Below, piece by piece: positions 1 through 43,496 of a stretch of 43,496 bases of DNA; positions within the stretch are counted from its first letter, which is position 1; each line of letters opens with the position of its first letter. Both the position numbers and the translations under genes were made by a program. Under the pieces are notes generated by a model, which saw only the letters and a list, made by a program, of their open reading frames with translations, ran no database searches and was not told where the DNA came from. This stretch comes from a virus (taxonomy: Duplodnaviria > Heunggongvirae > Uroviricota > Caudoviricetes): the IMG/VR virus record IMGVR_UViG_2718218360_000017; one strand, 5' to 3'.

Positions 1-10356: not shown

Positions 10357-11985
10357 TCAGGACCGCATACTGACTTTCCGCCTTCCATAAATCACGGCGC
10401 TGCCGGCTGATTTTCTCATTCGCACCGCTGTGTTTTTCCAGCGTCCTGAGCTCAGCTTCAAGGGCAAGCAGGCTTCTCTTGCCTGCTCCTCTTCCCTCTC
10501 CCCGGCAGAGCGCGTTTTCGGTGATGTATGCTTTTTACCTGTCAGCTCTTCAGCCAGACGGCTGACGGCTTCCTGCTGCCCTGGACCTTTGCTGACGCCT
10601 GTTGCACGCGAGCGGTTGATGTACCCCATTTCCCCCTGGCGTATACGCGCATCCCGTTCCGCAATGGATTTTCTCAGCGCCAGTTCATCGCGTTTTGTTT
10701 TCTCAATAAATACGCGGTTCTCTTCTGCCAGTTCACCAAACAACGCACCAACGCCGGGCACATTCTTTGTCGTTTCCCAGGCTGACTGAATAAATTCAGC
10801 CAGCGCCAGATCCCCCTGCACAAGCAGCAGCTTCACTTGTTCAACGGTTCCGGCCACCACGTCAGTGATCAGACTGAGTGCCCCCAGTGTATGATCACCT
10901 ATCCATGCCCATGCGTCAGAAGTCCAGGTTTTAACATCGTCCCAGATTTTTTCCACCGGCGTGGCCGCTTTATCAAGTTGCTCCAGACGTGCATTCATGA
11001 CATCCGCAAACAGGGACATCGCCTCCGTCACCGCAGCCTGTTTACCTTTCGTGCGCTCAAGCTCATCAATATGGCGTAACTGGGAAACGCTCAGGAAGTT
11101 ATACTGCTGATTCAGGGAGGCCAGCGCCTTCACCGGATCTGCTGCAATCCCTTCAAAGGCTTTTTCCACCTTCCCGGCATCGTCCCCCACCGTCTGCAGC
11201 CATCTCTGAGAGGTTTCCCCCATGATCCGTAGCTGCCCGGCGGTATATTTCCCGCTTTCTGCCAGACGGGCCAGATTTTCTGCCGCCTGTCTGATACCAC
11301 CACCGGCTTCATCGCTGATCACCCCGGCCATTTTCCACAATTCTGCCGTTGTGGTGGCAGCCGCCCCTCCGGTCAGGATCAGTGAACGCAATAAGGCCCG
11401 ATCAGCCTGCTCTGCCTGCCAGGCGGCGGCAGCAAGCGCGGCCAGTACGGCAACCCCGCCACCTGCCGCCACACGGGCCACCGACATAAATCGTCCCAGC
11501 TCACCGGCATTCCGGGCATTTTCAGCCAGTGCATTTGCCGTATCTGACAGCGACTCCTCTGATGATTCAGAGGCATCCCTGATCCCGAGAAGTTCCTCCT
11601 TCAGCAGGGTAAGCAGGCTGAGCGGTCCACCGAATGAATCGCTGATCTGCCCCCCCTGCTGCAGCATGATAAGGAAGGGATTCTGACCACCGGCAAGCTG
11701 AGTGACAATATCCGTGAACTGTGCGGGCAGTGTGCGCATGGCAGCCTTATACTGTCCGACTGATATCCCGGCTTTTTGTGCAGCCAGCGCCTGTCGGCTC
11801 AGACTCTGCTCAGCAGCATCAGCCTGTTTTCTGAAAGACTGACTGACTTTCCCGGACATCAAATCAGCAAGCGCACTGGTTTCACCCAGCTCTTTTTTTA
11901 CCCGCGCTGCCTCTTCAGAAAAACGGGCAGAATCCAGTGTCAGCACGGCTGTCAGATCGGCAAAATTACCTGCCATCGTGGTCAC
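10357..11985 (-). CDS. H: Tail tape measure protein H, N-terminal portion; frame lost after ..TRSAGE near 10485
   Basis: 542-aa ORF with lambda gpH N-terminal/central homology (..QSLSRQALAAQKAGISVGQYKAAMR..); the last ~50 codons look like out-of-frame read-through. Confidence 0.85.
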   Translation of the reverse strand: MTTMAGNFADLTAVLTLDSARFSEEAARVKKELGETSALADLMSGKVSQSFRKQADAAEQSLSRQALAAQKAGISVGQYKAAMRTLPAQFTDIVTQLAGGQNPFLIMLQQGGQISDSFGGPLSLLTLLKEELLGIRDASESSEESLSDTANALAENARNAGELGRFMSVARVAAGGGVAVLAALAAAAWQAEQADRALLRSLILTGGAAATTTAELWKMAGVISDEAGGGIRQAAENLARLAESGKYTAGQLRIMGETSQRWLQTVGDDAGKVEKAFEGIAADPVKALASLNQQYNFLSVSQLRHIDELERTKGKQAAVTEAMSLFADVMNARLEQLDKAATPVEKIWDDVKTWTSDAWAWIGDHTLGALSLITDVVAGTVEQVKLLLVQGDLALAEFIQSAWETTKNVPGVGALFGELAEENRVFIEKTKRDELALRKSIAERDARIRQGEMGYINRSRATGVSKGPGQQEAVSRLAEELTGKKHTSPKTRSAGEREEEQAREACLPLKLSSGRWKNTAVRMRKSAGSAVIYGRRKVSMRS

Positions 11986-12019
11986 CTCCTGAAATGTCCT
12001 CTGATACCATCAATAACTG

Positions 12020-12328
12020 TCACAACCTCCTTCCCTCCTCCCCGAAACGGACTCCACCGGCGAGGCCCGCCGCCTTCTGCATCAGTACATCATTTTCGTC
12101 CGGCGTCTCCGCCTGTCCTTCCTCTGCCTCCGGAGCGAACAGGCTGAAATCCGCCGGATGCATATCCGGATCGCAAAAAAACAGGCTGAGTACGGCGTAC
12201 ATCAGCCCGGAAAAATGCATATCCAGCTGGGTATCCTGAAAATAATGCGTGCAGTAAAAACGTCGCCAGTCGGCATATTCGGTGGATGTCATCCCGGCAA
12301 GCATGGCGCGCCAGTCGGCTCTCCCCAT
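12020..12328 (-). CDS. T: Tail assembly protein T segment of the G-T programmed-frameshift fusion product
   Basis: Lambda gpT-like sequence (..ADWRAMLAGMTSTEYADWRRFY..DMHFSGLMYAVLSLFF..) in the -1 frame relative to G. Confidence 0.8.
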   Translation of the reverse strand: MGRADWRAMLAGMTSTEYADWRRFYCTHYFQDTQLDMHFSGLMYAVLSLFFCDPDMHPADFSLFAPEAEEGQAETPDENDVLMQKAAGLAGGVRFGEEGRRL

Positions 12329-12354
12329 CTCACGCGCCAGTTTCAGGACAAAGT

Positions 12355-12777
12355 TCAGCTCGCCTTCGAATGCTTTTTTGATGTTACCGGCTCAGTCGCT
12401 TCTGTTTTCCCGGTTGGTTCAGGATCGGCATCGTGCCGGTTATCCAGCATACCTGAAAGATAAAGCACCCGGTTCGTTGCCTGATTCAGTGCATCAGCAG
12501 GCCATCCCAGCATCACTTCACGGCGGATCTGCTGCATCTCTGTCTCCGGAGAGGCCAGAGTGCCTTTGAGGGAATGGGAATGCCATAGCGACATCGCCAC
12601 AAGCAGGGATGCCGTTTCCAGATATCGCTGGTTAATGCGCACGACATCATGCTTCGTTGTCTTCTGTTGTTCTGCGTCTGAAACAAACTTCATATAATCA
12701 AACCGCTGCAGCGCAGACAATTCGGAAAGCGTGACGGACACACCGTTATATTCAAATTGTTCTGTTTTCAGAAACAT
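12355..12777 (-). CDS. G: Tail assembly chaperone G
   Basis: 140 aa, MFLKTEQFEYNGVSVTLSELSALQR.., lambda gpG-like; ends just after a slippery run. Confidence 0.9.
   Translation of the reverse strand: MFLKTEQFEYNGVSVTLSELSALQRFDYMKFVSDAEQQKTTKHDVVRINQRYLETASLLVAMSLWHSHSLKGTLASPETEMQQIRREVMLGWPADALNQATNRVLYLSGMLDNRHDADPEPTGKTEATEPVTSKKHSKAS
12372..12380 (-). other. Candidate -1 programmed ribosomal frameshift site A AAA AAG for G-T production
   Basis: Heptamer tcA AAA AAG in the G frame about 8 codons before the G stop; the T frame is open in -1 from this point (position approximate). Confidence 0.5.
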
Positions 12778-12790
12778 GTATTACCTCCGT

Positions 12791-13543
12791 TTACCCTGCA
12801 GCGCCCGCTTCAGTAACGGTGACTTCAGCCACTGCGGCGAACTGACCATTTCCGCTCACCACAGGGATCTGCACCTTACCTGTCGCCACGCCGTTTACCG
12901 TAATTGTCATATCTTTCACACTAATGGTGGCTTTCGACGGATCGGCGGAAACCGCTCTGAACGTCTTGTCGGTTGCACTTTCCGGCTCAAAAGAAACCGT
13001 CAGGGTGGTTGTTTTCCCTTTTGCCACCGTACCGGATGTCGGTGTCACCTTAATTGCAGTGGCCGGCGTAATTTCGCTGCGTTCTTCCGCCACGGAAGGT
13101 TTGCCCACGTTAGTGACTTTCACCGTGCGGGTGATCACTTCTTTCGCCGTCACGGCCTTACCGATACTGCTGACCCAGCCACGGAACACATCCACCGTGC
13201 CATTTGGGAAACGGATTTTATAGGCCCGCACATCCCCGCTTTCAAACCAGCCTATAAGCCCTTTCTGACCTTCTTCTCCCGGTTTCCAGGCCAGCGTAAA
13301 ACTGGTATCTCCTGCAGACTTCTGCCCCTGCCCGGTCGCGGTCCAGTCCGCGTCTTCATCATCCAGGTAGTTATCATCGTAGGGTTCTGCCGTCATCTCG
13401 CCCGGCGTCAGATCCTTCACCTTAGCCAGTCGCTGCCAGTCATCGTCTGACAACGGGTTTGCATAAGCATCACCCTTGCCGTTGTAAACCCACAGAGTGG
13501 TACCGGCACCTTTTACCGGCTCAAGGGGATTTGGTGTTGCCAT
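12791..13543 (-). CDS. V: Major tail protein V with C-terminal Ig-like extension
   Basis: 250 aa with a lambda gpV-like N-terminal domain and an Ig-like C-terminal domain (..[28 protein letters not shown]..). Confidence 0.9.
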
Positions 13544-13550
13544 ATCGTCC

Positions 13551-13949
13551 TCACATCTCGTAGGTAATTTTCCACAGGAGATCTGCCGATCCCCACATCA
13601 TAAACTCATCATCCCGGCGGTAGTCATACCCCTGAAGATTCATCTTCAGCAGTAATGCACTGAGCCCGGGAACTGCCTCCAGCGCAGGAAGAATTTTTTC
13701 TTCCATCCACATATCCAGTGCCGAGTCCGGTTCTTTTGCCCTGAGAAAAACCTCAATATGCAGTGTCGCCTCCCAGGTTCCCTCATCAACGAACTCGTCA
13801 GCAGCAGACGCATCTGTCAGGTAAACAGCAACAGCAGGCAGTTCCTGTTCATCAATAAAAACCGGGCGACCGTCAAACCAGCTCACCCTCTCAGAAATAT
13901 TGTCTTTCAGGGCAGACAGAACTGCCGCCCGTATTTCACGGTGTTTCAT
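13551..13949 (-). CDS. U: Tail terminator protein U
   Basis: 132 aa, [11 protein letters not shown]...GYDYRRDD...ITYEM, collinear with lambda gpU. Confidence 0.9.
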
Positions 13950-13961
13950 ACACCCTCCCAG

Positions 13962-14591
13962 TCATTTTCTTTTCAGCACCAGGCGTAACTGATGCGTCAT
14001 GGCTTTCATCATCTGCGCCGGTAATTTTTCCCGGTACATCCGGTCCCGTTCACGTTCAAAGGTTTCTGCCAGCGGTCCGGCAGTCGTAATCTTCACCACT
14101 TCGATCGGCAGACGGTGGCGTTTCGGCCTCCCTTTGCTGTCCGCGCCGGTGGATGATGATGCCCACGGCATACGCTGCATCACATGCCAGCGTCCGTTAG
14201 CCAGCCGGGTGATAAAGGCGTCCGGGATCCGTCTTTTCCCCACAATCAGCACACTGCCGCCCCCTTTCAGGGCCGCACGCTGTCCTTTCTTTCTCCGTTT
14301 TCTGCGGGAAAGTCGAACGCGGGCCTCCCCCAGTTTGATGGCGGGCAGGTTGCCGGTATTGATGTAAACCTTTGCGTAAACCTTATCCGGTCGTGCCGGA
14401 CTTAACCGGATGCGGGCACGGATAAGACGACGGGGAACGGCCAGCTCCCTGGCAACTGAAGAGGCCGTTTTCGCAATAATGGCCCCCGCCACTCGGTTCA
14501 GTGTCGTGGCAGAGGCCCGGGGAACGGCACGGCGATCAATTGCATCCAGATTTTTCATGGCCTGCGCCAGACCTTTTATTGCCATACTCAT
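13962..14591 (-). CDS. Z: Tail completion protein Z
   Basis: ..RRKRRKKGQRAALKGGGSVLIVGKRRIPDAFITRLANGRWHVMQR.. matches lambda gpZ. Confidence 0.85.
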   Translation of the reverse strand: MSMAIKGLAQAMKNLDAIDRRAVPRASATTLNRVAGAIIAKTASSVARELAVPRRLIRARIRLSPARPDKVYAKVYINTGNLPAIKLGEARVRLSRRKRRKKGQRAALKGGGSVLIVGKRRIPDAFITRLANGRWHVMQRMPWASSSTGADSKGRPKRHRLPIEVVKITTAGPLAETFERERDRMYREKLPAQMMKAMTHQLRLVLKRK

Positions 14592-14869
14592 TCCTGTTCG
14601 ACAAAAATCCGGGGTTTACCGTTGTACGTGTCATAACGGGTCACCGTCAGTGTGCGCCCCGCAAACACAACAACATCATGACGGGCCGGACGGTACCGGG
14701 CTGAAAACACCACCAGTGACAACTGGCTGCCCGAAAGCGCCCCCATCTCCGCGGACTCTTCCTCCGGCATCACGTCGTACACGACGCCGTTAATCTCCGC
14801 CTGTTTGCCCATCACCCGAACGGTCGCCACGTCCATCCGGCAACACATTCGCGTAAACAGATCAGACAT
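14588..14869 (-). CDS. Head-tail connector protein (FII-position)
   Basis: 93-aa ORF at the gene-order position of lambda FII with similar size; weak similarity only. Confidence 0.45.
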   Translation of the reverse strand: MSDLFTRMCCRMDVATVRVMGKQAEINGVVYDVMPEEESAEMGALSGSQLSLVVFSARYRPARHDVVVFAGRTLTVTRYDTYNGKPRIFVEQE

Positions 14870-15188
14870 TGATTTTTACCGCCACAGTGGCGCTGTTTGC
14901 AGGGGCATTTTCCCAGGCTACCCCCGCTGCCACCGCACCGTCTGCAGCCAGCTGCACAACCCCGTCCTTCAGATAAACCACCGCGCCGGACTGAATGTCG
15001 TCAGCAGACTGTTTGGGCAGCAGGAACACGCCTTCGGCAAAACCGTCACCGGCCTCACCGGCAGGAATATCGGTAATGGCCACGGCCACCATACTGCCGA
15101 CCACCACCGCAGCACCGCTCAGGATGGTCTGATCTCCGGCATTCACCAGTTCAATGGTGGTACCGTCCTGTACAAAATTTTTCGCCAT
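14862..15188 (-). CDS. Small head-associated protein (possible decoration/DUF2190-like), directly downstream of the capsid gene
   Basis: 108 aa, Gly/Ala/Val-rich; assignment by position only. Confidence 0.4.
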   Translation of the reverse strand: MAKNFVQDGTTIELVNAGDQTILSGAAVVVGSMVAVAITDIPAGEAGDGFAEGVFLLPKQSADDIQSGAVVYLKDGVVQLAADGAVAAGVAWENAPANSATVAVKINV

Positions 15189-15275
15189 AATGCTGTTTCT
15201 CCGGACAGCCCCTGTGGGGCTGTTTTTCAGGCATAAAAAAAGCCCTTTCGGGCAGTGATTGTGATAACGCGGTTA

Positions 15276-17255
15276 TCAGGCCACCGACGAACGCACCAGC
15301 CCGCGCCAGTCAAGTGGTGCCACTCCGGCATCAATACGGATTTTTGTGGCAATGCCGTCAGTGGTGAAACCTTCCTGCTGATCAATGTATGGCGTGTCCA
15401 CACCATCCAGCCAGGCCACTTCAATGGTGTCAGTGCCCTGTGCCGCCGCCAGATACCAGGTTTTCGGGTCTGCCGCATCAAGACGCGCTTCTGCAATCAC
15501 CTCAGCAAAGTTCTGGATAGGGTTAATGACACCGGCGTTTGCATCCGCCCCTTTCACACTGGCCGATTTGATGGTCTGGTTCGCCACCGTCTCCAGTGCC
15601 ACCGGTACCAGCATAAAGGCCGGACGGATATTCAGGGCACGATCGCCTTCTTTCTGCAGGCGCATCATCTGACGGGCCGCATCCAGTCCGGAAACGGAGA
15701 TCCCCCCGGTGGCAATATTTTTGTGATCGGCATGGAACAGCGCCTTACCGTCGGACAGTTTCGGGTTATCCGTCAGCACCTTGTAGACCAGGTCACCAAT
15801 CGTTGCCTTCGCCGCACGCCCCATCTTCATCGGCACGTCCACCAGCATATTCAGATCATCATTGATAATGGCCTGGCGGGTGATGGAGAAAATCTCCCCG
15901 TAAGTGGCCAGTGCAATGGTCTCCTTGCGATCTGAGGTGGTGATGTATTTATACTCCGCCCCCTCACGAACCTGGCGCAGAGAACCAAAACCGCCCATCC
16001 CCACGCGATACGCTGTTTTGAAGTCTGACAGGCGTCCCTTACGGGTCCACTTCTGGAAGGTTTCTTCTGATTCCTCCCAGCCCTGGATCAGCCCCTTGTT
16101 CGACACATCCAGCAGAATATTGCCAAAATCAGAGGTGCTGTGCGTCAGCGCCAGCCCGACCATCTGCATGGGGTTATAACTGGCCACCCCAATACCGCGC
16201 TCCGTCAGTGACATGCGAGCCCATTCACGCAGGGTCATCCCGTTATAGGCGTTATCCTTCTCGACATTTTCAAATCCGGCACGGGCCAGCATCGCCTGGC
16301 GGATCCCGTCCCCCACAAAATTGCCGTTTCCGGCATAAATATGAGCCGGTGTATTTTTGTTGGTCGGCGAGGACTCCTTGCCCATTTCATTCAGCAGACG
16401 TTCACGGGCCATTTCCAGCGAACAGTCAGGATCAGCCACGCACTGTGCCTGAAGCGTCTGATAGCGACCGCCGAACATGGCAAACAGATCGTTAATGCCT
16501 GACATGCGGGCTTTCTGTTCTGCCATAACGCGGGCGCGAATGGTCGCCTCATCAGACACTGCCGTTACCGGTGATGGTTCTGTTACCGCCGGTGCAGGGA
16601 TTGTCACTGTGGTATCACGCGGGGCACTGTTGCGTGGCGGAGTAATCATGTTTCGGATGGATTCCGGCATCTTTTTAAATTCCTCTGTACGTTTTGACTG
16701 AATACATGCCATTGCCTCAACAGCGGGTGTCACCTGGTCAGCAAATCCGTGTGCCAGACATTCGGCACCGGACATCCAGGTTTCATCCGCCAGCATGGCG
16801 GCAATTTCATCGGTGGTTTTTCCGGTTTTCTGCGCATAGGCTGGCAACAGTACCGATTCGACTTTATCCAGCAAATCGGCATAACTGCGCATATCCTCAG
16901 CATCCCCGCCACTGAATCCCCATGGCTTATGGATCATCATGAAGGCATTTTCCGGCATAATGACCGTATCACCGGCCATCGCAATCACAGATGCCATCGA
17001 GGCGGCAACGCCATCCACATACACGGTAATGGTCGCCCCCTGATTTTTCAGGGCATTAAAAATGGCGATGCCTTCAAAGACATCGCCACCCGGTGAATTG
17101 ATATGGAGATTAATGTGGGTGATATCACCCAGTGCATTCAGTTCGCTGACAAACTGCTTCGCGGTAACTCCCCAGAAACCAATCTCGTCATAAATATAAA
17201 TATCCGCGTCACCCGGCCCCCCAGCTTGCATCCTGAACCAGGATTTATTCTTCAT
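15276..17255 (-). CDS. Prohead protease (ClpP/S49-like) fused to HK97-type major capsid protein
   Basis: N-terminal protease-like segment (..INSPGGDVFEGIAIFNAL..VDGVAASMASVIAMAGD..), C-terminal capsid-like domain; ATG at about 17255 just after the portal stop (the track ORF 15276..17447 is extended upstream into the portal gene). Confidence 0.8.
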   Translation of the reverse strand: MKNKSWFRMQAGGPGDADIYIYDEIGFWGVTAKQFVSELNALGDITHINLHINSPGGDVFEGIAIFNALKNQGATITVYVDGVAASMASVIAMAGDTVIMPENAFMMIHKPWGFSGGDAEDMRSYADLLDKVESVLLPAYAQKTGKTTDEIAAMLADETWMSGAECLAHGFADQVTPAVEAMACIQSKRTEEFKKMPESIRNMITPPRNSAPRDTTVTIPAPAVTEPSPVTAVSDEATIRARVMAEQKARMSGINDLFAMFGGRYQTLQAQCVADPDCSLEMARERLLNEMGKESSPTNKNTPAHIYAGNGNFVGDGIRQAMLARAGFENVEKDNAYNGMTLREWARMSLTERGIGVASYNPMQMVGLALTHSTSDFGNILLDVSNKGLIQGWEESEETFQKWTRKGRLSDFKTAYRVGMGGFGSLRQVREGAEYKYITTSDRKETIALATYGEIFSITRQAIINDDLNMLVDVPMKMGRAAKATIGDLVYKVLTDNPKLSDGKALFHADHKNIATGGISVSGLDAARQMMRLQKEGDRALNIRPAFMLVPVALETVANQTIKSASVKGADANAGVINPIQNFAEVIAEARLDAADPKTWYLAAAQGTDTIEVAWLDGVDTPYIDQQEGFTTDGIATKIRIDAGVAPLDWRGLVRSSVA

Positions 17256-18747
17256 GCTGGCTTTCGGTGTCGCGCTGATACTGTCGTTCAGTTCCGGCAC
17301 TGTTGCCTCCTTTGTCGTTGACGGGGTCAGTATCAAAGACCAGCCCCAGTCTGCTGTTTTCATCAATTTCAGCCTTGCGGCGACGTTTGACCTCATCCGG
17401 ATTGCGCCCACCGGCACGCACCCAGTCAGATTCTGTCGCTGCACCACCCCGGATCTGAATTCTCCAGGCTTCAGCTTCCTTAACCGGGTCGATCCACGGC
17501 ATCACCGGACCGGAATACGTCGCGTTATATAGCGTTTTCATCTCCACATCCGCCGGAATTTTCAGCAGACCTGCCGCAACCACCATATTCAGCCATGTCC
17601 GGTACACCGGGCGGGTTACCGCGCCAATAAAACAGTCCTGCAGGATCAGGTAACCATCCGTGGACTCGACCAGCTCCTGCCGCTGGGCGCTGTAGGTGCC
17701 GTTATAGTTACGCGCCGCACTGGAAAAACTCAGACGACTGCCTGCTGCCACTGCACGCAACTGGCCGTTGCGGAAAGTTTCAAGGTTGGGATTGGGACGG
17801 TCAGATTTGACCATGCCGATATCCTCGCCCTTGCGCAAATCGTCATAAATAATACCCGGGGTGATATGGACTTCCCGCTCGGTCTCTTTGATCCCCGGAT
17901 CTTCATAGTCCTGTCCGTCACCTTTACGGATATACAGTCCCAGCGCCGCAGCAATACGCGCCGCTGTCAGTTCCGCATCCTCATACTCCTTAAGGGCACT
18001 GATCCGCATCAGCACCCCCGATAACATGGATGAGCCTCGCGTCTGATGCAGACGACGAGTGAACTTCAGGTGGATCATTTTTCCGGCAGCGATTTCTTTC
18101 GTATCACTCTGCCGGCCGCTGACCGGATAATTTTTATAAACCAGATATTTTTTCGGTCTTCCCCACTCATCAAGAAAAACCCCCTGATTCAGTCCGGCGG
18201 ATTCATCAGTGCGCATGGGAACAAAATCCGGCTCCATCGCCTCAAGCCAGAATGGCACTCCCGCTGTCCGTTCCAGACCGTTTCCCGCACCACTGACCAT
18301 CTGCGCAAACACTTCACCATCCCGCAGCCAGGTCCGCAGCAGTAAACGTTCAAGCACAGGACGGGTATACTGCCCTGTCACATCCGGACTCACGGACCAT
18401 TCAGCCCACAAACGGCGGATATCCGCAGCCAGCTCAGCCGCCATTTCCCCGTTTTTTCGTAATGGCTGAGGCTCCACAATAATTCCCCTGGCACCAATCA
18501 CCCGCTCTTCCAGCTTGTCAAACACACCAATCACCAGGTCATGATTGATATCCAGAAAACGGGCCTGCTCCCGCAGGGAAACCGCACCGTATTTACTGAG
18601 CTGATCAGCAGAGCGATTTTCCCGCCGGGCTTTATGTGTCCGGGTCGGTTTCACCGCCTCATAGGCCATGATTAACGCCCTTGAACGCAGTCTGGCTGCT
18701 TTCCACCCGGGGGAAAACACGCCGATCACATCATCAATAATTGCCAT
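17245..18747 (-). CDS. Portal protein
   Basis: 500 aa, between the head-tail joining protein and the protease-capsid gene; start overlaps the upstream stop. Confidence 0.85.
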   Translation of the reverse strand: MAIIDDVIGVFSPGWKAARLRSRALIMAYEAVKPTRTHKARRENRSADQLSKYGAVSLREQARFLDINHDLVIGVFDKLEERVIGARGIIVEPQPLRKNGEMAAELAADIRRLWAEWSVSPDVTGQYTRPVLERLLLRTWLRDGEVFAQMVSGAGNGLERTAGVPFWLEAMEPDFVPMRTDESAGLNQGVFLDEWGRPKKYLVYKNYPVSGRQSDTKEIAAGKMIHLKFTRRLHQTRGSSMLSGVLMRISALKEYEDAELTAARIAAALGLYIRKGDGQDYEDPGIKETEREVHITPGIIYDDLRKGEDIGMVKSDRPNPNLETFRNGQLRAVAAGSRLSFSSAARNYNGTYSAQRQELVESTDGYLILQDCFIGAVTRPVYRTWLNMVVAAGLLKIPADVEMKTLYNATYSGPVMPWIDPVKEAEAWRIQIRGGAATESDWVRAGGRNPDEVKRRRKAEIDENSRLGLVFDTDPVNDKGGNSAGTERQYQRDTESQHEE

Positions 18748-18983
18748 TAAAACCTCGCCAGTTTAAATCCCGGTTTTCCCCGCCTGCGGCTCACCATCGC
18801 GGCAAGCCTGCGTTCCCACTCCTGACGTCCGGCGCGGATCTGAGAAAGGCTTTCCAGCGTCAGTTGCTGCCCGTTGAAGGTGACAGACTTTCCCTCCAGT
18901 ACGGCCATTTCCGCTTCACGGTACCGCTGTATCATTTCTCTGGCTTCTTCTGTGCTCACAACCAGCCTCCTGATGTTATCCAT
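18747..18983 (-). CDS. Head-tail joining protein (gpW-like)
   Basis: 78 aa, ..TFNGQQLTLESLSQIRAGRQEWERRL..RRRGKPGFKLARF, similar in size and C-terminus to lambda gpW. Confidence 0.7.
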   Translation of the reverse strand: MDNIRRLVVSTEEAREMIQRYREAEMAVLEGKSVTFNGQQLTLESLSQIRAGRQEWERRLAAMVSRRRGKPGFKLARF

Positions 18984-21079
18984 GGATTATCTTCCGCACG
19001 CTCCGTCCGCAGTTTTTTCTTCCGGCGACGGCGTTTTTCTGCCCCGGCCGTCAGTTCCGGGGATACCGTTTCACCAGAACGCTCCTGCGGGAAGACGAGC
19101 CACGTTTCCCGCTGTGCCCAGTCCGGTGCGGAGGGCCAGCGGATCTTTTCGTAACCATGCAGAACGGCAAGCGCATCCGCATAAACCAGCAGGTCAAACG
19201 CTTCGTTAGCGCCCCTGCCCGGTTTTCGCCATTTTCCGTCACTGCCGCGCTCTTCATAGGTCAGCTCATCGTAAAACCACCGCCCCAGCCAGTCGGGAAA
19301 GTGGATATAGTTCGGCCCTGGTGTGTCACGCCACAGGGCATTATTTACACGATCCTTAAACGCATCCGTCTGAACCAGCCACAGCGCGACATCGCCACTG
19401 GCTCTGGCACGGCGGGCACTTCTGCCGGTATTATCCGGGAAGGTTCGGTTAATCAGCCTGTCACGGCGAAGTCCATCCCCCTTGAACAGAAACACCCTGT
19501 TGCCCAGTCCGTCACTCCGGCAACGACGCCAGAAACGATAGGCGTTATCTGTCACCCCGGCTTCCCCTCCCGTATCCACCGCCATGGCCATCAGACGCAT
19601 GCGCACATCCGGATCAGAAGCCAGCGGCCATGTTTTATGGAACACATCCGTCAGCAACAAATCCCAGTCCTCCGGATATGCCGCCGGATCAACCGGCAGA
19701 CTTTCACCGTTGGGACTGCAGCGCAGTGAATGCCGGATGTTGTAGCGATCAACAATCCAGCGTTCCCCCTGCTCTCCGTATCCGGTGATCTGCACAACAA
19801 AACGGCGATTTTTACCGCCCTGTACGTCAACCGTTGCCTCAATAAAACGCACACCATCCGGCACAGATCGCCGGGGAAACGGCTCGGCACGCTGTTCAAG
19901 CAGTTCACTTTTACGCTGTTCCGTGGCTGAACGGGGCAGATAGGGTCGTCCGATATCGGTGTTCACCACCGCTTTCAGGGTCTCTTCACTGCCGGTTCGC
20001 TCATACTCTTCTTCTGCCGCCAGCAGTTTAAAAATCAGTTGTTCCCAGGTCTGAAACGCCGCAGCTGGCCCCTCCATCCAAAATGACGCAATCCGGGAGT
20101 TTCGTGGCGTTCCGGTGATACTGCCGTCCGCCGCCGCCCGTTCACCTTCACGAAGCCAGATCCCCTGGTTATTCAGTTCGCGTTTCTGCTCAGGGGCAAT
20201 CAGCCCGCGACAATGCGGACACATCAGACGGGCAGCCTGACCGGCAGCCACAAAATCCGGGTTATTCCGGTATCCGGTCATGTTATCCATCACCGGCTGA
20301 AAATATTCCCCGCAGTGCGGACACGGCCAGTACCACCGGCGGCGGTCTCCCCGGTTATACAGTGACAGGATACCCGTTGTTGGCGGTGCCTCATGTGCGC
20401 CACCACAACGCCATTTGGTATCGGTGATATCCCGCCCCGGTGAACTCTCGACCAGGGTCATCCCCGAGGACATAAAGGTGGTGGTACGCTTTGAGGCCAG
20501 CGTGAAGGCATCCCCTTCCCCGTCCACGTTTTCAGGGAAACGGTCATAATCCGTCAGCGCCACACGACGGTAATCCGAAGAGGAAAAGACGGTGATCGAC
20601 GGCCAGCCAATCTTCAGGAAGGAGCCGTCAAGAAACATTTTATCGTGGACGTTGTTGTCATTACGGGAAGGACTGAGGCGCTTGCTGACCTCCGGACTGT
20701 GGCGAAACGTCCTGGAAAGACGCGTTCTGGAATGCTCACGCGCCTTCGTCTCAGTCATCTGCACCACCAGCATATCCGCCGGATCACAGATGATGCCGTA
20801 CACAATCCAGCCATCAATCAGCCCTTCGGTTTTCCCGGTTCGCGCAGGTCCCACAAACACCACCGCGTCATATTCACGGGCTGATAATGTATTAATGGGG
20901 TCAATCATATAGGGCGTCAGCGATGACTCCCACGGACCGGAAGTATTGGCTCCCCGTGGAACCCGCATATAACGCCTGATGGCTTCCGCTACTGGTAACC
21001 GGCTGGGTGGGCGAAACAGCGAGGCCACTTCGCGCCAGATATCGGATGCGCGGCTATGGCTCTCGTTCACCTGATTCAC
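18956..21079 (-). CDS. Terminase large subunit
   Basis: 707 aa, Walker A-like GPARTGKT near the N-terminus; translationally coupled to the small subunit (ATGA overlap). Confidence 0.9.
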   Translation of the reverse strand: MNQVNESHSRASDIWREVASLFRPPSRLPVAEAIRRYMRVPRGANTSGPWESSLTPYMIDPINTLSAREYDAVVFVGPARTGKTEGLIDGWIVYGIICDPADMLVVQMTETKAREHSRTRLSRTFRHSPEVSKRLSPSRNDNNVHDKMFLDGSFLKIGWPSITVFSSSDYRRVALTDYDRFPENVDGEGDAFTLASKRTTTFMSSGMTLVESSPGRDITDTKWRCGGAHEAPPTTGILSLYNRGDRRRWYWPCPHCGEYFQPVMDNMTGYRNNPDFVAAGQAARLMCPHCRGLIAPEQKRELNNQGIWLREGERAAADGSITGTPRNSRIASFWMEGPAAAFQTWEQLIFKLLAAEEEYERTGSEETLKAVVNTDIGRPYLPRSATEQRKSELLEQRAEPFPRRSVPDGVRFIEATVDVQGGKNRRFVVQITGYGEQGERWIVDRYNIRHSLRCSPNGESLPVDPAAYPEDWDLLLTDVFHKTWPLASDPDVRMRLMAMAVDTGGEAGVTDNAYRFWRRCRSDGLGNRVFLFKGDGLRRDRLINRTFPDNTGRSARRARASGDVALWLVQTDAFKDRVNNALWRDTPGPNYIHFPDWLGRWFYDELTYEERGSDGKWRKPGRGANEAFDLLVYADALAVLHGYEKIRWPSAPDWAQRETWLVFPQERSGETVSPELTAGAEKRRRRKKKLRTERAEDNPWITSGGWL

Positions 21080-21552
21080 ATATCGGCCTCATCACAACAG
21101 TCAATGACTGCCTTTTCCAGTGTGTCGCGGATCTCATCAACCACAATCTGTACTTCATTCAGTTGTGATGCGGTCCACCCCCTGTCCCTCTCCAGCCGGT
21201 CAGGCCAGGTTTCCAGTACCTGAACTATCGCTTTCACCACGACAGAAAAGGACCGCCTGACATCACTGACTGGCACAAGCTGACCAGTTTCCTGCTCAAA
21301 TTTCAGTCGGTCACGTTCTGACTGGTACCATGCTTTACGCGCATGAGGATCCATTTCCTCGTTATCTACAGGCAGAGGAGCTTTCATCAGCTCGGCAAGG
21401 ATATCTGTCAGTCGGTACAGTTTGAGATTGCTCTCATGACCACCGGCTGGGCTTATGTTTTTTACCCGAGCCGCAACAGTCTGTCGATGAGCACCGGATA
21501 ATGCGGCCAGTTGGGAAATATTCAGATGCAGATTTTTTAATTCACGATCCAT
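21076..21552 (-). CDS. Terminase small subunit (Nu1-like, HTH)
   Basis: 158 aa with N-terminal HTH (..LNISQLAALSGAHRQTVAARVKN..), immediately downstream of the cos candidate. Confidence 0.8.
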   Translation of the reverse strand: MDRELKNLHLNISQLAALSGAHRQTVAARVKNISPAGGHESNLKLYRLTDILAELMKAPLPVDNEEMDPHARKAWYQSERDRLKFEQETGQLVPVSDVRRSFSVVVKAIVQVLETWPDRLERDRGWTASQLNEVQIVVDEIRDTLEKAVIDCCDEADM

Positions 21553-21689
21553 AACTCCCCCTGAAAATTATGTAAACACACACCAGTGATGAACAAAAAA
21601 CAACCAGATTCGACACTAAAAATTTTTATTTTTCTATATATCAATAACTTACACTGGTGGTGATGGTGCCATAAAAATCAAAAAATGCG

Positions 21690-21715
21690 CCTTTTTCCGC
21701 GCCGCCCGCCCCGTG
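21690..21715. other. Candidate cosN cohesive-end site
   Basis: ggcgggcggcgcgg on the minus strand resembles lambda cosN GGGCGGCGACCT; about 150 bp upstream of the terminase small subunit, with an AT-rich putative IHF/cosB region between. Confidence 0.4.
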
Positions 21716-21964
21716 TTCAGGCCCACCCCACCAGGAGGACCCGCAAAATGATAATGGTTATCATTTGCAACAAAATCCAGTTTCTTCCACCATCGCACCG
21801 GACTGGCGACTATGAGGGGACAACACCGCGCTCCGTTAACGCGGTAAACCCCGGTGTGTATCGTTTTTGATTATCCCCGCACACTCTCGCAGAGGAGTCT
21901 CCCTGTCGGGCTGCGGTCTCTGTTAATGCAGGAATACGGTGACGATACGGCGCATCAGCAAAAC

Positions 21965-22432
21965 TTAGTTCAGGCACTGAGTGCGGATATAGTCCTGTGC
22001 CCCTTCCAGCTGCTTCTGCATTGTCATCAACCGTTCTCTGAGGATGAAATAATCCCGTTCAGCGGTGTCTGCCAGTCGGGGGCCGGTTGCATTATCCACG
22101 CCGGAGGTGCCGGTGGCTTCACGCACGGTACCGGAGCAGATGGCGTTGATCCGCAGGCGCTTACGACCAGCGGCAACATCAGCGCGCAGAGTTTCATTTT
22201 CAGCTCTCGCATCGGCTAATTCCCTCGAGTATCTGGCATCAAGTGCAGCAACATCACGCTGGCGCTGCTGCATATCAGTAATGGTTGCATTTGCCAGCTC
22301 CAGCTCACTGACTTTTTTATCGCGCTGCTCTTTGTAGGTTATGGCGTTATCACGGTAATGATTCAGCCCCAGACTAAGCGCACCACAGGCCACCAGCAGG
22401 GCAATGATGACCACGCACAGTACGCGGTTCAT
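21965..22432 (-). CDS. Rz: Rz i-spanin
   Basis: MNRVLCVVIIALLVACGALSLGLNHYRDNAITYKEQRDKK.. collinear with lambda Rz. Confidence 0.9.
   Translation of the reverse strand: MNRVLCVVIIALLVACGALSLGLNHYRDNAITYKEQRDKKVSELELANATITDMQQRQRDVAALDARYSRELADARAENETLRADVAAGRKRLRINAICSGTVREATGTSGVDNATGPRLADTAERDYFILRERLMTMQKQLEGAQDYIRTQCLN
22027..22212 (-). CDS. Rz1: Rz1 o-spanin lipoprotein, embedded in the +1 frame of Rz
   Basis: ..LPLVVSACGS..CVKPPAPPAWIMQPAPDWQTPLNGIIS.. matches lambda Rz1. Confidence 0.85.
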   Translation of the reverse strand: MRELKMKLCALMLPLVVSACGSTPSAPVPCVKPPAPPAWIMQPAPDWQTPLNGIISSSENG

Positions 22433-22433
22433 T

Positions 22434-22535
22434 TCACCACCAGCGTATCTGACCAATGAAATAACCGGAAGCCATAATCACAAACACCAGCCAGATAAGG
22501 ATGAACTTCCAGGTGGATAATTTTTCAGCCATCAT
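22434..22535 (-). CDS. Candidate 33-aa single-pass membrane peptide between endolysin and Rz
   Basis: MMAEKLSTWKFILIWLVFVIMASGYFIGQIRWW; GGGAG Shine-Dalgarno about 7 nt upstream; its stop overlaps the Rz start (ATGA). Confidence 0.35.
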   Translation of the reverse strand: MMAEKLSTWKFILIWLVFVIMASGYFIGQIRWW

Positions 22536-22607
22536 TCGAATCTCCCGAATCAGTTTGCTAAAATCAAACACACTTTCTCCTTTGACTTTTCCGGAGTCAG
22601 GAAACAC

Positions 22608-22640
22608 AAAACCCCGCTTGCGGCCAACAAACGGGGTTTT
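22608..22640. terminator. Hairpin between endolysin and Rz (terminator-like, either orientation)
   Basis: aaaaccccgcttgcggccaacaaacggggtttt. Confidence 0.4.
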
Positions 22641-22729
22641 ACTTTTATTCACTTAGTTTTTGCCAGTTCGCAGGATTTCGTGTTATCCGCCCGTGTGAGC
22701 AAACCGCATTTTTCAGCAAAATATTCTGC

Positions 22730-23263
22730 TTATCTGTCAATTCCCCAGCACGCCAGCGCGCTCTCCTGGTCACGCCGTGAGACCTGACCGTAGCAGTTGT
22801 TTGAGCGAATACGGCAGTCTCTGCCGCCGTCCTTAATCCACCAGCGAATCGCTTCGCAGGCACCTTTTCGATCACCTGCATTAATTCGTCTGTAAAACGT
22901 CGACGGGAAACACTTACCGGGACCAATGTTGTACGGACAGAATGACGCGATCCCCGCTTTCTGGGGTTCGGTCAGCGGCACTTTGATGTTTTTCTCCACC
23001 CATGCCAGCGCCTTATCCCGTTCGATAGCGTTAACCCGGTCGCATTTTTCCTTCGACAGCTTCATGCCAGGAATCACAGGCTTACCATCCACCATGATGG
23101 CGCCTCGGCAGATGGTCCAGATACCCGCACCATCACGGTATGCCGTGGTGTGGTTACCTTCCTTTTCATCCAGAAACTGGTCGAGGATTTCAGGCGCAGA
23201 AGCACCTGCGGCAATCAGCGCCAGAACGGCAGCCGATAAACCATAGCGGAGTTTCCTGCTCAT
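22730..23263 (-). CDS. R: SAR-type endolysin (lysozyme, GH24-like)
   Basis: N-terminal Gly/Ala-rich hydrophobic signal-anchor segment (YGLSAAVLALIAAGASA) followed by a lysozyme-like domain. Confidence 0.85.
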   Translation of the reverse strand: MSRKLRYGLSAAVLALIAAGASAPEILDQFLDEKEGNHTTAYRDGAGIWTICRGAIMVDGKPVIPGMKLSKEKCDRVNAIERDKALAWVEKNIKVPLTEPQKAGIASFCPYNIGPGKCFPSTFYRRINAGDRKGACEAIRWWIKDGGRDCRIRSNNCYGQVSRRDQESALACWGIDR

Positions 23264-23267
23264 CAGC

Positions 23268-23483
23268 TTACTCTCCCCGTGCCGCCTTACGCCTGTCCTC
23301 TCTGATTTTGAAATACAGGTTCGTCAGGTACGTCAGCAGACCAAACAGCAGACTCCCCAGCACGCCTATTGCCGCCCACTGAGACGGGGAAACCCTGTCC
23401 AGCAACTGCAGGAACCAGTAGCCCGTTCCCACCGCTGACGTGGTGTATGACACACCTGTTGTGATTTTTTCCATCTGGTTCAT
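23268..23483 (-). CDS. S: S21-type pinholin with dual start (Met1/Met4)
   Basis: [10 protein letters not shown]...[51 protein letters not shown], near-identical in pattern to phage 21 S; real start is internal to track ORF 23268..23558. Confidence 0.85.
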
Positions 23484-23560
23484 ACCCCGCCTCCCGCAAT
23501 CCGGAAGCTCACAACAATAAAAAAGACCACCGGCACACACCGATGGTCCCTGACGCATGC

Positions 23561-23803
23561 TTACATCATCATGTCGCTGTCCGGTGTGGGGTCACCGCTA
23601 TCTGAAGCACTCCCCTCACCCGCGATGCCTTCCGGCTCCGGAGCTGCCGGTGCGCCCAGCAGTTCATCCAGAATGGCATCCACTTCTGCATCAAGACGCG
23701 CTTCCAGGTTATGGCGAAGTTTCTGTTTCAGTGCGCTCCGGACTTCTTCAGAGCGCAGGACTTCCTTCACTGCTTCAGCAGTGACCAGGGATGTAATTTC
23801 TGA
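23561..23803 (-). CDS. Acidic ~80-aa protein of unknown function upstream of the holin
   Basis: Internal start [23 protein letters not shown].. of track ORF 23561..23980; the track ORF N-terminus looks like non-coding read-through. Confidence 0.4.
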
Positions 23804-23836
23804 CATGGGATTTTCTCGTCGAAAGGTGTGATTAAG

Positions 23837-24026
23837 AAAGTTGCCGCTAAATGAGCGGCTCTTCGGGTTTGCTTCCGGCTGACTGACTGGCGCTGATTTT
23901 CTCAGCGGCCCTTTTGTCAATCTGTCTGCGCCAGAAGTCACGCATGGCCCTGTACCCACCCGAAAGGAGATACAGCACACAGACCACCGTACAGAAGTAC
24001 AGCATTAACTGGTTCAGAAATGTCAT
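23837..24026 (-). CDS. Candidate 59-aa membrane protein (MTFLNQLMLYFCTVVCVLYLLSGGYRAMRDFWRRQIDKRAAEKISASQSAGSKPEEPLI)
   Basis: Hand translation; ggaaag Shine-Dalgarno 6 nt upstream; hydrophobic N-terminal helix; below the ORF-track size cut-off. Confidence 0.35.
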
Positions 24027-24163
24027 AATTTCTTTCCGTTATTGTTGACAATAAGAACTGTTTTCATTTAAAAAACCAGAGCACGAAAGTATCGTTCCTT
24101 TATTTTTTCTCCATAGGTATTACCACCGCCAGCGTCCATTCCTGTCGCTGGCGGTTTTTTTTA

Positions 24164-26110
24164 TCATGCCGCAGTGTCTGTGCTGTTCACTTCCACCGCA
24201 ATGCTGTCTATCAGTACCGGGTAAGTCGCACCTCTGGTAATGTCTGTCACATGCAGTTTATCCGCCGCAAAGGCACTGACCGGTGACTGCGTCAGCGTGA
24301 ACGGTGTACCATCCTGACCATCAATAACCGGCGTCACCTGAAGGCTGTTATTCCCGGCAAAGCGGAAAGCCAGCGCATGCCATTCGTTATCAAATGCGCC
24401 AAAGCTTCCCAGTTTCAGGTTGTTTGTCGCCACTTTCGCATTGTGGTACATCACATTCAGGTCTTTTGCATCTGTCTGGATGTAGAACGCTGCCAGCAGG
24501 TTATTCCCCCCGTCTCCGGTCAGGGCAACGCCCTGTGGCAGTGAAGATACCGGCCAGTAAAACGCCATAACATACTGGTTCGCAGCCAGCACTCCCGAAA
24601 CCTTAAAGCGGCAGCGAATCTGCCCCCCTTTCTGTAACAGAGCCGCACCGTTGCCCGCGGCGTACTCCAGCACCCAGCTGCTTTTACCGGCTTCCTTGGT
24701 CAGCTTCACTGCCTTACCTCCGGTTCCCTCCGCATCGCTGACCACTTCTGCCCTGCCGCCACTGGCTGACCATCCCTGTACTTTCAGGCTTCCCTCTGAC
24801 TCGCTGGCAAGGTAAGAGAGCAGTGTTGTGACGCCTGTGGCTTCTGCACCGGAAGGCGATGACGGGCGCACCTCTGATACTGTCGATGATGCCCCCGCGT
24901 TTAGCGCCACTCTTCCCGCATGGCGCAAAATCGCCGTTGCCAGACGGTCGGAAATAATCCCACGGCGTGCCCAGGCGCTGAAATGGCTCGCCCTGTCCTG
25001 TGACGTCCAGGTGGCTGAGCTGTCACGCCATTTCGAACCGTAATATCCGATACCCGGAATGTCCGGGTCTTCTTCCGGTTTGTTCGTCGGCACATTCACC
25101 CCGTTCTCATCCGTCATGAACGGTACGAAATGGATATTCTTTTCCGTTTTGTTTTTGTAGCTGCCGTACACCGTCTGGTACGAGGATTCGTTCTTCTGCT
25201 TCCAGAAATACGTCGTGTCCCCGCATATCCAGGGAACACCGTCAGCAGAGCCACCGACGCACTGACCTGCCATATCCGCCAGGTCTGCACGGAATTTATC
25301 AACCTGCGCACCAAACTGTGCTGCGTGATTTGCCGGCGTACCGCCAAAATCAAATTCCCCCTGCATCCACACCACGGCAAACAGCACATTTTTCGGATTC
25401 TTCTTCAGTGCTGCTTTTGTTCGACCGATAAGGTCCTTATACAGCGGCTTGTCCACACCCCAGCGGGTTGAATTCTCCGAGGCACCACTCGCGTCACTGT
25501 ATGTGCCATCAGCTCCGGTGGTGAACGCTGAACCACCACGACAGCACGGAACCAGCAGAATGCCCGCATTCGCCGGTATAAACGGCAGCAGTTTTTTGGC
25601 GATATGCAGCCCCTGCCCCACGGTTCCGTACTGCCCCTTTGACAGGTCCGCTTTCGGATGGTTAAGGCGGCTCATGTCCTGCACATCATGCAGACAATGG
25701 TCCGCCGGAATGATGTCGTTATATTTACAGGCGACACCGCCCGGTGTCACCGTACTGCGACGCGCCAGCTGCTTAATGCGCGGGTCCGGACGGTCATATG
25801 TCTCCGGCAGCGGAAGGCCTTCACCATACGACATGCCGTTTGACTGCCCTGCCAGAACCACAACAAAGTAATACCCGGGGTCGCTGGTGGCGCTGATTAC
25901 TGCACCTTCTCCACCTGTCGGCTTCACCACAACAGGTGTGCTCACATCACCTTCTGCGACAATCGCCTGAATAAGTGCTGCGCCATCATCCGTATACGAA
26001 GAAAACGGCCCACCATATGGTTGCCATCCTTCACGAATTTTTTGCGCAAGTGCATCAGCAAGGTCTGACGGCGACGCCGCCCTGACAACATCATAATGTT
26101 TAAATGTCAT
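24164..26110 (-). CDS. nanS-p: Prophage sialate 9-O-acetylesterase (NanS-p-like, SGNH/SASA family)
   Basis: 648 aa; GQSN catalytic motif (VVLAGQSNGMSYGEG); position between Q and the lysis genes. Confidence 0.8.
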   Translation of the reverse strand: MTFKHYDVVRAASPSDLADALAQKIREGWQPYGGPFSSYTDDGAALIQAIVAEGDVSTPVVVKPTGGEGAVISATSDPGYYFVVVLAGQSNGMSYGEGLPLPETYDRPDPRIKQLARRSTVTPGGVACKYNDIIPADHCLHDVQDMSRLNHPKADLSKGQYGTVGQGLHIAKKLLPFIPANAGILLVPCCRGGSAFTTGADGTYSDASGASENSTRWGVDKPLYKDLIGRTKAALKKNPKNVLFAVVWMQGEFDFGGTPANHAAQFGAQVDKFRADLADMAGQCVGGSADGVPWICGDTTYFWKQKNESSYQTVYGSYKNKTEKNIHFVPFMTDENGVNVPTNKPEEDPDIPGIGYYGSKWRDSSATWTSQDRASHFSAWARRGIISDRLATAILRHAGRVALNAGASSTVSEVRPSSPSGAEATGVTTLLSYLASESEGSLKVQGWSASGGRAEVVSDAEGTGGKAVKLTKEAGKSSWVLEYAAGNGAALLQKGGQIRCRFKVSGVLAANQYVMAFYWPVSSLPQGVALTGDGGNNLLAAFYIQTDAKDLNVMYHNAKVATNNLKLGSFGAFDNEWHALAFRFAGNNSLQVTPVIDGQDGTPFTLTQSPVSAFAADKLHVTDITRGATYPVLIDSIAVEVNSTDTAA

Positions 26111-26589
26111 TATTCCTCCCGGCCGGGATAGTGTATTAAATCAGATATGGAGTGGGCTGTAGTCCGGAAGCCTGAATGACACACGGGGACTACAGCCCAA
26201 GAAATGAAAAAAGGCCACGCAGTTGCGCAGCCTGATAAACCCTGGTTAAAATCCACACGATAACAACACAACAATATCAGTATCTCATGCTATTGCCCGA
26301 ACCCATTCGGGCATTTTTTACCCATAAAAAATGCCCCTCCGGAGAGGGGCATTTTTGCATGCACATTCTTTTTCTTGCATGGTGCCGGGTGCCTCCCGGT
26401 GAATTCAGTATCAGCACCTGAATCCGCGATTACCCCATATACCTGGTTGCTGATTGCCCCTCCGCACAGGGGGATTCACCATGCCAGTTTCTTTTAACAA
26501 ACTCCCCGCAAACCAGACAACAGTCAACCGCCTGAATTGTGAGACATTTAAAAAAAAGGCCCGCAAAAGCGAGCCAGGGAAAATAAGTG

Positions 26590-26665
26590 TGGCGCGTTGT
26601 ACTGGATTCGAACCAGCGACCTGGCGATTATGCGTCGCTCGCTCTCACCACTGAGCTAAAGGGCC
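26590..26665 (-). tRNA. tRNA-like sequence with CAU anticodon (Ile2/Met-like); acceptor stem does not pair by eye, so possibly a pseudogene/remnant
   Basis: Minus strand GGCCCTTTAGCTCAGTGGTGAGAGCGAGCGACGCATAATCGCCAGGTCGCTGGTTCGAATCCAGTACAACGCGCCA: canonical D-arm, CAU anticodon loop and GGTTCGAATCC T-arm, but the 3' strand ACAACGC is not complementary to the 5' GGCCCTT. Confidence 0.5.
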
Positions 26666-26697
26666 GGGAGCAGAATAATAACTGTCCGTAATTAATT

Positions 26698-26728
26698 CCG
26701 AAATAAAAAACCCGCTCAGTGGCGGGTT
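26698..26728 (-). terminator. Intrinsic terminator downstream of the lipoprotein moron; near-copy of tR'
   Basis: Minus strand aacccgccactgagcgggtt followed by ttttttattt. Confidence 0.6.
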
Positions 26729-26805
26729 GCTATCACAGCTATATATTTACTTATTATGCCGTTACTAACATTTATCTTCGGCATATAATCGAAAACAAGG
26801 TTTGC

Positions 26806-27231
26806 TTAAAACTCTGCTTTCATTTTATCCGGGAATTTTTTATTTGCAGCATAATAACTACCAAGTATATAAGCGTTCATTTGCTGCTCTACATCAACCC
26901 GACATGCAGCACTAGAACAAGCACCACTGATAAGCCCAAAAGAACTCCCTTTAGCAGAGAGATCAGCTTTAATTTCCTCTACAGTGTTTTTCCCCATAGC
27001 AACTACACACCCTGTAACAATATATCTAGCCTTCACATCATCCATGCTAAGGATAGTGGTTTTCGCAATTTTGCTGTATCCATCATTTTTATAAACATCC
27101 ATGGCAAACGCACGGCAATCTGTATAATACGGACTTGCTTTAACTTGCGAATACTCAGGTAATTTCATACCTGCACAACCAACTAAACAAAAACCTATCG
27201 CTGCTATTAATACCTTTTTCATTACACTCAT
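26806..27231 (-). CDS. Cys-rich lipoprotein of unknown function (moron)
   Basis: Signal peptide with lipobox MKKVLIAAIGFCLVGC; AT-rich; own promoter-like AT-rich leader; bracketed by two terminators. Confidence 0.7.
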   Translation of the reverse strand: MSVMKKVLIAAIGFCLVGCAGMKLPEYSQVKASPYYTDCRAFAMDVYKNDGYSKIAKTTILSMDDVKARYIVTGCVVAMGKNTVEEIKADLSAKGSSFGLISGACSSAACRVDVEQQMNAYILGSYYAANKKFPDKMKAEF

Positions 27232-27378
27232 AACCTAGAAGCATCATTGAAACTAATTTATTAAATATTCATCGAGTTTCTGGAATACAGACGTTACCCA
27301 TCTCTCCAAAATCTAAAAGATAATAAGAAAAAATGTTTAACGTACCAATCCATTTCATAGTTTCATGAGACATCAGGC

Positions 27379-27406
27379 ACAAAAAAACCCGCTCAGCGGC
27401 GGGTTC
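27379..27406 (-). terminator. tR' late terminator downstream of pR'
   Basis: Minus strand aacccgccgctgagcgggtt followed by tttttttg, about 40 nt downstream of the predicted late promoter. Confidence 0.6.
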
Positions 27407-27450
27407 TTAAATCTTATCAACGGTAGACATACAAAGCCCATCGTTGGGAA

Positions 27451-27479
27451 AATCTTATCCATATTTTTTGAAAAATGCA
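27451..27479 (-). promoter_or_regulatory. Candidate late promoter pR' / qut region
   Basis: -35 TTGCAT, 17-nt spacer, -10 TAAGAT on the minus strand, immediately downstream of Q. Confidence 0.45.
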
Positions 27480-27511
27480 AGCATCATGTCGCCATCTTCG
27501 GCGAAAATCAT

Positions 27512-28264
27512 TTATCTTGTCACTTTTCTCAATTGTGTCTCTGCATATGCTTCTTCCTGCCAGCACTTTGTAACCAGTTTATCAATGATATCTGCATATC
27601 CTTTGTACCACTGATAATCCGTCAGGGCAGGTACCAGCTTCTGGACATGATGCCGCGCCAGTGTGGTTGGTAAACGGCTAAACCGGTTACCATTGCAACG
27701 CCCACAAATCTTATAAACAGGCGTACCATGAAGCCGGGTTCTTTTTTCATCCAGGACAATACCTTTACCCTTACACCCTCTGCACGCTGTGCTGACTTCT
27801 CCCTTACCATGACAATGCTGACATAGTTCCTTCACCCACTCTTCCTTGATAACAGATTCCCCGCTTCTGGAGTGTTTCACCACCTCGCGCAATACATTAT
27901 GAAATCCAGTACCAGCACAATGCTCACAGCGAGCCTTACTTGCCGCAGACCTGGAATAATCAGCAAAGGCAAAATTCACAAGGTAAGGGATGATCTGTAA
28001 CCGGGTTTCTTCACTCAATTTATTCAATGTCGGGTTATCCAGTGCCATCGCGTAATTGAGCAGACCTTCAATCGCAAACTGAGGATCCTGAACACCAACT
28101 TTTGCCAGGAATAAGGCAAAACCCAGTGGTGCTTTCGACTGCACCATCCCCTGCGCAGCAATTACATCCGTAATTGTTAAACCACCAGAGCCTGTCGCCG
28201 GTGCGTCATCACTCAGTTTTGGAGATTTTGGGGAGTAATATTTTGGTAAGGCTTCAAGGTTCAT
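27512..28264 (-). CDS. Q: Late antiterminator Q
   Basis: 250 aa with repeated Cys motifs (CEHCAGTG, CQHCHGKG, CRGCKGKG, CGRCNG); directly upstream of pR'/tR'. Confidence 0.8.
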   Translation of the reverse strand: MNLEALPKYYSPKSPKLSDDAPATGSGGLTITDVIAAQGMVQSKAPLGFALFLAKVGVQDPQFAIEGLLNYAMALDNPTLNKLSEETRLQIIPYLVNFAFADYSRSAASKARCEHCAGTGFHNVLREVVKHSRSGESVIKEEWVKELCQHCHGKGEVSTACRGCKGKGIVLDEKRTRLHGTPVYKICGRCNGNRFSRLPTTLARHHVQKLVPALTDYQWYKGYADIIDKLVTKCWQEEAYAETQLRKVTR

Positions 28265-28277
28265 GCTCGTTCTCCAC

Positions 28278-29273
28278 TTACGCCAGTACGCCTATTGCCA
28301 GCGCACGATCGATAAAACGAAATATCAGCTCCAGCTGGGAGCCATACTTCTCTTCAAATGTCACGGTATCCGCATGCAGCTCGTCGTGATGCTTTCTGCA
28401 CAAAGGCAACACAAAGAGATCATGCGCTTTTGTACCCATTCCACCCTGACCGTGGCCTATCAGGTGGTGGGGATCATCAGCGGGCTTTCCACAACATGCG
28501 CACGGCTGCGTCTTAACCCAGCGCGTGTACTTTTCATTAACCCAGCGGCGACGTTTGGGGCGTAACATAAAAGACTCCGGCGACTCCGGATCCACTTTCA
28601 GCGCCAGCACCTTTTTCGCTTTATCCTGGATGATGCTGGTGGCAGGAACCGAAGGCACAAGGTCACTTTCCCGGGTGACAGACGGCACAACAGGCTTCGG
28701 TAATCTCAGTGCCTTACGGGCTGCACTTTCCGGTAAGGCATCCGCCAGGTCATTACGAATCAGCCACCAGCACAGTTCCGGCATTGTCACAACGTGACTG
28801 TCATCAAAACCGAGATCCCGACGCACAACAGACAACACCCAGCGGGCACAGTTATCCGTTGCCATTGATTCCAGCCGTTCCGTGAACTGATCGCGCAGCT
28901 GGTTATCGCAGTGCCAGCACAGACGGATTGCACCCGGAGCGTGTCGCATTGTGGTCATGTTCTCGCTGTGCCAGTCGGAATGAAGCCACTGGCAGCCTTT
29001 TTCACGAAGTAACCAGCTTTCAAGACATTCCACGCCACCAGCACGACGGATCACTGCCTCATTGCGGAACACGGCCCGAACGGAAGGATCATCCGCCAGC
29101 GGTTGTGATGCCGCCGGAACGGCACCACTAGCGAAAGATGAATAACGTTCCGGCTCAGGCTCCAGCAGGACACGCCCCTGCATAAACAGGGGCATCAGCT
29201 CTGAACCTGGCCTGAACAATACGATCCCCATACGCGGGGCAATTTCAGGGGTCAGTAGTGCTCTCACGGTCAC
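28278..29273 (-). CDS. DUF968/YdfU-like prophage protein with HNH-like Cys/His C-terminal motif
   Basis: 331 aa; C-terminus ..CACCGKPADDPHHLIGHGQGG..CRKHHDELH. Confidence 0.55.
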   Translation of the reverse strand: MTVRALLTPEIAPRMGIVLFRPGSELMPLFMQGRVLLEPEPERYSSFASGAVPAASQPLADDPSVRAVFRNEAVIRRAGGVECLESWLLREKGCQWLHSDWHSENMTTMRHAPGAIRLCWHCDNQLRDQFTERLESMATDNCARWVLSVVRRDLGFDDSHVVTMPELCWWLIRNDLADALPESAARKALRLPKPVVPSVTRESDLVPSVPATSIIQDKAKKVLALKVDPESPESFMLRPKRRRWVNEKYTRWVKTQPCACCGKPADDPHHLIGHGQGGMGTKAHDLFVLPLCRKHHDELHADTVTFEEKYGSQLELIFRFIDRALAIGVLA

Positions 29274-29274
29274 C

Positions 29275-30090
29275 TCAATGAACGGTATCGAGCAGCTTTA
29301 ACAGCTCAGGGAATCGGGATTCGAAGAAATGCGGCTGCGTCTCGCGCGGATTTGCGGGACTGGTGATGTTCTTGCCGAACATGCAGCCTTTCGCCGTCAG
29401 CGACCAGAATTTTTTGATGTTGTTAATCCCGGTACGGCTGTATCGTTCGCGCTGCTCGACGATCCCCAGCTTCACCATCTGGTGATATGCCTGATTAGCC
29501 GTCAGGCGGATACCATACTGCTTCAGCAGTGCACTCAGCGACAGCGTAGGGCGGCTTGAACCATCTGGCGCATCAGCAGGTGCATCAATGGCATAGATCG
29601 GCATAAGTTCAGGAAGACCAGCTACCTTTGATAATTTCTGGTATGCACCAAGTTTCGAGGAGTTTGACAGATTTAGAGTCTTTGCTGCTGATTCAAGCAG
29701 AATGACCCCGGATTTAATTTTGTCGGATGTGGTTTCTTCTGGTGATGAATTATGAAGCGCATCAAAAGTACGTATCACTTTTAAGCTGAATGCCGGGCTG
29801 ATCCACATTGCATATGCATAGACCAGCTCTTTACAGACATACGTCCCACCATTGCGCCCCTGAATGGTGATGACAGGAATACTACGGGAATCTCCCGTAG
29901 TTTCTTCTTCCAGTAATTCCACAAGAGCCTTCGTTTCAGGACGACGCATAAACTCGTGAACTTCCAGCGAACGGGAGGAGCGATTCTCACCAGCGGCAAG
30001 AAGAGCAGCTTTCTGAAGGTCGTTAAGACAGTAGTTAGATTCAAAGTACTGGCGCACAGAAACGCCATCAATTACAAGCAACTGATTCAT
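29275..30090 (-). CDS. KilA-N domain protein (antirepressor-like)
   Basis: N-terminal KilA-N-like segment (..LVIDGVSVRQYFESNYCLNDL..); GGAG Shine-Dalgarno before the internal ATG at about 30090 (track ORF extends to 30186); AT-rich. Confidence 0.65.
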   Translation of the reverse strand: MNQLLVIDGVSVRQYFESNYCLNDLQKAALLAAGENRSSRSLEVHEFMRRPETKALVELLEEETTGDSRSIPVITIQGRNGGTYVCKELVYAYAMWISPAFSLKVIRTFDALHNSSPEETTSDKIKSGVILLESAAKTLNLSNSSKLGAYQKLSKVAGLPELMPIYAIDAPADAPDGSSRPTLSLSALLKQYGIRLTANQAYHQMVKLGIVEQRERYSRTGINNIKKFWSLTAKGCMFGKNITSPANPRETQPHFFESRFPELLKLLDTVH

Positions 30091-30241
30091 TGGTTTCTCC
30101 ACAAATTTCGGGACTGCACTCCCTTTTCGTTGATGCAAGATGAACTTACTGCGATTTTTAATAGTTATCAAGGATACACTGTTCATAAATACAGTATCTT
30201 TAACGAGGTAATACCCAAATTTAGGGTGTTGCTCAATTCCG

Positions 30242-30637
30242 TTACCGAGTTGCTAATTTGCAACTCGCTTTTTCGTACTTACTGATAGTGATCTCGACCT
30301 TCCCTTCCGGGATAACCGGTCCCCACTCCACCAGCATTCTTTTCACCTGACTGTCGTCTTCCCACACACCCGCGTGGGTCAGGGCGTCAAACAGCGCCTT
30401 GTTATAGTTGTCCAGATCGCGGATCCGGTTATCCGGAGGAAACAACACGATCTCCACTGATGCAGGTGCCGACGTTGGTTTTGGCAGACGACGTAACTGC
30501 TCAACTATTGCTGCACACGCCGCGCTCTGGAATTTGCGCCCCGCCGCGCTTATCAGGCTCTTACCAGCAAACGCCCCTTTGTTGGGGTGTCGCCAGTACG
30601 TGTTCACGCTGGGCGGAAAAGGCAGGATCAGCTTCAT
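30242..30637 (-). CDS. rusA: Holliday junction resolvase RusA
   Basis: 131 aa, MKLILPFPPSVNTYWR...IRDLDNYNKALFDALTHAGVWEDDSQV.. typical of RusA. Confidence 0.85.
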   Translation of the reverse strand: MKLILPFPPSVNTYWRHPNKGAFAGKSLISAAGRKFQSAACAAIVEQLRRLPKPTSAPASVEIVLFPPDNRIRDLDNYNKALFDALTHAGVWEDDSQVKRMLVEWGPVIPEGKVEITISKYEKASCKLATR

Positions 30638-30960
30638 ACTTTCAGGCCCCTCTCATGTAACCAGTGGGTTGCACGCAGCCTTGCGTTTTCCTCACCGGCA
30701 AGCAGTGAGTGGATAATCCCGACCGCCTCGCTGTCGTCGTCCTTCACCGCGGTATGAAGCGTTATCCCCCGGGCCACGCCACGCTTTATCGTGATGACGC
30801 CTTTTTTCTCCAGTGCGCGAAGATGCTCTACCGCTGCATTCACTGAACGGTATCCCAGCATGGTTGCCACCTCCTGATTGGTTGGCGGAAAGCCACGCTC
30901 TTTCTGATAAGAAATCAGCATATCCAGCACCTGCTGCTGGCATTGAGTTAATGTCGTCAT
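30634..30960 (-). CDS. LexA-type N-terminal DNA-binding domain protein (no peptidase domain)
   Basis: 108 aa, ..LTQCQQQVLDMLISYQKERGFPPTNQEVATMLGYRSVNAAVEHLRALEKKGVI.. resembling the LexA winged-helix domain. Confidence 0.6.
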   Translation of the reverse strand: MTTLTQCQQQVLDMLISYQKERGFPPTNQEVATMLGYRSVNAAVEHLRALEKKGVITIKRGVARGITLHTAVKDDDSEAVGIIHSLLAGEENARLRATHWLHERGLKV

Positions 30961-31610
30961 GCCGCCATCTCCCTGACCAGTTTTTCCGCCTGCTGGCGAA
31001 CCTGCGCCAGAAACGCCTCACCACATGCCTCAAGTTCATCGCGCCCAATGTAGCTGATTGCCGGTCCCTTCCAGGTCTTGTCAAAAACAGCAATAGCACC
31101 AGCGAAAAAAGCTCCTGTCGGTACCTGCTTCTCGTCTTTCGGGATAAACCAGACAGGCAGTTCAAAACCAATACGCCCGCGAATAAAAGTAATATGATCT
31201 GCATCTTCCGGCCACCACACTTCGCTGGTGGCAGCTTTGATCAGGAAAACATAGCGCCCGCCTTTATCACGCATGGCACTGGCATGCTTCATGATGTAAC
31301 GCATGCCAGTGATGTATTTCCCCTCATGCTGACTGGCGCGGCTGTATGGGGGATTACCAAAGGCAGCACCTTTAAGCTCCGCAAGACGTTCTGACCAGTC
31401 ATGCGCCAGCGCGTTATCTTCCGCCGTGTAATACGCGGCACATTTGGCGTTATCACCGTCAGTAAACAGATCCAGAACAAACGGGCCAAACAGGGTGTTA
31501 ATTCCCCAGAAAATGTTGTCCGGCGTGCGCCACTGATCGCCCACTTCCTTCAGTTCATGGGCTGGTTTGTTCCGCAGTTCCACCAGCGCCTGGCAATATT
31601 TATTACTCAT
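30957..31610 (-). CDS. Phage DNA N6-adenine methyltransferase (Dam-like)
   Basis: NPPY catalytic motif (AFGNPPYSRAS); start MSNKYCQ.. overlapping the upstream stop. Confidence 0.8.
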   Translation of the reverse strand: MSNKYCQALVELRNKPAHELKEVGDQWRTPDNIFWGINTLFGPFVLDLFTDGDNAKCAAYYTAEDNALAHDWSERLAELKGAAFGNPPYSRASQHEGKYITGMRYIMKHASAMRDKGGRYVFLIKAATSEVWWPEDADHITFIRGRIGFELPVWFIPKDEKQVPTGAFFAGAIAVFDKTWKGPAISYIGRDELEACGEAFLAQVRQQAEKLVREMAA

Positions 31611-32104
31611 TAAGCCCCCACGTAATTCCCTGACAGATACCACTCTTCACCCGATGCAGCGCGCTTGCTGCTTTTCCGTAAGCACCGCTCACGACGCGCC
31701 AGAAAATTGTTTTGTTCTGGCTGGGAGTGGCTTTCACGGAATGCCGCCATCCACACGGTTGCAGCACGACGGTATAAGCCCCTGGACTCCAGTTCTTCAG
31801 CCTGGCGGGTCAGGCACAAAATCACCCGTGGATCGTTAGTGCCGACATAGAAATTGCGCACAGGTCTGGTTTCTCGAACTGGTTGTGGTTCCGGTTCCTG
31901 CGCTCTCTCAGTCAGGCGCGGGAAATGTCTGCGTGTATCTCCTTCACAACGGTGAGCCACACGCCCACTCTGACGTAACTTGCTTGCTGACTGCAGAACG
32001 CGCTGCCGTGAGTAACCTGCAAAAGCATCCGCAATGTCTCCGGAAGTACACCCCGGATGGGCTTCAATGAATTTCTGAACTTCATTCAAAAGACTCATGA
32101 TCAC
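31610..32104 (-). CDS. Hypothetical early protein downstream of the replication initiator
   Basis: 164 aa, translationally coupled on both sides (overlapping start/stop). Confidence 0.5.
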   Translation of the reverse strand: MIMSLLNEVQKFIEAHPGCTSGDIADAFAGYSRQRVLQSASKLRQSGRVAHRCEGDTRRHFPRLTERAQEPEPQPVRETRPVRNFYVGTNDPRVILCLTRQAEELESRGLYRRAATVWMAAFRESHSQPEQNNFLARRERCLRKSSKRAASGEEWYLSGNYVGA

Positions 32105-33093
32105 CCCCTGAATCCTGCCGGGATCTGGCTGTAGTCCACGTTGTCGTAACTGGACTTGAAGTACGGGTCTTCGCGTTTTTCGGTGTACGTGCTGACGGAC
32201 GGCGATAAGCGCAGGGAAAGCTCATCCCATTTTTCCCGCAGCTTCGACGGGCTGAGCACGTTACGGCACCAGAACGGATCGCGGCTGACGCGGCAGTACA
32301 TCTCGCAGATTTGTTTGTGAGTACGCCCATCCTGTACACACATCAGGCGAATTTCGTTTGCCCAGGCTGTCCAGTTCGGTTCTTTAGGACGTACCACTTC
32401 GCCGTCACATTCGGCGGCCTGCTCGTACAGAGCGATGATTTTTTTCCAGAGCCACTGTGCGCAGGTCAAATCATCCTGCGTTCCCCACTGGCGCTTTTTA
32501 GGGCTGAATACAACCGCATCAGGATGGCGAGTTAAAAAATCCTGTTCAGCCATCTGCGTGTCCGGTTGCGAAGCGTCCGGACGAGAAGAGGTTTTATTCT
32601 CTGTAGTAATCTCTGTTGTATTCTCTGTAAGATCATTGGGCCATTTTGACCCGATGACAGCGTGTCGTTTTGAACCAATGGATCGTGTCATTTTGCGCCC
32701 ATCCATCAGGTCACTTTGACCCGATGGAGAAGTGCATTTTGACCTAATGGATTCGTTCACTTTGACCTCTTCTAAAAGCTCACTTTCATAGTTGATCGTG
32801 TAGAAGTTGGTCATGTCACGCTTCGATTTATTGAGTTGCTCGCGACGCAAAACCCCAAGTGATTTCAGGCTTGCAAATGTGCGTTTCAGAGTGGACTCTG
32901 ACCAGAACGGAAACTGCTCCAGCCACTGTTCTGTCGTGTTATAAACCCAGCGAATTCCGCCATGCTCAGTGCCGGAATTCGTTTCATTCAGCCAGTAATG
33001 AAGCTGCTGCAACACAATTGCCTCATTCAGACCAATACGGCATGCAAGATCACGATTTATCACAATGGGCTGGGATGTCATTAACAGGCTCAT
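32101..33093 (-). CDS. Replication initiator protein containing the origin iterons within its coding sequence
   Basis: 330 aa; N-terminal HTH-like replisome-organiser region, an iteron-encoded linker, and a C-terminal domain. Confidence 0.7.
   Translation of the reverse strand: MSLLMTSQPIVINRDLACRIGLNEAIVLQQLHYWLNETNSGTEHGGIRWVYNTTEQWLEQFPFWSESTLKRTFASLKSLGVLRREQLNKSKRDMTNFYTINYESELLEEVKVNESIRSKCTSPSGQSDLMDGRKMTRSIGSKRHAVIGSKWPNDLTENTTEITTENKTSSRPDASQPDTQMAEQDFLTRHPDAVVFSPKKRQWGTQDDLTCAQWLWKKIIALYEQAAECDGEVVRPKEPNWTAWANEIRLMCVQDGRTHKQICEMYCRVSRDPFWCRNVLSPSKLREKWDELSLRLSPSVSTYTEKREDPYFKSSYDNVDYSQIPAGFRG
32590..32800. repeat. Phage replication origin: 6-7 iterons (consensus CAYTTTGACCYRATGG, ~23-bp spacing) next to an AT-rich TCTCTGT-repeat segment
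   Basis: cattttgacccgatga / gttttgaaccaatgga / cattttgcgcccatcc / cactttgacccgatgg / cattttgacctaatgg / cactttgacctc, preceded by tctctgtagtaatctctgttgtattctctgt. Confidence 0.65.
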
Positions 33094-33102
33094 GACCGAC
33101 CT

Positions 33103-33441
33103 CTATTTCCCTGAATTTACGACGAAACTGTTCGAGCGGGCTGAAGCACTCATGTTCATAGCCTTCACGGAGGTAGATAACCCGTTGTGTTTCCGGCTCC
33201 CAACGAATGACTCTGACGGGCACTCCGTAGTGATCTTTGAACCAGCGGTTAACTTGTCGCAAAGGACTGTCTCCTTCTGCCGGTTGAAATCCCCCACAGC
33301 CCACTCTGCAAAGCTGTGGGTTACAATTTCCCTGTCACCTGGTACATTCACTGCATAGCAATACTCCACCTTCGCTTTTCCACCCGGTACAGGAAGCGCA
33401 ATCAGTTGCGAGCGACGGTAGTGTGTTGTTAAACTGTTCAT
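33103..33441 (-). CDS. Hypothetical early protein; C-terminal third looks out of frame (possible frameshift with overlapping ORF 33050..33304)
   Basis: Start overlaps the upstream stop (ATGA); two overlapping frames both look protein-like. Confidence 0.4.
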
Positions 33442-34022
33442 GCGTTAGTTTCTCCACAACCAGAAGCAATCGACGCCACGACGCCCGGAGCTGCACACTC
33501 GCGGGCGTTACTCTTTTCCGGCGCACAAAAAACACGAAATAACAGTGTTAAATGCTCCTGCCACTTCGCCATTACTTGGTAGCTGTTCTCTTCGATTTGC
33601 TCACGCTCAGCTTGGTCAATAACTCCATCAGCAGTTGCCTTGCGTAAGTACTGGGAATGCTTGCCAATCCATTCTATTGACTCCATCAGCCGCTGATTAA
33701 TGTCACCATTGTCAATGTCATCAATGACCACCAGCGGCACAAACACCCCATTACTACGACGGGCTATTGCATCCGTTACATGCCTGGTACCACTGGCATC
33801 CTGTAAAACCATGGCCCACTCAAGTGGAAAAATTTGATCCCCACCGCTACGCAGTCTGTTATGCAATTGATCTTTTGCTGGGGTGATATCATCAGATTTA
33901 TACAAACCAAGAATTTCTGCTGCTTCCTCATAGCCATGAGGTAAATCAGCAATCGTTCTTCGTATTGCTGCCACCAGCCATGCTGGTTGCTTATCAACTT
34001 TCCATTCAGGTTCTTTACCCAC
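33438..34022 (-). CDS. Early regulatory protein downstream of cro (YdaT/CII-position)
   Basis: 194 aa; position immediately after the cro-like gene; family assignment is a guess. Confidence 0.4.
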
Positions 34023-34049
34023 GTTTAAGCCCTCATATCTGTGGTGTTT

Positions 34050-34247
34050 TTATGCCGCAGCACTGTTAGTCTTTTGATATAAAGACACGTCAACTTTCAG
34101 TTTCCCGTTAGTAATTTTTTCTAACTGGTACGCTCGGCCTTCAGGAATAATCTCAGGCCACTCTGAAACAGACGGATGCTTAATACCTAGGGCTTCGGCG
34201 GTTTTACAAACTCCGCCGAAATAATTAATCACGTCGGATTTCCGCAT
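34050..34247 (-). CDS. cro: Cro-like HTH repressor (YdaS-type)
   Basis: 65 aa, MRKSDVINYFGGVCKTAEALGIKHPSVSEW.., divergent from cI across the operator region. Confidence 0.6.
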   Translation of the reverse strand: MRKSDVINYFGGVCKTAEALGIKHPSVSEWPEIIPEGRAYQLEKITNGKLKVDVSLYQKTNSAAA

Positions 34248-34269
34248 TTCTGTCTCCCGTTAAATTACG

Positions 34270-34340
34270 TTAAGCAGGAATGTAGGATATCCAACATATC
34301 AATGTCAAGAATCCTACATGAGCATGTGGTAGGATTGCCT
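34270..34340. promoter_or_regulatory. OR operator cluster with divergent pRM/pR
   Basis: Palindromic sites TGTAGGATATCCAACA (34281-34296), AATCCTACAT-gagc-ATGTGGTAGGATT (34310-34336), plus a partial third site. Confidence 0.6.
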
Positions 34341-34342
34341 AC

Positions 34343-34996
34343 ATGATGAACATGAGTGATCGTATTCGCCAAAGGCGAAAAGAACTGAACCTGACACAAC
34401 AAGCACTGGCTGATTTGACTGGTGTGAACCGTGTCACGGTTACTGGATGGGAAAAGGACGACTACCAACCAAATGGAGCCAACCTTCAAGCCCTAGCCAA
34501 CGCACTTAAATGCGATCCTCTGTGGCTTGTTAGCGGAAAAGGCTCGCCTGAACCAAAGATAAATCTAAAACCTGAAATATTCGCAGTTAAAAAAGTCCCC
34601 CTCATCTCGTGGGTTCAGGCGGGTTCATGGACAATGACGGAGCCTGGTGTCAGGAAAGAAGATGCTGAAGAGTGGGTTTATACTACCGCCCTTGTATCAG
34701 AAATGGCATTTGCACTACGGGTCCGTGGTGATTCAATGACCAATCCCCTCGGCTCACCATCGATACCAGAAGGTTCTATCGTTATCGTAGAGCCAGATAT
34801 TATTGATACAGAGTGTATTAACGGAAAAATCGTTGTTGCCCATATCAATGGTGGGCAAGAAGCGACACTCAAAAAATTTGTTGAGGACTGGCCGAACAGG
34901 TATCTCGTCCCACTAAATCCTAACTATAAAACTATTGAATGCGGTGAGAACTGCAGAATAGTTGGTCTTGTCAAACAAGTAATAATGGATTTTTGA
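34343..34996 (+). CDS. cI: cI-type repressor (HTH plus LexA-like S24 autopeptidase domain)
   Basis: 217 aa; N-terminal HTH (..LNLTQQALADLTGVNRVTVTGWE..), C-terminal Ser/Lys dyad context (..VRGDSM.. / ..ATLKKF..). Confidence 0.9.
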   Translation: MMNMSDRIRQRRKELNLTQQALADLTGVNRVTVTGWEKDDYQPNGANLQALANALKCDPLWLVSGKGSPEPKINLKPEIFAVKKVPLISWVQAGSWTMTEPGVRKEDAEEWVYTTALVSEMAFALRVRGDSMTNPLGSPSIPEGSIVIVEPDIIDTECINGKIVVAHINGGQEATLKKFVEDWPNRYLVPLNPNYKTIECGENCRIVGLVKQVIMDF

Positions 34997-35054
34997 CACA
35001 TCTTCCTCACTATCGCAAAACCGGGGTATCCCCGGTTTTTTTATGAGCCTATCT

Positions 35055-35112
35055 TTTTATGTAGGATAACCAACATAAACTCTTGACACTCACATGTTGG
35101 ATATCCTACATT
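35055..35112. promoter_or_regulatory. OL operators and candidate pL
   Basis: Same operator half-sites as OR (ATGTAGGATAACCAACAT, CATGTTGGATATCCTACAT) overlapping -35 TTGACA (35083-35088) and -10-like TACATT. Confidence 0.55.
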
Positions 35113-35264
35113 TGTTTTTAGAGTTGTGGTGAATGCGCAGGCTGATGCGCGAAAGACATTGCAGCTATTGCGGAAAAGAGCTGTTCGGCGGGGCAATTAA
35201 ACGCCCGTGAGAGTCTGAAATAACCGCAAGCCGGAGATCAGCACCGGTCACCACAACAGCCACT

Positions 35265-35307
35265 GCTTTGGCGGTACCAGTTTGTACACTTGCTTCCGGC
35301 TGGTACC
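35265..35307 (+). terminator. Intrinsic terminator about 160 nt downstream of pL
   Basis: gcggtaccag ...loop... ctggtaccgc followed by tcttttt. Confidence 0.55.
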
Positions 35308-35397
35308 GCTCTTTTTACAAAACAGAGAAGAGCATCACCGGACGACGGGCTCATAACCCAATCCATCCGGGCGGCTGCCACCGCAGGTGTTCTTCTC
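35307..35397 (+). ncRNA. Structured RNA element in the pL leader (candidate antitermination/put-like or nut-like element)
   Basis: Long-range stem ACAAAACAGAGAAGAGCA (35307-35328) pairing with TGTTCTTCTCTGTTTTGT (35376-35397); boxA-like CGCTCTTTTTACAA at its 5' side. Confidence 0.3.
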
Positions 35398-35529
35398 TGT
35401 TTTGTGGAGAAACTAACCGCCCCTACGGGGGCATTTATGGAAATGTAATTGACTCAATAATCGCCGGACGGTGAGGGCTTCCTTTTACCCGAATTCAGCG
35501 CGGTGCAGCGCATATACGTGGAGAACAAA

Positions 35530-36066
35530 ATGTCATTTATTAAAACTTTTTCCGGGAAGCATTTTTATTATGACAGGATAAATAAAGACGACATCGTTAT
35601 TAACGATATCGCGGTTTCCCTTTCAAATATCTGTCGCTTTGCAGGACATCTTTCACACTTCTACAGTGTCGCCCAACATGCGGTGCTTTGCAGCCAGCTG
35701 GTGCCGCAGGAATTTGCTTTTGAAGCTTTAATGCATGATGCAACAGAAGCATATTGCCAGGACATCCCCGCACCACTGAAACGACTTCTTCCTGACTATA
35801 AACGGATGGAAGAAAAAATAGACGCCGTAATCCGTGAGAAATACGGGTTACCCCCAGTTATGAGTACGCCCGTGAAATATGCCGATCTTATCATGCTGGC
35901 AACCGAACGCCGCGATCTCGGGCTTGATGATGGCTCTTTCTGGCCTGTACTGGAAGGCATCCCGGCAACAGAGATGTTCAACGTGATTCCACTGGCACCT
36001 AGCCATGCCTACGGGATGTTTATGGAACGTTTTAACGAGTTATCGGAGTTACACAAATGCGCATGA
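35530..36066 (+). CDS. HD-domain phosphohydrolase (YfdR-like 5'-deoxynucleotidase family)
   Basis: H..HD motif (..FAGHLSHFYSVAQHAVL..ALMHDATEAYCQDIP..); ggagaa Shine-Dalgarno before MSFIKTF (track ORF starts 27 nt upstream). Confidence 0.65.
   Translation: MSFIKTFSGKHFYYDRINKDDIVINDIAVSLSNICRFAGHLSHFYSVAQHAVLCSQLVPQEFAFEALMHDATEAYCQDIPAPLKRLLPDYKRMEEKIDAVIREKYGLPPVMSTPVKYADLIMLATERRDLGLDDGSFWPVLEGIPATEMFNVIPLAPSHAYGMFMERFNELSELHKCA

Positions 36067-43496: not shown

Follow-up and report, generated by a model that had tools for sequence, protein, structure and literature searches.

The nanS-p gene and its product

The DNA analysed here (the window, 43,496 nucleotides) belongs to a prophage of the EHEC host E. 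coli O111:H8. At 24164..26110 its minus strand carries nanS-p, a single 648-aa frame with an ATG start and a Shine-Dalgarno sequence (GGGAGG) 5 nt 5' of it. This is a real gene and not a chance open reading frame, and its three-domain product was recognised as a sialate O-acetylesterase from the frame itself, Pfam and PDB matches and its homologues. Pfam placed DUF1737 at residues 3-53, SASA (PF03629) at 84-278 and DUF6645 at 492-610, and the PDB matches covered the whole esterase domain (3PT5) and the C-terminal domain (6YP6); a search of NCBIfam with the product returned no meaningful family. The identical RefSeq protein (WP_065763510.1, 100%) is labelled only “DUF6645 domain-containing protein”. 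As this label draws on DUF6645 alone, the functional annotation can be improved.

The SASA/SGNH esterase domain (residues 74-396; 24923..25891, minus strand) was delimited by its alignment with the NanS/YjhS structure 3PT5 (E 7e-116) and by its catalytic blocks, while PF03629 scored 40 bits on the protein against a cutoff of 24.8. Following the block definitions for 3PT5 (PMC10792757) and the catalytic reference blocks (PMC9487903), block I is G88-Q-S90-N, block II R191GGSAF196, block III M249QGEFD254 and block V S375-H376-F-S. All four are intact, and they are invariant in an alignment of NanS-p with its 933W and phi24B homologues. The original prediction of a 648-aa SASA/SGNH protein with a GQSN motif is thus borne out, the motif lying at residues 88-91. 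Both the catalytic Ser and His are present in the alignment, and their codons were checked in the sequence (Ser90, 25841-25843; His376, 24983-24985; both minus strand). By homology, Ser90 would act as the nucleophile and His376 as the base, while the oxyanion hole, inverted as is usual in SASA enzymes, is probably formed by Gln89 and the QGE block.

At the C-terminus, a lectin-like jelly-roll domain (residues 426-643; 24182..24835, minus strand) was assigned from 6YP6 and from the Pfam match to DUF6645 (E 1.4e-73), and 215 of its 218 residues are identical to those of the PDB entry, itself named “NanS-p”. Four aromatic residues (Y513, Y518, Y543 and F614) are conserved and correspond to Y510, Y515, Y540 and F611 of vb_24B_21 from phi24B (PMC10462455). 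The domain is a putative carbohydrate-binding module that, going by its homologues, probably directs NanS-p to glycans. Upstream of it, linker 2 contains an RPSSPSG motif (residues 415-421) with a conserved SSP at residue 417.

At the other end of the protein, the DUF1737 domain (residues 3-53; 25952..26104, minus strand; PF08410, E 1.5e-11), here termed allele A, is the only strongly diverged part. Residues 19-85 are just 36% identical to 933W and phi24B, against 97-99% for the rest, although residues 1-18 and an EGWQPYG motif are conserved with phi24B. The anchoring loop reads ISTAGYGAEF in 933W and phi24B but SSYTDDGAAL here, so that the position of phi24B Tyr42 is occupied by Asp42; a tyrosine, Tyr39, is found in the same loop, and a second variant, allele C, likewise keeps a loop tyrosine. 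Linker 1 differs as well, with DVSTP in place of SISSP and a 3-residue insertion.

The late operon

Upstream of the gene lies that of a 250-aa antiterminator of the lambda-Q family (27512..28264, minus strand; PF03589, E 1.5e-51). This Q carries an inserted zinc-finger segment, and among PDB entries it matches the Q-lambda structures 7UBM (E 2.7e-37) and 4MO1 best. Alignment with lambda positions 44489-44729 revealed a candidate late promoter pR' (27437..27480, minus strand), consisting of a -35 element TTGCAT (27480-27475), a 17-nt spacer and a -10 element TAAGAT (27457-27452). After a further 6-nt spacer follows AACGATGGG (27445-27437), identical to the initial transcribed region of lambda pR', and the candidate retains CAACGATGGG at the lambda spacing. 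In lambda pR', the AACGAT conserved here is a pause element that depends on sigma70. A generic promoter scan missed this candidate, which was found through the direct comparison with lambda; its weak -35 element accounts for the omission.

Four terminators separate the candidate pR' from nanS-p. The first is a tR'-like intrinsic terminator (27381..27408, minus strand) recognised by RNA folding, with a 10-bp GC-rich hairpin and a U7 run (z = -3.6). On the late strand, a terminator scan placed another three terminator-like hairpins (26205..26728, minus strand), whose stems are 26728-26709, 26575-26558 and 26233-26212; across the region the scan returned 16 sites where 5.2 were expected. A duplicated hairpin was also read from the minus-strand sequence and RNA folds. 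The promoter scan found no sigma70-like promoter on the minus strand from 26111 to 27123.

Downstream of nanS-p lie genes for two small proteins, DUF1378 (23847..24026, minus strand; Pfam E 2e-39) and DUF826 (23561..23806, minus strand; Pfam E 1.5e-39 and a RefSeq CDS). DUF1378 is conserved in this position in Stx phages, with the same order in VT1-Sakai and phi24B, and DUF826 is a conserved neighbour too. The lysis cassette follows (21965..23483, minus strand; PF04971, PF00959, PF03245 and RefSeq annotation), and its Pfam-assigned members, all on the minus strand, are a P21-type (pin)holin (23268-23483), a lysozyme (endolysin; 22730-23263) and Rz (21965-22432). The list of open reading frames adds an Rz1-like lipoprotein embedded in Rz (22027-22212). 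The minus-strand order Q, nanS-p, holin matches the known position of NanS-p between Q and holin S. The late-operon placement first proposed, with the gene between pR' and the lysis genes, therefore holds, supported by the PF03589 match of Q, the lambda-like pR' and the pinholin, endolysin and Rz genes downstream. From this anatomy, we infer that nanS-p is under the control of Q.

It was also claimed that the gene sits at the position of stx in Stx phages, and here the maps disagree. Those of VT1-Sakai and 933W both place stxAB upstream of nanS-p, between it and Q/tR'/tRNAs, which rules out nanS-p as cargo in the stx position; it is instead the conserved neighbour just downstream of the stx slot. 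In the window, this slot (26111-27511) contains a 141-aa lipoprotein moron, a tRNA remnant, the sRNA STnc100 and the anti-sRNA AgvB, and no toxin genes. ARAGORN found no tRNA in the window, and the tRNA upstream of nanS-p is a remnant whose Rfam match covers only model positions 7-64 of 71.

Relatives, distribution and state of the prophage

The closest known system is NanS-p (H0032) of the Stx1 phage VT1-Sakai (an Sp15/CP-933V-type allele), which is 99% identical over 648 residues, including the allele-A DUF1737. VT1-Sakai shares with the window the downstream DUF1378, DUF826, S, R and Rz genes and the head module (the capsid genes are 99.8% identical), but it has stx1AB and a 933W/H-19B-type Q upstream, where the window has the 250-aa lambda-family Q and no toxin genes. 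The biochemically and structurally characterised members of the family are NanS-p of 933W (L0105/z1466, p42) and vb_24B_21/gp84 of phi24B. To these the window protein is 92% identical overall (esterase 97%, linker 2 100%, C-terminal domain 99%), with the same three-domain architecture, catalytic blocks, four aromatic sugar-site residues and location between Q and S. The three domains, together with 97-99% identity from residue 86 on, confirm the predicted NanS-p type. The phage backgrounds differ, phi24B being a T=9 podovirus (Traversvirus, gp69 MCP), whereas the window represents a lambda-like siphovirus type as judged from its genes. Chromosomal NanS (YjhS, 3PT5) aligns over about 320 residues with the same GQSN, RGGSAF, MQGEFD and SHFS motifs, and likewise works with Ser and His, lacking the block V Asp. 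It differs in being a single-domain protein of about 330 aa, without DUF1737 or the lectin-like domain, and in having a chromosomal gene, not one in the late operon of a prophage.

The same gene was found in 342 GenBank phage records, and 687 of 5426 complete E. coli genomes have full-length copies of nanS-p. The host chromosomes carry 9-13 nanS-p-matching places each. The head module of the prophage comprises a 723-aa ClpP-protease/MCP fusion and a lambda-family portal, and the tail is specified by lambda V/H/J genes; tblastn gave no match in the window to TerL, portal or MCP of phi24B. Compared with an intact copy, such as that in strain 2009C-3675, the tape-measure and gpJ genes contain single-base indels that shift the frame (at 6426-7825 and 10471). 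These may reflect either decay of the prophage or an error of assembly, and this prophage may not yield infectious virions.

Proposed role in sialic acid release

Taken together, these features describe an ordinary, already known prophage NanS-p with DUF1737, SASA/SGNH esterase and lectin-like C-terminal domains. [quoted passage not shown] The preferred substrate of NanS is 9-O-acetyl Neu5Ac (PMC9487903), and the NanS-p family acts on Neu5,9Ac2 and mucin O-glycans, with the prophage family members of EDL933 and O104:H4 all being active esterases that supported growth on Neu5,9Ac2 (review PMC8065619). Activity of this exact allele on Neu5,9Ac2 is to be expected from its near-identical relatives, and by homology both Neu5,9Ac2 and the O-acetylated sialoglycans of mucin would lose their 9-O-acetyl groups to it.

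Given that nanS-p has no evident promoter of its own and that four terminators follow pR', it would be made mainly on induction, when Q would let RNA polymerase read through these terminators into the late operon. In other strains, mitomycin C raises nanS-p expression by 1-2.4 logs (PMC10462455). On inspection, the N-terminus of the protein, MTFKHYDVVRAASPSDLADALAQKIREGW, lacks a hydrophobic signal segment, and an enzyme without a signal peptide would meet its substrate once the pinholin, endolysin and Rz had lysed the induced subpopulation. The freed Neu5Ac could then, according to the literature, be used by surviving sibling lysogens.

That nanS-p serves as host-adaptive cargo, the remaining part of the original prediction, has experimental support at the level of the family (PMC8065619), but is qualified by the finding that gp84, its homologue in phi24B, decorates the capsid, to which DUF1737 anchors it (2026 cryo-EM preprint, 10.64898/2026.04.10.717836). 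The gp84 DUF1737 hexamer was resolved on the capsid hexons of phi24B, and gp84 was among the most intense virion bands (preprint 10.64898/2026.04.10.717836). Its Tyr42 is an anchoring “tooth” in a loop inserted into the pore of the hexon, and both linkers have SSP-containing motifs as putative sites of autoprocessing. With gp84 on the capsid, nanS-p may belong to the structural genes of the phage and not be purely cargo, and its product may be part of the virus particle in addition to serving the host. In such a second role, DUF1737 may tether the enzyme to the capsid, from which cleavage at the conserved SSP linker may free it. The host-benefit model competes with, or needs combining with, the virion-decoration finding in phi24B.

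Two other explanations are far less probable. The esterase might de-acetylate a bacterial surface polysaccharide (LPS O-antigen or capsule) at adsorption, exposing a receptor, rather than act on mucin sialic acids. The review mentioned above raises this as an open possibility (PMC8065619), association with the phi24B virion is compatible with it, and in Mu-like contigs a cassette of esterase and C-terminal domains without DUF1737 adjoins baseplate, tail-fibre and invertase genes. Nevertheless, the full-length alignment with NanS and its substrate preference, the demonstrated activity of family members on Neu5,9Ac2 and mucin O-glycans, and the location of the phi24B protein on the capsid and not the tail all make a role in adsorption improbable. 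It is still harder to regard nanS-p as an inactive relic in a decaying prophage, without current function: the tail genes of the window are indeed frameshifted and the host has many redundant copies, but the frame runs its full length and has lost none of the catalytic or sugar-binding residues, the identical (100%) gene occurs in at least ten independent genomes, and the surrounding Q, pR' and lysis genes are intact.

DUF1737 alleles and head types

The more serious alternative to a sialic acid-releasing host enzyme is that the main role of NanS-p is structural, and that host benefit is a by-product. Allele-A DUF1737 would anchor the protein on the siphovirus capsid hexons, and the virion would expose its esterase and lectin domains, to adhere to mucus or penetrate it, before autoproteolysis sets them free. 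We regard this as possible, though clearly the less likely account. The structural and host-enzyme explanations are not mutually exclusive. The presence in the virion of phi24B gp84, so similar from residue 86 on, favours a structural role, as does the confinement of divergence to DUF1737 and linker 1 in a prophage whose head module differs completely from that of phi24B. Across 43 loci, DUF1737 type followed head-module type (ARI 0.55-0.62, NMI 0.65-0.68), while the esterase core and C-terminal domain did not (ARI about 0, NMI 0.1-0.2), even though they lie nearer to the head genes. Allele A was present in 11 of the 12 GenBank phage records with the capsid gene of the window; phages that combine this allele with the window-type head include VT1-Sakai, ASU11 (ON416862) and 1720a-02 (KF030445). 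The retained loop tyrosine (Y39) and conserved second SSP linker motif would be compatible with a structural role.

The pairing nonetheless has exceptions in both directions. Allele A also occurs in the Traversvirus Stx1-converting phage NC_004913, whose portal and MCP are 100% phi24B-type, window-type heads are accompanied by full-length allele C at two loci (L094 and L105), and allele C itself is paired with three different head types. Six loci with window-type heads have no nanS-p within 10 kb, and nanS-p was present in 0 of 25 more remote relatives of this head type whose upstream sequence was long enough. The association could also have a non-functional origin, in that gene conversion among the 9-13 nanS-p-matching places of each host chromosome could keep the conserved domains alike, while the divergent N-terminus stayed with its phage backbone. 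Moreover, the prophage already has a separate 108-aa head-decoration gene (phrog_122), the Tyr42 “tooth” position is Asp, and the SISSP of linker 1 is replaced by DVSTP.

A strict rule of one DUF1737 allele per capsid type was considered and rejected. It appeared to hold in the first 80 loci only, where allele A accompanied window-type heads in 11 of 11 cases and allele B phi24B-type heads in 4 of 4, but failed in the reverse scan from heads and on complete phages, being broken by L094, L105, NC_004913 and the three head types of allele C. We offer only tentatively the idea that allele-A DUF1737 is a capsid anchor adapted to the ClpP-MCP-fusion head, with NanS-p being an “anchor plus enzyme” whose anchor is swapped per virion type. 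Such swapping would pair allele A with the ClpP-MCP-fusion head and allele B with the T=9 Traversvirus head; lambda and HK97-like heads would have allele C, and Mu-like myoviruses an N-terminus other than DUF1737.

Conclusions

As a gene call, nanS-p carries little weight, because the family is described, an Stx1 phage of known sequence has a 99% identical allele and RefSeq contains the same protein (100%). A minor point is that an stx-negative prophage of an EHEC O111:H8 strain retains, around the toxin slot, the nanS-p/AgvB package for mucus adaptation. Comparing NanS-p domain by domain also begins the analysis asked for by the authors of the phi24B cryo-EM study. If the anchor is indeed exchanged to suit the virion, nanS-p would serve the phage itself, in virion structure or in its interaction with mucus, and would not be cargo for the bacterium.

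Identity and distribution of nanS-p

The nanS-p gene was recovered at 24164-26110 as an exact single ORF on the minus strand, encoding 648 aa from an ATG start with GGGAGG 5 bases upstream and carrying GQSN at residues 88-91; the original prediction of a 648-aa protein with GQSN at this place is confirmed. Pfam placed DUF1737 at residues 3-53 (E 1.5e-11), the SASA esterase domain at 84-278 (40.1 bits against a gathering score of 24.8) and DUF6645 at 492-610 (E 1.4e-73). In a PDB search, E. coli NanS/YjhS (3PT5) aligned end to end with residues 74-396 (E 7e-116), and 6YP6, a chain deposited as ‘NanS-p’, was identical to residues 426-643 at 215 of 218 positions. The active-site blocks of 3PT5 are GQSNA (Ser19), RGGSAF, MQGEFD and SHFS (His301) (PMC10792757), while the inverted oxyanion hole specific to SASA enzymes consists of the Gln beside the Ser and the QGE block (SGNH review, PMC9487903). 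Because all four blocks are present in the window protein (G88-Q-S90-N, R191GGSAF, M249QGEFD and S375-H376-F-S), with catalytic Ser90 and His376 in place in the alignment, the assignment as a SASA esterase stands. Further towards the C-terminus, the aromatic residues Y510, Y515, Y540 and F611 of the phi24B homologue vb_24B_21 (PMC10462455) are kept as Y513, Y518, Y543 and F614.

The comparison with characterised NanS-p proteins that the original prediction had proposed gave 99% overall identity to H0032 of the Stx1 phage VT1-Sakai and 92% to both 933W p42 and phi24B vb_24B_21. According to a review (PMC8065619), the product of 933W z1466 is an active Neu5,9Ac2 esterase, and every prophage allele of EDL933 and of one O104:H4 strain yielded an active enzyme that supported growth on Neu5,9Ac2 and removed acetyl groups from mucin O-glycans. 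The window gene has the catalytic domain, the catalytic residues, both accessory domains and the late-operon position that define NanS-p. It is therefore a rightly identified member of an already known family in its usual place, with esterase activity predicted from its sequence.

The family is widespread: 342 GenBank phage records, the majority of them Stx phages, contain nanS-p, and of 5426 complete E. coli genomes 687 have full-length copies. Several O111:H8 strains harbour a prophage that matches the window at 100% identity over the 7.3 kb surrounding the gene, and O111:H8 chromosomes carrying the exact window sequence have 9-13 nanS-p-matching places each. RefSeq names the product only ‘DUF6645 domain-containing protein’. 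The same esterase and C-terminal lectin-domain cassette also occurs in a 680-aa variant (locus L072, 9707-11749; also L073-L078), in which an unrelated N-terminus of ∼100 aa replaces DUF1737. In L072, a Mu-like myovirus contig, this variant directly follows the baseplate, tail-fibre, tail-fibre-assembly and serine-invertase genes.

Probable expression from the late operon

The predicted placement between Q/pR’ and the lysis genes was borne out by the gene order. Upstream lies the antiterminator Q (27512-28264; 250 aa), a lambda-Q family protein with best PDB matches to 7UBM (E 2.7e-37) and 4MO1, followed by a pR’-like promoter; downstream are, in order, DUF1378, DUF826, a P21-type holin, lysozyme and Rz. 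The pR’-like site, ∼30 bases past the Q stop codon, reads TTGCAT-17 nt-TAAGAT-tttccc-AACGATGGG. Alignment with lambda showed conservation of the -10 hexamer (TAAATT in lambda), the 6-nt spacing and the CAACGATGGG string. We take its AACGAT, from the lambda literature, to be the sigma70-dependent pause element where Q loads. Beyond this site lie a strong hairpin and its U7 run (27408-27381, z -3.6), and three further terminator-like hairpins precede nanS-p on the late strand (stems 26728-26709, 26575-26558 and 26233-26212); terminator-like sites are more numerous in this region than expected (16 against 5.2). A promoter scan of the late strand from 27123 to nanS-p found no sigma70-like promoter. 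The lambda-type Q, the pR’-like site, the terminators and this lack of a nearer promoter together support Q-dependent read-through as the probable mode of nanS-p expression, in agreement with published work in which mitomycin C raised the expression of nanS-p by 1-2.4 logs (PMC10462455).

Inspection of the NanS-p N-terminus revealed nothing resembling a signal peptide, and the pinholin/endolysin/Rz cassette follows the gene directly. Together these features suggest that the enzyme would reach its substrate through lysis of induced cells.

Contents of the toxin slot

The original prediction had also placed nanS-p at the position occupied by stx, which the maps of known Stx phages contradict. 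The order is Q, pR’, tR’, stx1AB, H0032 (nanS-p), DUF1378, DUF826, S, R in VT1-Sakai and Q, pR’, tRNAs, stx2AB, p42 (nanS-p), S, R in 933W. Since stxAB precedes nanS-p in both, nanS-p is a conserved gene downstream of the toxin slot rather than its occupant.

In the window the slot spans 26111-27511 and holds four things. One is a predicted 141-aa lipoprotein ORF (26806-27231, minus strand) with an LVGC lipobox, matching phrog_4748 (function unknown) and having no Pfam or NCBIfam match. The ORF lies in a low-GC patch, has a promoter-like site to itself (27348-27320) and is flanked by a pair of almost identical terminator hairpins (27405-27381 and 26728-26704; AACCCGCC(G/A)CTGAGCGGGTTTTTT). It looks like a classic moron in the stx slot. 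Another is a tRNA remnant (26600-26659, minus strand; Rfam tRNA, 37 bits, model positions 7-64 of 71) that is missing its acceptor stem and resembles the ileZ-type tRNA upstream of stx in 933W. ARAGORN found no tRNA over the whole window; RefSeq/PGAP calls a 71-nt tRNA-Met here. The STnc100 sRNA (26320-26513, minus strand; full-length RF02076 match, 144.7 bits, E 1.3e-33) directly abuts the anti-sRNA AgvB (26258-26319, plus strand; full-length RF02702 match, 96.5 bits against a gathering score of 56). The AgvB match includes the CACAACA GcvB-mimic seed and is situated shortly before nanS-p, in antisense orientation relative to the late operon. Anti-sRNAs have been placed ‘3’ of PR’ in the moron insertion site’, and AgvB advantages EHEC in bovine rectal mucus (Tree et al., PMC4104026).

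Prophage integrity and other cargo

The late region from Q to the capsid is intact. The tape-measure gene, which encodes 881 aa in the intact prophage copy of E. coli O111:H8 strain 2009C-3675, is split in the window by a 1-nt deletion at 10471 into ORFs of 542 and 291 aa. Compared with that copy, gpJ and tail-assembly genes also carry single-base indels (6426-6699; 7084-7252; 7815-7825). Either decay of the prophage or errors of assembly would account for these changes. The tail-fibre end carries a second cargo gene, the type III secretion effector nleG7 (1-651, plus strand; PF06416, E 4.8e-48; RefSeq nleG7). An HD-domain and HD_assoc gene encoding a dGTPase-like phosphohydrolase (40675-41901, plus strand; 408 aa) adjoins the integrase (42273-43496, minus strand) and could be anti-phage or nucleotide-depletion cargo.

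DUF1737 and the capsid

In phi24B, the NanS-p homologue gp84 gives one of the most intense virion bands; its DUF1737 (residues 2-57, with a Tyr42 ‘tooth’) forms a hexamer on the central hexons of a T=9 capsid, and once released, gp84 is cut, probably at linkers containing SSP (2026 preprint, 10.64898/2026.04.10.717836). The window and phi24B proteins are 94% identical over residues 1-18, 36% over 19-85, 97% over 86-400, 100% over 401-425 and 99% over 426-648, so that they diverge only in linker 1 and the distal half of DUF1737. Where phi24B has ISTAGYGAEF in its Tyr42 loop, the window has SSYTDDGAAL (Asp42, Tyr39), and linker-1 SISSP is DVSTP with a 3-residue insertion, whereas the linker-2 motif RPSSPSG is the same. 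The window virion is completely unlike that of phi24B, having a lambda-family portal, a ClpP-protease/major-capsid fusion and lambda-type V, H and J tail genes. Of the features of a phi24B-type decoration protein, DUF1737 is present and the partner capsid is absent. The window also encodes its own 108-aa head-decoration gene (14862-15188, minus strand; phrog_122, RefSeq DUF2190) adjoining the ClpP-protease/MCP fusion gene, and NanS-p, should it decorate the head at all, would therefore not be alone in doing so.

Among 80 IMG/VR loci found with the NanS-p protein and 80 found with the portal, we distinguished DUF1737 alleles A (window type), B (phi24B/933W type) and C (a third type), plus a rare A-like fourth type in L122, and head modules W (window), P (phi24B), X (true lambda gpA/gpB/gpC) and Y (HK97-like). 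Agreement was computed on the 43 loci (37 non-redundant) in which nanS-p is full-length and the head module could be identified. DUF1737 type agreed with head type (ARI 0.55-0.62, NMI 0.65-0.68); the esterase core (ARI about -0.1) and C-terminal domain (ARI about 0) showed little agreement (NMI 0.1-0.2 for each), though both lie physically nearer the head genes, and the window-type core and C-terminal domain were seen with all four head types. The allele-A segment also occurred in 11 of 12 complete GenBank phage records with a W capsid gene (97% identity or above). Functional coupling of DUF1737 to the capsid would predict such an association, which does not prove it.

Several loci depart from the pattern. 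Allele A accompanies a 100% phi24B-type portal and MCP in the Traversvirus ‘Stx1 converting phage’ NC_004913, and occurs in a known recombinant phage; full-length allele-C genes lie upstream of 98-100% W heads in two loci (L094, L105), and allele C was found with three head types. Six W-head loci had no nanS-p within 10 kb, nor was it present in any of 25 loci with a distant head relative (portal 78%) and enough upstream sequence. The association could also have a non-functional cause: gene conversion between the numerous nanS-p paralogues of a single genome could make the conserved domains uniform, while the divergent N-terminus would stay tied to its backbone. Given these exceptions and this alternative, attachment of NanS-p to the virion of the window phage is possible but rather doubtful.

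The domain-resolved association of DUF1737 allele with head module is the only mildly new element here, and we offer it as a hypothesis with known counterexamples. In NC_004913.3, the allele-A nanS-p (53056-55002) is 99% identical to that of the window, and the terminase, portal and capsid genes are 100% phi24B-type (locus L167, 1-9000). This natural chimera of an allele-A nanS-p and a phi24B-type head would be useful for asking whether allele A binds T=9 capsids.

Follow-up and report, generated by a model that had tools for sequence, protein, structure and literature searches.

What is a sequence with three of the four arms of a tRNA, and with acceptor strands that do not pair, doing downstream of the Q antiterminator gene of a lambdoid prophage? 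The element is on the minus strand of the 43,496-nt stretch of DNA analysed here (the window). We conclude that it is very probably a non-functional chimeric tRNA gene, ileZ'-'argO, which was made by a deletion, had a single origin and was spread by homologous recombination.

The 7 kb around the fusion match E. coli E2863 (NZ_AP018802) with 100% identity. In minus-strand order, KilA-N and DUF968 genes are followed by Q, a 141-aa ORF, a hairpin, the fusion, a second hairpin, the sRNA STnc100, an esterase-like gene and the lysis genes (Table 1). The preliminary description of this DNA had placed the element downstream of Q, where Stx-type phages carry the tRNA array ileZ-argN-argO, and this placement is correct. 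The 141-aa ORF between Q and the fusion behaves as a moron of unassigned function; the identical protein (WP_000115362.1) is encoded in E. coli IHE3034, where it precedes an ileZ-Thr-Gly array. STnc100 is convergent with the anti-GcvB sRNA AgvB and is overlain by a RefSeq pseudo-CDS ('hypothetical protein', 26351-26494) that is probably an annotation artefact. The esterase-like protein 3' of this sRNA pair has a DUF1737-SASA-DUF6645 architecture, in which SASA denotes sialate O-acetylesterase, and resembles the NanS-p esterases of Stx phages. The locus is thus the late-operon "moron" region that has been described for EHEC prophages and is known for regulatory sRNAs (PMC4104026).

Table 1. Features of the chimeric tRNA locus and its surroundings, in window coordinates; tRNA position n corresponds to window position 26666-n.
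Feature	Position	Strand	Basis or remark
Chimeric ileZ'-'argO tRNA pseudogene	26590-26665	-	76 nt; sequence GGCCCTTTAGCTCAGTGGTGAGAGCGAGCGACGCATAATCGCCAGGTCGCTGGTTCGAATCCAGTACAACGCGCCA
ileZ-derived part, tRNA positions 1-49	26617-26665	-	Equals ileZ of Nil3, IHE3034 and Sakai except at position 33
U33-to-G substitution, anticodon loop CTCATAA to CGCATAA	26633	-	Position-by-position comparison with ileZ
Crossover interval CTGGTTC, tRNA positions 50-56, common to ileZ and argO	26610-26616	-	Position-by-position comparison
argO-derived part, tRNA positions 57-76	26590-26609	-	Last 27 nt of the fusion equal the 3' end of Nil3 argO
Local match to the Rfam tRNA family (RF00005)	26600-26659	-	37.3 bits, model positions 7-64 of 71
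Q-type antiterminator gene, start of the late operon	27512-28264	-	Pfam Antiterm PF03589, 1.5e-51; RefSeq annotation of E2863
141-aa ORF between Q and the fusion	26806-27231	-	No Pfam match
Terminator-like hairpin 5' of the fusion, after the 141-aa ORF	26709-26728	-	Same hairpin precedes ileZ4 in Sakai Sp10
Terminator-like hairpin normally 3' of argO	26558-26575	-	Identical downstream of argO in Nil3
sRNA STnc100	26320-26513	-	Rfam, 144.7 bits
Anti-GcvB sRNA AgvB, convergent with STnc100	26258-26319	+	96.5 bits
648-aa esterase-like protein, 3' of the sRNA pair	24164-26110	-	Domain matches

The D-arm, CAU anticodon loop and T-arm that had been read from the minus strand are all there, at exactly the coordinates first given for them. 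The D-stem is GCTC/GAGC, the anticodon loop CGCAUAA holds the anticodon CAU, the variable loop has 5 nt, and the T-arm (GCTGG-TTCGAAT-CCAGT) is accompanied by an encoded 3' GCCA. These three arms are fully paired in the Rfam alignment, which spans model positions 7-64 and has a G-U as the first T-stem pair. The strands of the acceptor stem, 5' GGCCCTT and 3' ACAACGC, form only two of seven pairs (G1-C72 and T7-A66), bearing out the lack of complementarity already noticed by eye; the same comparison gives 7/7 pairs in each of ileZ, argN and argO. A G stands at position 33, an anomaly absent from the preliminary description. Position 33 is a near-universal U in tRNAs, and every intact ileZ examined has T there. 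That description had also allowed for a few mis-read bases. This can be ruled out: the same sequence recurs in many independent complete genomes and is thus not a sequencing error. A chance resemblance to a tRNA was rejected on the strength of the Rfam score and the close match of positions 1-56 to phage ileZ.

The two ends of the element derive from two different genes. Positions 1-56 equal phage ileZ at 55 of 56 bases, the sole mismatch being position 33, and positions 50-76 equal argO at all 27. The ileZ-derived part contributes the 5' acceptor strand, the D-arm, the CAU anticodon arm, the variable loop and the T-stem base G49, and the argO-derived part supplies the rest of the T-loop and T-stem, the 3' acceptor strand, the discriminator G and CCA. 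The join lies within CTGGTTC, because it is bounded by G49, which is specific to ileZ (argO has A), and by G57, which is specific to argO; the sequence spanning it is GGTCGCTGGTTCGAATCCAGTACAACGC. Strain EC571 has an ileZ allele with TTCGAAT, and if the parent ileZ had this G57 allele the crossover interval widens to positions 50-64 (26602-26616, 15 nt). Downstream, the identity runs on without a break into the argO flank, the terminator and the STnc100 region of Nil3.

The Nil3 array (AM051322, locus L002) consists of ileZ (1541-1616), argN (1624-1700) and argO (1714-1790). Alignment to these three genes, as had been proposed, resolves the element into ileZ 1-49 and argO 57-76. Relative to Nil3 it lacks 174 bp, which comprise the 3' end of ileZ, the whole of argN and the first three-quarters of argO. 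The window does not contain a single 15-mer of argN. When Stx and lambdoid phage records were searched by BLAST, the 106-bp query was split every time into two pieces, which stretch over 274-280 bp of the record and fall on features annotated as ileZ, argN or argO. The two suggestions of a tRNA pseudogene and of a recombination junction therefore describe the same thing, a fusion of ileZ' to 'argO that was joined in the conserved T-arm and has an unpaired acceptor stem.

Gene-finding programs treat the fusion accordingly. ARAGORN reports no tRNA in the whole 43.5-kb window, and none in a 300-nt segment with thresholds lowered to 80% (-ps80); the fusion is never called at any relaxed threshold from -ps to -ps70. 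A lone 'tRNA-Asn' call at 70% is spurious and lies elsewhere in the segment. No intact tRNA with a high score and a paired acceptor stem, which would have spoken against the preliminary description, was found; the Rfam match is local (E-value 2e-4 over the whole window, 8e-6 over a 1.6-kb region). The intact relatives score over the full model (positions 1-71), with 72.5 bits for ileZ, 70.1 for argO and 50.4 for argN. A search for further tRNA relics nearby in the E-value mode of Rfam recovered only this local match and terminator-like noise. The minimum free energy of the fusion 76-mer is no better than that of shuffled sequence (z-score -0.97, vs -4.03 for intact ileZ). ARAGORN calls the element once either of its acceptor strands is repaired in silico, and G33 by itself does not abolish a call, so the decisive defect is the unpaired acceptor stem. 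No alternative partner for either acceptor strand is found in a usable position within ±600 nt.

Arrays of this kind follow Q in Nil3 (AM051322), Stx2a_WGPS8 (AP012540) and phage 2851. The fusion resembles them in its site in the late-operon leader after Q, in its ileZ-like 5' 56 nt and in its 3' 27 nt and flank, which are those of argO. It differs in being one fused 76-nt unit, not three separate and complete tRNA genes in ~250 bp, and in having no argN, an unpaired acceptor stem and G33. The array ileZ4-(argN relic)-argO4 of Sakai Sp10 (NC_002695, 1940705-1940957) has an upstream flank of the same lineage as that of the window, and its argN is degenerate, being neither annotated nor called by ARAGORN. 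In contrast to the fusion, this array still has ileZ4 and argO4 as separate, intact genes with U33, and its decay came through point mutations in argN rather than through a deletion that fused genes. Relics resembling argN also lie between intact tRNAs at 2282-2381 of locus L030 (Sakai, NC_002695) and 2192-2264 of locus L003 (IHE3034). They keep the acceptor ends CCGCCA.../...TGGCGGTCCA around a scrambled interior and are likewise neither annotated nor called. tRNA decay is frequent in such prophage arrays.

The fusion is of a known kind, the hybrid gene that results from recombination between tandem tRNA genes: its halves come from different genes of the array, the intervening DNA is gone and the junction lies in shared sequence. 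The E. coli tyrT-tyrV duplicate of the su+III studies reportedly behaves in this way, with recombination in shared sequence removing the intervening DNA and leaving one hybrid. Its partners are said to be near-identical isoacceptors, so that the hybrid is functional, whereas the fusion combines two different acceptors (Ile2 and Arg), which leaves the hybrid with an acceptor stem unable to pair. A search for ileZ, argN and argO in one literature collection returned nothing relevant and no description of an ileZ'-'argO fusion.

The starting state would have been a tandem array of ileZ (tRNA-Ile2, CAU), argN and argO downstream of Q. A deletion then very probably joined ileZ to argO within the homology of their T-stems and T-loops, which is 7 nt or, with the TTCGAAT allele, up to 15 nt. 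The simplest route would be slippage or recombination over this short homology (7-15 nt) in the T-arms of the tandem genes, and the product retains the 5' acceptor strand of ileZ and the 3' acceptor strand of argO. As a second lesion, U33 has changed to G in the anticodon loop. From this one founding fusion, copies were very probably transferred among prophages via homologous recombination in the conserved tRNA sequences.

Of 5,426 complete E. coli genomes scanned with a 72-nt query across the junction, 161 contain the fusion; its copies are all ~100% identical and annotated tRNA-Met. The carriers include O157:H7, O111:H8, O121:H19 and O45:H2. A synthetic chimera with U33 has no perfect full-length match in the 5,426 genomes (the best, at 98.7%, is the G33 form), and no sequence in them reaches 99% against an intact ileZ that was given G33 synthetically. 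IMG/VR, scanned for exact matches with either base allowed at position 33, yielded 22 contigs, all 22 with G33. G33 is thus fully linked to the fusion, with no U33 fusion and no G33 intact ileZ, and the fusion therefore goes back to a single founding event. Twenty of the 22 IMG/VR copies are identical over the 76 nt; the other two (contigs L011, 4488-4563, and L020) have an extra G-to-A in the conserved GG of the D-loop (CAGTGGTG to CAGTAGTG), consistent with continuing neutral decay. In the copy of E. coli CAU16175 (L007, ~1553-1562), five nucleotides (CCACA) are duplicated right at the 3' CCA end; compared with the window, the downstream terminator has diverged and 28 nt are inserted. None of the GenBank phage records in the collection searched has the fused form. 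The junction scan gave no match among the GTDB species-representative genomes, a set that has one genome per species and says little about E. coli strains.

The fusion occurs in several surroundings. Its upstream genes vary among Q with the 141-aa ORF, a DUF1133 Q-like gene, an ORF6N relic and a DNA methyltransferase. Among the IMG/VR contigs, 13 combine the upstream flank of the window with a Nil3-type downstream flank, six have Nil3-type flanks on both sides, and three join a Nil3-type upstream flank to a downstream flank of a third type. The fusion has spread between prophages, and the presence of the same 76 nt behind several unrelated upstream modules indicates that homologous recombination transferred it.

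This diversity bears on a different account of the join, which we consider improbable. The fusion could come from two different phages, in which an upstream module of phage A ending in ileZ was joined illegitimately in the T-arm to the argO and downstream module of phage B; this route would give the same non-functional product as a deletion within one array. The upstream flank of the window (the hairpin and ATTTCGGAATTAATTACGG...) is indeed of a lineage different from the Nil3 type while the downstream flank is that of Nil3, and the 141-aa ORF is shared with IHE3034 and its ileZ-Thr-Gly array. The six contigs with Nil3-type flanks on both sides have the identical chimera in the form of the plain deletion product, just as a simple 174-bp internal deletion would give it. 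Sakai Sp10 has the window-type upstream flank together with ileZ-(argN relic)-argO, so a deletion within an array was possible there too, and G33 in all copies points to one founding event, which makes the present flank diversity secondary.

The near-invariance of the 76 nt despite differing flanks can be read as constraint, and as such counts against a pseudogene. Across all copies of the fusion the flanks diverge by 14-34%, but within one flank lineage they differ by only 0-1%, like the fusion. The invariance gives no evidence of special constraint, since the flanks are equally invariant within a lineage and recent recombination predicts the same.

We also regard it as very doubtful that the fusion RNA is stable and has been kept by the prophage for a new role. 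With its intact anticodon arm and T-arm it might in such a role be a decoy or sponge for a tRNA-targeting nuclease (an anticodon nuclease) or for a modification enzyme (TilS), or else a signal for RNA processing beside STnc100 and AgvB in the leader of the late operon. Such a role would fit a sequence that hardly varies at all among 161 genomes and 22 viral contigs across several flank contexts, keeps three of four arms intact and has a terminator-like hairpin on either side in a region known for regulatory sRNAs; if true, it would account for the persistence of an identical copy in many STEC lineages and several prophage backbones. Against it, the fusion is no more invariant than its flanks within a lineage, an invariant D-loop G is mutated in two copies, no promoter-like site lies directly upstream, the fold is unremarkable by its z-score, the copies offer no covariation to analyse, and the structure is fully explained as a deletion accident. 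Sakai Sp10 (AgvB1 locus; Tree et al. 2014) was considered as a source of Hfq-CRAC expression data and rejected: it has intact ileZ4 and argO4 and no chimera.

As a chimeric pseudogene made by deletion, the element would have lost tRNA function, judging from its structure and general tRNA biology. RNase P, the CCA-end enzymes and the aminoacyl-tRNA synthetases recognise the coaxial helix of acceptor stem and T-arm. With its acceptor strands unpaired, the fusion RNA should be unable to form this stack for RNase P processing and aminoacylation. TilS makes tRNA-Ile2 read AUA, and the fusion RNA would also lack the acceptor-stem determinants for this enzyme. If the fusion is transcribed at all, it is most likely as a passenger of Q-antiterminated late read-through. 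In E. coli E2863 the loss of the fused gene is buffered, since the genome contains an intact ileZ at another site, along with a further copy of the fusion.

RefSeq nevertheless labels the fusion 'tRNA-Met' in every genome that holds it. The PGAP feature is 71 nt long (26590-26660), begins at tRNA position 6, omits most of the 5' acceptor strand and has no pseudogene flag. This misleading label should be read as a truncated covariance-model match, not a gene. That the fusion is a functional if unusual tRNA-Met or tRNA-Ile2 is scarcely credible: the PGAP call in each genome and an Rfam score above the family gathering score of 29 favour it, but the acceptor stem has two of seven pairs, position 33 is G, the Rfam match is local with the acceptor stem outside it, ARAGORN rejects the sequence at relaxed thresholds, the halves trace to two different genes, and the PGAP feature is itself truncated at the 5' end.

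The fusion is an ordinary decay product of small biological importance, one more case in which the tRNA "moron" region of a lambdoid prophage has decayed and been reshuffled by mosaic recombination. No fewer than 161 complete E. coli genomes bear its 'tRNA-Met' label, which inflates tRNA counts, and such a false tRNA-Met could mislead arguments on codon usage or tRNA supplementation in STEC prophages. The junction and the linked G33 together form a unique marker of single origin, which can serve to trace the exchange of late-region modules among the prophages of O157:H7, O111:H8, O121:H19, O45:H2 and other STEC.

Follow-up and report, generated by a model that had tools for sequence, protein, structure and literature searches.

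The late region of a lambda-type prophage contained in the 43,496-nucleotide stretch of DNA analysed here (the window) probably harbors a moron, namely a self-contained cassette in which a leader precedes a single lipoprotein gene and its intrinsic terminator, located directly downstream of the terminator tR'. The probability of this reading is estimated at roughly 60%. Morons are extra DNA found between elements that are adjacent in related phages, and they have a deviant composition and their own promoter and terminator (PMC3594210). The cassette is extra DNA when an Stx2c phage (L003) is compared with a cassette-free viral contig (L009), its GC content is deviant, and it has its own predicted terminator. 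In this organization it is typical of the moron concept, with a promoter and expression in the lysogen being predicted parts of the picture.

Late promoter, tR' and the repeated hairpin

The late region of the window is on the minus strand. The gene for the late-gene antiterminator Q (27512..28264, minus strand; 250 aa) belongs to the Q-lambda family (Pfam PF03589 Antiterm, E = 1.5e-51), and the closest solved relative of its product is PDB chain 7ubm_Q, named Antitermination protein Q (E = 2.7e-37), which we take to be Q of phage lambda. Directly past the Q gene comes the minus-strand sequence TTGCAT-17 nt-TAAGAT-TTTCCC-AACGATGGG, and the corresponding PR' region of lambda, read from NC_001416, is TTGACT-17 nt-TAAATT-TGACTC-AACGATGGG. 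The initial transcribed sequence (27437..27445, minus strand) is identical to that of lambda PR' at 9/9 positions and is placed at the same 6-nt distance from the -10 hexamer. In lambda PR', this sequence holds a sigma-70-dependent pause element. Because the hexamers, the spacings and the 9-nt initial transcribed sequence correspond to those of lambda, the segment 27452..27480 (minus strand), with a -35 hexamer TTGCAT (27480-27475), a 17-nt spacer and a -10 hexamer TAAGAT (27457-27452), is assigned to the late promoter PR', with transcription starting at about 27445. In the alignment, PR' is identical in phages with and without the cassette.

About 40 nt beyond PR' lies a hairpin that is the first terminator downstream. 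Because of this distance from a lambda-like PR' and the position behind a gene of the Q-lambda family, the hairpin is assigned to tR' (27381..27405, minus strand; stem AACCCGC/GCGGGTT, loop CGCTGA, 7 U). It has the features expected of tR' in a late operon of the Q-lambda type, and read-through by Q is predicted. The same hairpin recurs at the other end of the cassette as its putative terminator (26705..26728, minus strand; stem AACCCGC/GCGGGTT, loop CACTGA, 6 U), where the hairpin and U-run are predicted 77 nt past the stop codon of the lipoprotein gene. Indeed, a repeat search of the window detected the two as a direct repeat of 24 nt (family D1, start-to-start distance of 677 nt) that reads AAAAAACCCGCTCAG[C/T]GGCGGGTT on the minus strand. 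The copies at 27382-27405 (letters AAAAAACCCGCTCAGCGGCGGGTT) and 26705-26728 (letters AAAAAACCCGCTCAGTGGCGGGTT) are identical at 23 of 24 positions (96%). Both form, on the minus strand, a G+C-rich stem of 7 bp with a 6-nt loop followed by 6-7 U, and the MFE is -14.1 kcal/mol (z = -2.5 against shuffles) for the copy at 27405-27381 and -15.6 kcal/mol (z = -3.6) for that at 26728-26705.

A terminator scan of the window reports the second copy (26728-26709) and not the copy at 27405. We think that the scan extended the stem of the latter into an A/T run, leaving too few T in the tail. In the record of phage Ayreon, terminators are annotated at both sides of the lipoprotein gene, and in SfV a terminator is annotated under the stretch matching the end of Q. 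In the cassette-free relatives L009 and L005, the tR' hairpin is the sole copy. The initial annotation had placed the lipoprotein gene between tR' and a duplicate of that hairpin, and the repeat search, the folding and the coordinates all agree with that description.

Occupied and empty sites

The present-or-absent unit, as delimited by alignment of the window with L003 and L009, is 677 bp long (26705..27381, minus strand) and consists of 653 bp of unique sequence plus one hairpin copy. In L009, the arrangement is PR' leader-AACCCGCCACTGAGCGGGTTTTTT-GTACCTGTAAACTTGG, then a 75-aa ORF and a DNA methylase gene, and in L003 it is PR' leader-hairpin-GTGCCTGATGTCTCATG...lipoprotein...GTGATAGC-hairpin-GTACCTGTAAACTTGG. 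The occupied allele is thus longer by exactly one hairpin copy and 653 bp, both breakpoints being at the hairpin, and the cassette was therefore gained or lost through recombination within or at this terminator. An acquisition of the moron by recombination at tR' had been proposed at the outset; the occupied and empty alleles differ as that proposal predicts, with a direction that may be either gain or loss.

The segment 26705-27600, which spans the 3' end of Q, PR', tR', the cassette and the second hairpin, is 98-99.8% identical in 15 records of Stx2c-converting phages, phiSTEC1575-Stx2k, mEp460 and Ayreon, and in each of them the homology stops exactly at 26705 (query position 206). SfV and others have only Q, PR' and tR' in common with the window, and the match breaks off near 27370. 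An empty site is known for a downstream flank of the Stx2c/mEp460 type. For the tRNA flank of the window itself, a search of complete E. coli genomes with a synthetic junction of Q, one hairpin and tRNA gave no single-piece match; the nearest case, UTME-3, has an unrelated segment of ~340 bp there instead.

The hairpin is by no means specific to this site. In a sample of 120 viral contigs, its exact 21-mer was counted at least 128 times, and the ORFs upstream of it fall into at least 47 clusters, including three other Q types and many structural genes. When hairpins with the pattern AAAAACCCGC-N6-GCGGG were sampled without bias, 10 of 120 (~8%) had this loop. It is a generic phage terminator, so that the identity of the two copies alone is weak evidence of duplication, and the repeat was rejected as a strong signature by itself. 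These frequencies favor an alternative in which the hairpins are unrelated copies of a common terminator and the cassette entered by illegitimate recombination, or together with flanking DNA, rather than by recombination at tR'. Such an origin is nevertheless improbable, since the insert and exactly one hairpin account for the difference between the alleles, both breakpoints falling at the hairpin edges, and since several other module junctions have this hairpin as their sole common sequence. Through the hairpin, five downstream classes are linked to the PR' leader, and three upstream classes to the module of the 75-aa ORF and methylase. Among the sampled viral contigs, the hairpin lies just behind a gene of this Q type 28 times, and the lipoprotein gene comes next in only 11 of these. 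The generic hairpin, CCCGCC[A/G]CTGAGCGGG, may be a portable homology "linker" for cassette swaps behind tR' in lambdoid phages, and a recombination event there is the preferred explanation for gain or loss of the moron.

Of 5426 complete E. coli genomes, 214 (3.9%) contain the 653-bp cassette with at least 97% identity. In these 214 genomes it is always chromosomal and nearly always in a single copy, and in 213 of them it adjoins this Q type. Its carriers are bovine and human strains of O111:H8 and O157:H7, and ExPEC/APEC strains, for example, IHE3034 and IAI39.

The relation of the cassette to stx is best seen in the Stx2c phage L003, in which the order is Q, tR', lipoprotein gene (5102-5527), hairpin, 75-aa ORF, DNA methylase, tRNA(CAT) and tRNA-Arg (both within 3193-3425), stx2A, stx2B and STnc100 (1574-1785). 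The gene had initially been said to sit where Stx phages carry stx. In detail, this is not the case: stx2AB lies between the tRNAs and STnc100, and in Stx2c phages the cassette is found together with stx2c, some 2 kb away on its upstream side. The stx slot of the window corresponds to an empty stretch (26514-26589) between a hybrid tRNA and STnc100 (26320-26513; 144.7 bits), and the lipoprotein gene is upstream of the tRNA remnant. The AgvB sRNA (26258-26319; 96.5 bits) is on the opposite strand. ARAGORN found no tRNA in the window, and the tRNA-like stretch 26590..26660 (minus strand) proved to be a hybrid ileZ/argO pseudo-tRNA in the downstream flank, outside the cassette. The downstream esterase gene is NanS-p-like (DUF1737, SASA and DUF6645), and holin and lysozyme genes are also located downstream. 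No stx is found in the Q-to-lysis region of the window; the window prophage resembles an Stx phage without stx in that region.

The stx1/stx2 cargo with its ileZ-argN-argO tRNAs belongs to the same accessory hot spot between Q and the lysis genes, and Q-dependent read-through from PR' would express the cassette as well upon induction. Unlike the stx cargo, the cassette has a slot of its own immediately behind tR', on the upstream side of the tRNAs and stx. Other cargo of the Q-to-lysis region includes the porin genes lc of phage PA-2 and nmpC of DLP12.

The lipoprotein and its relatives

The lipoprotein gene (26806..27231, minus strand) encodes 141 aa, and the N-terminus of its product is MSVMKKVLIAAIGFCLVGC followed by AG. 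The signal peptide of residues 1-18 has KK, a hydrophobic run and the lipobox LVGC, in which L-V-G-C19 conforms to the pattern [LVI][ASTVI][GAS]C; it is canonical, and lipidation is predicted. The true start may be the ATG at 27222 (MKK...). The mature protein has 123 residues from Cys19, four further Cys and a pI of 8.6. By the +2 rule, a residue other than Asp after the lipidated Cys leads to Lol sorting to the outer membrane. Here this residue is Ala20, and the homologues have either Ala or Ser at the position; Lol-dependent sorting to the outer membrane is therefore predicted.

The segment between the hairpins has a GC content of 0.357, with 0.378 for the lipoprotein gene (GC3 0.275) and 0.313 for the leader, compared with 0.465 for Q, 0.556 for the downstream esterase gene and 0.52 for the whole window. 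The original view of an AT-rich accessory lipoprotein gene between Q and the lysis genes is thus supported. Another ORF of 37 aa (27269-27382), annotated in phage Ayreon, is probably spurious; its TTG start falls inside the tR' hairpin.

The product is a full-length match to phrog_4748 (E = 9e-91), a PHROGs family of unknown function; because this family carries no functional annotation, the membership adds nothing beyond "phage-borne." For the lipoprotein, Pfam gave no family at E<=1, NCBIfam only noise (E>0.1) and PADLOC no match, and sequence and profile searches of PDB returned nothing meaningful. AlphaFold2 on an alignment of eight sequences gave a six-helix model with a disordered signal peptide, of moderate confidence only (pLDDT 72, pTM 0.72), and searches of PDB and BFVD with the model found no structure clearly above the level of generic helical bundles. 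Profile and structure-prediction searches of the mature protein, suggested along with the initial annotation, have thus provided the phrog_4748 match and a six-helix model but no relative hinting at the superinfection-exclusion or host-interaction role proposed there. No study of this lipoprotein gene was found in the literature.

The family is small. A word-indexed search of a collection of 5.8 billion proteins yielded nine clusters, and an exhaustive profile search of 1.84 billion representatives yielded eight matches, none of which is annotated; the source names given are all of Enterobacteriaceae (E. coli, Salmonella and Buttiauxella). Eight aligned homologues have 60 invariant columns, which include five Cys: that of the lipobox Gly18-Cys19, and C39, C75, C105 and C110. 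A distant member (P0015), compared by eye outside the alignment, has a lipobox LSGC and four further Cys with comparable spacing. Pairwise dN/dS of the lipoprotein gene is 0.08-0.18 with synonymous sites near saturation, indicating strong purifying selection.

The homologues are found in diverse surroundings. In Salmonella, the gene is located behind an unrelated Q (PF06530/DUF1133) and before the holin gene, and is flanked by hairpins, with the same upstream hairpin and a related leader. A prophage homologue is in the early-left region near KilR and RecE and adjoins a divergently transcribed gene, another is among transposases, a reverse transcriptase and a resolvase, and the Buttiauxella homologue is on a 111-kb plasmid, followed by a second small lipoprotein gene. 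These contexts show the lipoprotein gene to be a mobile, stand-alone accessory gene.

Several phage outer-membrane lipoproteins, such as Llp of T5, Cor of phi80, N15 and mEp167, and Bor of lambda, block receptors or protect the lysogen. Like Llp, Cor and Bor, the cassette product is a small lipoprotein with a residue other than Asp at +2, encoded singly by a temperate phage. Unlike them, it is predicted to be all-helical with two putative disulfides, and no sequence similarity to them was found (Pfam, E<=1); Pfam includes a family for lambda Bor. The lambdoid morons HK97 gene 15 and lambda bor, by the definition of Juhala and Hendrix, are likewise extra DNA of deviant composition with a single gene (PMC3594210), and the cassette shares with them its own terminator, a candidate promoter and an envelope-targeted product. 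It differs from lambdoid morons in being directly behind tR' in the Q-to-lysis leader and in having a copy of tR' as its terminator, and its protein is unrelated to Bor, HK97 gp15 and other characterised moron products.

Expression and biological meaning

The sole sigma-70-like site of the leader in the right orientation is TTGGTA-17-TATTAT (27320..27348, minus strand), which matches the consensus at 9/12 positions and is a plausible candidate for the moron's own promoter; in this region, however, such matches are no more numerous than in shuffled sequence. In the Salmonella-type leader, both hexamers are kept at the homologous place (TTGGTA-18-TATCAT), and much of the surroundings has diverged. 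No consensus promoter-like site was found upstream of two other homologues (L006 and L007). The upstream neighbor of each is divergently transcribed, and therefore the homologue needs its own promoter there.

The following scheme of expression may be proposed. In the lysogen, as known from lambda biology, constitutive PR' transcripts of ~62 nt would end at tR', and the cassette would be transcribed from its own weak sigma-70 promoter. This transcript would halt at the second hairpin and be kept out of the downstream late and lysis genes; an insert bearing a promoter in the late leader needs such a stop because the esterase, holin and lysozyme genes, and stx2c in Stx2c phages, are located downstream. 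After induction, RNA polymerase modified by Q would pass both hairpins, and the lipoprotein gene would also be expressed late. The lipoprotein would be processed by Lgt/LspA at Cys19 and then sorted by Lol to the outer membrane, where a helical domain of ~13 kDa, stabilised by two disulfides, would face the periplasm. Since different mobile elements carry it as a single gene, its product is most likely to act alone on a component of the host envelope. That it blocks or masks an outer-membrane receptor or entry route, resulting in superinfection exclusion or similar envelope protection, is the best guess available but, in this specific form, less likely than not.

Or the cassette may be a passenger of the late operon, having no promoter of its own and being transcribed only by Q-modified read-through of tR'. 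Its product would then serve lytic growth, perhaps by assisting lysis at the envelope or by protecting the infected cell, and the second hairpin would be just an inherited generic terminator overridden by Q. In all of the E. coli cases and the Salmonella case (L008), the gene indeed has the late orientation and a place between Q and the lysis genes, and since 213 of 214 E. coli genomes have the cassette in the late leader, late-only expression is enough to explain it there; the weak promoter match, not above chance, and the lack of a consensus promoter upstream of the L006 and L007 homologues point the same way. However, homologues outside late operons and beside divergent genes must be self-expressed, the two hexamers are kept in an otherwise diverged leader, and a terminator directly behind a merely co-transcribed gene would be purposeless. 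Furthermore, the cassette is missing from many phages that have the same Q and late genes and is hence dispensable for lytic growth. On this balance, a role as a pure late passenger, and the lytic function that goes with it, are unlikely, though to be taken seriously. A further possibility, that the ORF is non-functional, having arisen by chance or being a remnant in decay within AT-rich filler, would fit the lack of a family annotation and a known fold and the label "hypothetical protein" in all records. It is effectively refuted by the low dN/dS at saturated synonymous divergence, and the full length kept from E. coli to Buttiauxella, the invariant lipobox and four further Cys, and the pTM of the AF2 model also speak against it. 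A moron with its own transcription unit thus remains the preferred reading.

As such, the cassette closely fits the moron concept and will be no surprise for phage specialists, and the comparison of occupied and empty alleles provides a clean, small example of a terminator hairpin acting as a joint in the mosaic exchange of lambdoid phages. It is conceivable, if doubtful, that the lipoprotein founds a very narrow new family (nine clusters) of stand-alone envelope effectors of mobile elements, with an unseen fold and a selectable phenotype in the lysogen. If so, this phenotype could be, for example, exclusion of phages or colicins by receptor masking, or protection from attack directed at the envelope, in lysogens that include Stx2c-positive O157, O111:H8 and ExPEC/APEC strains. 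In the 15 fully matching records of Stx2c-converting phages, the cassette is on the transcription path from PR' to stx2c, and the extra terminator could slightly affect basal transcription of the late genes and stx2c. Because of this position, and because it is carried by about 4% of complete E. coli genomes, the lipoprotein is a widespread candidate for a lysogenic-conversion factor. Should it change the outer membrane, be it via receptors for phages or colicins or via resistance to serum or lysozyme, it would bear on the ecology of Stx phages and on phage therapy.

PR' and its leader RNA

The late promoter PR' and the initial transcribed sequence of the window (27437-27480, minus strand) retain the layout of lambda, and the initial transcribed sequence, AACGATGGG, is identical to that of lambda at 9/9 positions; in lambda, this sequence carries the sigma-dependent pause element. 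Folding of the predicted PR'-tR' RNA of ~62 nt gives two hairpins with -25.2 kcal/mol and z = -4.0, and this RNA could be a small RNA resembling StxS of Stx2a phages. The TTG start codon of a 37-aa ORF (27269-27382, minus strand) lies within the tR' hairpin. The annotation of phage Ayreon lists this ORF as encoding a hypothetical protein, but it is probably spurious because it overlaps both the terminator and the candidate promoter of the lipoprotein moron.

Hybrid pseudo-tRNA and the stx slot

Downstream of the lipoprotein cassette lies a hybrid pseudo-tRNA (26590-26660, minus strand). It begins as a tRNA(CAT) resembling ileZ and, from a fusion point in the T-arm onwards, continues as the 3' terminus of a tRNA-Arg resembling argO. 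Compared with the intact ileZ-argN-argO array of E. coli strain UTME-3, ~170 nt corresponding to argN and the adjoining halves are missing. Position 33 is G, not U, and pairing of the acceptor stem is lost, as judged by eye. ARAGORN did not accept 26590-26660 as a tRNA, and the Rfam match is confined to model positions 7-64; PGAP labels the element tRNA-Met in identical genomes.

Gene order places the stx slot, which is empty in the window, next to the pseudo-tRNA at 26514-26589, because STnc100 (26320-26513, minus strand, 144.7 bits) sits immediately 3' of stx2B in the Stx2c phage L003. The sole content of this slot is a terminator-like hairpin at 26575-26558. STnc100 is directly abutted by a full-length gene for the AgvB (anti-GcvB) sRNA (26258-26319, plus strand, 96.5 bits), which is antisense to the late operon. 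In Stx phages, a NanS-p-type esterase gene is usual downstream of stx. The window has a gene of this type (24164-26110, minus strand), although its prophage lacks stx in this region; the 648-aa product carries a sialate O-acetylesterase (SASA) domain besides DUF1737 and DUF6645.

Alternative modules at the terminator hairpin

In UTME-3, whose tR' carries the loop variant CGATGC, the interval from tR' to the tRNA array (L005 2800-3170) contains ~340 bp of unrelated non-coding DNA, which includes a separate hairpin, AAAAAAGCCAGCC...GGCTGGC. From its position in place of the lipoprotein cassette, this segment is a further alternative filler of the same junction. A homologue of the lipoprotein is also found on the 111-kb plasmid CP110081 of Buttiauxella sp. 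WJP83, where the next gene, 10 nt further on, encodes another small Cys-rich lipoprotein of 99 aa with the lipobox LSGC (L006 5446-5745), and the two may form a two-gene unit there.

The hairpin CCCGCC[A/G]CTGAGCGGG followed by a T-run occurs at least 128 times, with 47 upstream ORF clusters, in the 120 sampled IMG/VR viral contigs (L009-L128), and this type accounts for ~8% of the sampled phage hairpins with the same stem. Judged by this distribution, it is a generic phage terminator. Through this hairpin, a single PR' leader is linked to five different downstream modules and a single downstream module to three upstream ones; on these sequence comparisons, the hairpin behaves as a recombination joint.

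What the first reader, a model, noticed from the sequence alone, without database searches (positions are those of the whole stretch)
32590..32800. Iteron-type replication origin embedded in the replication initiator gene
Six to seven ~23-bp-spaced repeats (CAYTTTGACCYRATGG) and an adjacent AT-rich TCTCTGT-repeat unwinding segment lie inside the 330-aa initiator ORF, as lambda ori lies within O. This is the likely phage ori.
Basis: seen in the sequence. Interest (0 to 1): 0.4.

Follow-up and report, generated by a model that had tools for sequence, protein, structure and literature searches.

The report
Phage replication origin inside initiator gene
The repeats are real and are very probably the phage's replication origin, written into the codons for a floppy linker of its own initiator protein. 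The layout is a known one: it matches staphylococcal RepA_N plasmids more closely than phage lambda, and it sits in an unstudied initiator family found in about a third of complete E. coli genomes.

Summary
Observation confirmed. Window 32639-32802 holds seven in-register units spaced 24,23,23,23,23,23 bp: six recognisable cores and one vestige. Next to them are three 12-bp ACAGAGAWTAC repeats at 32594-32628 (33% GC, the least stable 40-mer of the gene). All lie inside the 330-aa initiator ORF (32101-33093, minus strand).

- The 23-bp period is not a multiple of 3.
- Synonymous sites are conserved here against a 78%-identical relative, while the protein is not.
- 58 of 68 homologous genes from many phyla have a 22-24 bp array at the same place.
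- The cores are palindromes (GGTCA-AAR-TGACC) whose arms change in a compensatory way between lineages.
- Residue 67, at the start of the predicted recognition helix, tracks the half-site base: S-T 21/21, D-G 17/17, K-A 5/5.
- AlphaFold2 predicts disorder for exactly the residues encoded by the origin.

No helicase or loader gene follows, so host recruitment is inferred. Verdict: new member of a known kind, moderately interesting.

The parts
32101..33093 (-). Replication initiator gene, 330 aa. N-terminal winged-helix domain is about aa 10-105, a disordered linker is aa 110-178, and a helical C-terminal domain is aa 183-297.
32779..33093 (-). Coding region of the N-terminal DNA-binding domain (aa 1-105). 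The predicted recognition helix is aa 66-79, with the specificity residue Ser67.
   Evidence: AF2 pLDDT 80-90. Winged-helix hits. Residue 67 against half-site base: mutual information 1.45 of 1.58 bits.
32755..32767 (-). Iteron core 1 (promoter-proximal), GGTCAAAGTGAAC.
32732..32744 (-). Iteron core 2, GGTCAAAATGCAC. The TGA would be in frame here, so it is TGC.
32709..32721 (-). Iteron core 3, GGTCAAAGTGACC, a perfect palindrome.
32686..32698 (-). Iteron core 4, GCGCAAAATGACA, with a degenerate left arm.
32663..32675 (-). Iteron core 5, GTTCAAAACGACA. The in-frame TGA is replaced by CGA.
32639..32651 (-). Iteron core 6, next to the 12-mers, GGTCAAAATGGCC. The in-frame TGA is replaced by TGG. 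It lies 24 bp from core 5.
32778..32790 (-). Vestigial seventh unit, TATGAAAGTGAGC. It is in register but lacks the CA of the left arm.
32594..32628 (-). Three 12-bp repeats ACAGAGAWTAC (TCTCTGT on the + strand). This is the putative DNA-unwinding element.
   Evidence: least stable 40-mer of the gene. Nucleotide-level conservation across phyla.
32560..32582 (-). GC-rich inverted repeat GTCCGG-n11-CCGGAC just past the 12-mers. It is the first segment shared with SfII-type initiator genes.
   Evidence: a comparable inverted repeat follows the 12-mers in 58% of relatives against 18% of control segments. for the junction. Weakest part of the anatomy.
34279..34308 (-). pR-like promoter (TTGACA-18-TACATT) upstream of cro. 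Its transcript would run through cII-like, DUF4222 and the initiator/ori.
   Evidence: consensus match only. Gene identities.

Best explanation
The segment 32560-32790 is the vegetative, theta-type replication origin of this lambdoid phage. It is embedded in the part of the initiator gene that encodes a disordered linker.

Proposed mechanism:
1. Dimers of the initiator's N-terminal winged-helix domain bind the six palindromic cores (GGTCA-AAR-TGACC), which are spaced 23 bp apart. Ser67, at the start of the recognition helix, reads the base next to the invariant CA/TG.
2. The resulting nucleoprotein array bends and stresses the DNA and opens the adjacent low-stability segment made of three ACAGAGAWTAC 12-mers.
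3. The C-terminal domain then recruits host replication proteins, because the phage encodes no helicase or loader.
4. Transcription from pR runs through the origin, as in lambda.

What is shown by sequence analysis: the repeats, their DNA-level selection, their dyad symmetry, protein-DNA co-variation, the linker location, the low duplex stability, and family-wide conservation of the layout.

What is inferred: actual binding, unwinding at the 12-mers, origin activity and host recruitment.
For: - **Not a peptide repeat.** Period 23/24 bp puts the repeat in all three reading frames. In all 3 copies where the core's TGA would be in frame it is TGC, CGA or TGG. The 4 out-of-frame copies keep TGA.
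- **DNA-level selection.** Against HannyBb (78% nt identity), third-codon identity rises from about 0.45 to 0.8-0.95 over codons 111-190, while amino-acid identity does not rise. The cores are kept and the spacers vary.
- **Family-wide layout.** In 58 of 68 homologous genes, from Enterobacterales to Staphylococcus, Lactobacillaceae, Campylobacterota and Armatimonadota, the best period just after the N-domain is 22-24 bp. Median z is 6.5 against 3.1 in control parts of the same genes.
- **Dyad symmetry.** The cores are NNNCA-NNN-TGNNN with compensatory arm changes between lineages: GGTCA/TGACC, GTGCA/TGCAC, GGACA/TGTCC, GATCA/TGATC, CGACA/TGTCG and others.
- **Protein-DNA co-variation.** Residue 67 predicts the half-site base: S-T 21/21, D-G 17/17, K-A 5/5. 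The next best alignment column has mutual information of 0.87 bits. The pairing cuts across overall similarity. L109 (K, GGA) is 89% identical to L110 (D, GGG) but 77% to L106 (K, GGA). The window is 61% identical to a D/GGG Pantoea protein but 49.5% to an S/GGT Staphylococcus one.
- **Linker location.** AF2 gives pLDDT of about 30 for residues 110-178, which are the codons carrying the iterons, 12-mers and inverted repeat.
- **12-mers are a DNA element.** Thr-Glu is encoded as ACAGAG in 127 of 140 cases in gene nt 380-600, against 4 of 55 elsewhere, in hosts of 31-64% GC. CAGAGA occurs at 5.16 per kb there against 0.11 per kb elsewhere.
- **Modular inheritance.** N-domain, iterons and 12-mers travel as one module. 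SfII-type genes share the rest of the gene at 96% from about 32585-32597 onward. The C-terminal parts of the family fall into at least 6 unrelated clusters.
- **Uniqueness.** Iteron cores and 12-mers occur nowhere else in the window.
Against: - No experiment exists for this phage or family. I found no paper on it in the searchable library, and PMC12315714 says that mEp460_4F5 and the 'O-only' lambdoid phages are unstudied.
- The 12-mer segment is only moderately AT-rich (33% GC).
- There is no DnaA box or IHF consensus and no GATC enrichment, so nothing points to how the host helicase would be brought in.
- The fold evidence rests on a medium-confidence AF2 model (mean pLDDT 65; N-domain 80-90).
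- The residue-67 correlation was found by scanning all columns of related sequences. Phylogenetic non-independence is only partly controlled.
- Elevated synonymous identity could partly reflect recombination, although the pattern of conserved cores and variable spacers argues against that.
Confidence: 0.85

Rival explanations
1. The repeats are genuine initiator-binding sites, but they serve mainly for autoregulation or copy control (titration or handcuffing of the initiator, or braking of its own transcription). Strand opening and replisome assembly would then happen at another site.
For: Iterons in plasmids commonly double as control elements (general knowledge of iteron plasmids). The sites lie inside the pR transcription unit.
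Against: A conserved low-stability 12-mer block lies immediately next to the iterons in nearly all relatives. No second cluster of cores or 12-mers exists in the window. In the two characterised analogues, lambda (PMC7466680) and pSK41 (PMC5703833), the intragenic repeats are the origin.
Confidence: 0.07
2. The repeats bind a different protein, such as a host factor or another phage regulator like the CII-like or PerC-like proteins, and have nothing to do with the initiator encoded around them.
For: No direct binding data exist. The nucleotide-level conservation of the 12-mer across phyla could suggest a universal factor.
Against: The half-site base co-varies almost perfectly with residue 67 of the initiator's own N-domain. 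The array always travels with that N-domain, whatever the host, the neighbouring genes or the C-terminal domain.
Confidence: 0.05
3. The repeats are a by-product of slippage or duplication in a low-complexity linker-coding region, or a peptide repeat, with no function at the DNA level.
For: The region encodes a disordered, compositionally simple linker. The TENTTEITTENK peptide is a 4-aa repeat, and the CAGAGA motif is usually read in one frame (157 of 169).
Against: The 23-bp period is not a multiple of 3. Stop-codon avoidance edits occur exactly where the frame demands them. Synonymous sites are more conserved than the protein. The arms show compensatory palindromic changes. ACAGAG is used for 127 of 140 Thr-Glu pairs here against 4 of 55 elsewhere. 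The period and position are conserved in 58 of 68 genes.
Confidence: 0.02

Closest known systems
RepA_N plasmid replicons of Firmicutes (prototype pSK41 Rep and its intragenic ori; structures 4PTA, 4PQL, 5KBJ)
   Same: - Three-part initiator of the same size (319 aa against 330 aa): an N-terminal winged-helix DNA-binding domain, a linker encoded by the origin DNA, and a modular, host-specific C-terminal domain (PMC5703833).
[quoted passage not shown]
- The period is the same 23 bp.
- Short AT-rich tandem repeats follow the iterons.
- No helicase or loader is encoded alongside.
- The N-domain and ori are exchanged as a cassette, as in pPR9 in staphylococci (PMC5703833) and between SfII-type genes and the window here.
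   Different: - No detectable sequence similarity: Pfam RepA_N is not hit and hhalign probability is 0.13.
- The element is in a lambdoid prophage of a Gram-negative host, transcribed from pR, rather than in a plasmid with antisense-RNA control.
- There are six to seven copies degraded by coding constraints, rather than four near-identical boxes.
- The follower repeats are 12-mers of fixed sequence ACAGAGAWTAC, rather than 15-mers TGATACTGATTTTAT.
Phage lambda ori within gene O (also Stx phages 933W and P27)
   Same: - The origin consists of initiator-binding iterons plus an AT-rich tract in the middle of the initiator gene, transcribed from pR. Lambda has 4 iterons and Stx phages have 6 (PMC7466680).
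- The iterons have dyad symmetry.
- The order along the gene is iterons, then the AT-rich tract, then (from my own knowledge of lambda ori) an inverted repeat.
- The N-domain and iterons are swapped as a specificity module among lambdoid phages.
   Different: - The protein is not a lambda O homologue by Pfam, NCBIfam or PDB sequence tests. Only the PHROG label says 'O-like'.
- The iteron sequence is unrelated.
- No P-type loader or DnaB/DnaC-type gene follows; the next gene is PerC-like. According to PMC12315714, 34 of 314 lambdoid phages have this O-only arrangement and their replication 'is not yet understood'.
PLE RepA of Vibrio cholerae satellites
   Same: It is a RepA_N-fold initiator in a Gram-negative mobile element, recognised by structure rather than by BLAST. 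It binds semi-palindromic A-tract repeats (PMC7145576).
   Different: The PLE ori lies in a non-coding region rather than inside the gene, and it depends on helper-phage functions. I did not compare the sequences here.

Membership tests
Iteron-type origin embedded in its initiator gene (generic kind: lambda ori/O, pSK41 ori/rep) | Several regularly spaced direct repeats inside the initiator ORF | tested here: met
   Seven units at 23/24 bp, z 8.4 against a shuffle maximum of 5.8, inside ORF 32101-33093.
Iteron-type origin embedded in its initiator gene (generic kind: lambda ori/O, pSK41 ori/rep) | The repeats are under DNA-level selection and are not a peptide repeat | tested here: met
   The period is not a multiple of 3. 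Stop-avoidance edits are 3/3 and 4/4. There is a synonymous-site conservation peak.
Iteron-type origin embedded in its initiator gene (generic kind: lambda ori/O, pSK41 ori/rep) | An adjacent easily melted (AT-rich) segment | tested here: met
   32592-32631 is the least stable 40-mer of the gene and lies in the lowest 1.1% of the window; GC is 33%.
Iteron-type origin embedded in its initiator gene (generic kind: lambda ori/O, pSK41 ori/rep) | The cognate initiator binds the repeats | not testable with these tools
   Indirect support only: residue 67 co-varies with the half-site base, and the arms show compensatory palindromic changes.
Iteron-type origin embedded in its initiator gene (generic kind: lambda ori/O, pSK41 ori/rep) | The fragment supports initiator-dependent replication | not testable with these tools
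   Needs ori-cloning or marker-frequency analysis.
Lambda O protein family | Sequence homology to lambda O (Pfam Phage_rep_O or an equivalent curated model) | tested here: not met
   No Pfam hit at E<=0.01; at E<=10 the only hit is Slx4 at 0.011, which is spurious. No NCBIfam hit. Only the PHROG 391 label 'O-like'.
Lambda O protein family | A partner helicase-loader gene (P or DnaC-like) immediately downstream | tested here: not met
   The next genes are PerC-like, Dam, a LexA DNA-binding-domain protein and RusA.
RepA_N replicons | N-terminal domain with the RepA_N / DnaD-NTD winged-helix fold | tested here: met
RepA_N replicons | Sequence membership in Pfam RepA_N (PF06970) | tested here: not met
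   No Pfam hit. hhalign of the family profile against pSK41 Rep gives probability 0.13.
RepA_N replicons | Iterons central in rep, encoding a linker between the N- and C-terminal domains | tested here: met
   The AF2 disordered stretch 110-178 coincides with the origin codons. pSK41 description in PMC5703833.
RepA_N replicons | Semi-palindromic iterons with inverted arms converging on an A-tract | tested here: met
   GGTCA-AAR-TGACC in the window and equivalents in relatives. Criterion taken from PMC7145576. pSK41 boxes GTGTCAAAAGGACAC at 23-bp spacing.
RepA_N replicons | C-terminal domain that is variable or host-specific and recruits host primosome proteins | tested here: inconclusive
   The C-terminal parts fall into at least 6 unrelated BLAST clusters, so modularity is met. 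The partner protein is unknown.
Rep_3-type iteron plasmids (F, R6K, pPS10, RK2-like) | DnaA boxes flanking the iterons and the unwinding element | tested here: not met
   No perfect TTWTNCACA in 32000-33400, only three one-mismatch sites, none within the iteron/12-mer segment.

The most novel reading that the evidence does not exclude
The cassette of N-domain, 23-bp palindromic iterons and ACAGAGAWTAC 12-mers is a pan-bacterial, RepA_N-like phage replication module that no curated family model recognises.

- It has a simple one-residue, one-base specificity code: residue 67 S, D or K pairs with T, G or A.
- It has a sequence-specific unwinding element. The 12-mers would be bound, probably as single strands, by the initiator itself.
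- This would explain how 'O-only' lambdoid phages replicate, namely in a plasmid-like way, with the variable C-terminal domain docking directly onto host primosome proteins.
Probability: 0.35. Interest if true: 0.65.

Novelty: new member of a known kind. Interest (0 to 1): 0.5.

Why it matters
Lambdoid phages whose replication module is a single 'O-like' gene with no helicase or loader were recently flagged as not understood and unstudied (PMC12315714).

This analysis gives that class a concrete, testable origin with base-pair coordinates. It offers a predicted recognition residue with a swap experiment (S67D or S67K against GGT to GGG or GGA iterons). It also provides a characterised structural analogue, RepA_N/pSK41, whose C-terminal domain binds host primase.

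The N-domain plus origin module is present in 1839 of 5426 complete E. coli genomes and is almost always annotated 'hypothetical protein'. Recognising it would therefore improve prophage annotation and replicon typing.

The 12-mer, conserved at the nucleotide level from E. coli to Staphylococcus prophages, is an unexplained feature worth an experiment.

Tried and rejected
- **Whole-window motif count.** I replaced this with periodicity tests.
- **Sequence family searches.** Pfam, NCBIfam and PDB sequence searches of the initiator all came back empty.
- **hhalign against pSK41 Rep.** No signal.
- **Literature search for the motifs as text strings.** It returned only unrelated primers. Searches for Phg_2220_C and for prophage iterons found nothing on this family.
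- **Host-factor sites.** No DnaA boxes, no IHF sites and no GATC enrichment in or near the origin.
- **RNA and intragenic promoters.** No Rfam family. No promoter-like site inside the gene.
- **Antisense ORF.** The 94-aa ORF on the + strand at 32435-32719 overlaps the array. It is one of many mechanical ORFs and has no support, so I did not pursue it.
- **First codon-usage test for the 12-mers.** It was circular, because the region was defined by the motif. I redid it with a fixed coordinate range.
- **Homologue search for structure prediction.** The full-length search returned only close relatives (72% identity or more), so the C-domain alignment used for AF2 is shallow.

Full report
**1. What is in the sequence**

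The window is essentially Escherichia virus mEp460_4F5, with 99.8% identity over the gene. The finding lies in a 330-aa ORF on the minus strand, 32101-33093. The ORF sits in a lambdoid early-right operon. Its order is a pR-like promoter (34308 to 34279), a P22-Cro-like gene, a CII-like gene, a 112-aa DUF4222 gene, the initiator, a PerC-like gene, Dam, a LexA-DBD-only gene and RusA.

Read in register from 32642, the + strand shows seven 23-bp units.
- Self-identity is 0.565 at lag 23 and 0.513 at lag 46. At other lags it is about 0.16-0.35.
- Over all positions and lags 7-60, this is the second strongest periodicity of the 43.5-kb window (z 8.4). The maximum over 100 base shuffles (composition only, not dinucleotide-preserving) is z 5.8.
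- Among the top-ranked periodicities, the 23/46-bp array is the only one whose period is not a multiple of three.

Immediately promoter-distal are three 12-bp repeats, ACAGAGAWTAC on the coding strand and TCTCTGT on the + strand, at 32594-32628. This stretch is 33% GC against 52% for the window. It contains the least stable 40-mer of the gene, in the lowest 1.1% of the window. The observation and its coordinates are therefore correct.

The evidence comes from the phasing.

**2. It is a DNA feature, not a protein feature**

A 23-bp period puts successive copies in all three reading frames. On the coding strand the conserved core is GGTCAAARTGACC, which contains TGA.
- In the three copies where that TGA would be in frame, it reads TGC, CGA or TGG.
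- In the four copies where it is out of frame, TGA is kept.

This explains the 'degenerate' copies as stop-codon avoidance.

Phage HannyBb carries the same type of gene at 78% nucleotide identity. Against it, third-codon-position identity is about 0.4-0.6 along the gene but rises to 0.8-0.95 over codons 111-190. Amino-acid identity there is no higher than elsewhere. Within the array, the cores are kept and the spacers differ.

**3. Family-wide conservation of the layout**

The N-terminal 111 residues define a widespread family. Relatives share 45-80% identity and occur in prophages of Enterobacterales, Pseudomonas, Acinetobacter, Comamonas, Hydrogenimonas, Staphylococcus, Bacillus, Lactobacillaceae, Tissierellia, Armatimonadota and others.
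- In 58 of 68 genes long enough to test, the best period in nt 250-650 is 22-24 bp (23 bp in 42 of them). Median z is 6.5.
- Control parts of the same genes give scattered lags and a median z of 3.1, and none exceeds z 6.

The repeat sequences differ between lineages but share one design. This is a 13-bp palindrome NNNCA-NNN-TGNNN with an A/T-rich centre, whose arms change in a compensatory way. Examples are GGTCA/TGACC, GGGCA/TGCCC, GTGCA/TGCAC, GGACA/TGTCC, GATCA/TGATC, TATCA/TGATA, ACCCA/TGGGT and CGACA/TGTCG. That is the signature of a site read by a two-fold symmetric dimer.

**4. Evidence that the encoded initiator reads these sites**

I scanned all 110 alignment columns of 57 distinct N-domains against the half-site base next to the invariant CA.
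- Column 67 carries 1.45 of the 1.58 bits available. The next column carries 0.87 bits.
- The pairings are Ser-T 21/21, Asp-G 17/17 and Lys-A 5/5.
- The pairing cuts across overall relatedness. Pantoea L109 (K, GGA) is 89% identical to L110 (D, GGG) but only 77% to L106 (K, GGA).
- The window protein (S, GGT) is closer to a D/GGG Pantoea protein (61%) than to an S/GGT Staphylococcus protein (49.5%).

In the AlphaFold2 model, residue 67 sits at the N-terminus of helix 66-79. This is the second helix of a helix-turn-helix and is followed by a beta-hairpin wing.

**5. Structure and where the origin sits in the protein**

AF2 was run on 40 sequences and gave a mean pLDDT of 65.
- The N-domain (residues 10-105) is confident, at pLDDT 80-90.
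- The helical C-domain (183-297) scores 70-85.
- Residues 110-178 score about 30. These are exactly the residues encoded by the iterons, the 12-mers and the following inverted repeat.

So the origin is written into a disordered linker, where coding constraints are weakest.

**6. The 12-mers**

The motif ACAGAGA(W/C)TAC, in 2-5 copies at 11-12 bp spacing, follows the iterons in most relatives. This holds whatever their iteron type, host phylum or C-terminal domain. It is usually read as Thr-Glu-x-Thr, so I tested whether the peptide or the DNA is conserved.
- In gene nt 380-600, 127 of 140 Thr-Glu pairs use ACAGAG. Elsewhere in the same genes the figure is 4 of 55. The hosts range from 31 to 64% GC.
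- A few genes also carry copies in another frame.

The element is therefore conserved as DNA. A plain AT-rich melting region would not need a fixed sequence, so I infer sequence-specific recognition. One possibility is single-strand binding by the initiator. Phage lambda O is reported to bind ssDNA (PMC7466680, citing Learn et al. 1997), and from my own knowledge some plasmid Rep proteins do so as well. This step is conjecture.

A short GC-rich inverted repeat follows (32560-32582). Comparable inverted repeats follow the 12-mers in 58% of relatives, against 18% of control segments. This is the weakest part of the anatomy.

**7. Modularity**

Megablast shows that many phages (SfII, SfIV, SKA5 and others) share the 3' half of the gene at about 96% but not the 5' half. 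Homology with SfII begins right after the last 12-mer, at about window 32585-32597.

SfII-type genes have an HTH_36 N-domain and their own 15-bp repeats. SfV-type genes have a third N-domain and other repeats.

Conversely, the window's type of N-domain and origin is joined to at least six unrelated C-terminal sequence clusters. N-domain, iterons and 12-mers therefore behave as one inherited cassette.

**8. Comparison with known systems**

In lambda, iterons and an AT-rich tract lie in the middle of the initiator gene and are transcribed from pR. Lambda has four iterons and Stx phages have six (PMC7466680).

Membership in the O family fails. There are no Pfam, NCBIfam or PDB sequence hits, and no P-like gene follows.

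The closest characterised system is the RepA_N plasmid replicon.
- The literature describes pSK41 Rep as follows. The N-terminal domain (1-120) binds four Rep boxes central in rep. Residues 121-199, encoded by the origin, form a dispensable linker. The host-specific C-terminal domain binds DnaG (PMC5703833).
- RepA_N iterons are described as semi-palindromic repeats whose arms converge on a poly-A tract (PMC7145576).
- I fetched pSK41 and found the four boxes, GAAATGTCAAAAGGACACGTCTA, at the same 23-bp period. They are followed by three AT-rich 15-mers.

Sequence similarity is undetectable (hhalign probability 0.13). I therefore file the element as working like, and folding like, a RepA_N replicon, not as a Pfam RepA_N member.

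**9. Mechanism and what remains open**

The most likely mechanism is as follows. Initiator dimers occupy the six cores. A 23-bp spacing is about 2.2 helical turns, so neighbouring dimers are rotated by about 70 degrees. This would favour a wrapped or helical array. The array strains the adjacent 12-mers, which open, and the C-domain brings in host proteins.

No helicase, loader or primase gene is present, and there are no DnaA boxes or IHF sites nearby. The recruitment step is therefore unknown.

A recent paper notes that 34 of 314 lambdoid phages have such O-only modules. It says none has been studied, that their replication is not understood, and that mEp460_4F5 itself is unstudied (PMC12315714).

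**10. Novelty and interest**

An origin inside the initiator gene is textbook, so the finding is a new member of a known kind. Four points lift it above routine:
- The family is invisible to curated models. It is annotated 'hypothetical protein' in most of the 1839 of 5426 complete E. coli genomes that carry the module.
- It resembles RepA_N in fold and architecture, including the identical 23-bp period.
- It has a clean residue-to-base correspondence.
- Its 12-mer is conserved at the nucleotide level across phyla.

All claims about function are computational. The experiments that would settle them are listed separately.

Noticed in passing
window 1440-2030: Period 9/45-bp tandem repeats, which may encode collagen-like Gly-X-Y (not translated or checked). 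This is the strongest periodic signal in the window (z 9.7).
   Followed up: no
window 32104-32175 (last ~24 codons of the initiator); L004, L005, L006, L007: The C-terminal tail EDPYFK(S/A)SYDNVDYSQIPAGFRG is shared by three initiator types with unrelated N-domains: the window type, SfII/SfIV and SfV/Stx2a_1447. In SfV it is the only part shared (76 nt at 96%). The AF2 model is low-confidence just before it. It is a candidate docking peptide for a host replication protein.
   Followed up: partly
L004:1501-2442 (SfII) gene nt 311-370; L006:2001-2819 (SfV) gene nt 256-375: Other initiator types carry their own repeats in the linker-coding region. SfII has 4 x 15-bp CTGACCCGTCAAAAT, and SfV has roughly 24-bp GGTAGTGCAGGAG-type repeats. 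These are probably the origins matching their HTH_36 N-domains.
   Followed up: partly
window 31610-32104 (-): The gene downstream of the initiator, in the position where lambda has P, encodes a 164-aa protein with a PerC/ANR-like C-terminus and a weak MarR-like N-terminus. It is not a helicase loader.
   Followed up: partly
window 32585-33093; E. coli RefSeq genomes: The N-domain plus origin module occurs in 1839 of 5426 complete E. coli genomes: 157 at 99% identity or more, and about 1600 at 80-90%. It is almost always annotated 'hypothetical protein', and no Pfam or NCBIfam model covers the N-domain.
   Followed up: yes
L168 (pSK41) 13705-13754: Three 15-bp AT-rich tandem repeats TGATACTGATTTTAT lie directly after the four 23-bp Rep boxes inside pSK41 rep. 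They mirror the position of the 12-mers in the phage origin.
   Followed up: partly
window 32639-32802, spacers between cores: Each 23-bp unit has a second conserved element in the spacer: CCAT 4-5 nt upstream of the core, or ATSSAT/ATCGA in relatives. The A at position -4 carries 1.7 bits. Its role is unknown.
   Followed up: partly
window 30634-31643 (-): The phage encodes its own Dam methylase (Pfam Dam, E 1e-45) and a 108-aa protein consisting of a LexA DNA-binding domain only. GATC is not enriched in the origin (3 sites in 260 bp).
   Followed up: partly

What the first reader, a model, noticed from the sequence alone, without database searches (positions are those of the whole stretch)
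35530..36066. HD-domain 5'-nucleotidase-like protein is the first gene of the early-left operon
The position normally occupied by N encodes a YfdR-like HD phosphohydrolase. Combined with the dGTPase near int, the prophage carries two nucleotide-hydrolysing HD enzymes, suggesting nucleotide-pool manipulation during early infection or lysogeny, possibly as defence or counter-defence.
Basis: partly seen in the sequence, partly recalled or inferred. Interest (0 to 1): 0.4.

Follow-up and report, generated by a model that had tools for sequence, protein, structure and literature searches.

The report
Known prophage YfdR behind RNA leader
The gene is an ordinary copy of the already characterised E. 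coli prophage protein YfdR, and it is not really first in its operon, because a small RNA, a terminator and a folded RNA element lie between the promoter and it.

Summary
The ORF at 35530-36066 (+) is real. It is the orthologue of E. coli K-12 YfdR (174/178 identical), an HD-domain 5'-deoxynucleotidase that also binds DnaA, so the identification is right and already known.

It is the first protein-coding gene after the repressor-controlled early-left promoter (PL, 35083-35112). That holds only because this mosaic variant lacks yfdP-yfdQ, which precede yfdR in 2670 of about 3000 yfdR-carrying E. coli genomes; 467 have the window's arrangement.

It is not the first gene. The roughly 410-nt leader holds a 193-nt RNA identical in its primer sites to the published sRNA-17 (35123-35315). 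This ends in a DicF-like hairpin terminator. A covariation-supported three-way-junction RNA follows (35318-35404). Its apical hairpin copies 14 nt of the initiator-tRNA anticodon stem-loop.

The dGTPase (40675-41901) is real, but it is a low-GC cargo gene found in only 43 of 5426 genomes. The idea of two HD enzymes working together is not supported.

YfdR most likely acts as an early lytic-phase nucleotide phosphohydrolase. DnaA inhibition and counter-defence remain rivals. The finding itself is ordinary; the leader RNA is the more interesting part.

The parts
34343..34996 (+). cI-like repressor (HTH plus S24 peptidase), same strand as yfdR
   Evidence: Pfam Peptidase_S24 88 bits and HTH_3 58 bits. 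RefSeq calls it a LexA family protein.
35017..35041 (+). Intrinsic terminator after cI (AAAACCGGGG-TA-CCCCGGTTTTTTT)
   Evidence: Read directly from the sequence. The equivalent site is annotated as a terminator in phages SfII and Ayreon.
35059..35112 (+). Early-left promoter PL (-35 at 35083-35088, -10 at 35107-35112) with two 18-bp palindromic operators (35059-35076, 35094-35111)
   Evidence: Promoter scan scores 10/12. The operator pattern occurs at 3 sites, counting the one at PR (34280-34297); 0.07 are expected by chance.
35123..35315 (+). Homologue of the 193-nt sRNA-17. Module A (35123-35258) is closed by GUUGUGGUG/CACCACAAC. A DicF-like hairpin terminator follows.
   Evidence: The full-length, RACE, Northern and deletion primers of PMC7719688 match the window exactly, and their orientation shows the RNA is on the + strand. 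Conservation across genomes starts at the predicted +1 of PL.
35270..35316 (+). t1: hairpin GGCGGUACCAG...CUGGUACCGC followed by UCUUUUU. It is terminator-like and related to the 3' hairpin of DicF.
   Evidence: 64 of 65 distinct relatives have a stable hairpin (median dG -21 kcal/mol) plus a T-run here, with different stem sequences. It shares TTTGGCGGTAYCAGTTT...CCGCYCTTTTT with K-12 dicF. Rfam DicF scores 29.6 bits on a variant, below the gathering score of 48.
35318..35404 (+). Motif M, a conserved three-way-junction RNA: P1 of 19 bp, P2, a variable P3 arm, and the apical hairpin 35347-35359 GGGCUCAUAACCC
   Evidence: 95.1% of cells paired against 38-52% with slid partners. Nine pairs change on both sides, reached by 0 of 500 shuffles. 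RNAalifold gives the same fold. U-G at pair 90-167 in 19 of 21 sequences fixes the + strand. 14 nt are identical to the tRNAfMet anticodon stem-loop.
35419..35432 (+). Hairpin GCCCCUACGGGGGC. The mosaic junction at 35419/35420 is where yfdP-yfdQ (1.3 kb) sit in 99.3%-identical relatives.
   Evidence: Alignment with L002. The same hairpin follows yfdQ in relatives and is annotated as a terminator in Ayreon.
35530..36066 (+). yfdR: HD-domain phosphohydrolase (5'-deoxynucleotidase, DnaA-binding protein family)
36057..36407 (+). Next gene, overlapping the yfdR stop by 10 nt. Only its first 42 aa match YfdS, so it is a mosaic.
   Evidence: BLASTP 37/42 identical over residues 1-42 only.
36404..40444 (+). 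Rest of the early-left operon: DUF4752, a 244-aa protein, an Ead/Ea22-like protein, small ORFs and pseudogenes, DUF551, and an HTH (xis-like) gene. There is no exo/bet/gam, no N, and no YfdP, YfdQ or YfdT.
   Evidence: Pfam and PHROG scans and the RefSeq table. Comparisons with YfdS and YfdT were negative.
40675..41901 (+). dGTPase-type HD triphosphohydrolase. This is a separate low-GC cargo gene and not part of the yfdR module.
   Evidence: TIGR01353 313 bits, PADLOC dGTPase 349 bits. GC is 0.30-0.40. It occurs in 43 of 5426 genomes.

Best explanation
The ORF is the orthologue of E. coli YfdR, a small HD-domain metal-dependent nucleotide phosphohydrolase. It belongs to the conserved yfdP-yfdQ-yfdR(-yfdS-yfdT) early-left module of SfV/mEp460/ST64B-type temperate phages.

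In this O111:H8 prophage a mosaic variant lacks yfdP-yfdQ. yfdR has therefore become the first protein-coding gene downstream of the repressor-controlled promoter PL.

Transcription from PL first makes the 193-nt sRNA-17 homologue, which ends at a DicF-like hairpin terminator. Only RNA polymerase that reads through continues across a conserved three-way-junction RNA (motif M) into yfdR. yfdR is translationally coupled to the next gene.

Shown here:
- the identity of the gene;
- an intact and conserved metal site, and the HD fold;
- the promoter and operators;
- the RNA elements and their covariation;
- the linkage of motif M to yfdPQR.

From the literature on the 98%-identical K-12 protein: weak 5'-dNMP phosphatase activity, and binding to DnaA domain I.

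Inferred: YfdR is made only on derepression or infection. Its selected activity is hydrolysis of a (deoxy)nucleotide early in lytic growth, and DnaA binding is secondary.
For: Identity, fold and active site:
- 174/178 identity to b2361; phrog_318 at 366 bits.
- H50, H69, D70 and D119 conserved across 54 representatives at 40-67% identity.

Breadth of the family (this favours catalysis over a host-specific protein contact):
- 22,723 clusters at 50% identity.
- 330 phage records, including lytic and jumbo phages of Caulobacter, Bacillus, Xanthomonas and Stenotrophomonas.

Operon context:
- PL and its operators.
- The yfdQ-yfdR junction is in 2670 genomes and the leader-yfdR junction in 467.
- The functional phage SfII has the same P/Q-less order.
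- Leader elements.
- Motif M is followed by YfdR within 2.6 kb in 98 of 106 instances and by a gene of the yfdPQR module in 102, also in Mixta and Erwinia at 55-70% protein identity.

Literature:
- DnaA binding, and low nucleotide affinities compared with YfbR: PMC4776307.
Against: - No enzyme assay or expression data exist for this copy.
- The K-12 enzyme's affinities for canonical dNMPs are described as much lower than YfbR's, so the true substrate is unknown.
- The only in vivo phenotype reported for yfdR is inhibition of DnaA-dependent initiation on overexpression. That required yfdQ plus yfdS or yfdT, which are absent here.
- Termination at t1 is inferred from structure, not measured.
- In the published sRNA-17 deletion, yfdP and yfdR rose although t1 (35270-35316) was left intact. 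Module A itself, or the inserted cassette, may therefore matter.
Confidence: 0.6

Rival explanations
1. YfdR's real job is to shut down host chromosome initiation. It would bind DnaA domain I (Phe46) and compete with DiaA and DnaB during lytic growth. The HD site would be vestigial or regulatory.
For: - Purified K-12 YfdR binds DnaA, and the binding depends on F46.
- Multicopy yfdQR plus yfdS or yfdT inhibits initiation in vivo and in vitro (PMC4776307).
- The window protein is 98% identical.
Against: - The phenotype needed yfdQ and yfdS or yfdT. This prophage has no yfdQ and no yfdT, and only 42 aa of yfdS.
- Deletion of yfdQRST had no replication phenotype, and the authors themselves note that the overexpression effect might be an artefact.
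- The metal-binding residues are conserved across a very large family in hosts with unrelated DnaA contexts.
Confidence: 0.2
2. YfdR is a counter-defence enzyme. As an early-expressed nucleotidase it would remove a precursor or a signalling or toxic nucleotide used by a host defence system. T5 Dmp does this against Kongming by depleting dAMP.
For: - T5 Dmp is an early dNMP phosphatase and an anti-Kongming factor (bioRxiv 10.1101/2024.12.20.629578).
- YfdR is reported as a dNMPase and sits early in the left operon.
- Its structural neighbours include the phage dATPase DatZ and OxsA.
Against: - T5 Dmp is not homologous to YfdR: hhalign probability 0.2 and no HD domain.
- I found no nucleotide-kinase gene, the reported Kongming trigger, among the window ORFs I scanned. 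This was not an exhaustive search.
- No experiment links YfdR to any defence system, and it has no PADLOC match.
Confidence: 0.12
3. One reading: YfdR and the dGTPase form a two-enzyme system that jointly manipulates the nucleotide pool for defence or counter-defence.
For: - Both are HD-superfamily nucleotide hydrolases on the same strand of one prophage.
Against: - The dGTPase is in 43 of 5426 genomes and yfdR in about 3000.
- The dGTPase region has 30-40% GC against about 48% around it.
- The two genes are 4.6 kb apart, with about a dozen genes between them.
- The YfdR module occurs with the same leader in many phages that lack any dGTPase.
Confidence: 0.04
4. yfdR here is a functionless passenger in a decaying prophage, kept only by recent descent.
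For: - Several neighbouring early-left ORFs are annotated as frameshifted or partial.
- yfdP-yfdQ are missing.
- Deletion in K-12 has no phenotype.
Against: - The ORF is intact, with a good ribosome-binding site and all catalytic residues.
- The same P/Q-less arrangement is found in 467 genomes and in the viable phage SfII.
- The family is under clear purifying selection.
Confidence: 0.04

Closest known systems
E. coli K-12 YfdR (b2361, cryptic prophage CPS-53/KpLE1)
   Same: - 174/178 identical and the same length.
- The same downstream overlap with a yfdS-type start.
- The same family of phage early-left modules.
   Different: - In K-12 the immunity region, PL and the leader are deleted, and yfdP-yfdQ precede yfdR.
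- Here the full promoter, operator and leader are present and yfdP-yfdQ are absent.
YfbR (E. coli HD-domain 5'-deoxynucleotidase; PDB 2paq) and the related small HD hydrolases HDDC2, DatZ and OxsA
   Same: - HD fold and H..HD..D metal site.
- A profile hit to 2paq limited to the HD motif.
   Different: - Only distant similarity.
- Scores are below the Pfam PF12917 and NCBIfam NF003009 cut-offs.
- The K-12 YfdR affinities are reported as much lower.
Atu1052 of Agrobacterium tumefaciens (PDB 2gz4)
   Different: It is a structural-genomics entry of unknown function, so it gives no mechanistic information.
Phage T5 Dmp (pre-early deoxynucleoside-5'-monophosphatase, anti-Kongming factor)
   Same: - An early-expressed phage dNMP phosphatase.
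- It shows that such an activity can be a counter-defence.
   Different: - Not homologous.
- It belongs to a lytic phage that degrades host DNA.
sRNA-17 (E. coli K1 RS218, mEp460-like prophage) and DicF (Qin prophage dicB operon)
   Same: - The leader 35123-35315 carries every published sRNA-17 primer site exactly.
- Its terminal hairpin shares the DicF core and U-run.
- Like dicF, it lies in the early-left operon downstream of the repressor gene, and Qin carries the same flanking modules.
   Different: - The single-stranded 5' part differs from DicF.
- The Rfam DicF model does not reach the window copy at E <= 10.
- sRNA-17 was described as an ArcA-modulated trans-acting sRNA, not as the leader of the yfdPQR operon.
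Lambda N/nut and HK022/HK639 put RNA (elements that occupy the start of the early-left transcript)
   Same: - The position immediately after PL.
- A structured RNA followed by a terminator, as with putL.
   Different: - There is no N-like protein.
- The putL sequences of HK022 and HK639 are not alignable by eye with the leader.
- No test of antitermination was possible.

Membership tests
YfdR family (phrog_318; E. coli b2361) | Close full-length sequence identity to characterised K-12 YfdR | tested here: met
   174/178 identical with no gaps. phrog_318 scores 366 bits over the full length.
YfdR family (phrog_318; E. coli b2361) | H...HD...D metal-binding residues of the HD superfamily | tested here: met
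   H50 is invariant. H69, D70 and D119 are at least 90% conserved in 54 representatives and are all present in the window protein.
YfdR family (phrog_318; E. coli b2361) | All-helical HD-domain fold | tested here: met
YfdR family (phrog_318; E. coli b2361) | 5'-deoxynucleotidase activity and DnaA domain I binding | not testable with these tools
   Reported for the K-12 protein only (PMC4776307, which cites Zimmerman et al. 2008). The 2008 paper could not be fetched.
YfbR-type 5'-deoxynucleotidase (Pfam PF12917, NCBIfam NF003009) | Score at or above the curated model cut-off | tested here: not met
   PF12917 scores 24.4 against 25.9. NF003009 scores 19.9 against 122. Only residues 41-104 match.
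Lambda N-type early antitermination at the first position of the left operon | Small arginine-rich N protein encoded directly after PL | tested here: not met
   The first ORF is the HD protein. No N family was found in any early-left ORF. The ORFs overlapping the leader are broken by indels that are not multiples of three, and PGAP annotates them as frameshifted.
Anti-phage dGTPase (for the gene at 40675-41901) | Match to dGTP triphosphohydrolase and defence dGTPase models | tested here: met
   TIGR01353 scores 313 bits (cut-off 152) and PADLOC dGTPase 349 bits. The narrower NCBIfam antiphage_dGTPase model scores 275.6, below its 400 cut-off.
sRNA-17 (for the leader 35123-35315) | Sequence identity to the RACE-mapped 193-nt RNA | tested here: met
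   Seven primers or probes match exactly, and two match from their second or fifteenth base on. They span 35123-35315.
DicF sRNA (Rfam RF00039) (for the hairpin 35270-35316) | Rfam gathering score of 48 bits | tested here: not met
   No hit in the window at E <= 10. A variant copy (L106) scores 29.6 bits. Only the hairpin core and the U-run align with K-12 dicF.
tRNA (for module A, 35123-35258) | Cloverleaf recognised by tRNA models | tested here: not met
   ARAGORN and Rfam find nothing at this place in the window. Alternative versions of module A in L113 and L106 do reach the Rfam tRNA gathering score (43.9 and 29.5 bits), with an insertion of about 60 nt.

The most novel reading that the evidence does not exclude
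The real first element of this early-left operon is an undescribed cis-acting RNA device.

Its order is:
- a tRNA-like-bounded sRNA (sRNA-17);
- a DicF-type terminator;
- a covarying three-way-junction RNA whose apical hairpin copies the initiator-tRNA anticodon stem-loop (three G-C pairs plus CUCAUAA).

The device would gate or process transcription and translation of the yfdPQR module in place of N/nut. It might act by engaging the 30S P site or IF3, RNase P, or an initiator-tRNA-directed nuclease.

It is present in more than half of complete E. coli genomes and across Enterobacterales.
Probability: 0.3. Interest if true: 0.65.

Novelty: already known. Interest (0 to 1): 0.22.

Why it matters
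For the finding as written, little changes. YfdR is a characterised prophage protein, and this copy adds only a P/Q-less arrangement that is already seen in phage SfII and in 467 E. coli genomes.

Two points are useful.
- The supposed partnership with the dGTPase can be set aside.
- Expression of the very common yfdPQR module appears to be controlled by a long, conserved RNA leader. Its first part is published as a free-standing 'virulence' sRNA (sRNA-17), and its second part (motif M) has no Rfam family or description that I could find.

This reframes sRNA-17 as the 5' leader and terminated product of a phage early operon. It also offers a testable, N-independent control point in a large group of enterobacterial temperate phages.

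Tried and rejected
- **T5 Dmp as a homologue of YfdR.** I recalled it as an HD enzyme. It has no Pfam HD domain and hhalign gives probability 0.2, so I kept it only as a functional analogue.
- **Leader as HK022 or HK639 put RNA.** I fetched both putL regions. No similarity was visible by eye, and no formal model test was done.
- **Rfam.** I searched at gathering and at E <= 10 thresholds on the leader. Only noise came back.
- **ARAGORN.** It found nothing on the window or on the loci with tRNA-like module A variants.
- **A hidden N-like protein in the leader.** The candidates were SfII_35 (112 aa) and the window ORFs 35268-35474 and 35290-35448. I rejected them for four reasons: the translation looks non-genuine; PGAP annotates a frameshift in several genomes; the arm-length indels are not multiples of three; and the region shows RNA covariation.
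- **First AlphaFold model.** It was built from 20 close homologues, reached only pLDDT 64, and its Foldseek search was uninformative. I replaced it with a model from 54 diverse representatives.
- **Sources I could not fetch.** Zimmerman et al. 2008 was not available. The RS218 chromosome is not in the collection, so I established sRNA-17 identity through the paper's primer table instead.
- **K-12 CPS-53 as context for PL.** Its immunity region is deleted, so it was uninformative.

Full report
**Where the window comes from.** The region 34300-37500 is 100% identical to a prophage in E. coli O111:H8 strain 7-55 62A. RefSeq annotates the ORF there as 'yfdR: 5'-deoxynucleotidase'. The prophage is lambdoid in layout:
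- a cro-like gene, 34050-34247 (-);
- a cI-like HTH/S24 repressor, 34343-34996 (+);
- a Q-type late antiterminator, 27512-28264 (-);
- an integrase at the right end, next to the host gene yjjG.

**The observation.** ORF 35530-36066 (+) encodes 178 aa and has a GGAG ribosome-binding site 7 nt upstream.
- It is 174/178 identical to K-12 YfdR (b2361) of cryptic prophage CPS-53.
- It matches phrog_318, 'deoxyribonucleoside 5' monophosphate phosphatase', over its whole length at 366 bits.
- The general YfbR-type models match only residues 41-104 and stay below their cut-offs: Pfam PF12917 scores 24.4 against 25.9, and NCBIfam NF003009 scores 19.9 against 122.
- The closest solved relative is Atu1052 (2gz4), of unknown function.
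- A first model built from close homologues was poor (pLDDT 64). A model from 54 representatives at 40-67% identity reached pLDDT 97.
- H50 is invariant, and H40, H69, D70, E73, D78, K84, D119 and E126 are invariant or at least 90% conserved in that set.
- The family is very large: 22,723 clusters at 50% identity with E <= 1e-3. It is present in 330 phage records, including lytic and jumbo phages of Caulobacter, Bacillus, Xanthomonas, Stenotrophomonas and Pseudomonas.

**What is already known about YfdR.** Noguchi and Katayama (PMC4776307) report the following:
- YfdR is an HD protein and a structural homologue of YfbR. Its nucleotide affinities are much lower (they cite Zimmerman et al. 2008, which I could not fetch).
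- Multicopy yfdQ plus yfdR plus either yfdS or yfdT inhibits replication initiation.
- Deletion of the cluster has no phenotype.

**Is it the first gene of the early-left operon?** A sigma-70 promoter, TTGACA-18-TACATT, lies at 35083-35112 (+). Its mirror image lies at 34308-34279 (-). An 18-bp palindrome, ATGTWGGATAWCCWACAT, occurs only at 34280-34297, 35059-35076 and 35094-35111, where 0.07 sites are expected by chance. These are therefore PR and PL under one repressor. cI ends with a strong hairpin and a run of seven T at 35017-35041, so PRM transcripts should not reach PL (sequence; annotated as a terminator in SfII and Ayreon).

yfdR is the first credible protein-coding ORF after PL in this prophage. 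That is a property of this mosaic variant:
- In 99.3%-identical relatives a 1.3-kb segment carrying yfdP and yfdQ lies between the leader and yfdR. The junction maps to 35419/35420.
- Across 5426 complete E. coli genomes, the yfdQ-yfdR junction is present in 2670 and the leader-yfdR junction in 467.
- Phages mEp460 and ST64B have the order cI, leader, yfdP, yfdQ, yfdR. The viable phage SfII has the P/Q-less order found in the window.

**The leader.** About 410 nt separate PL from the ATG.
- The leader folds far better than shuffles (z = -4.2).
- Roughly 35118-35420 is 95-99% conserved in more than 3000 E. coli genomes, at a median of 2 copies. Similarity begins at the predicted transcription start, whatever immunity region lies upstream.

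It has three parts.

(i) 35123-35315 is the published sRNA-17.
- sRNA-17 is 193 nt and was mapped by RACE and Northern blot in the mEp460-like prophage of E. coli K1 RS218 (PMC7719688).
- The paper's full-length, RACE, Northern and deletion primers match the window exactly. Their orientation shows the RNA is on the + strand.
- In the paper's deletion strain yfdP rose from 0.49 to 47 reads and yfdR from 0 to 8.5.
- The deletion corresponds to window 35148-35265 and leaves the terminal hairpin intact. A cis effect is therefore plausible but not proven.
- The body of this RNA (module A, 35123-35258) is closed by GUUGUGGUG/CACCACAAC.
- Several alternative interiors share that closing stem.
- In two variants the Rfam tRNA model reaches its gathering score, with an insertion of about 60 nt (43.9 and 29.5 bits).
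- Module A also sits among the tRNA genes of P1-type plasmid prophages.
- ARAGORN and Rfam call nothing at this place in the window copy.

(ii) 35270-35316 is a GC-rich hairpin followed by UCUUUUU.
- In 64 of 65 distinct relatives a stable hairpin (median -21 kcal/mol) plus a T-run occupies this place, with different stem sequences.
- It shares TTTGGCGGTAYCAGTTT...CCGCYCTTTTT with K-12 dicF.
- A variant copy scores 29.6 bits on Rfam DicF, below the gathering score of 48.
- The ydfC-dicF-dicB interval of Qin carries the same flanking modules.

(iii) 35318-35404 (motif M) is a three-way junction.
- On 21 diverse sequences, 95.1% of cells pair, against 38-52% when partners are slid.
- Nine pairs change on both sides, which 0 of 500 shuffles reach. 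RNAalifold finds the same fold independently.
- The P3 arm varies in length by up to about 25 nt, in steps that are not multiples of three.
- The U-G pair present in 19 of 21 sequences fixes the strand as +.
- The apical hairpin, CGGGCUCAUAACCC, is identical over 14 nt to the anticodon stem-loop of E. coli initiator tRNA metZ.
- With the loop left free in a pattern scan, 120 of 121 instances keep CAU. These sequences are closely related, and the sample was chosen by a pattern.
- Of 106 instances of motif M with enough downstream sequence, 79 are followed by YfdP-YfdQ (75 of them also by YfdR), 23 by YfdR without P/Q, and 4 by neither.
- The linkage holds in Mixta and Erwinia at 55-70% protein identity.
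- Rfam has no family for this leader. The putL sequences of HK022 and HK639 are not alignable with it by eye.

The element in the 'N position' is therefore RNA, not YfdR.

**The dGTPase.** ORF 40675-41901 (+) is a dGTP triphosphohydrolase: TIGR01353 scores 313 bits and PADLOC dGTPase 349 bits. The stricter NCBIfam antiphage_dGTPase model scores 275.6, below its 400 cut-off.
- It lies after the xis-like HTH gene and converges on int.
- Its GC content is 30-40%, against about 48% in its surroundings.
- It occurs in only 43 of 5426 genomes.

yfdR and its leader occur in thousands of genomes and many phages without it. Co-occurrence in this prophage is therefore best read as chance assembly of a cargo gene with a common early module. 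I infer that the two enzymes act at different stages: the dGTPase in the lysogen, and yfdR after derepression. This was not shown. No convincing promoter upstream of the dGTPase was found by the simple scan.

**How YfdR most likely works.**
- I commit to a metal-dependent nucleotide phosphohydrolase made early in lytic growth by read-through from PL. The metal site is intact and is conserved across a family far broader than any single host's DnaA. The K-12 protein also has measured, though weak, dNMPase activity.
- The physiological substrate is open.
- DnaA binding is the best experimental lead for an alternative role. Its in vivo effect needed yfdQ and yfdS or yfdT, which are absent here.
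- A counter-defence role is conceivable by analogy with T5 Dmp. Dmp is not homologous.

**Verdict.** The reading 'first gene, in place of N, paired with the dGTPase' is only partly supported. The part worth following up is the conserved leader, especially motif M.

Noticed in passing
window 35123-35315 (+): The PL-proximal leader is the published 193-nt sRNA-17 of E. coli K1 RS218. Every primer and probe site from that paper is present, seven matching exactly and two over all but their first bases. The paper treats it as an ArcA-modulated trans-acting sRNA. Here it is the 5' terminated leader of the phage early-left operon. The paper's own deletion strain de-represses the adjacent yfdP and yfdR.
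   Followed up: yes
window 35318-35404 (+): A conserved three-way-junction RNA (motif M) with strong covariation support and no Rfam family. Its apical hairpin is identical over 14 nt to the anticodon stem-loop of initiator tRNA (three G-C pairs plus CUCAUAA). It is linked to yfdPQR in 102 of 106 instances and occurs across Enterobacterales.
   Followed up: partly
window 35123-35258; L113 1077-1203 (-); L106 4364-4488 (-); L006 2501-2636: Module A is closed by an acceptor-stem-like helix, GUUGUGG/CCACAAC. In some prophages the equivalent module reaches the Rfam tRNA gathering score, with an insertion of about 60 nt. The window's version also sits inside the tRNA gene cluster of P1-type plasmid prophages.
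   Followed up: partly
L169 2543-3109 (K-12 Qin, ydfC to dicB) compared with window 35113-35320: The dicF locus of Qin is built from the same modules: an Ayreon-type module A before dicF and an SfII-type module A after it. The window's terminator hairpin shares the DicF core. DicF, sRNA-17 and their relatives may therefore be one family of early-left leader RNAs.
   Followed up: partly
L142 5628-5649 (Planctomycetaceae MAG); L167 (unclassified MAG): The same 22-nt core of motif M occurs outside Enterobacterales. There it is closed by a completely different but perfectly complementary stem, with no YfdPQR nearby. About one chance match is expected in a scan of that size.
   Followed up: no
window 26258-26659: Rfam finds AgvB (anti-GcvB sRNA, 96.5 bits), STnc100 (144.7 bits) and a tRNA (37.3 bits; RefSeq calls it tRNA-Met) clustered downstream of the Q antiterminator, as in Stx-type phages. 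ARAGORN does not call the tRNA.
   Followed up: no
window 40450-42250: The dGTPase gene is a low-GC (30-40%) cargo insertion between the xis-like gene and int. It is present in only 43 of 5426 complete E. coli genomes and is at least 99% identical in 41 of them.
   Followed up: partly
window 36057-36407 (+): The gene after yfdR shares only its first 42 aa (37 identical) with K-12 YfdS and then switches to an unrelated sequence (phrog_614). This is a mosaic joint inside a coding sequence. Its start overlaps the yfdR stop by 10 nt.
   Followed up: partly
window 38624-38800 (+): A 58-aa ORF, annotated as a hypothetical protein in RefSeq, ends in a strongly arginine-rich tail (AAARRAAKRRRRAKR). 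It has no family match. It is far from PL, so it is not positioned like N.
   Followed up: no
right end of window / L001 16974-19259: The prophage integrase abuts the host gene yjjG, itself a pyrimidine 5'-nucleotidase. This is a coincidence of location only. Several early-left ORFs between 38.2 and 39.2 kb are annotated as partial or frameshifted.
   Followed up: no
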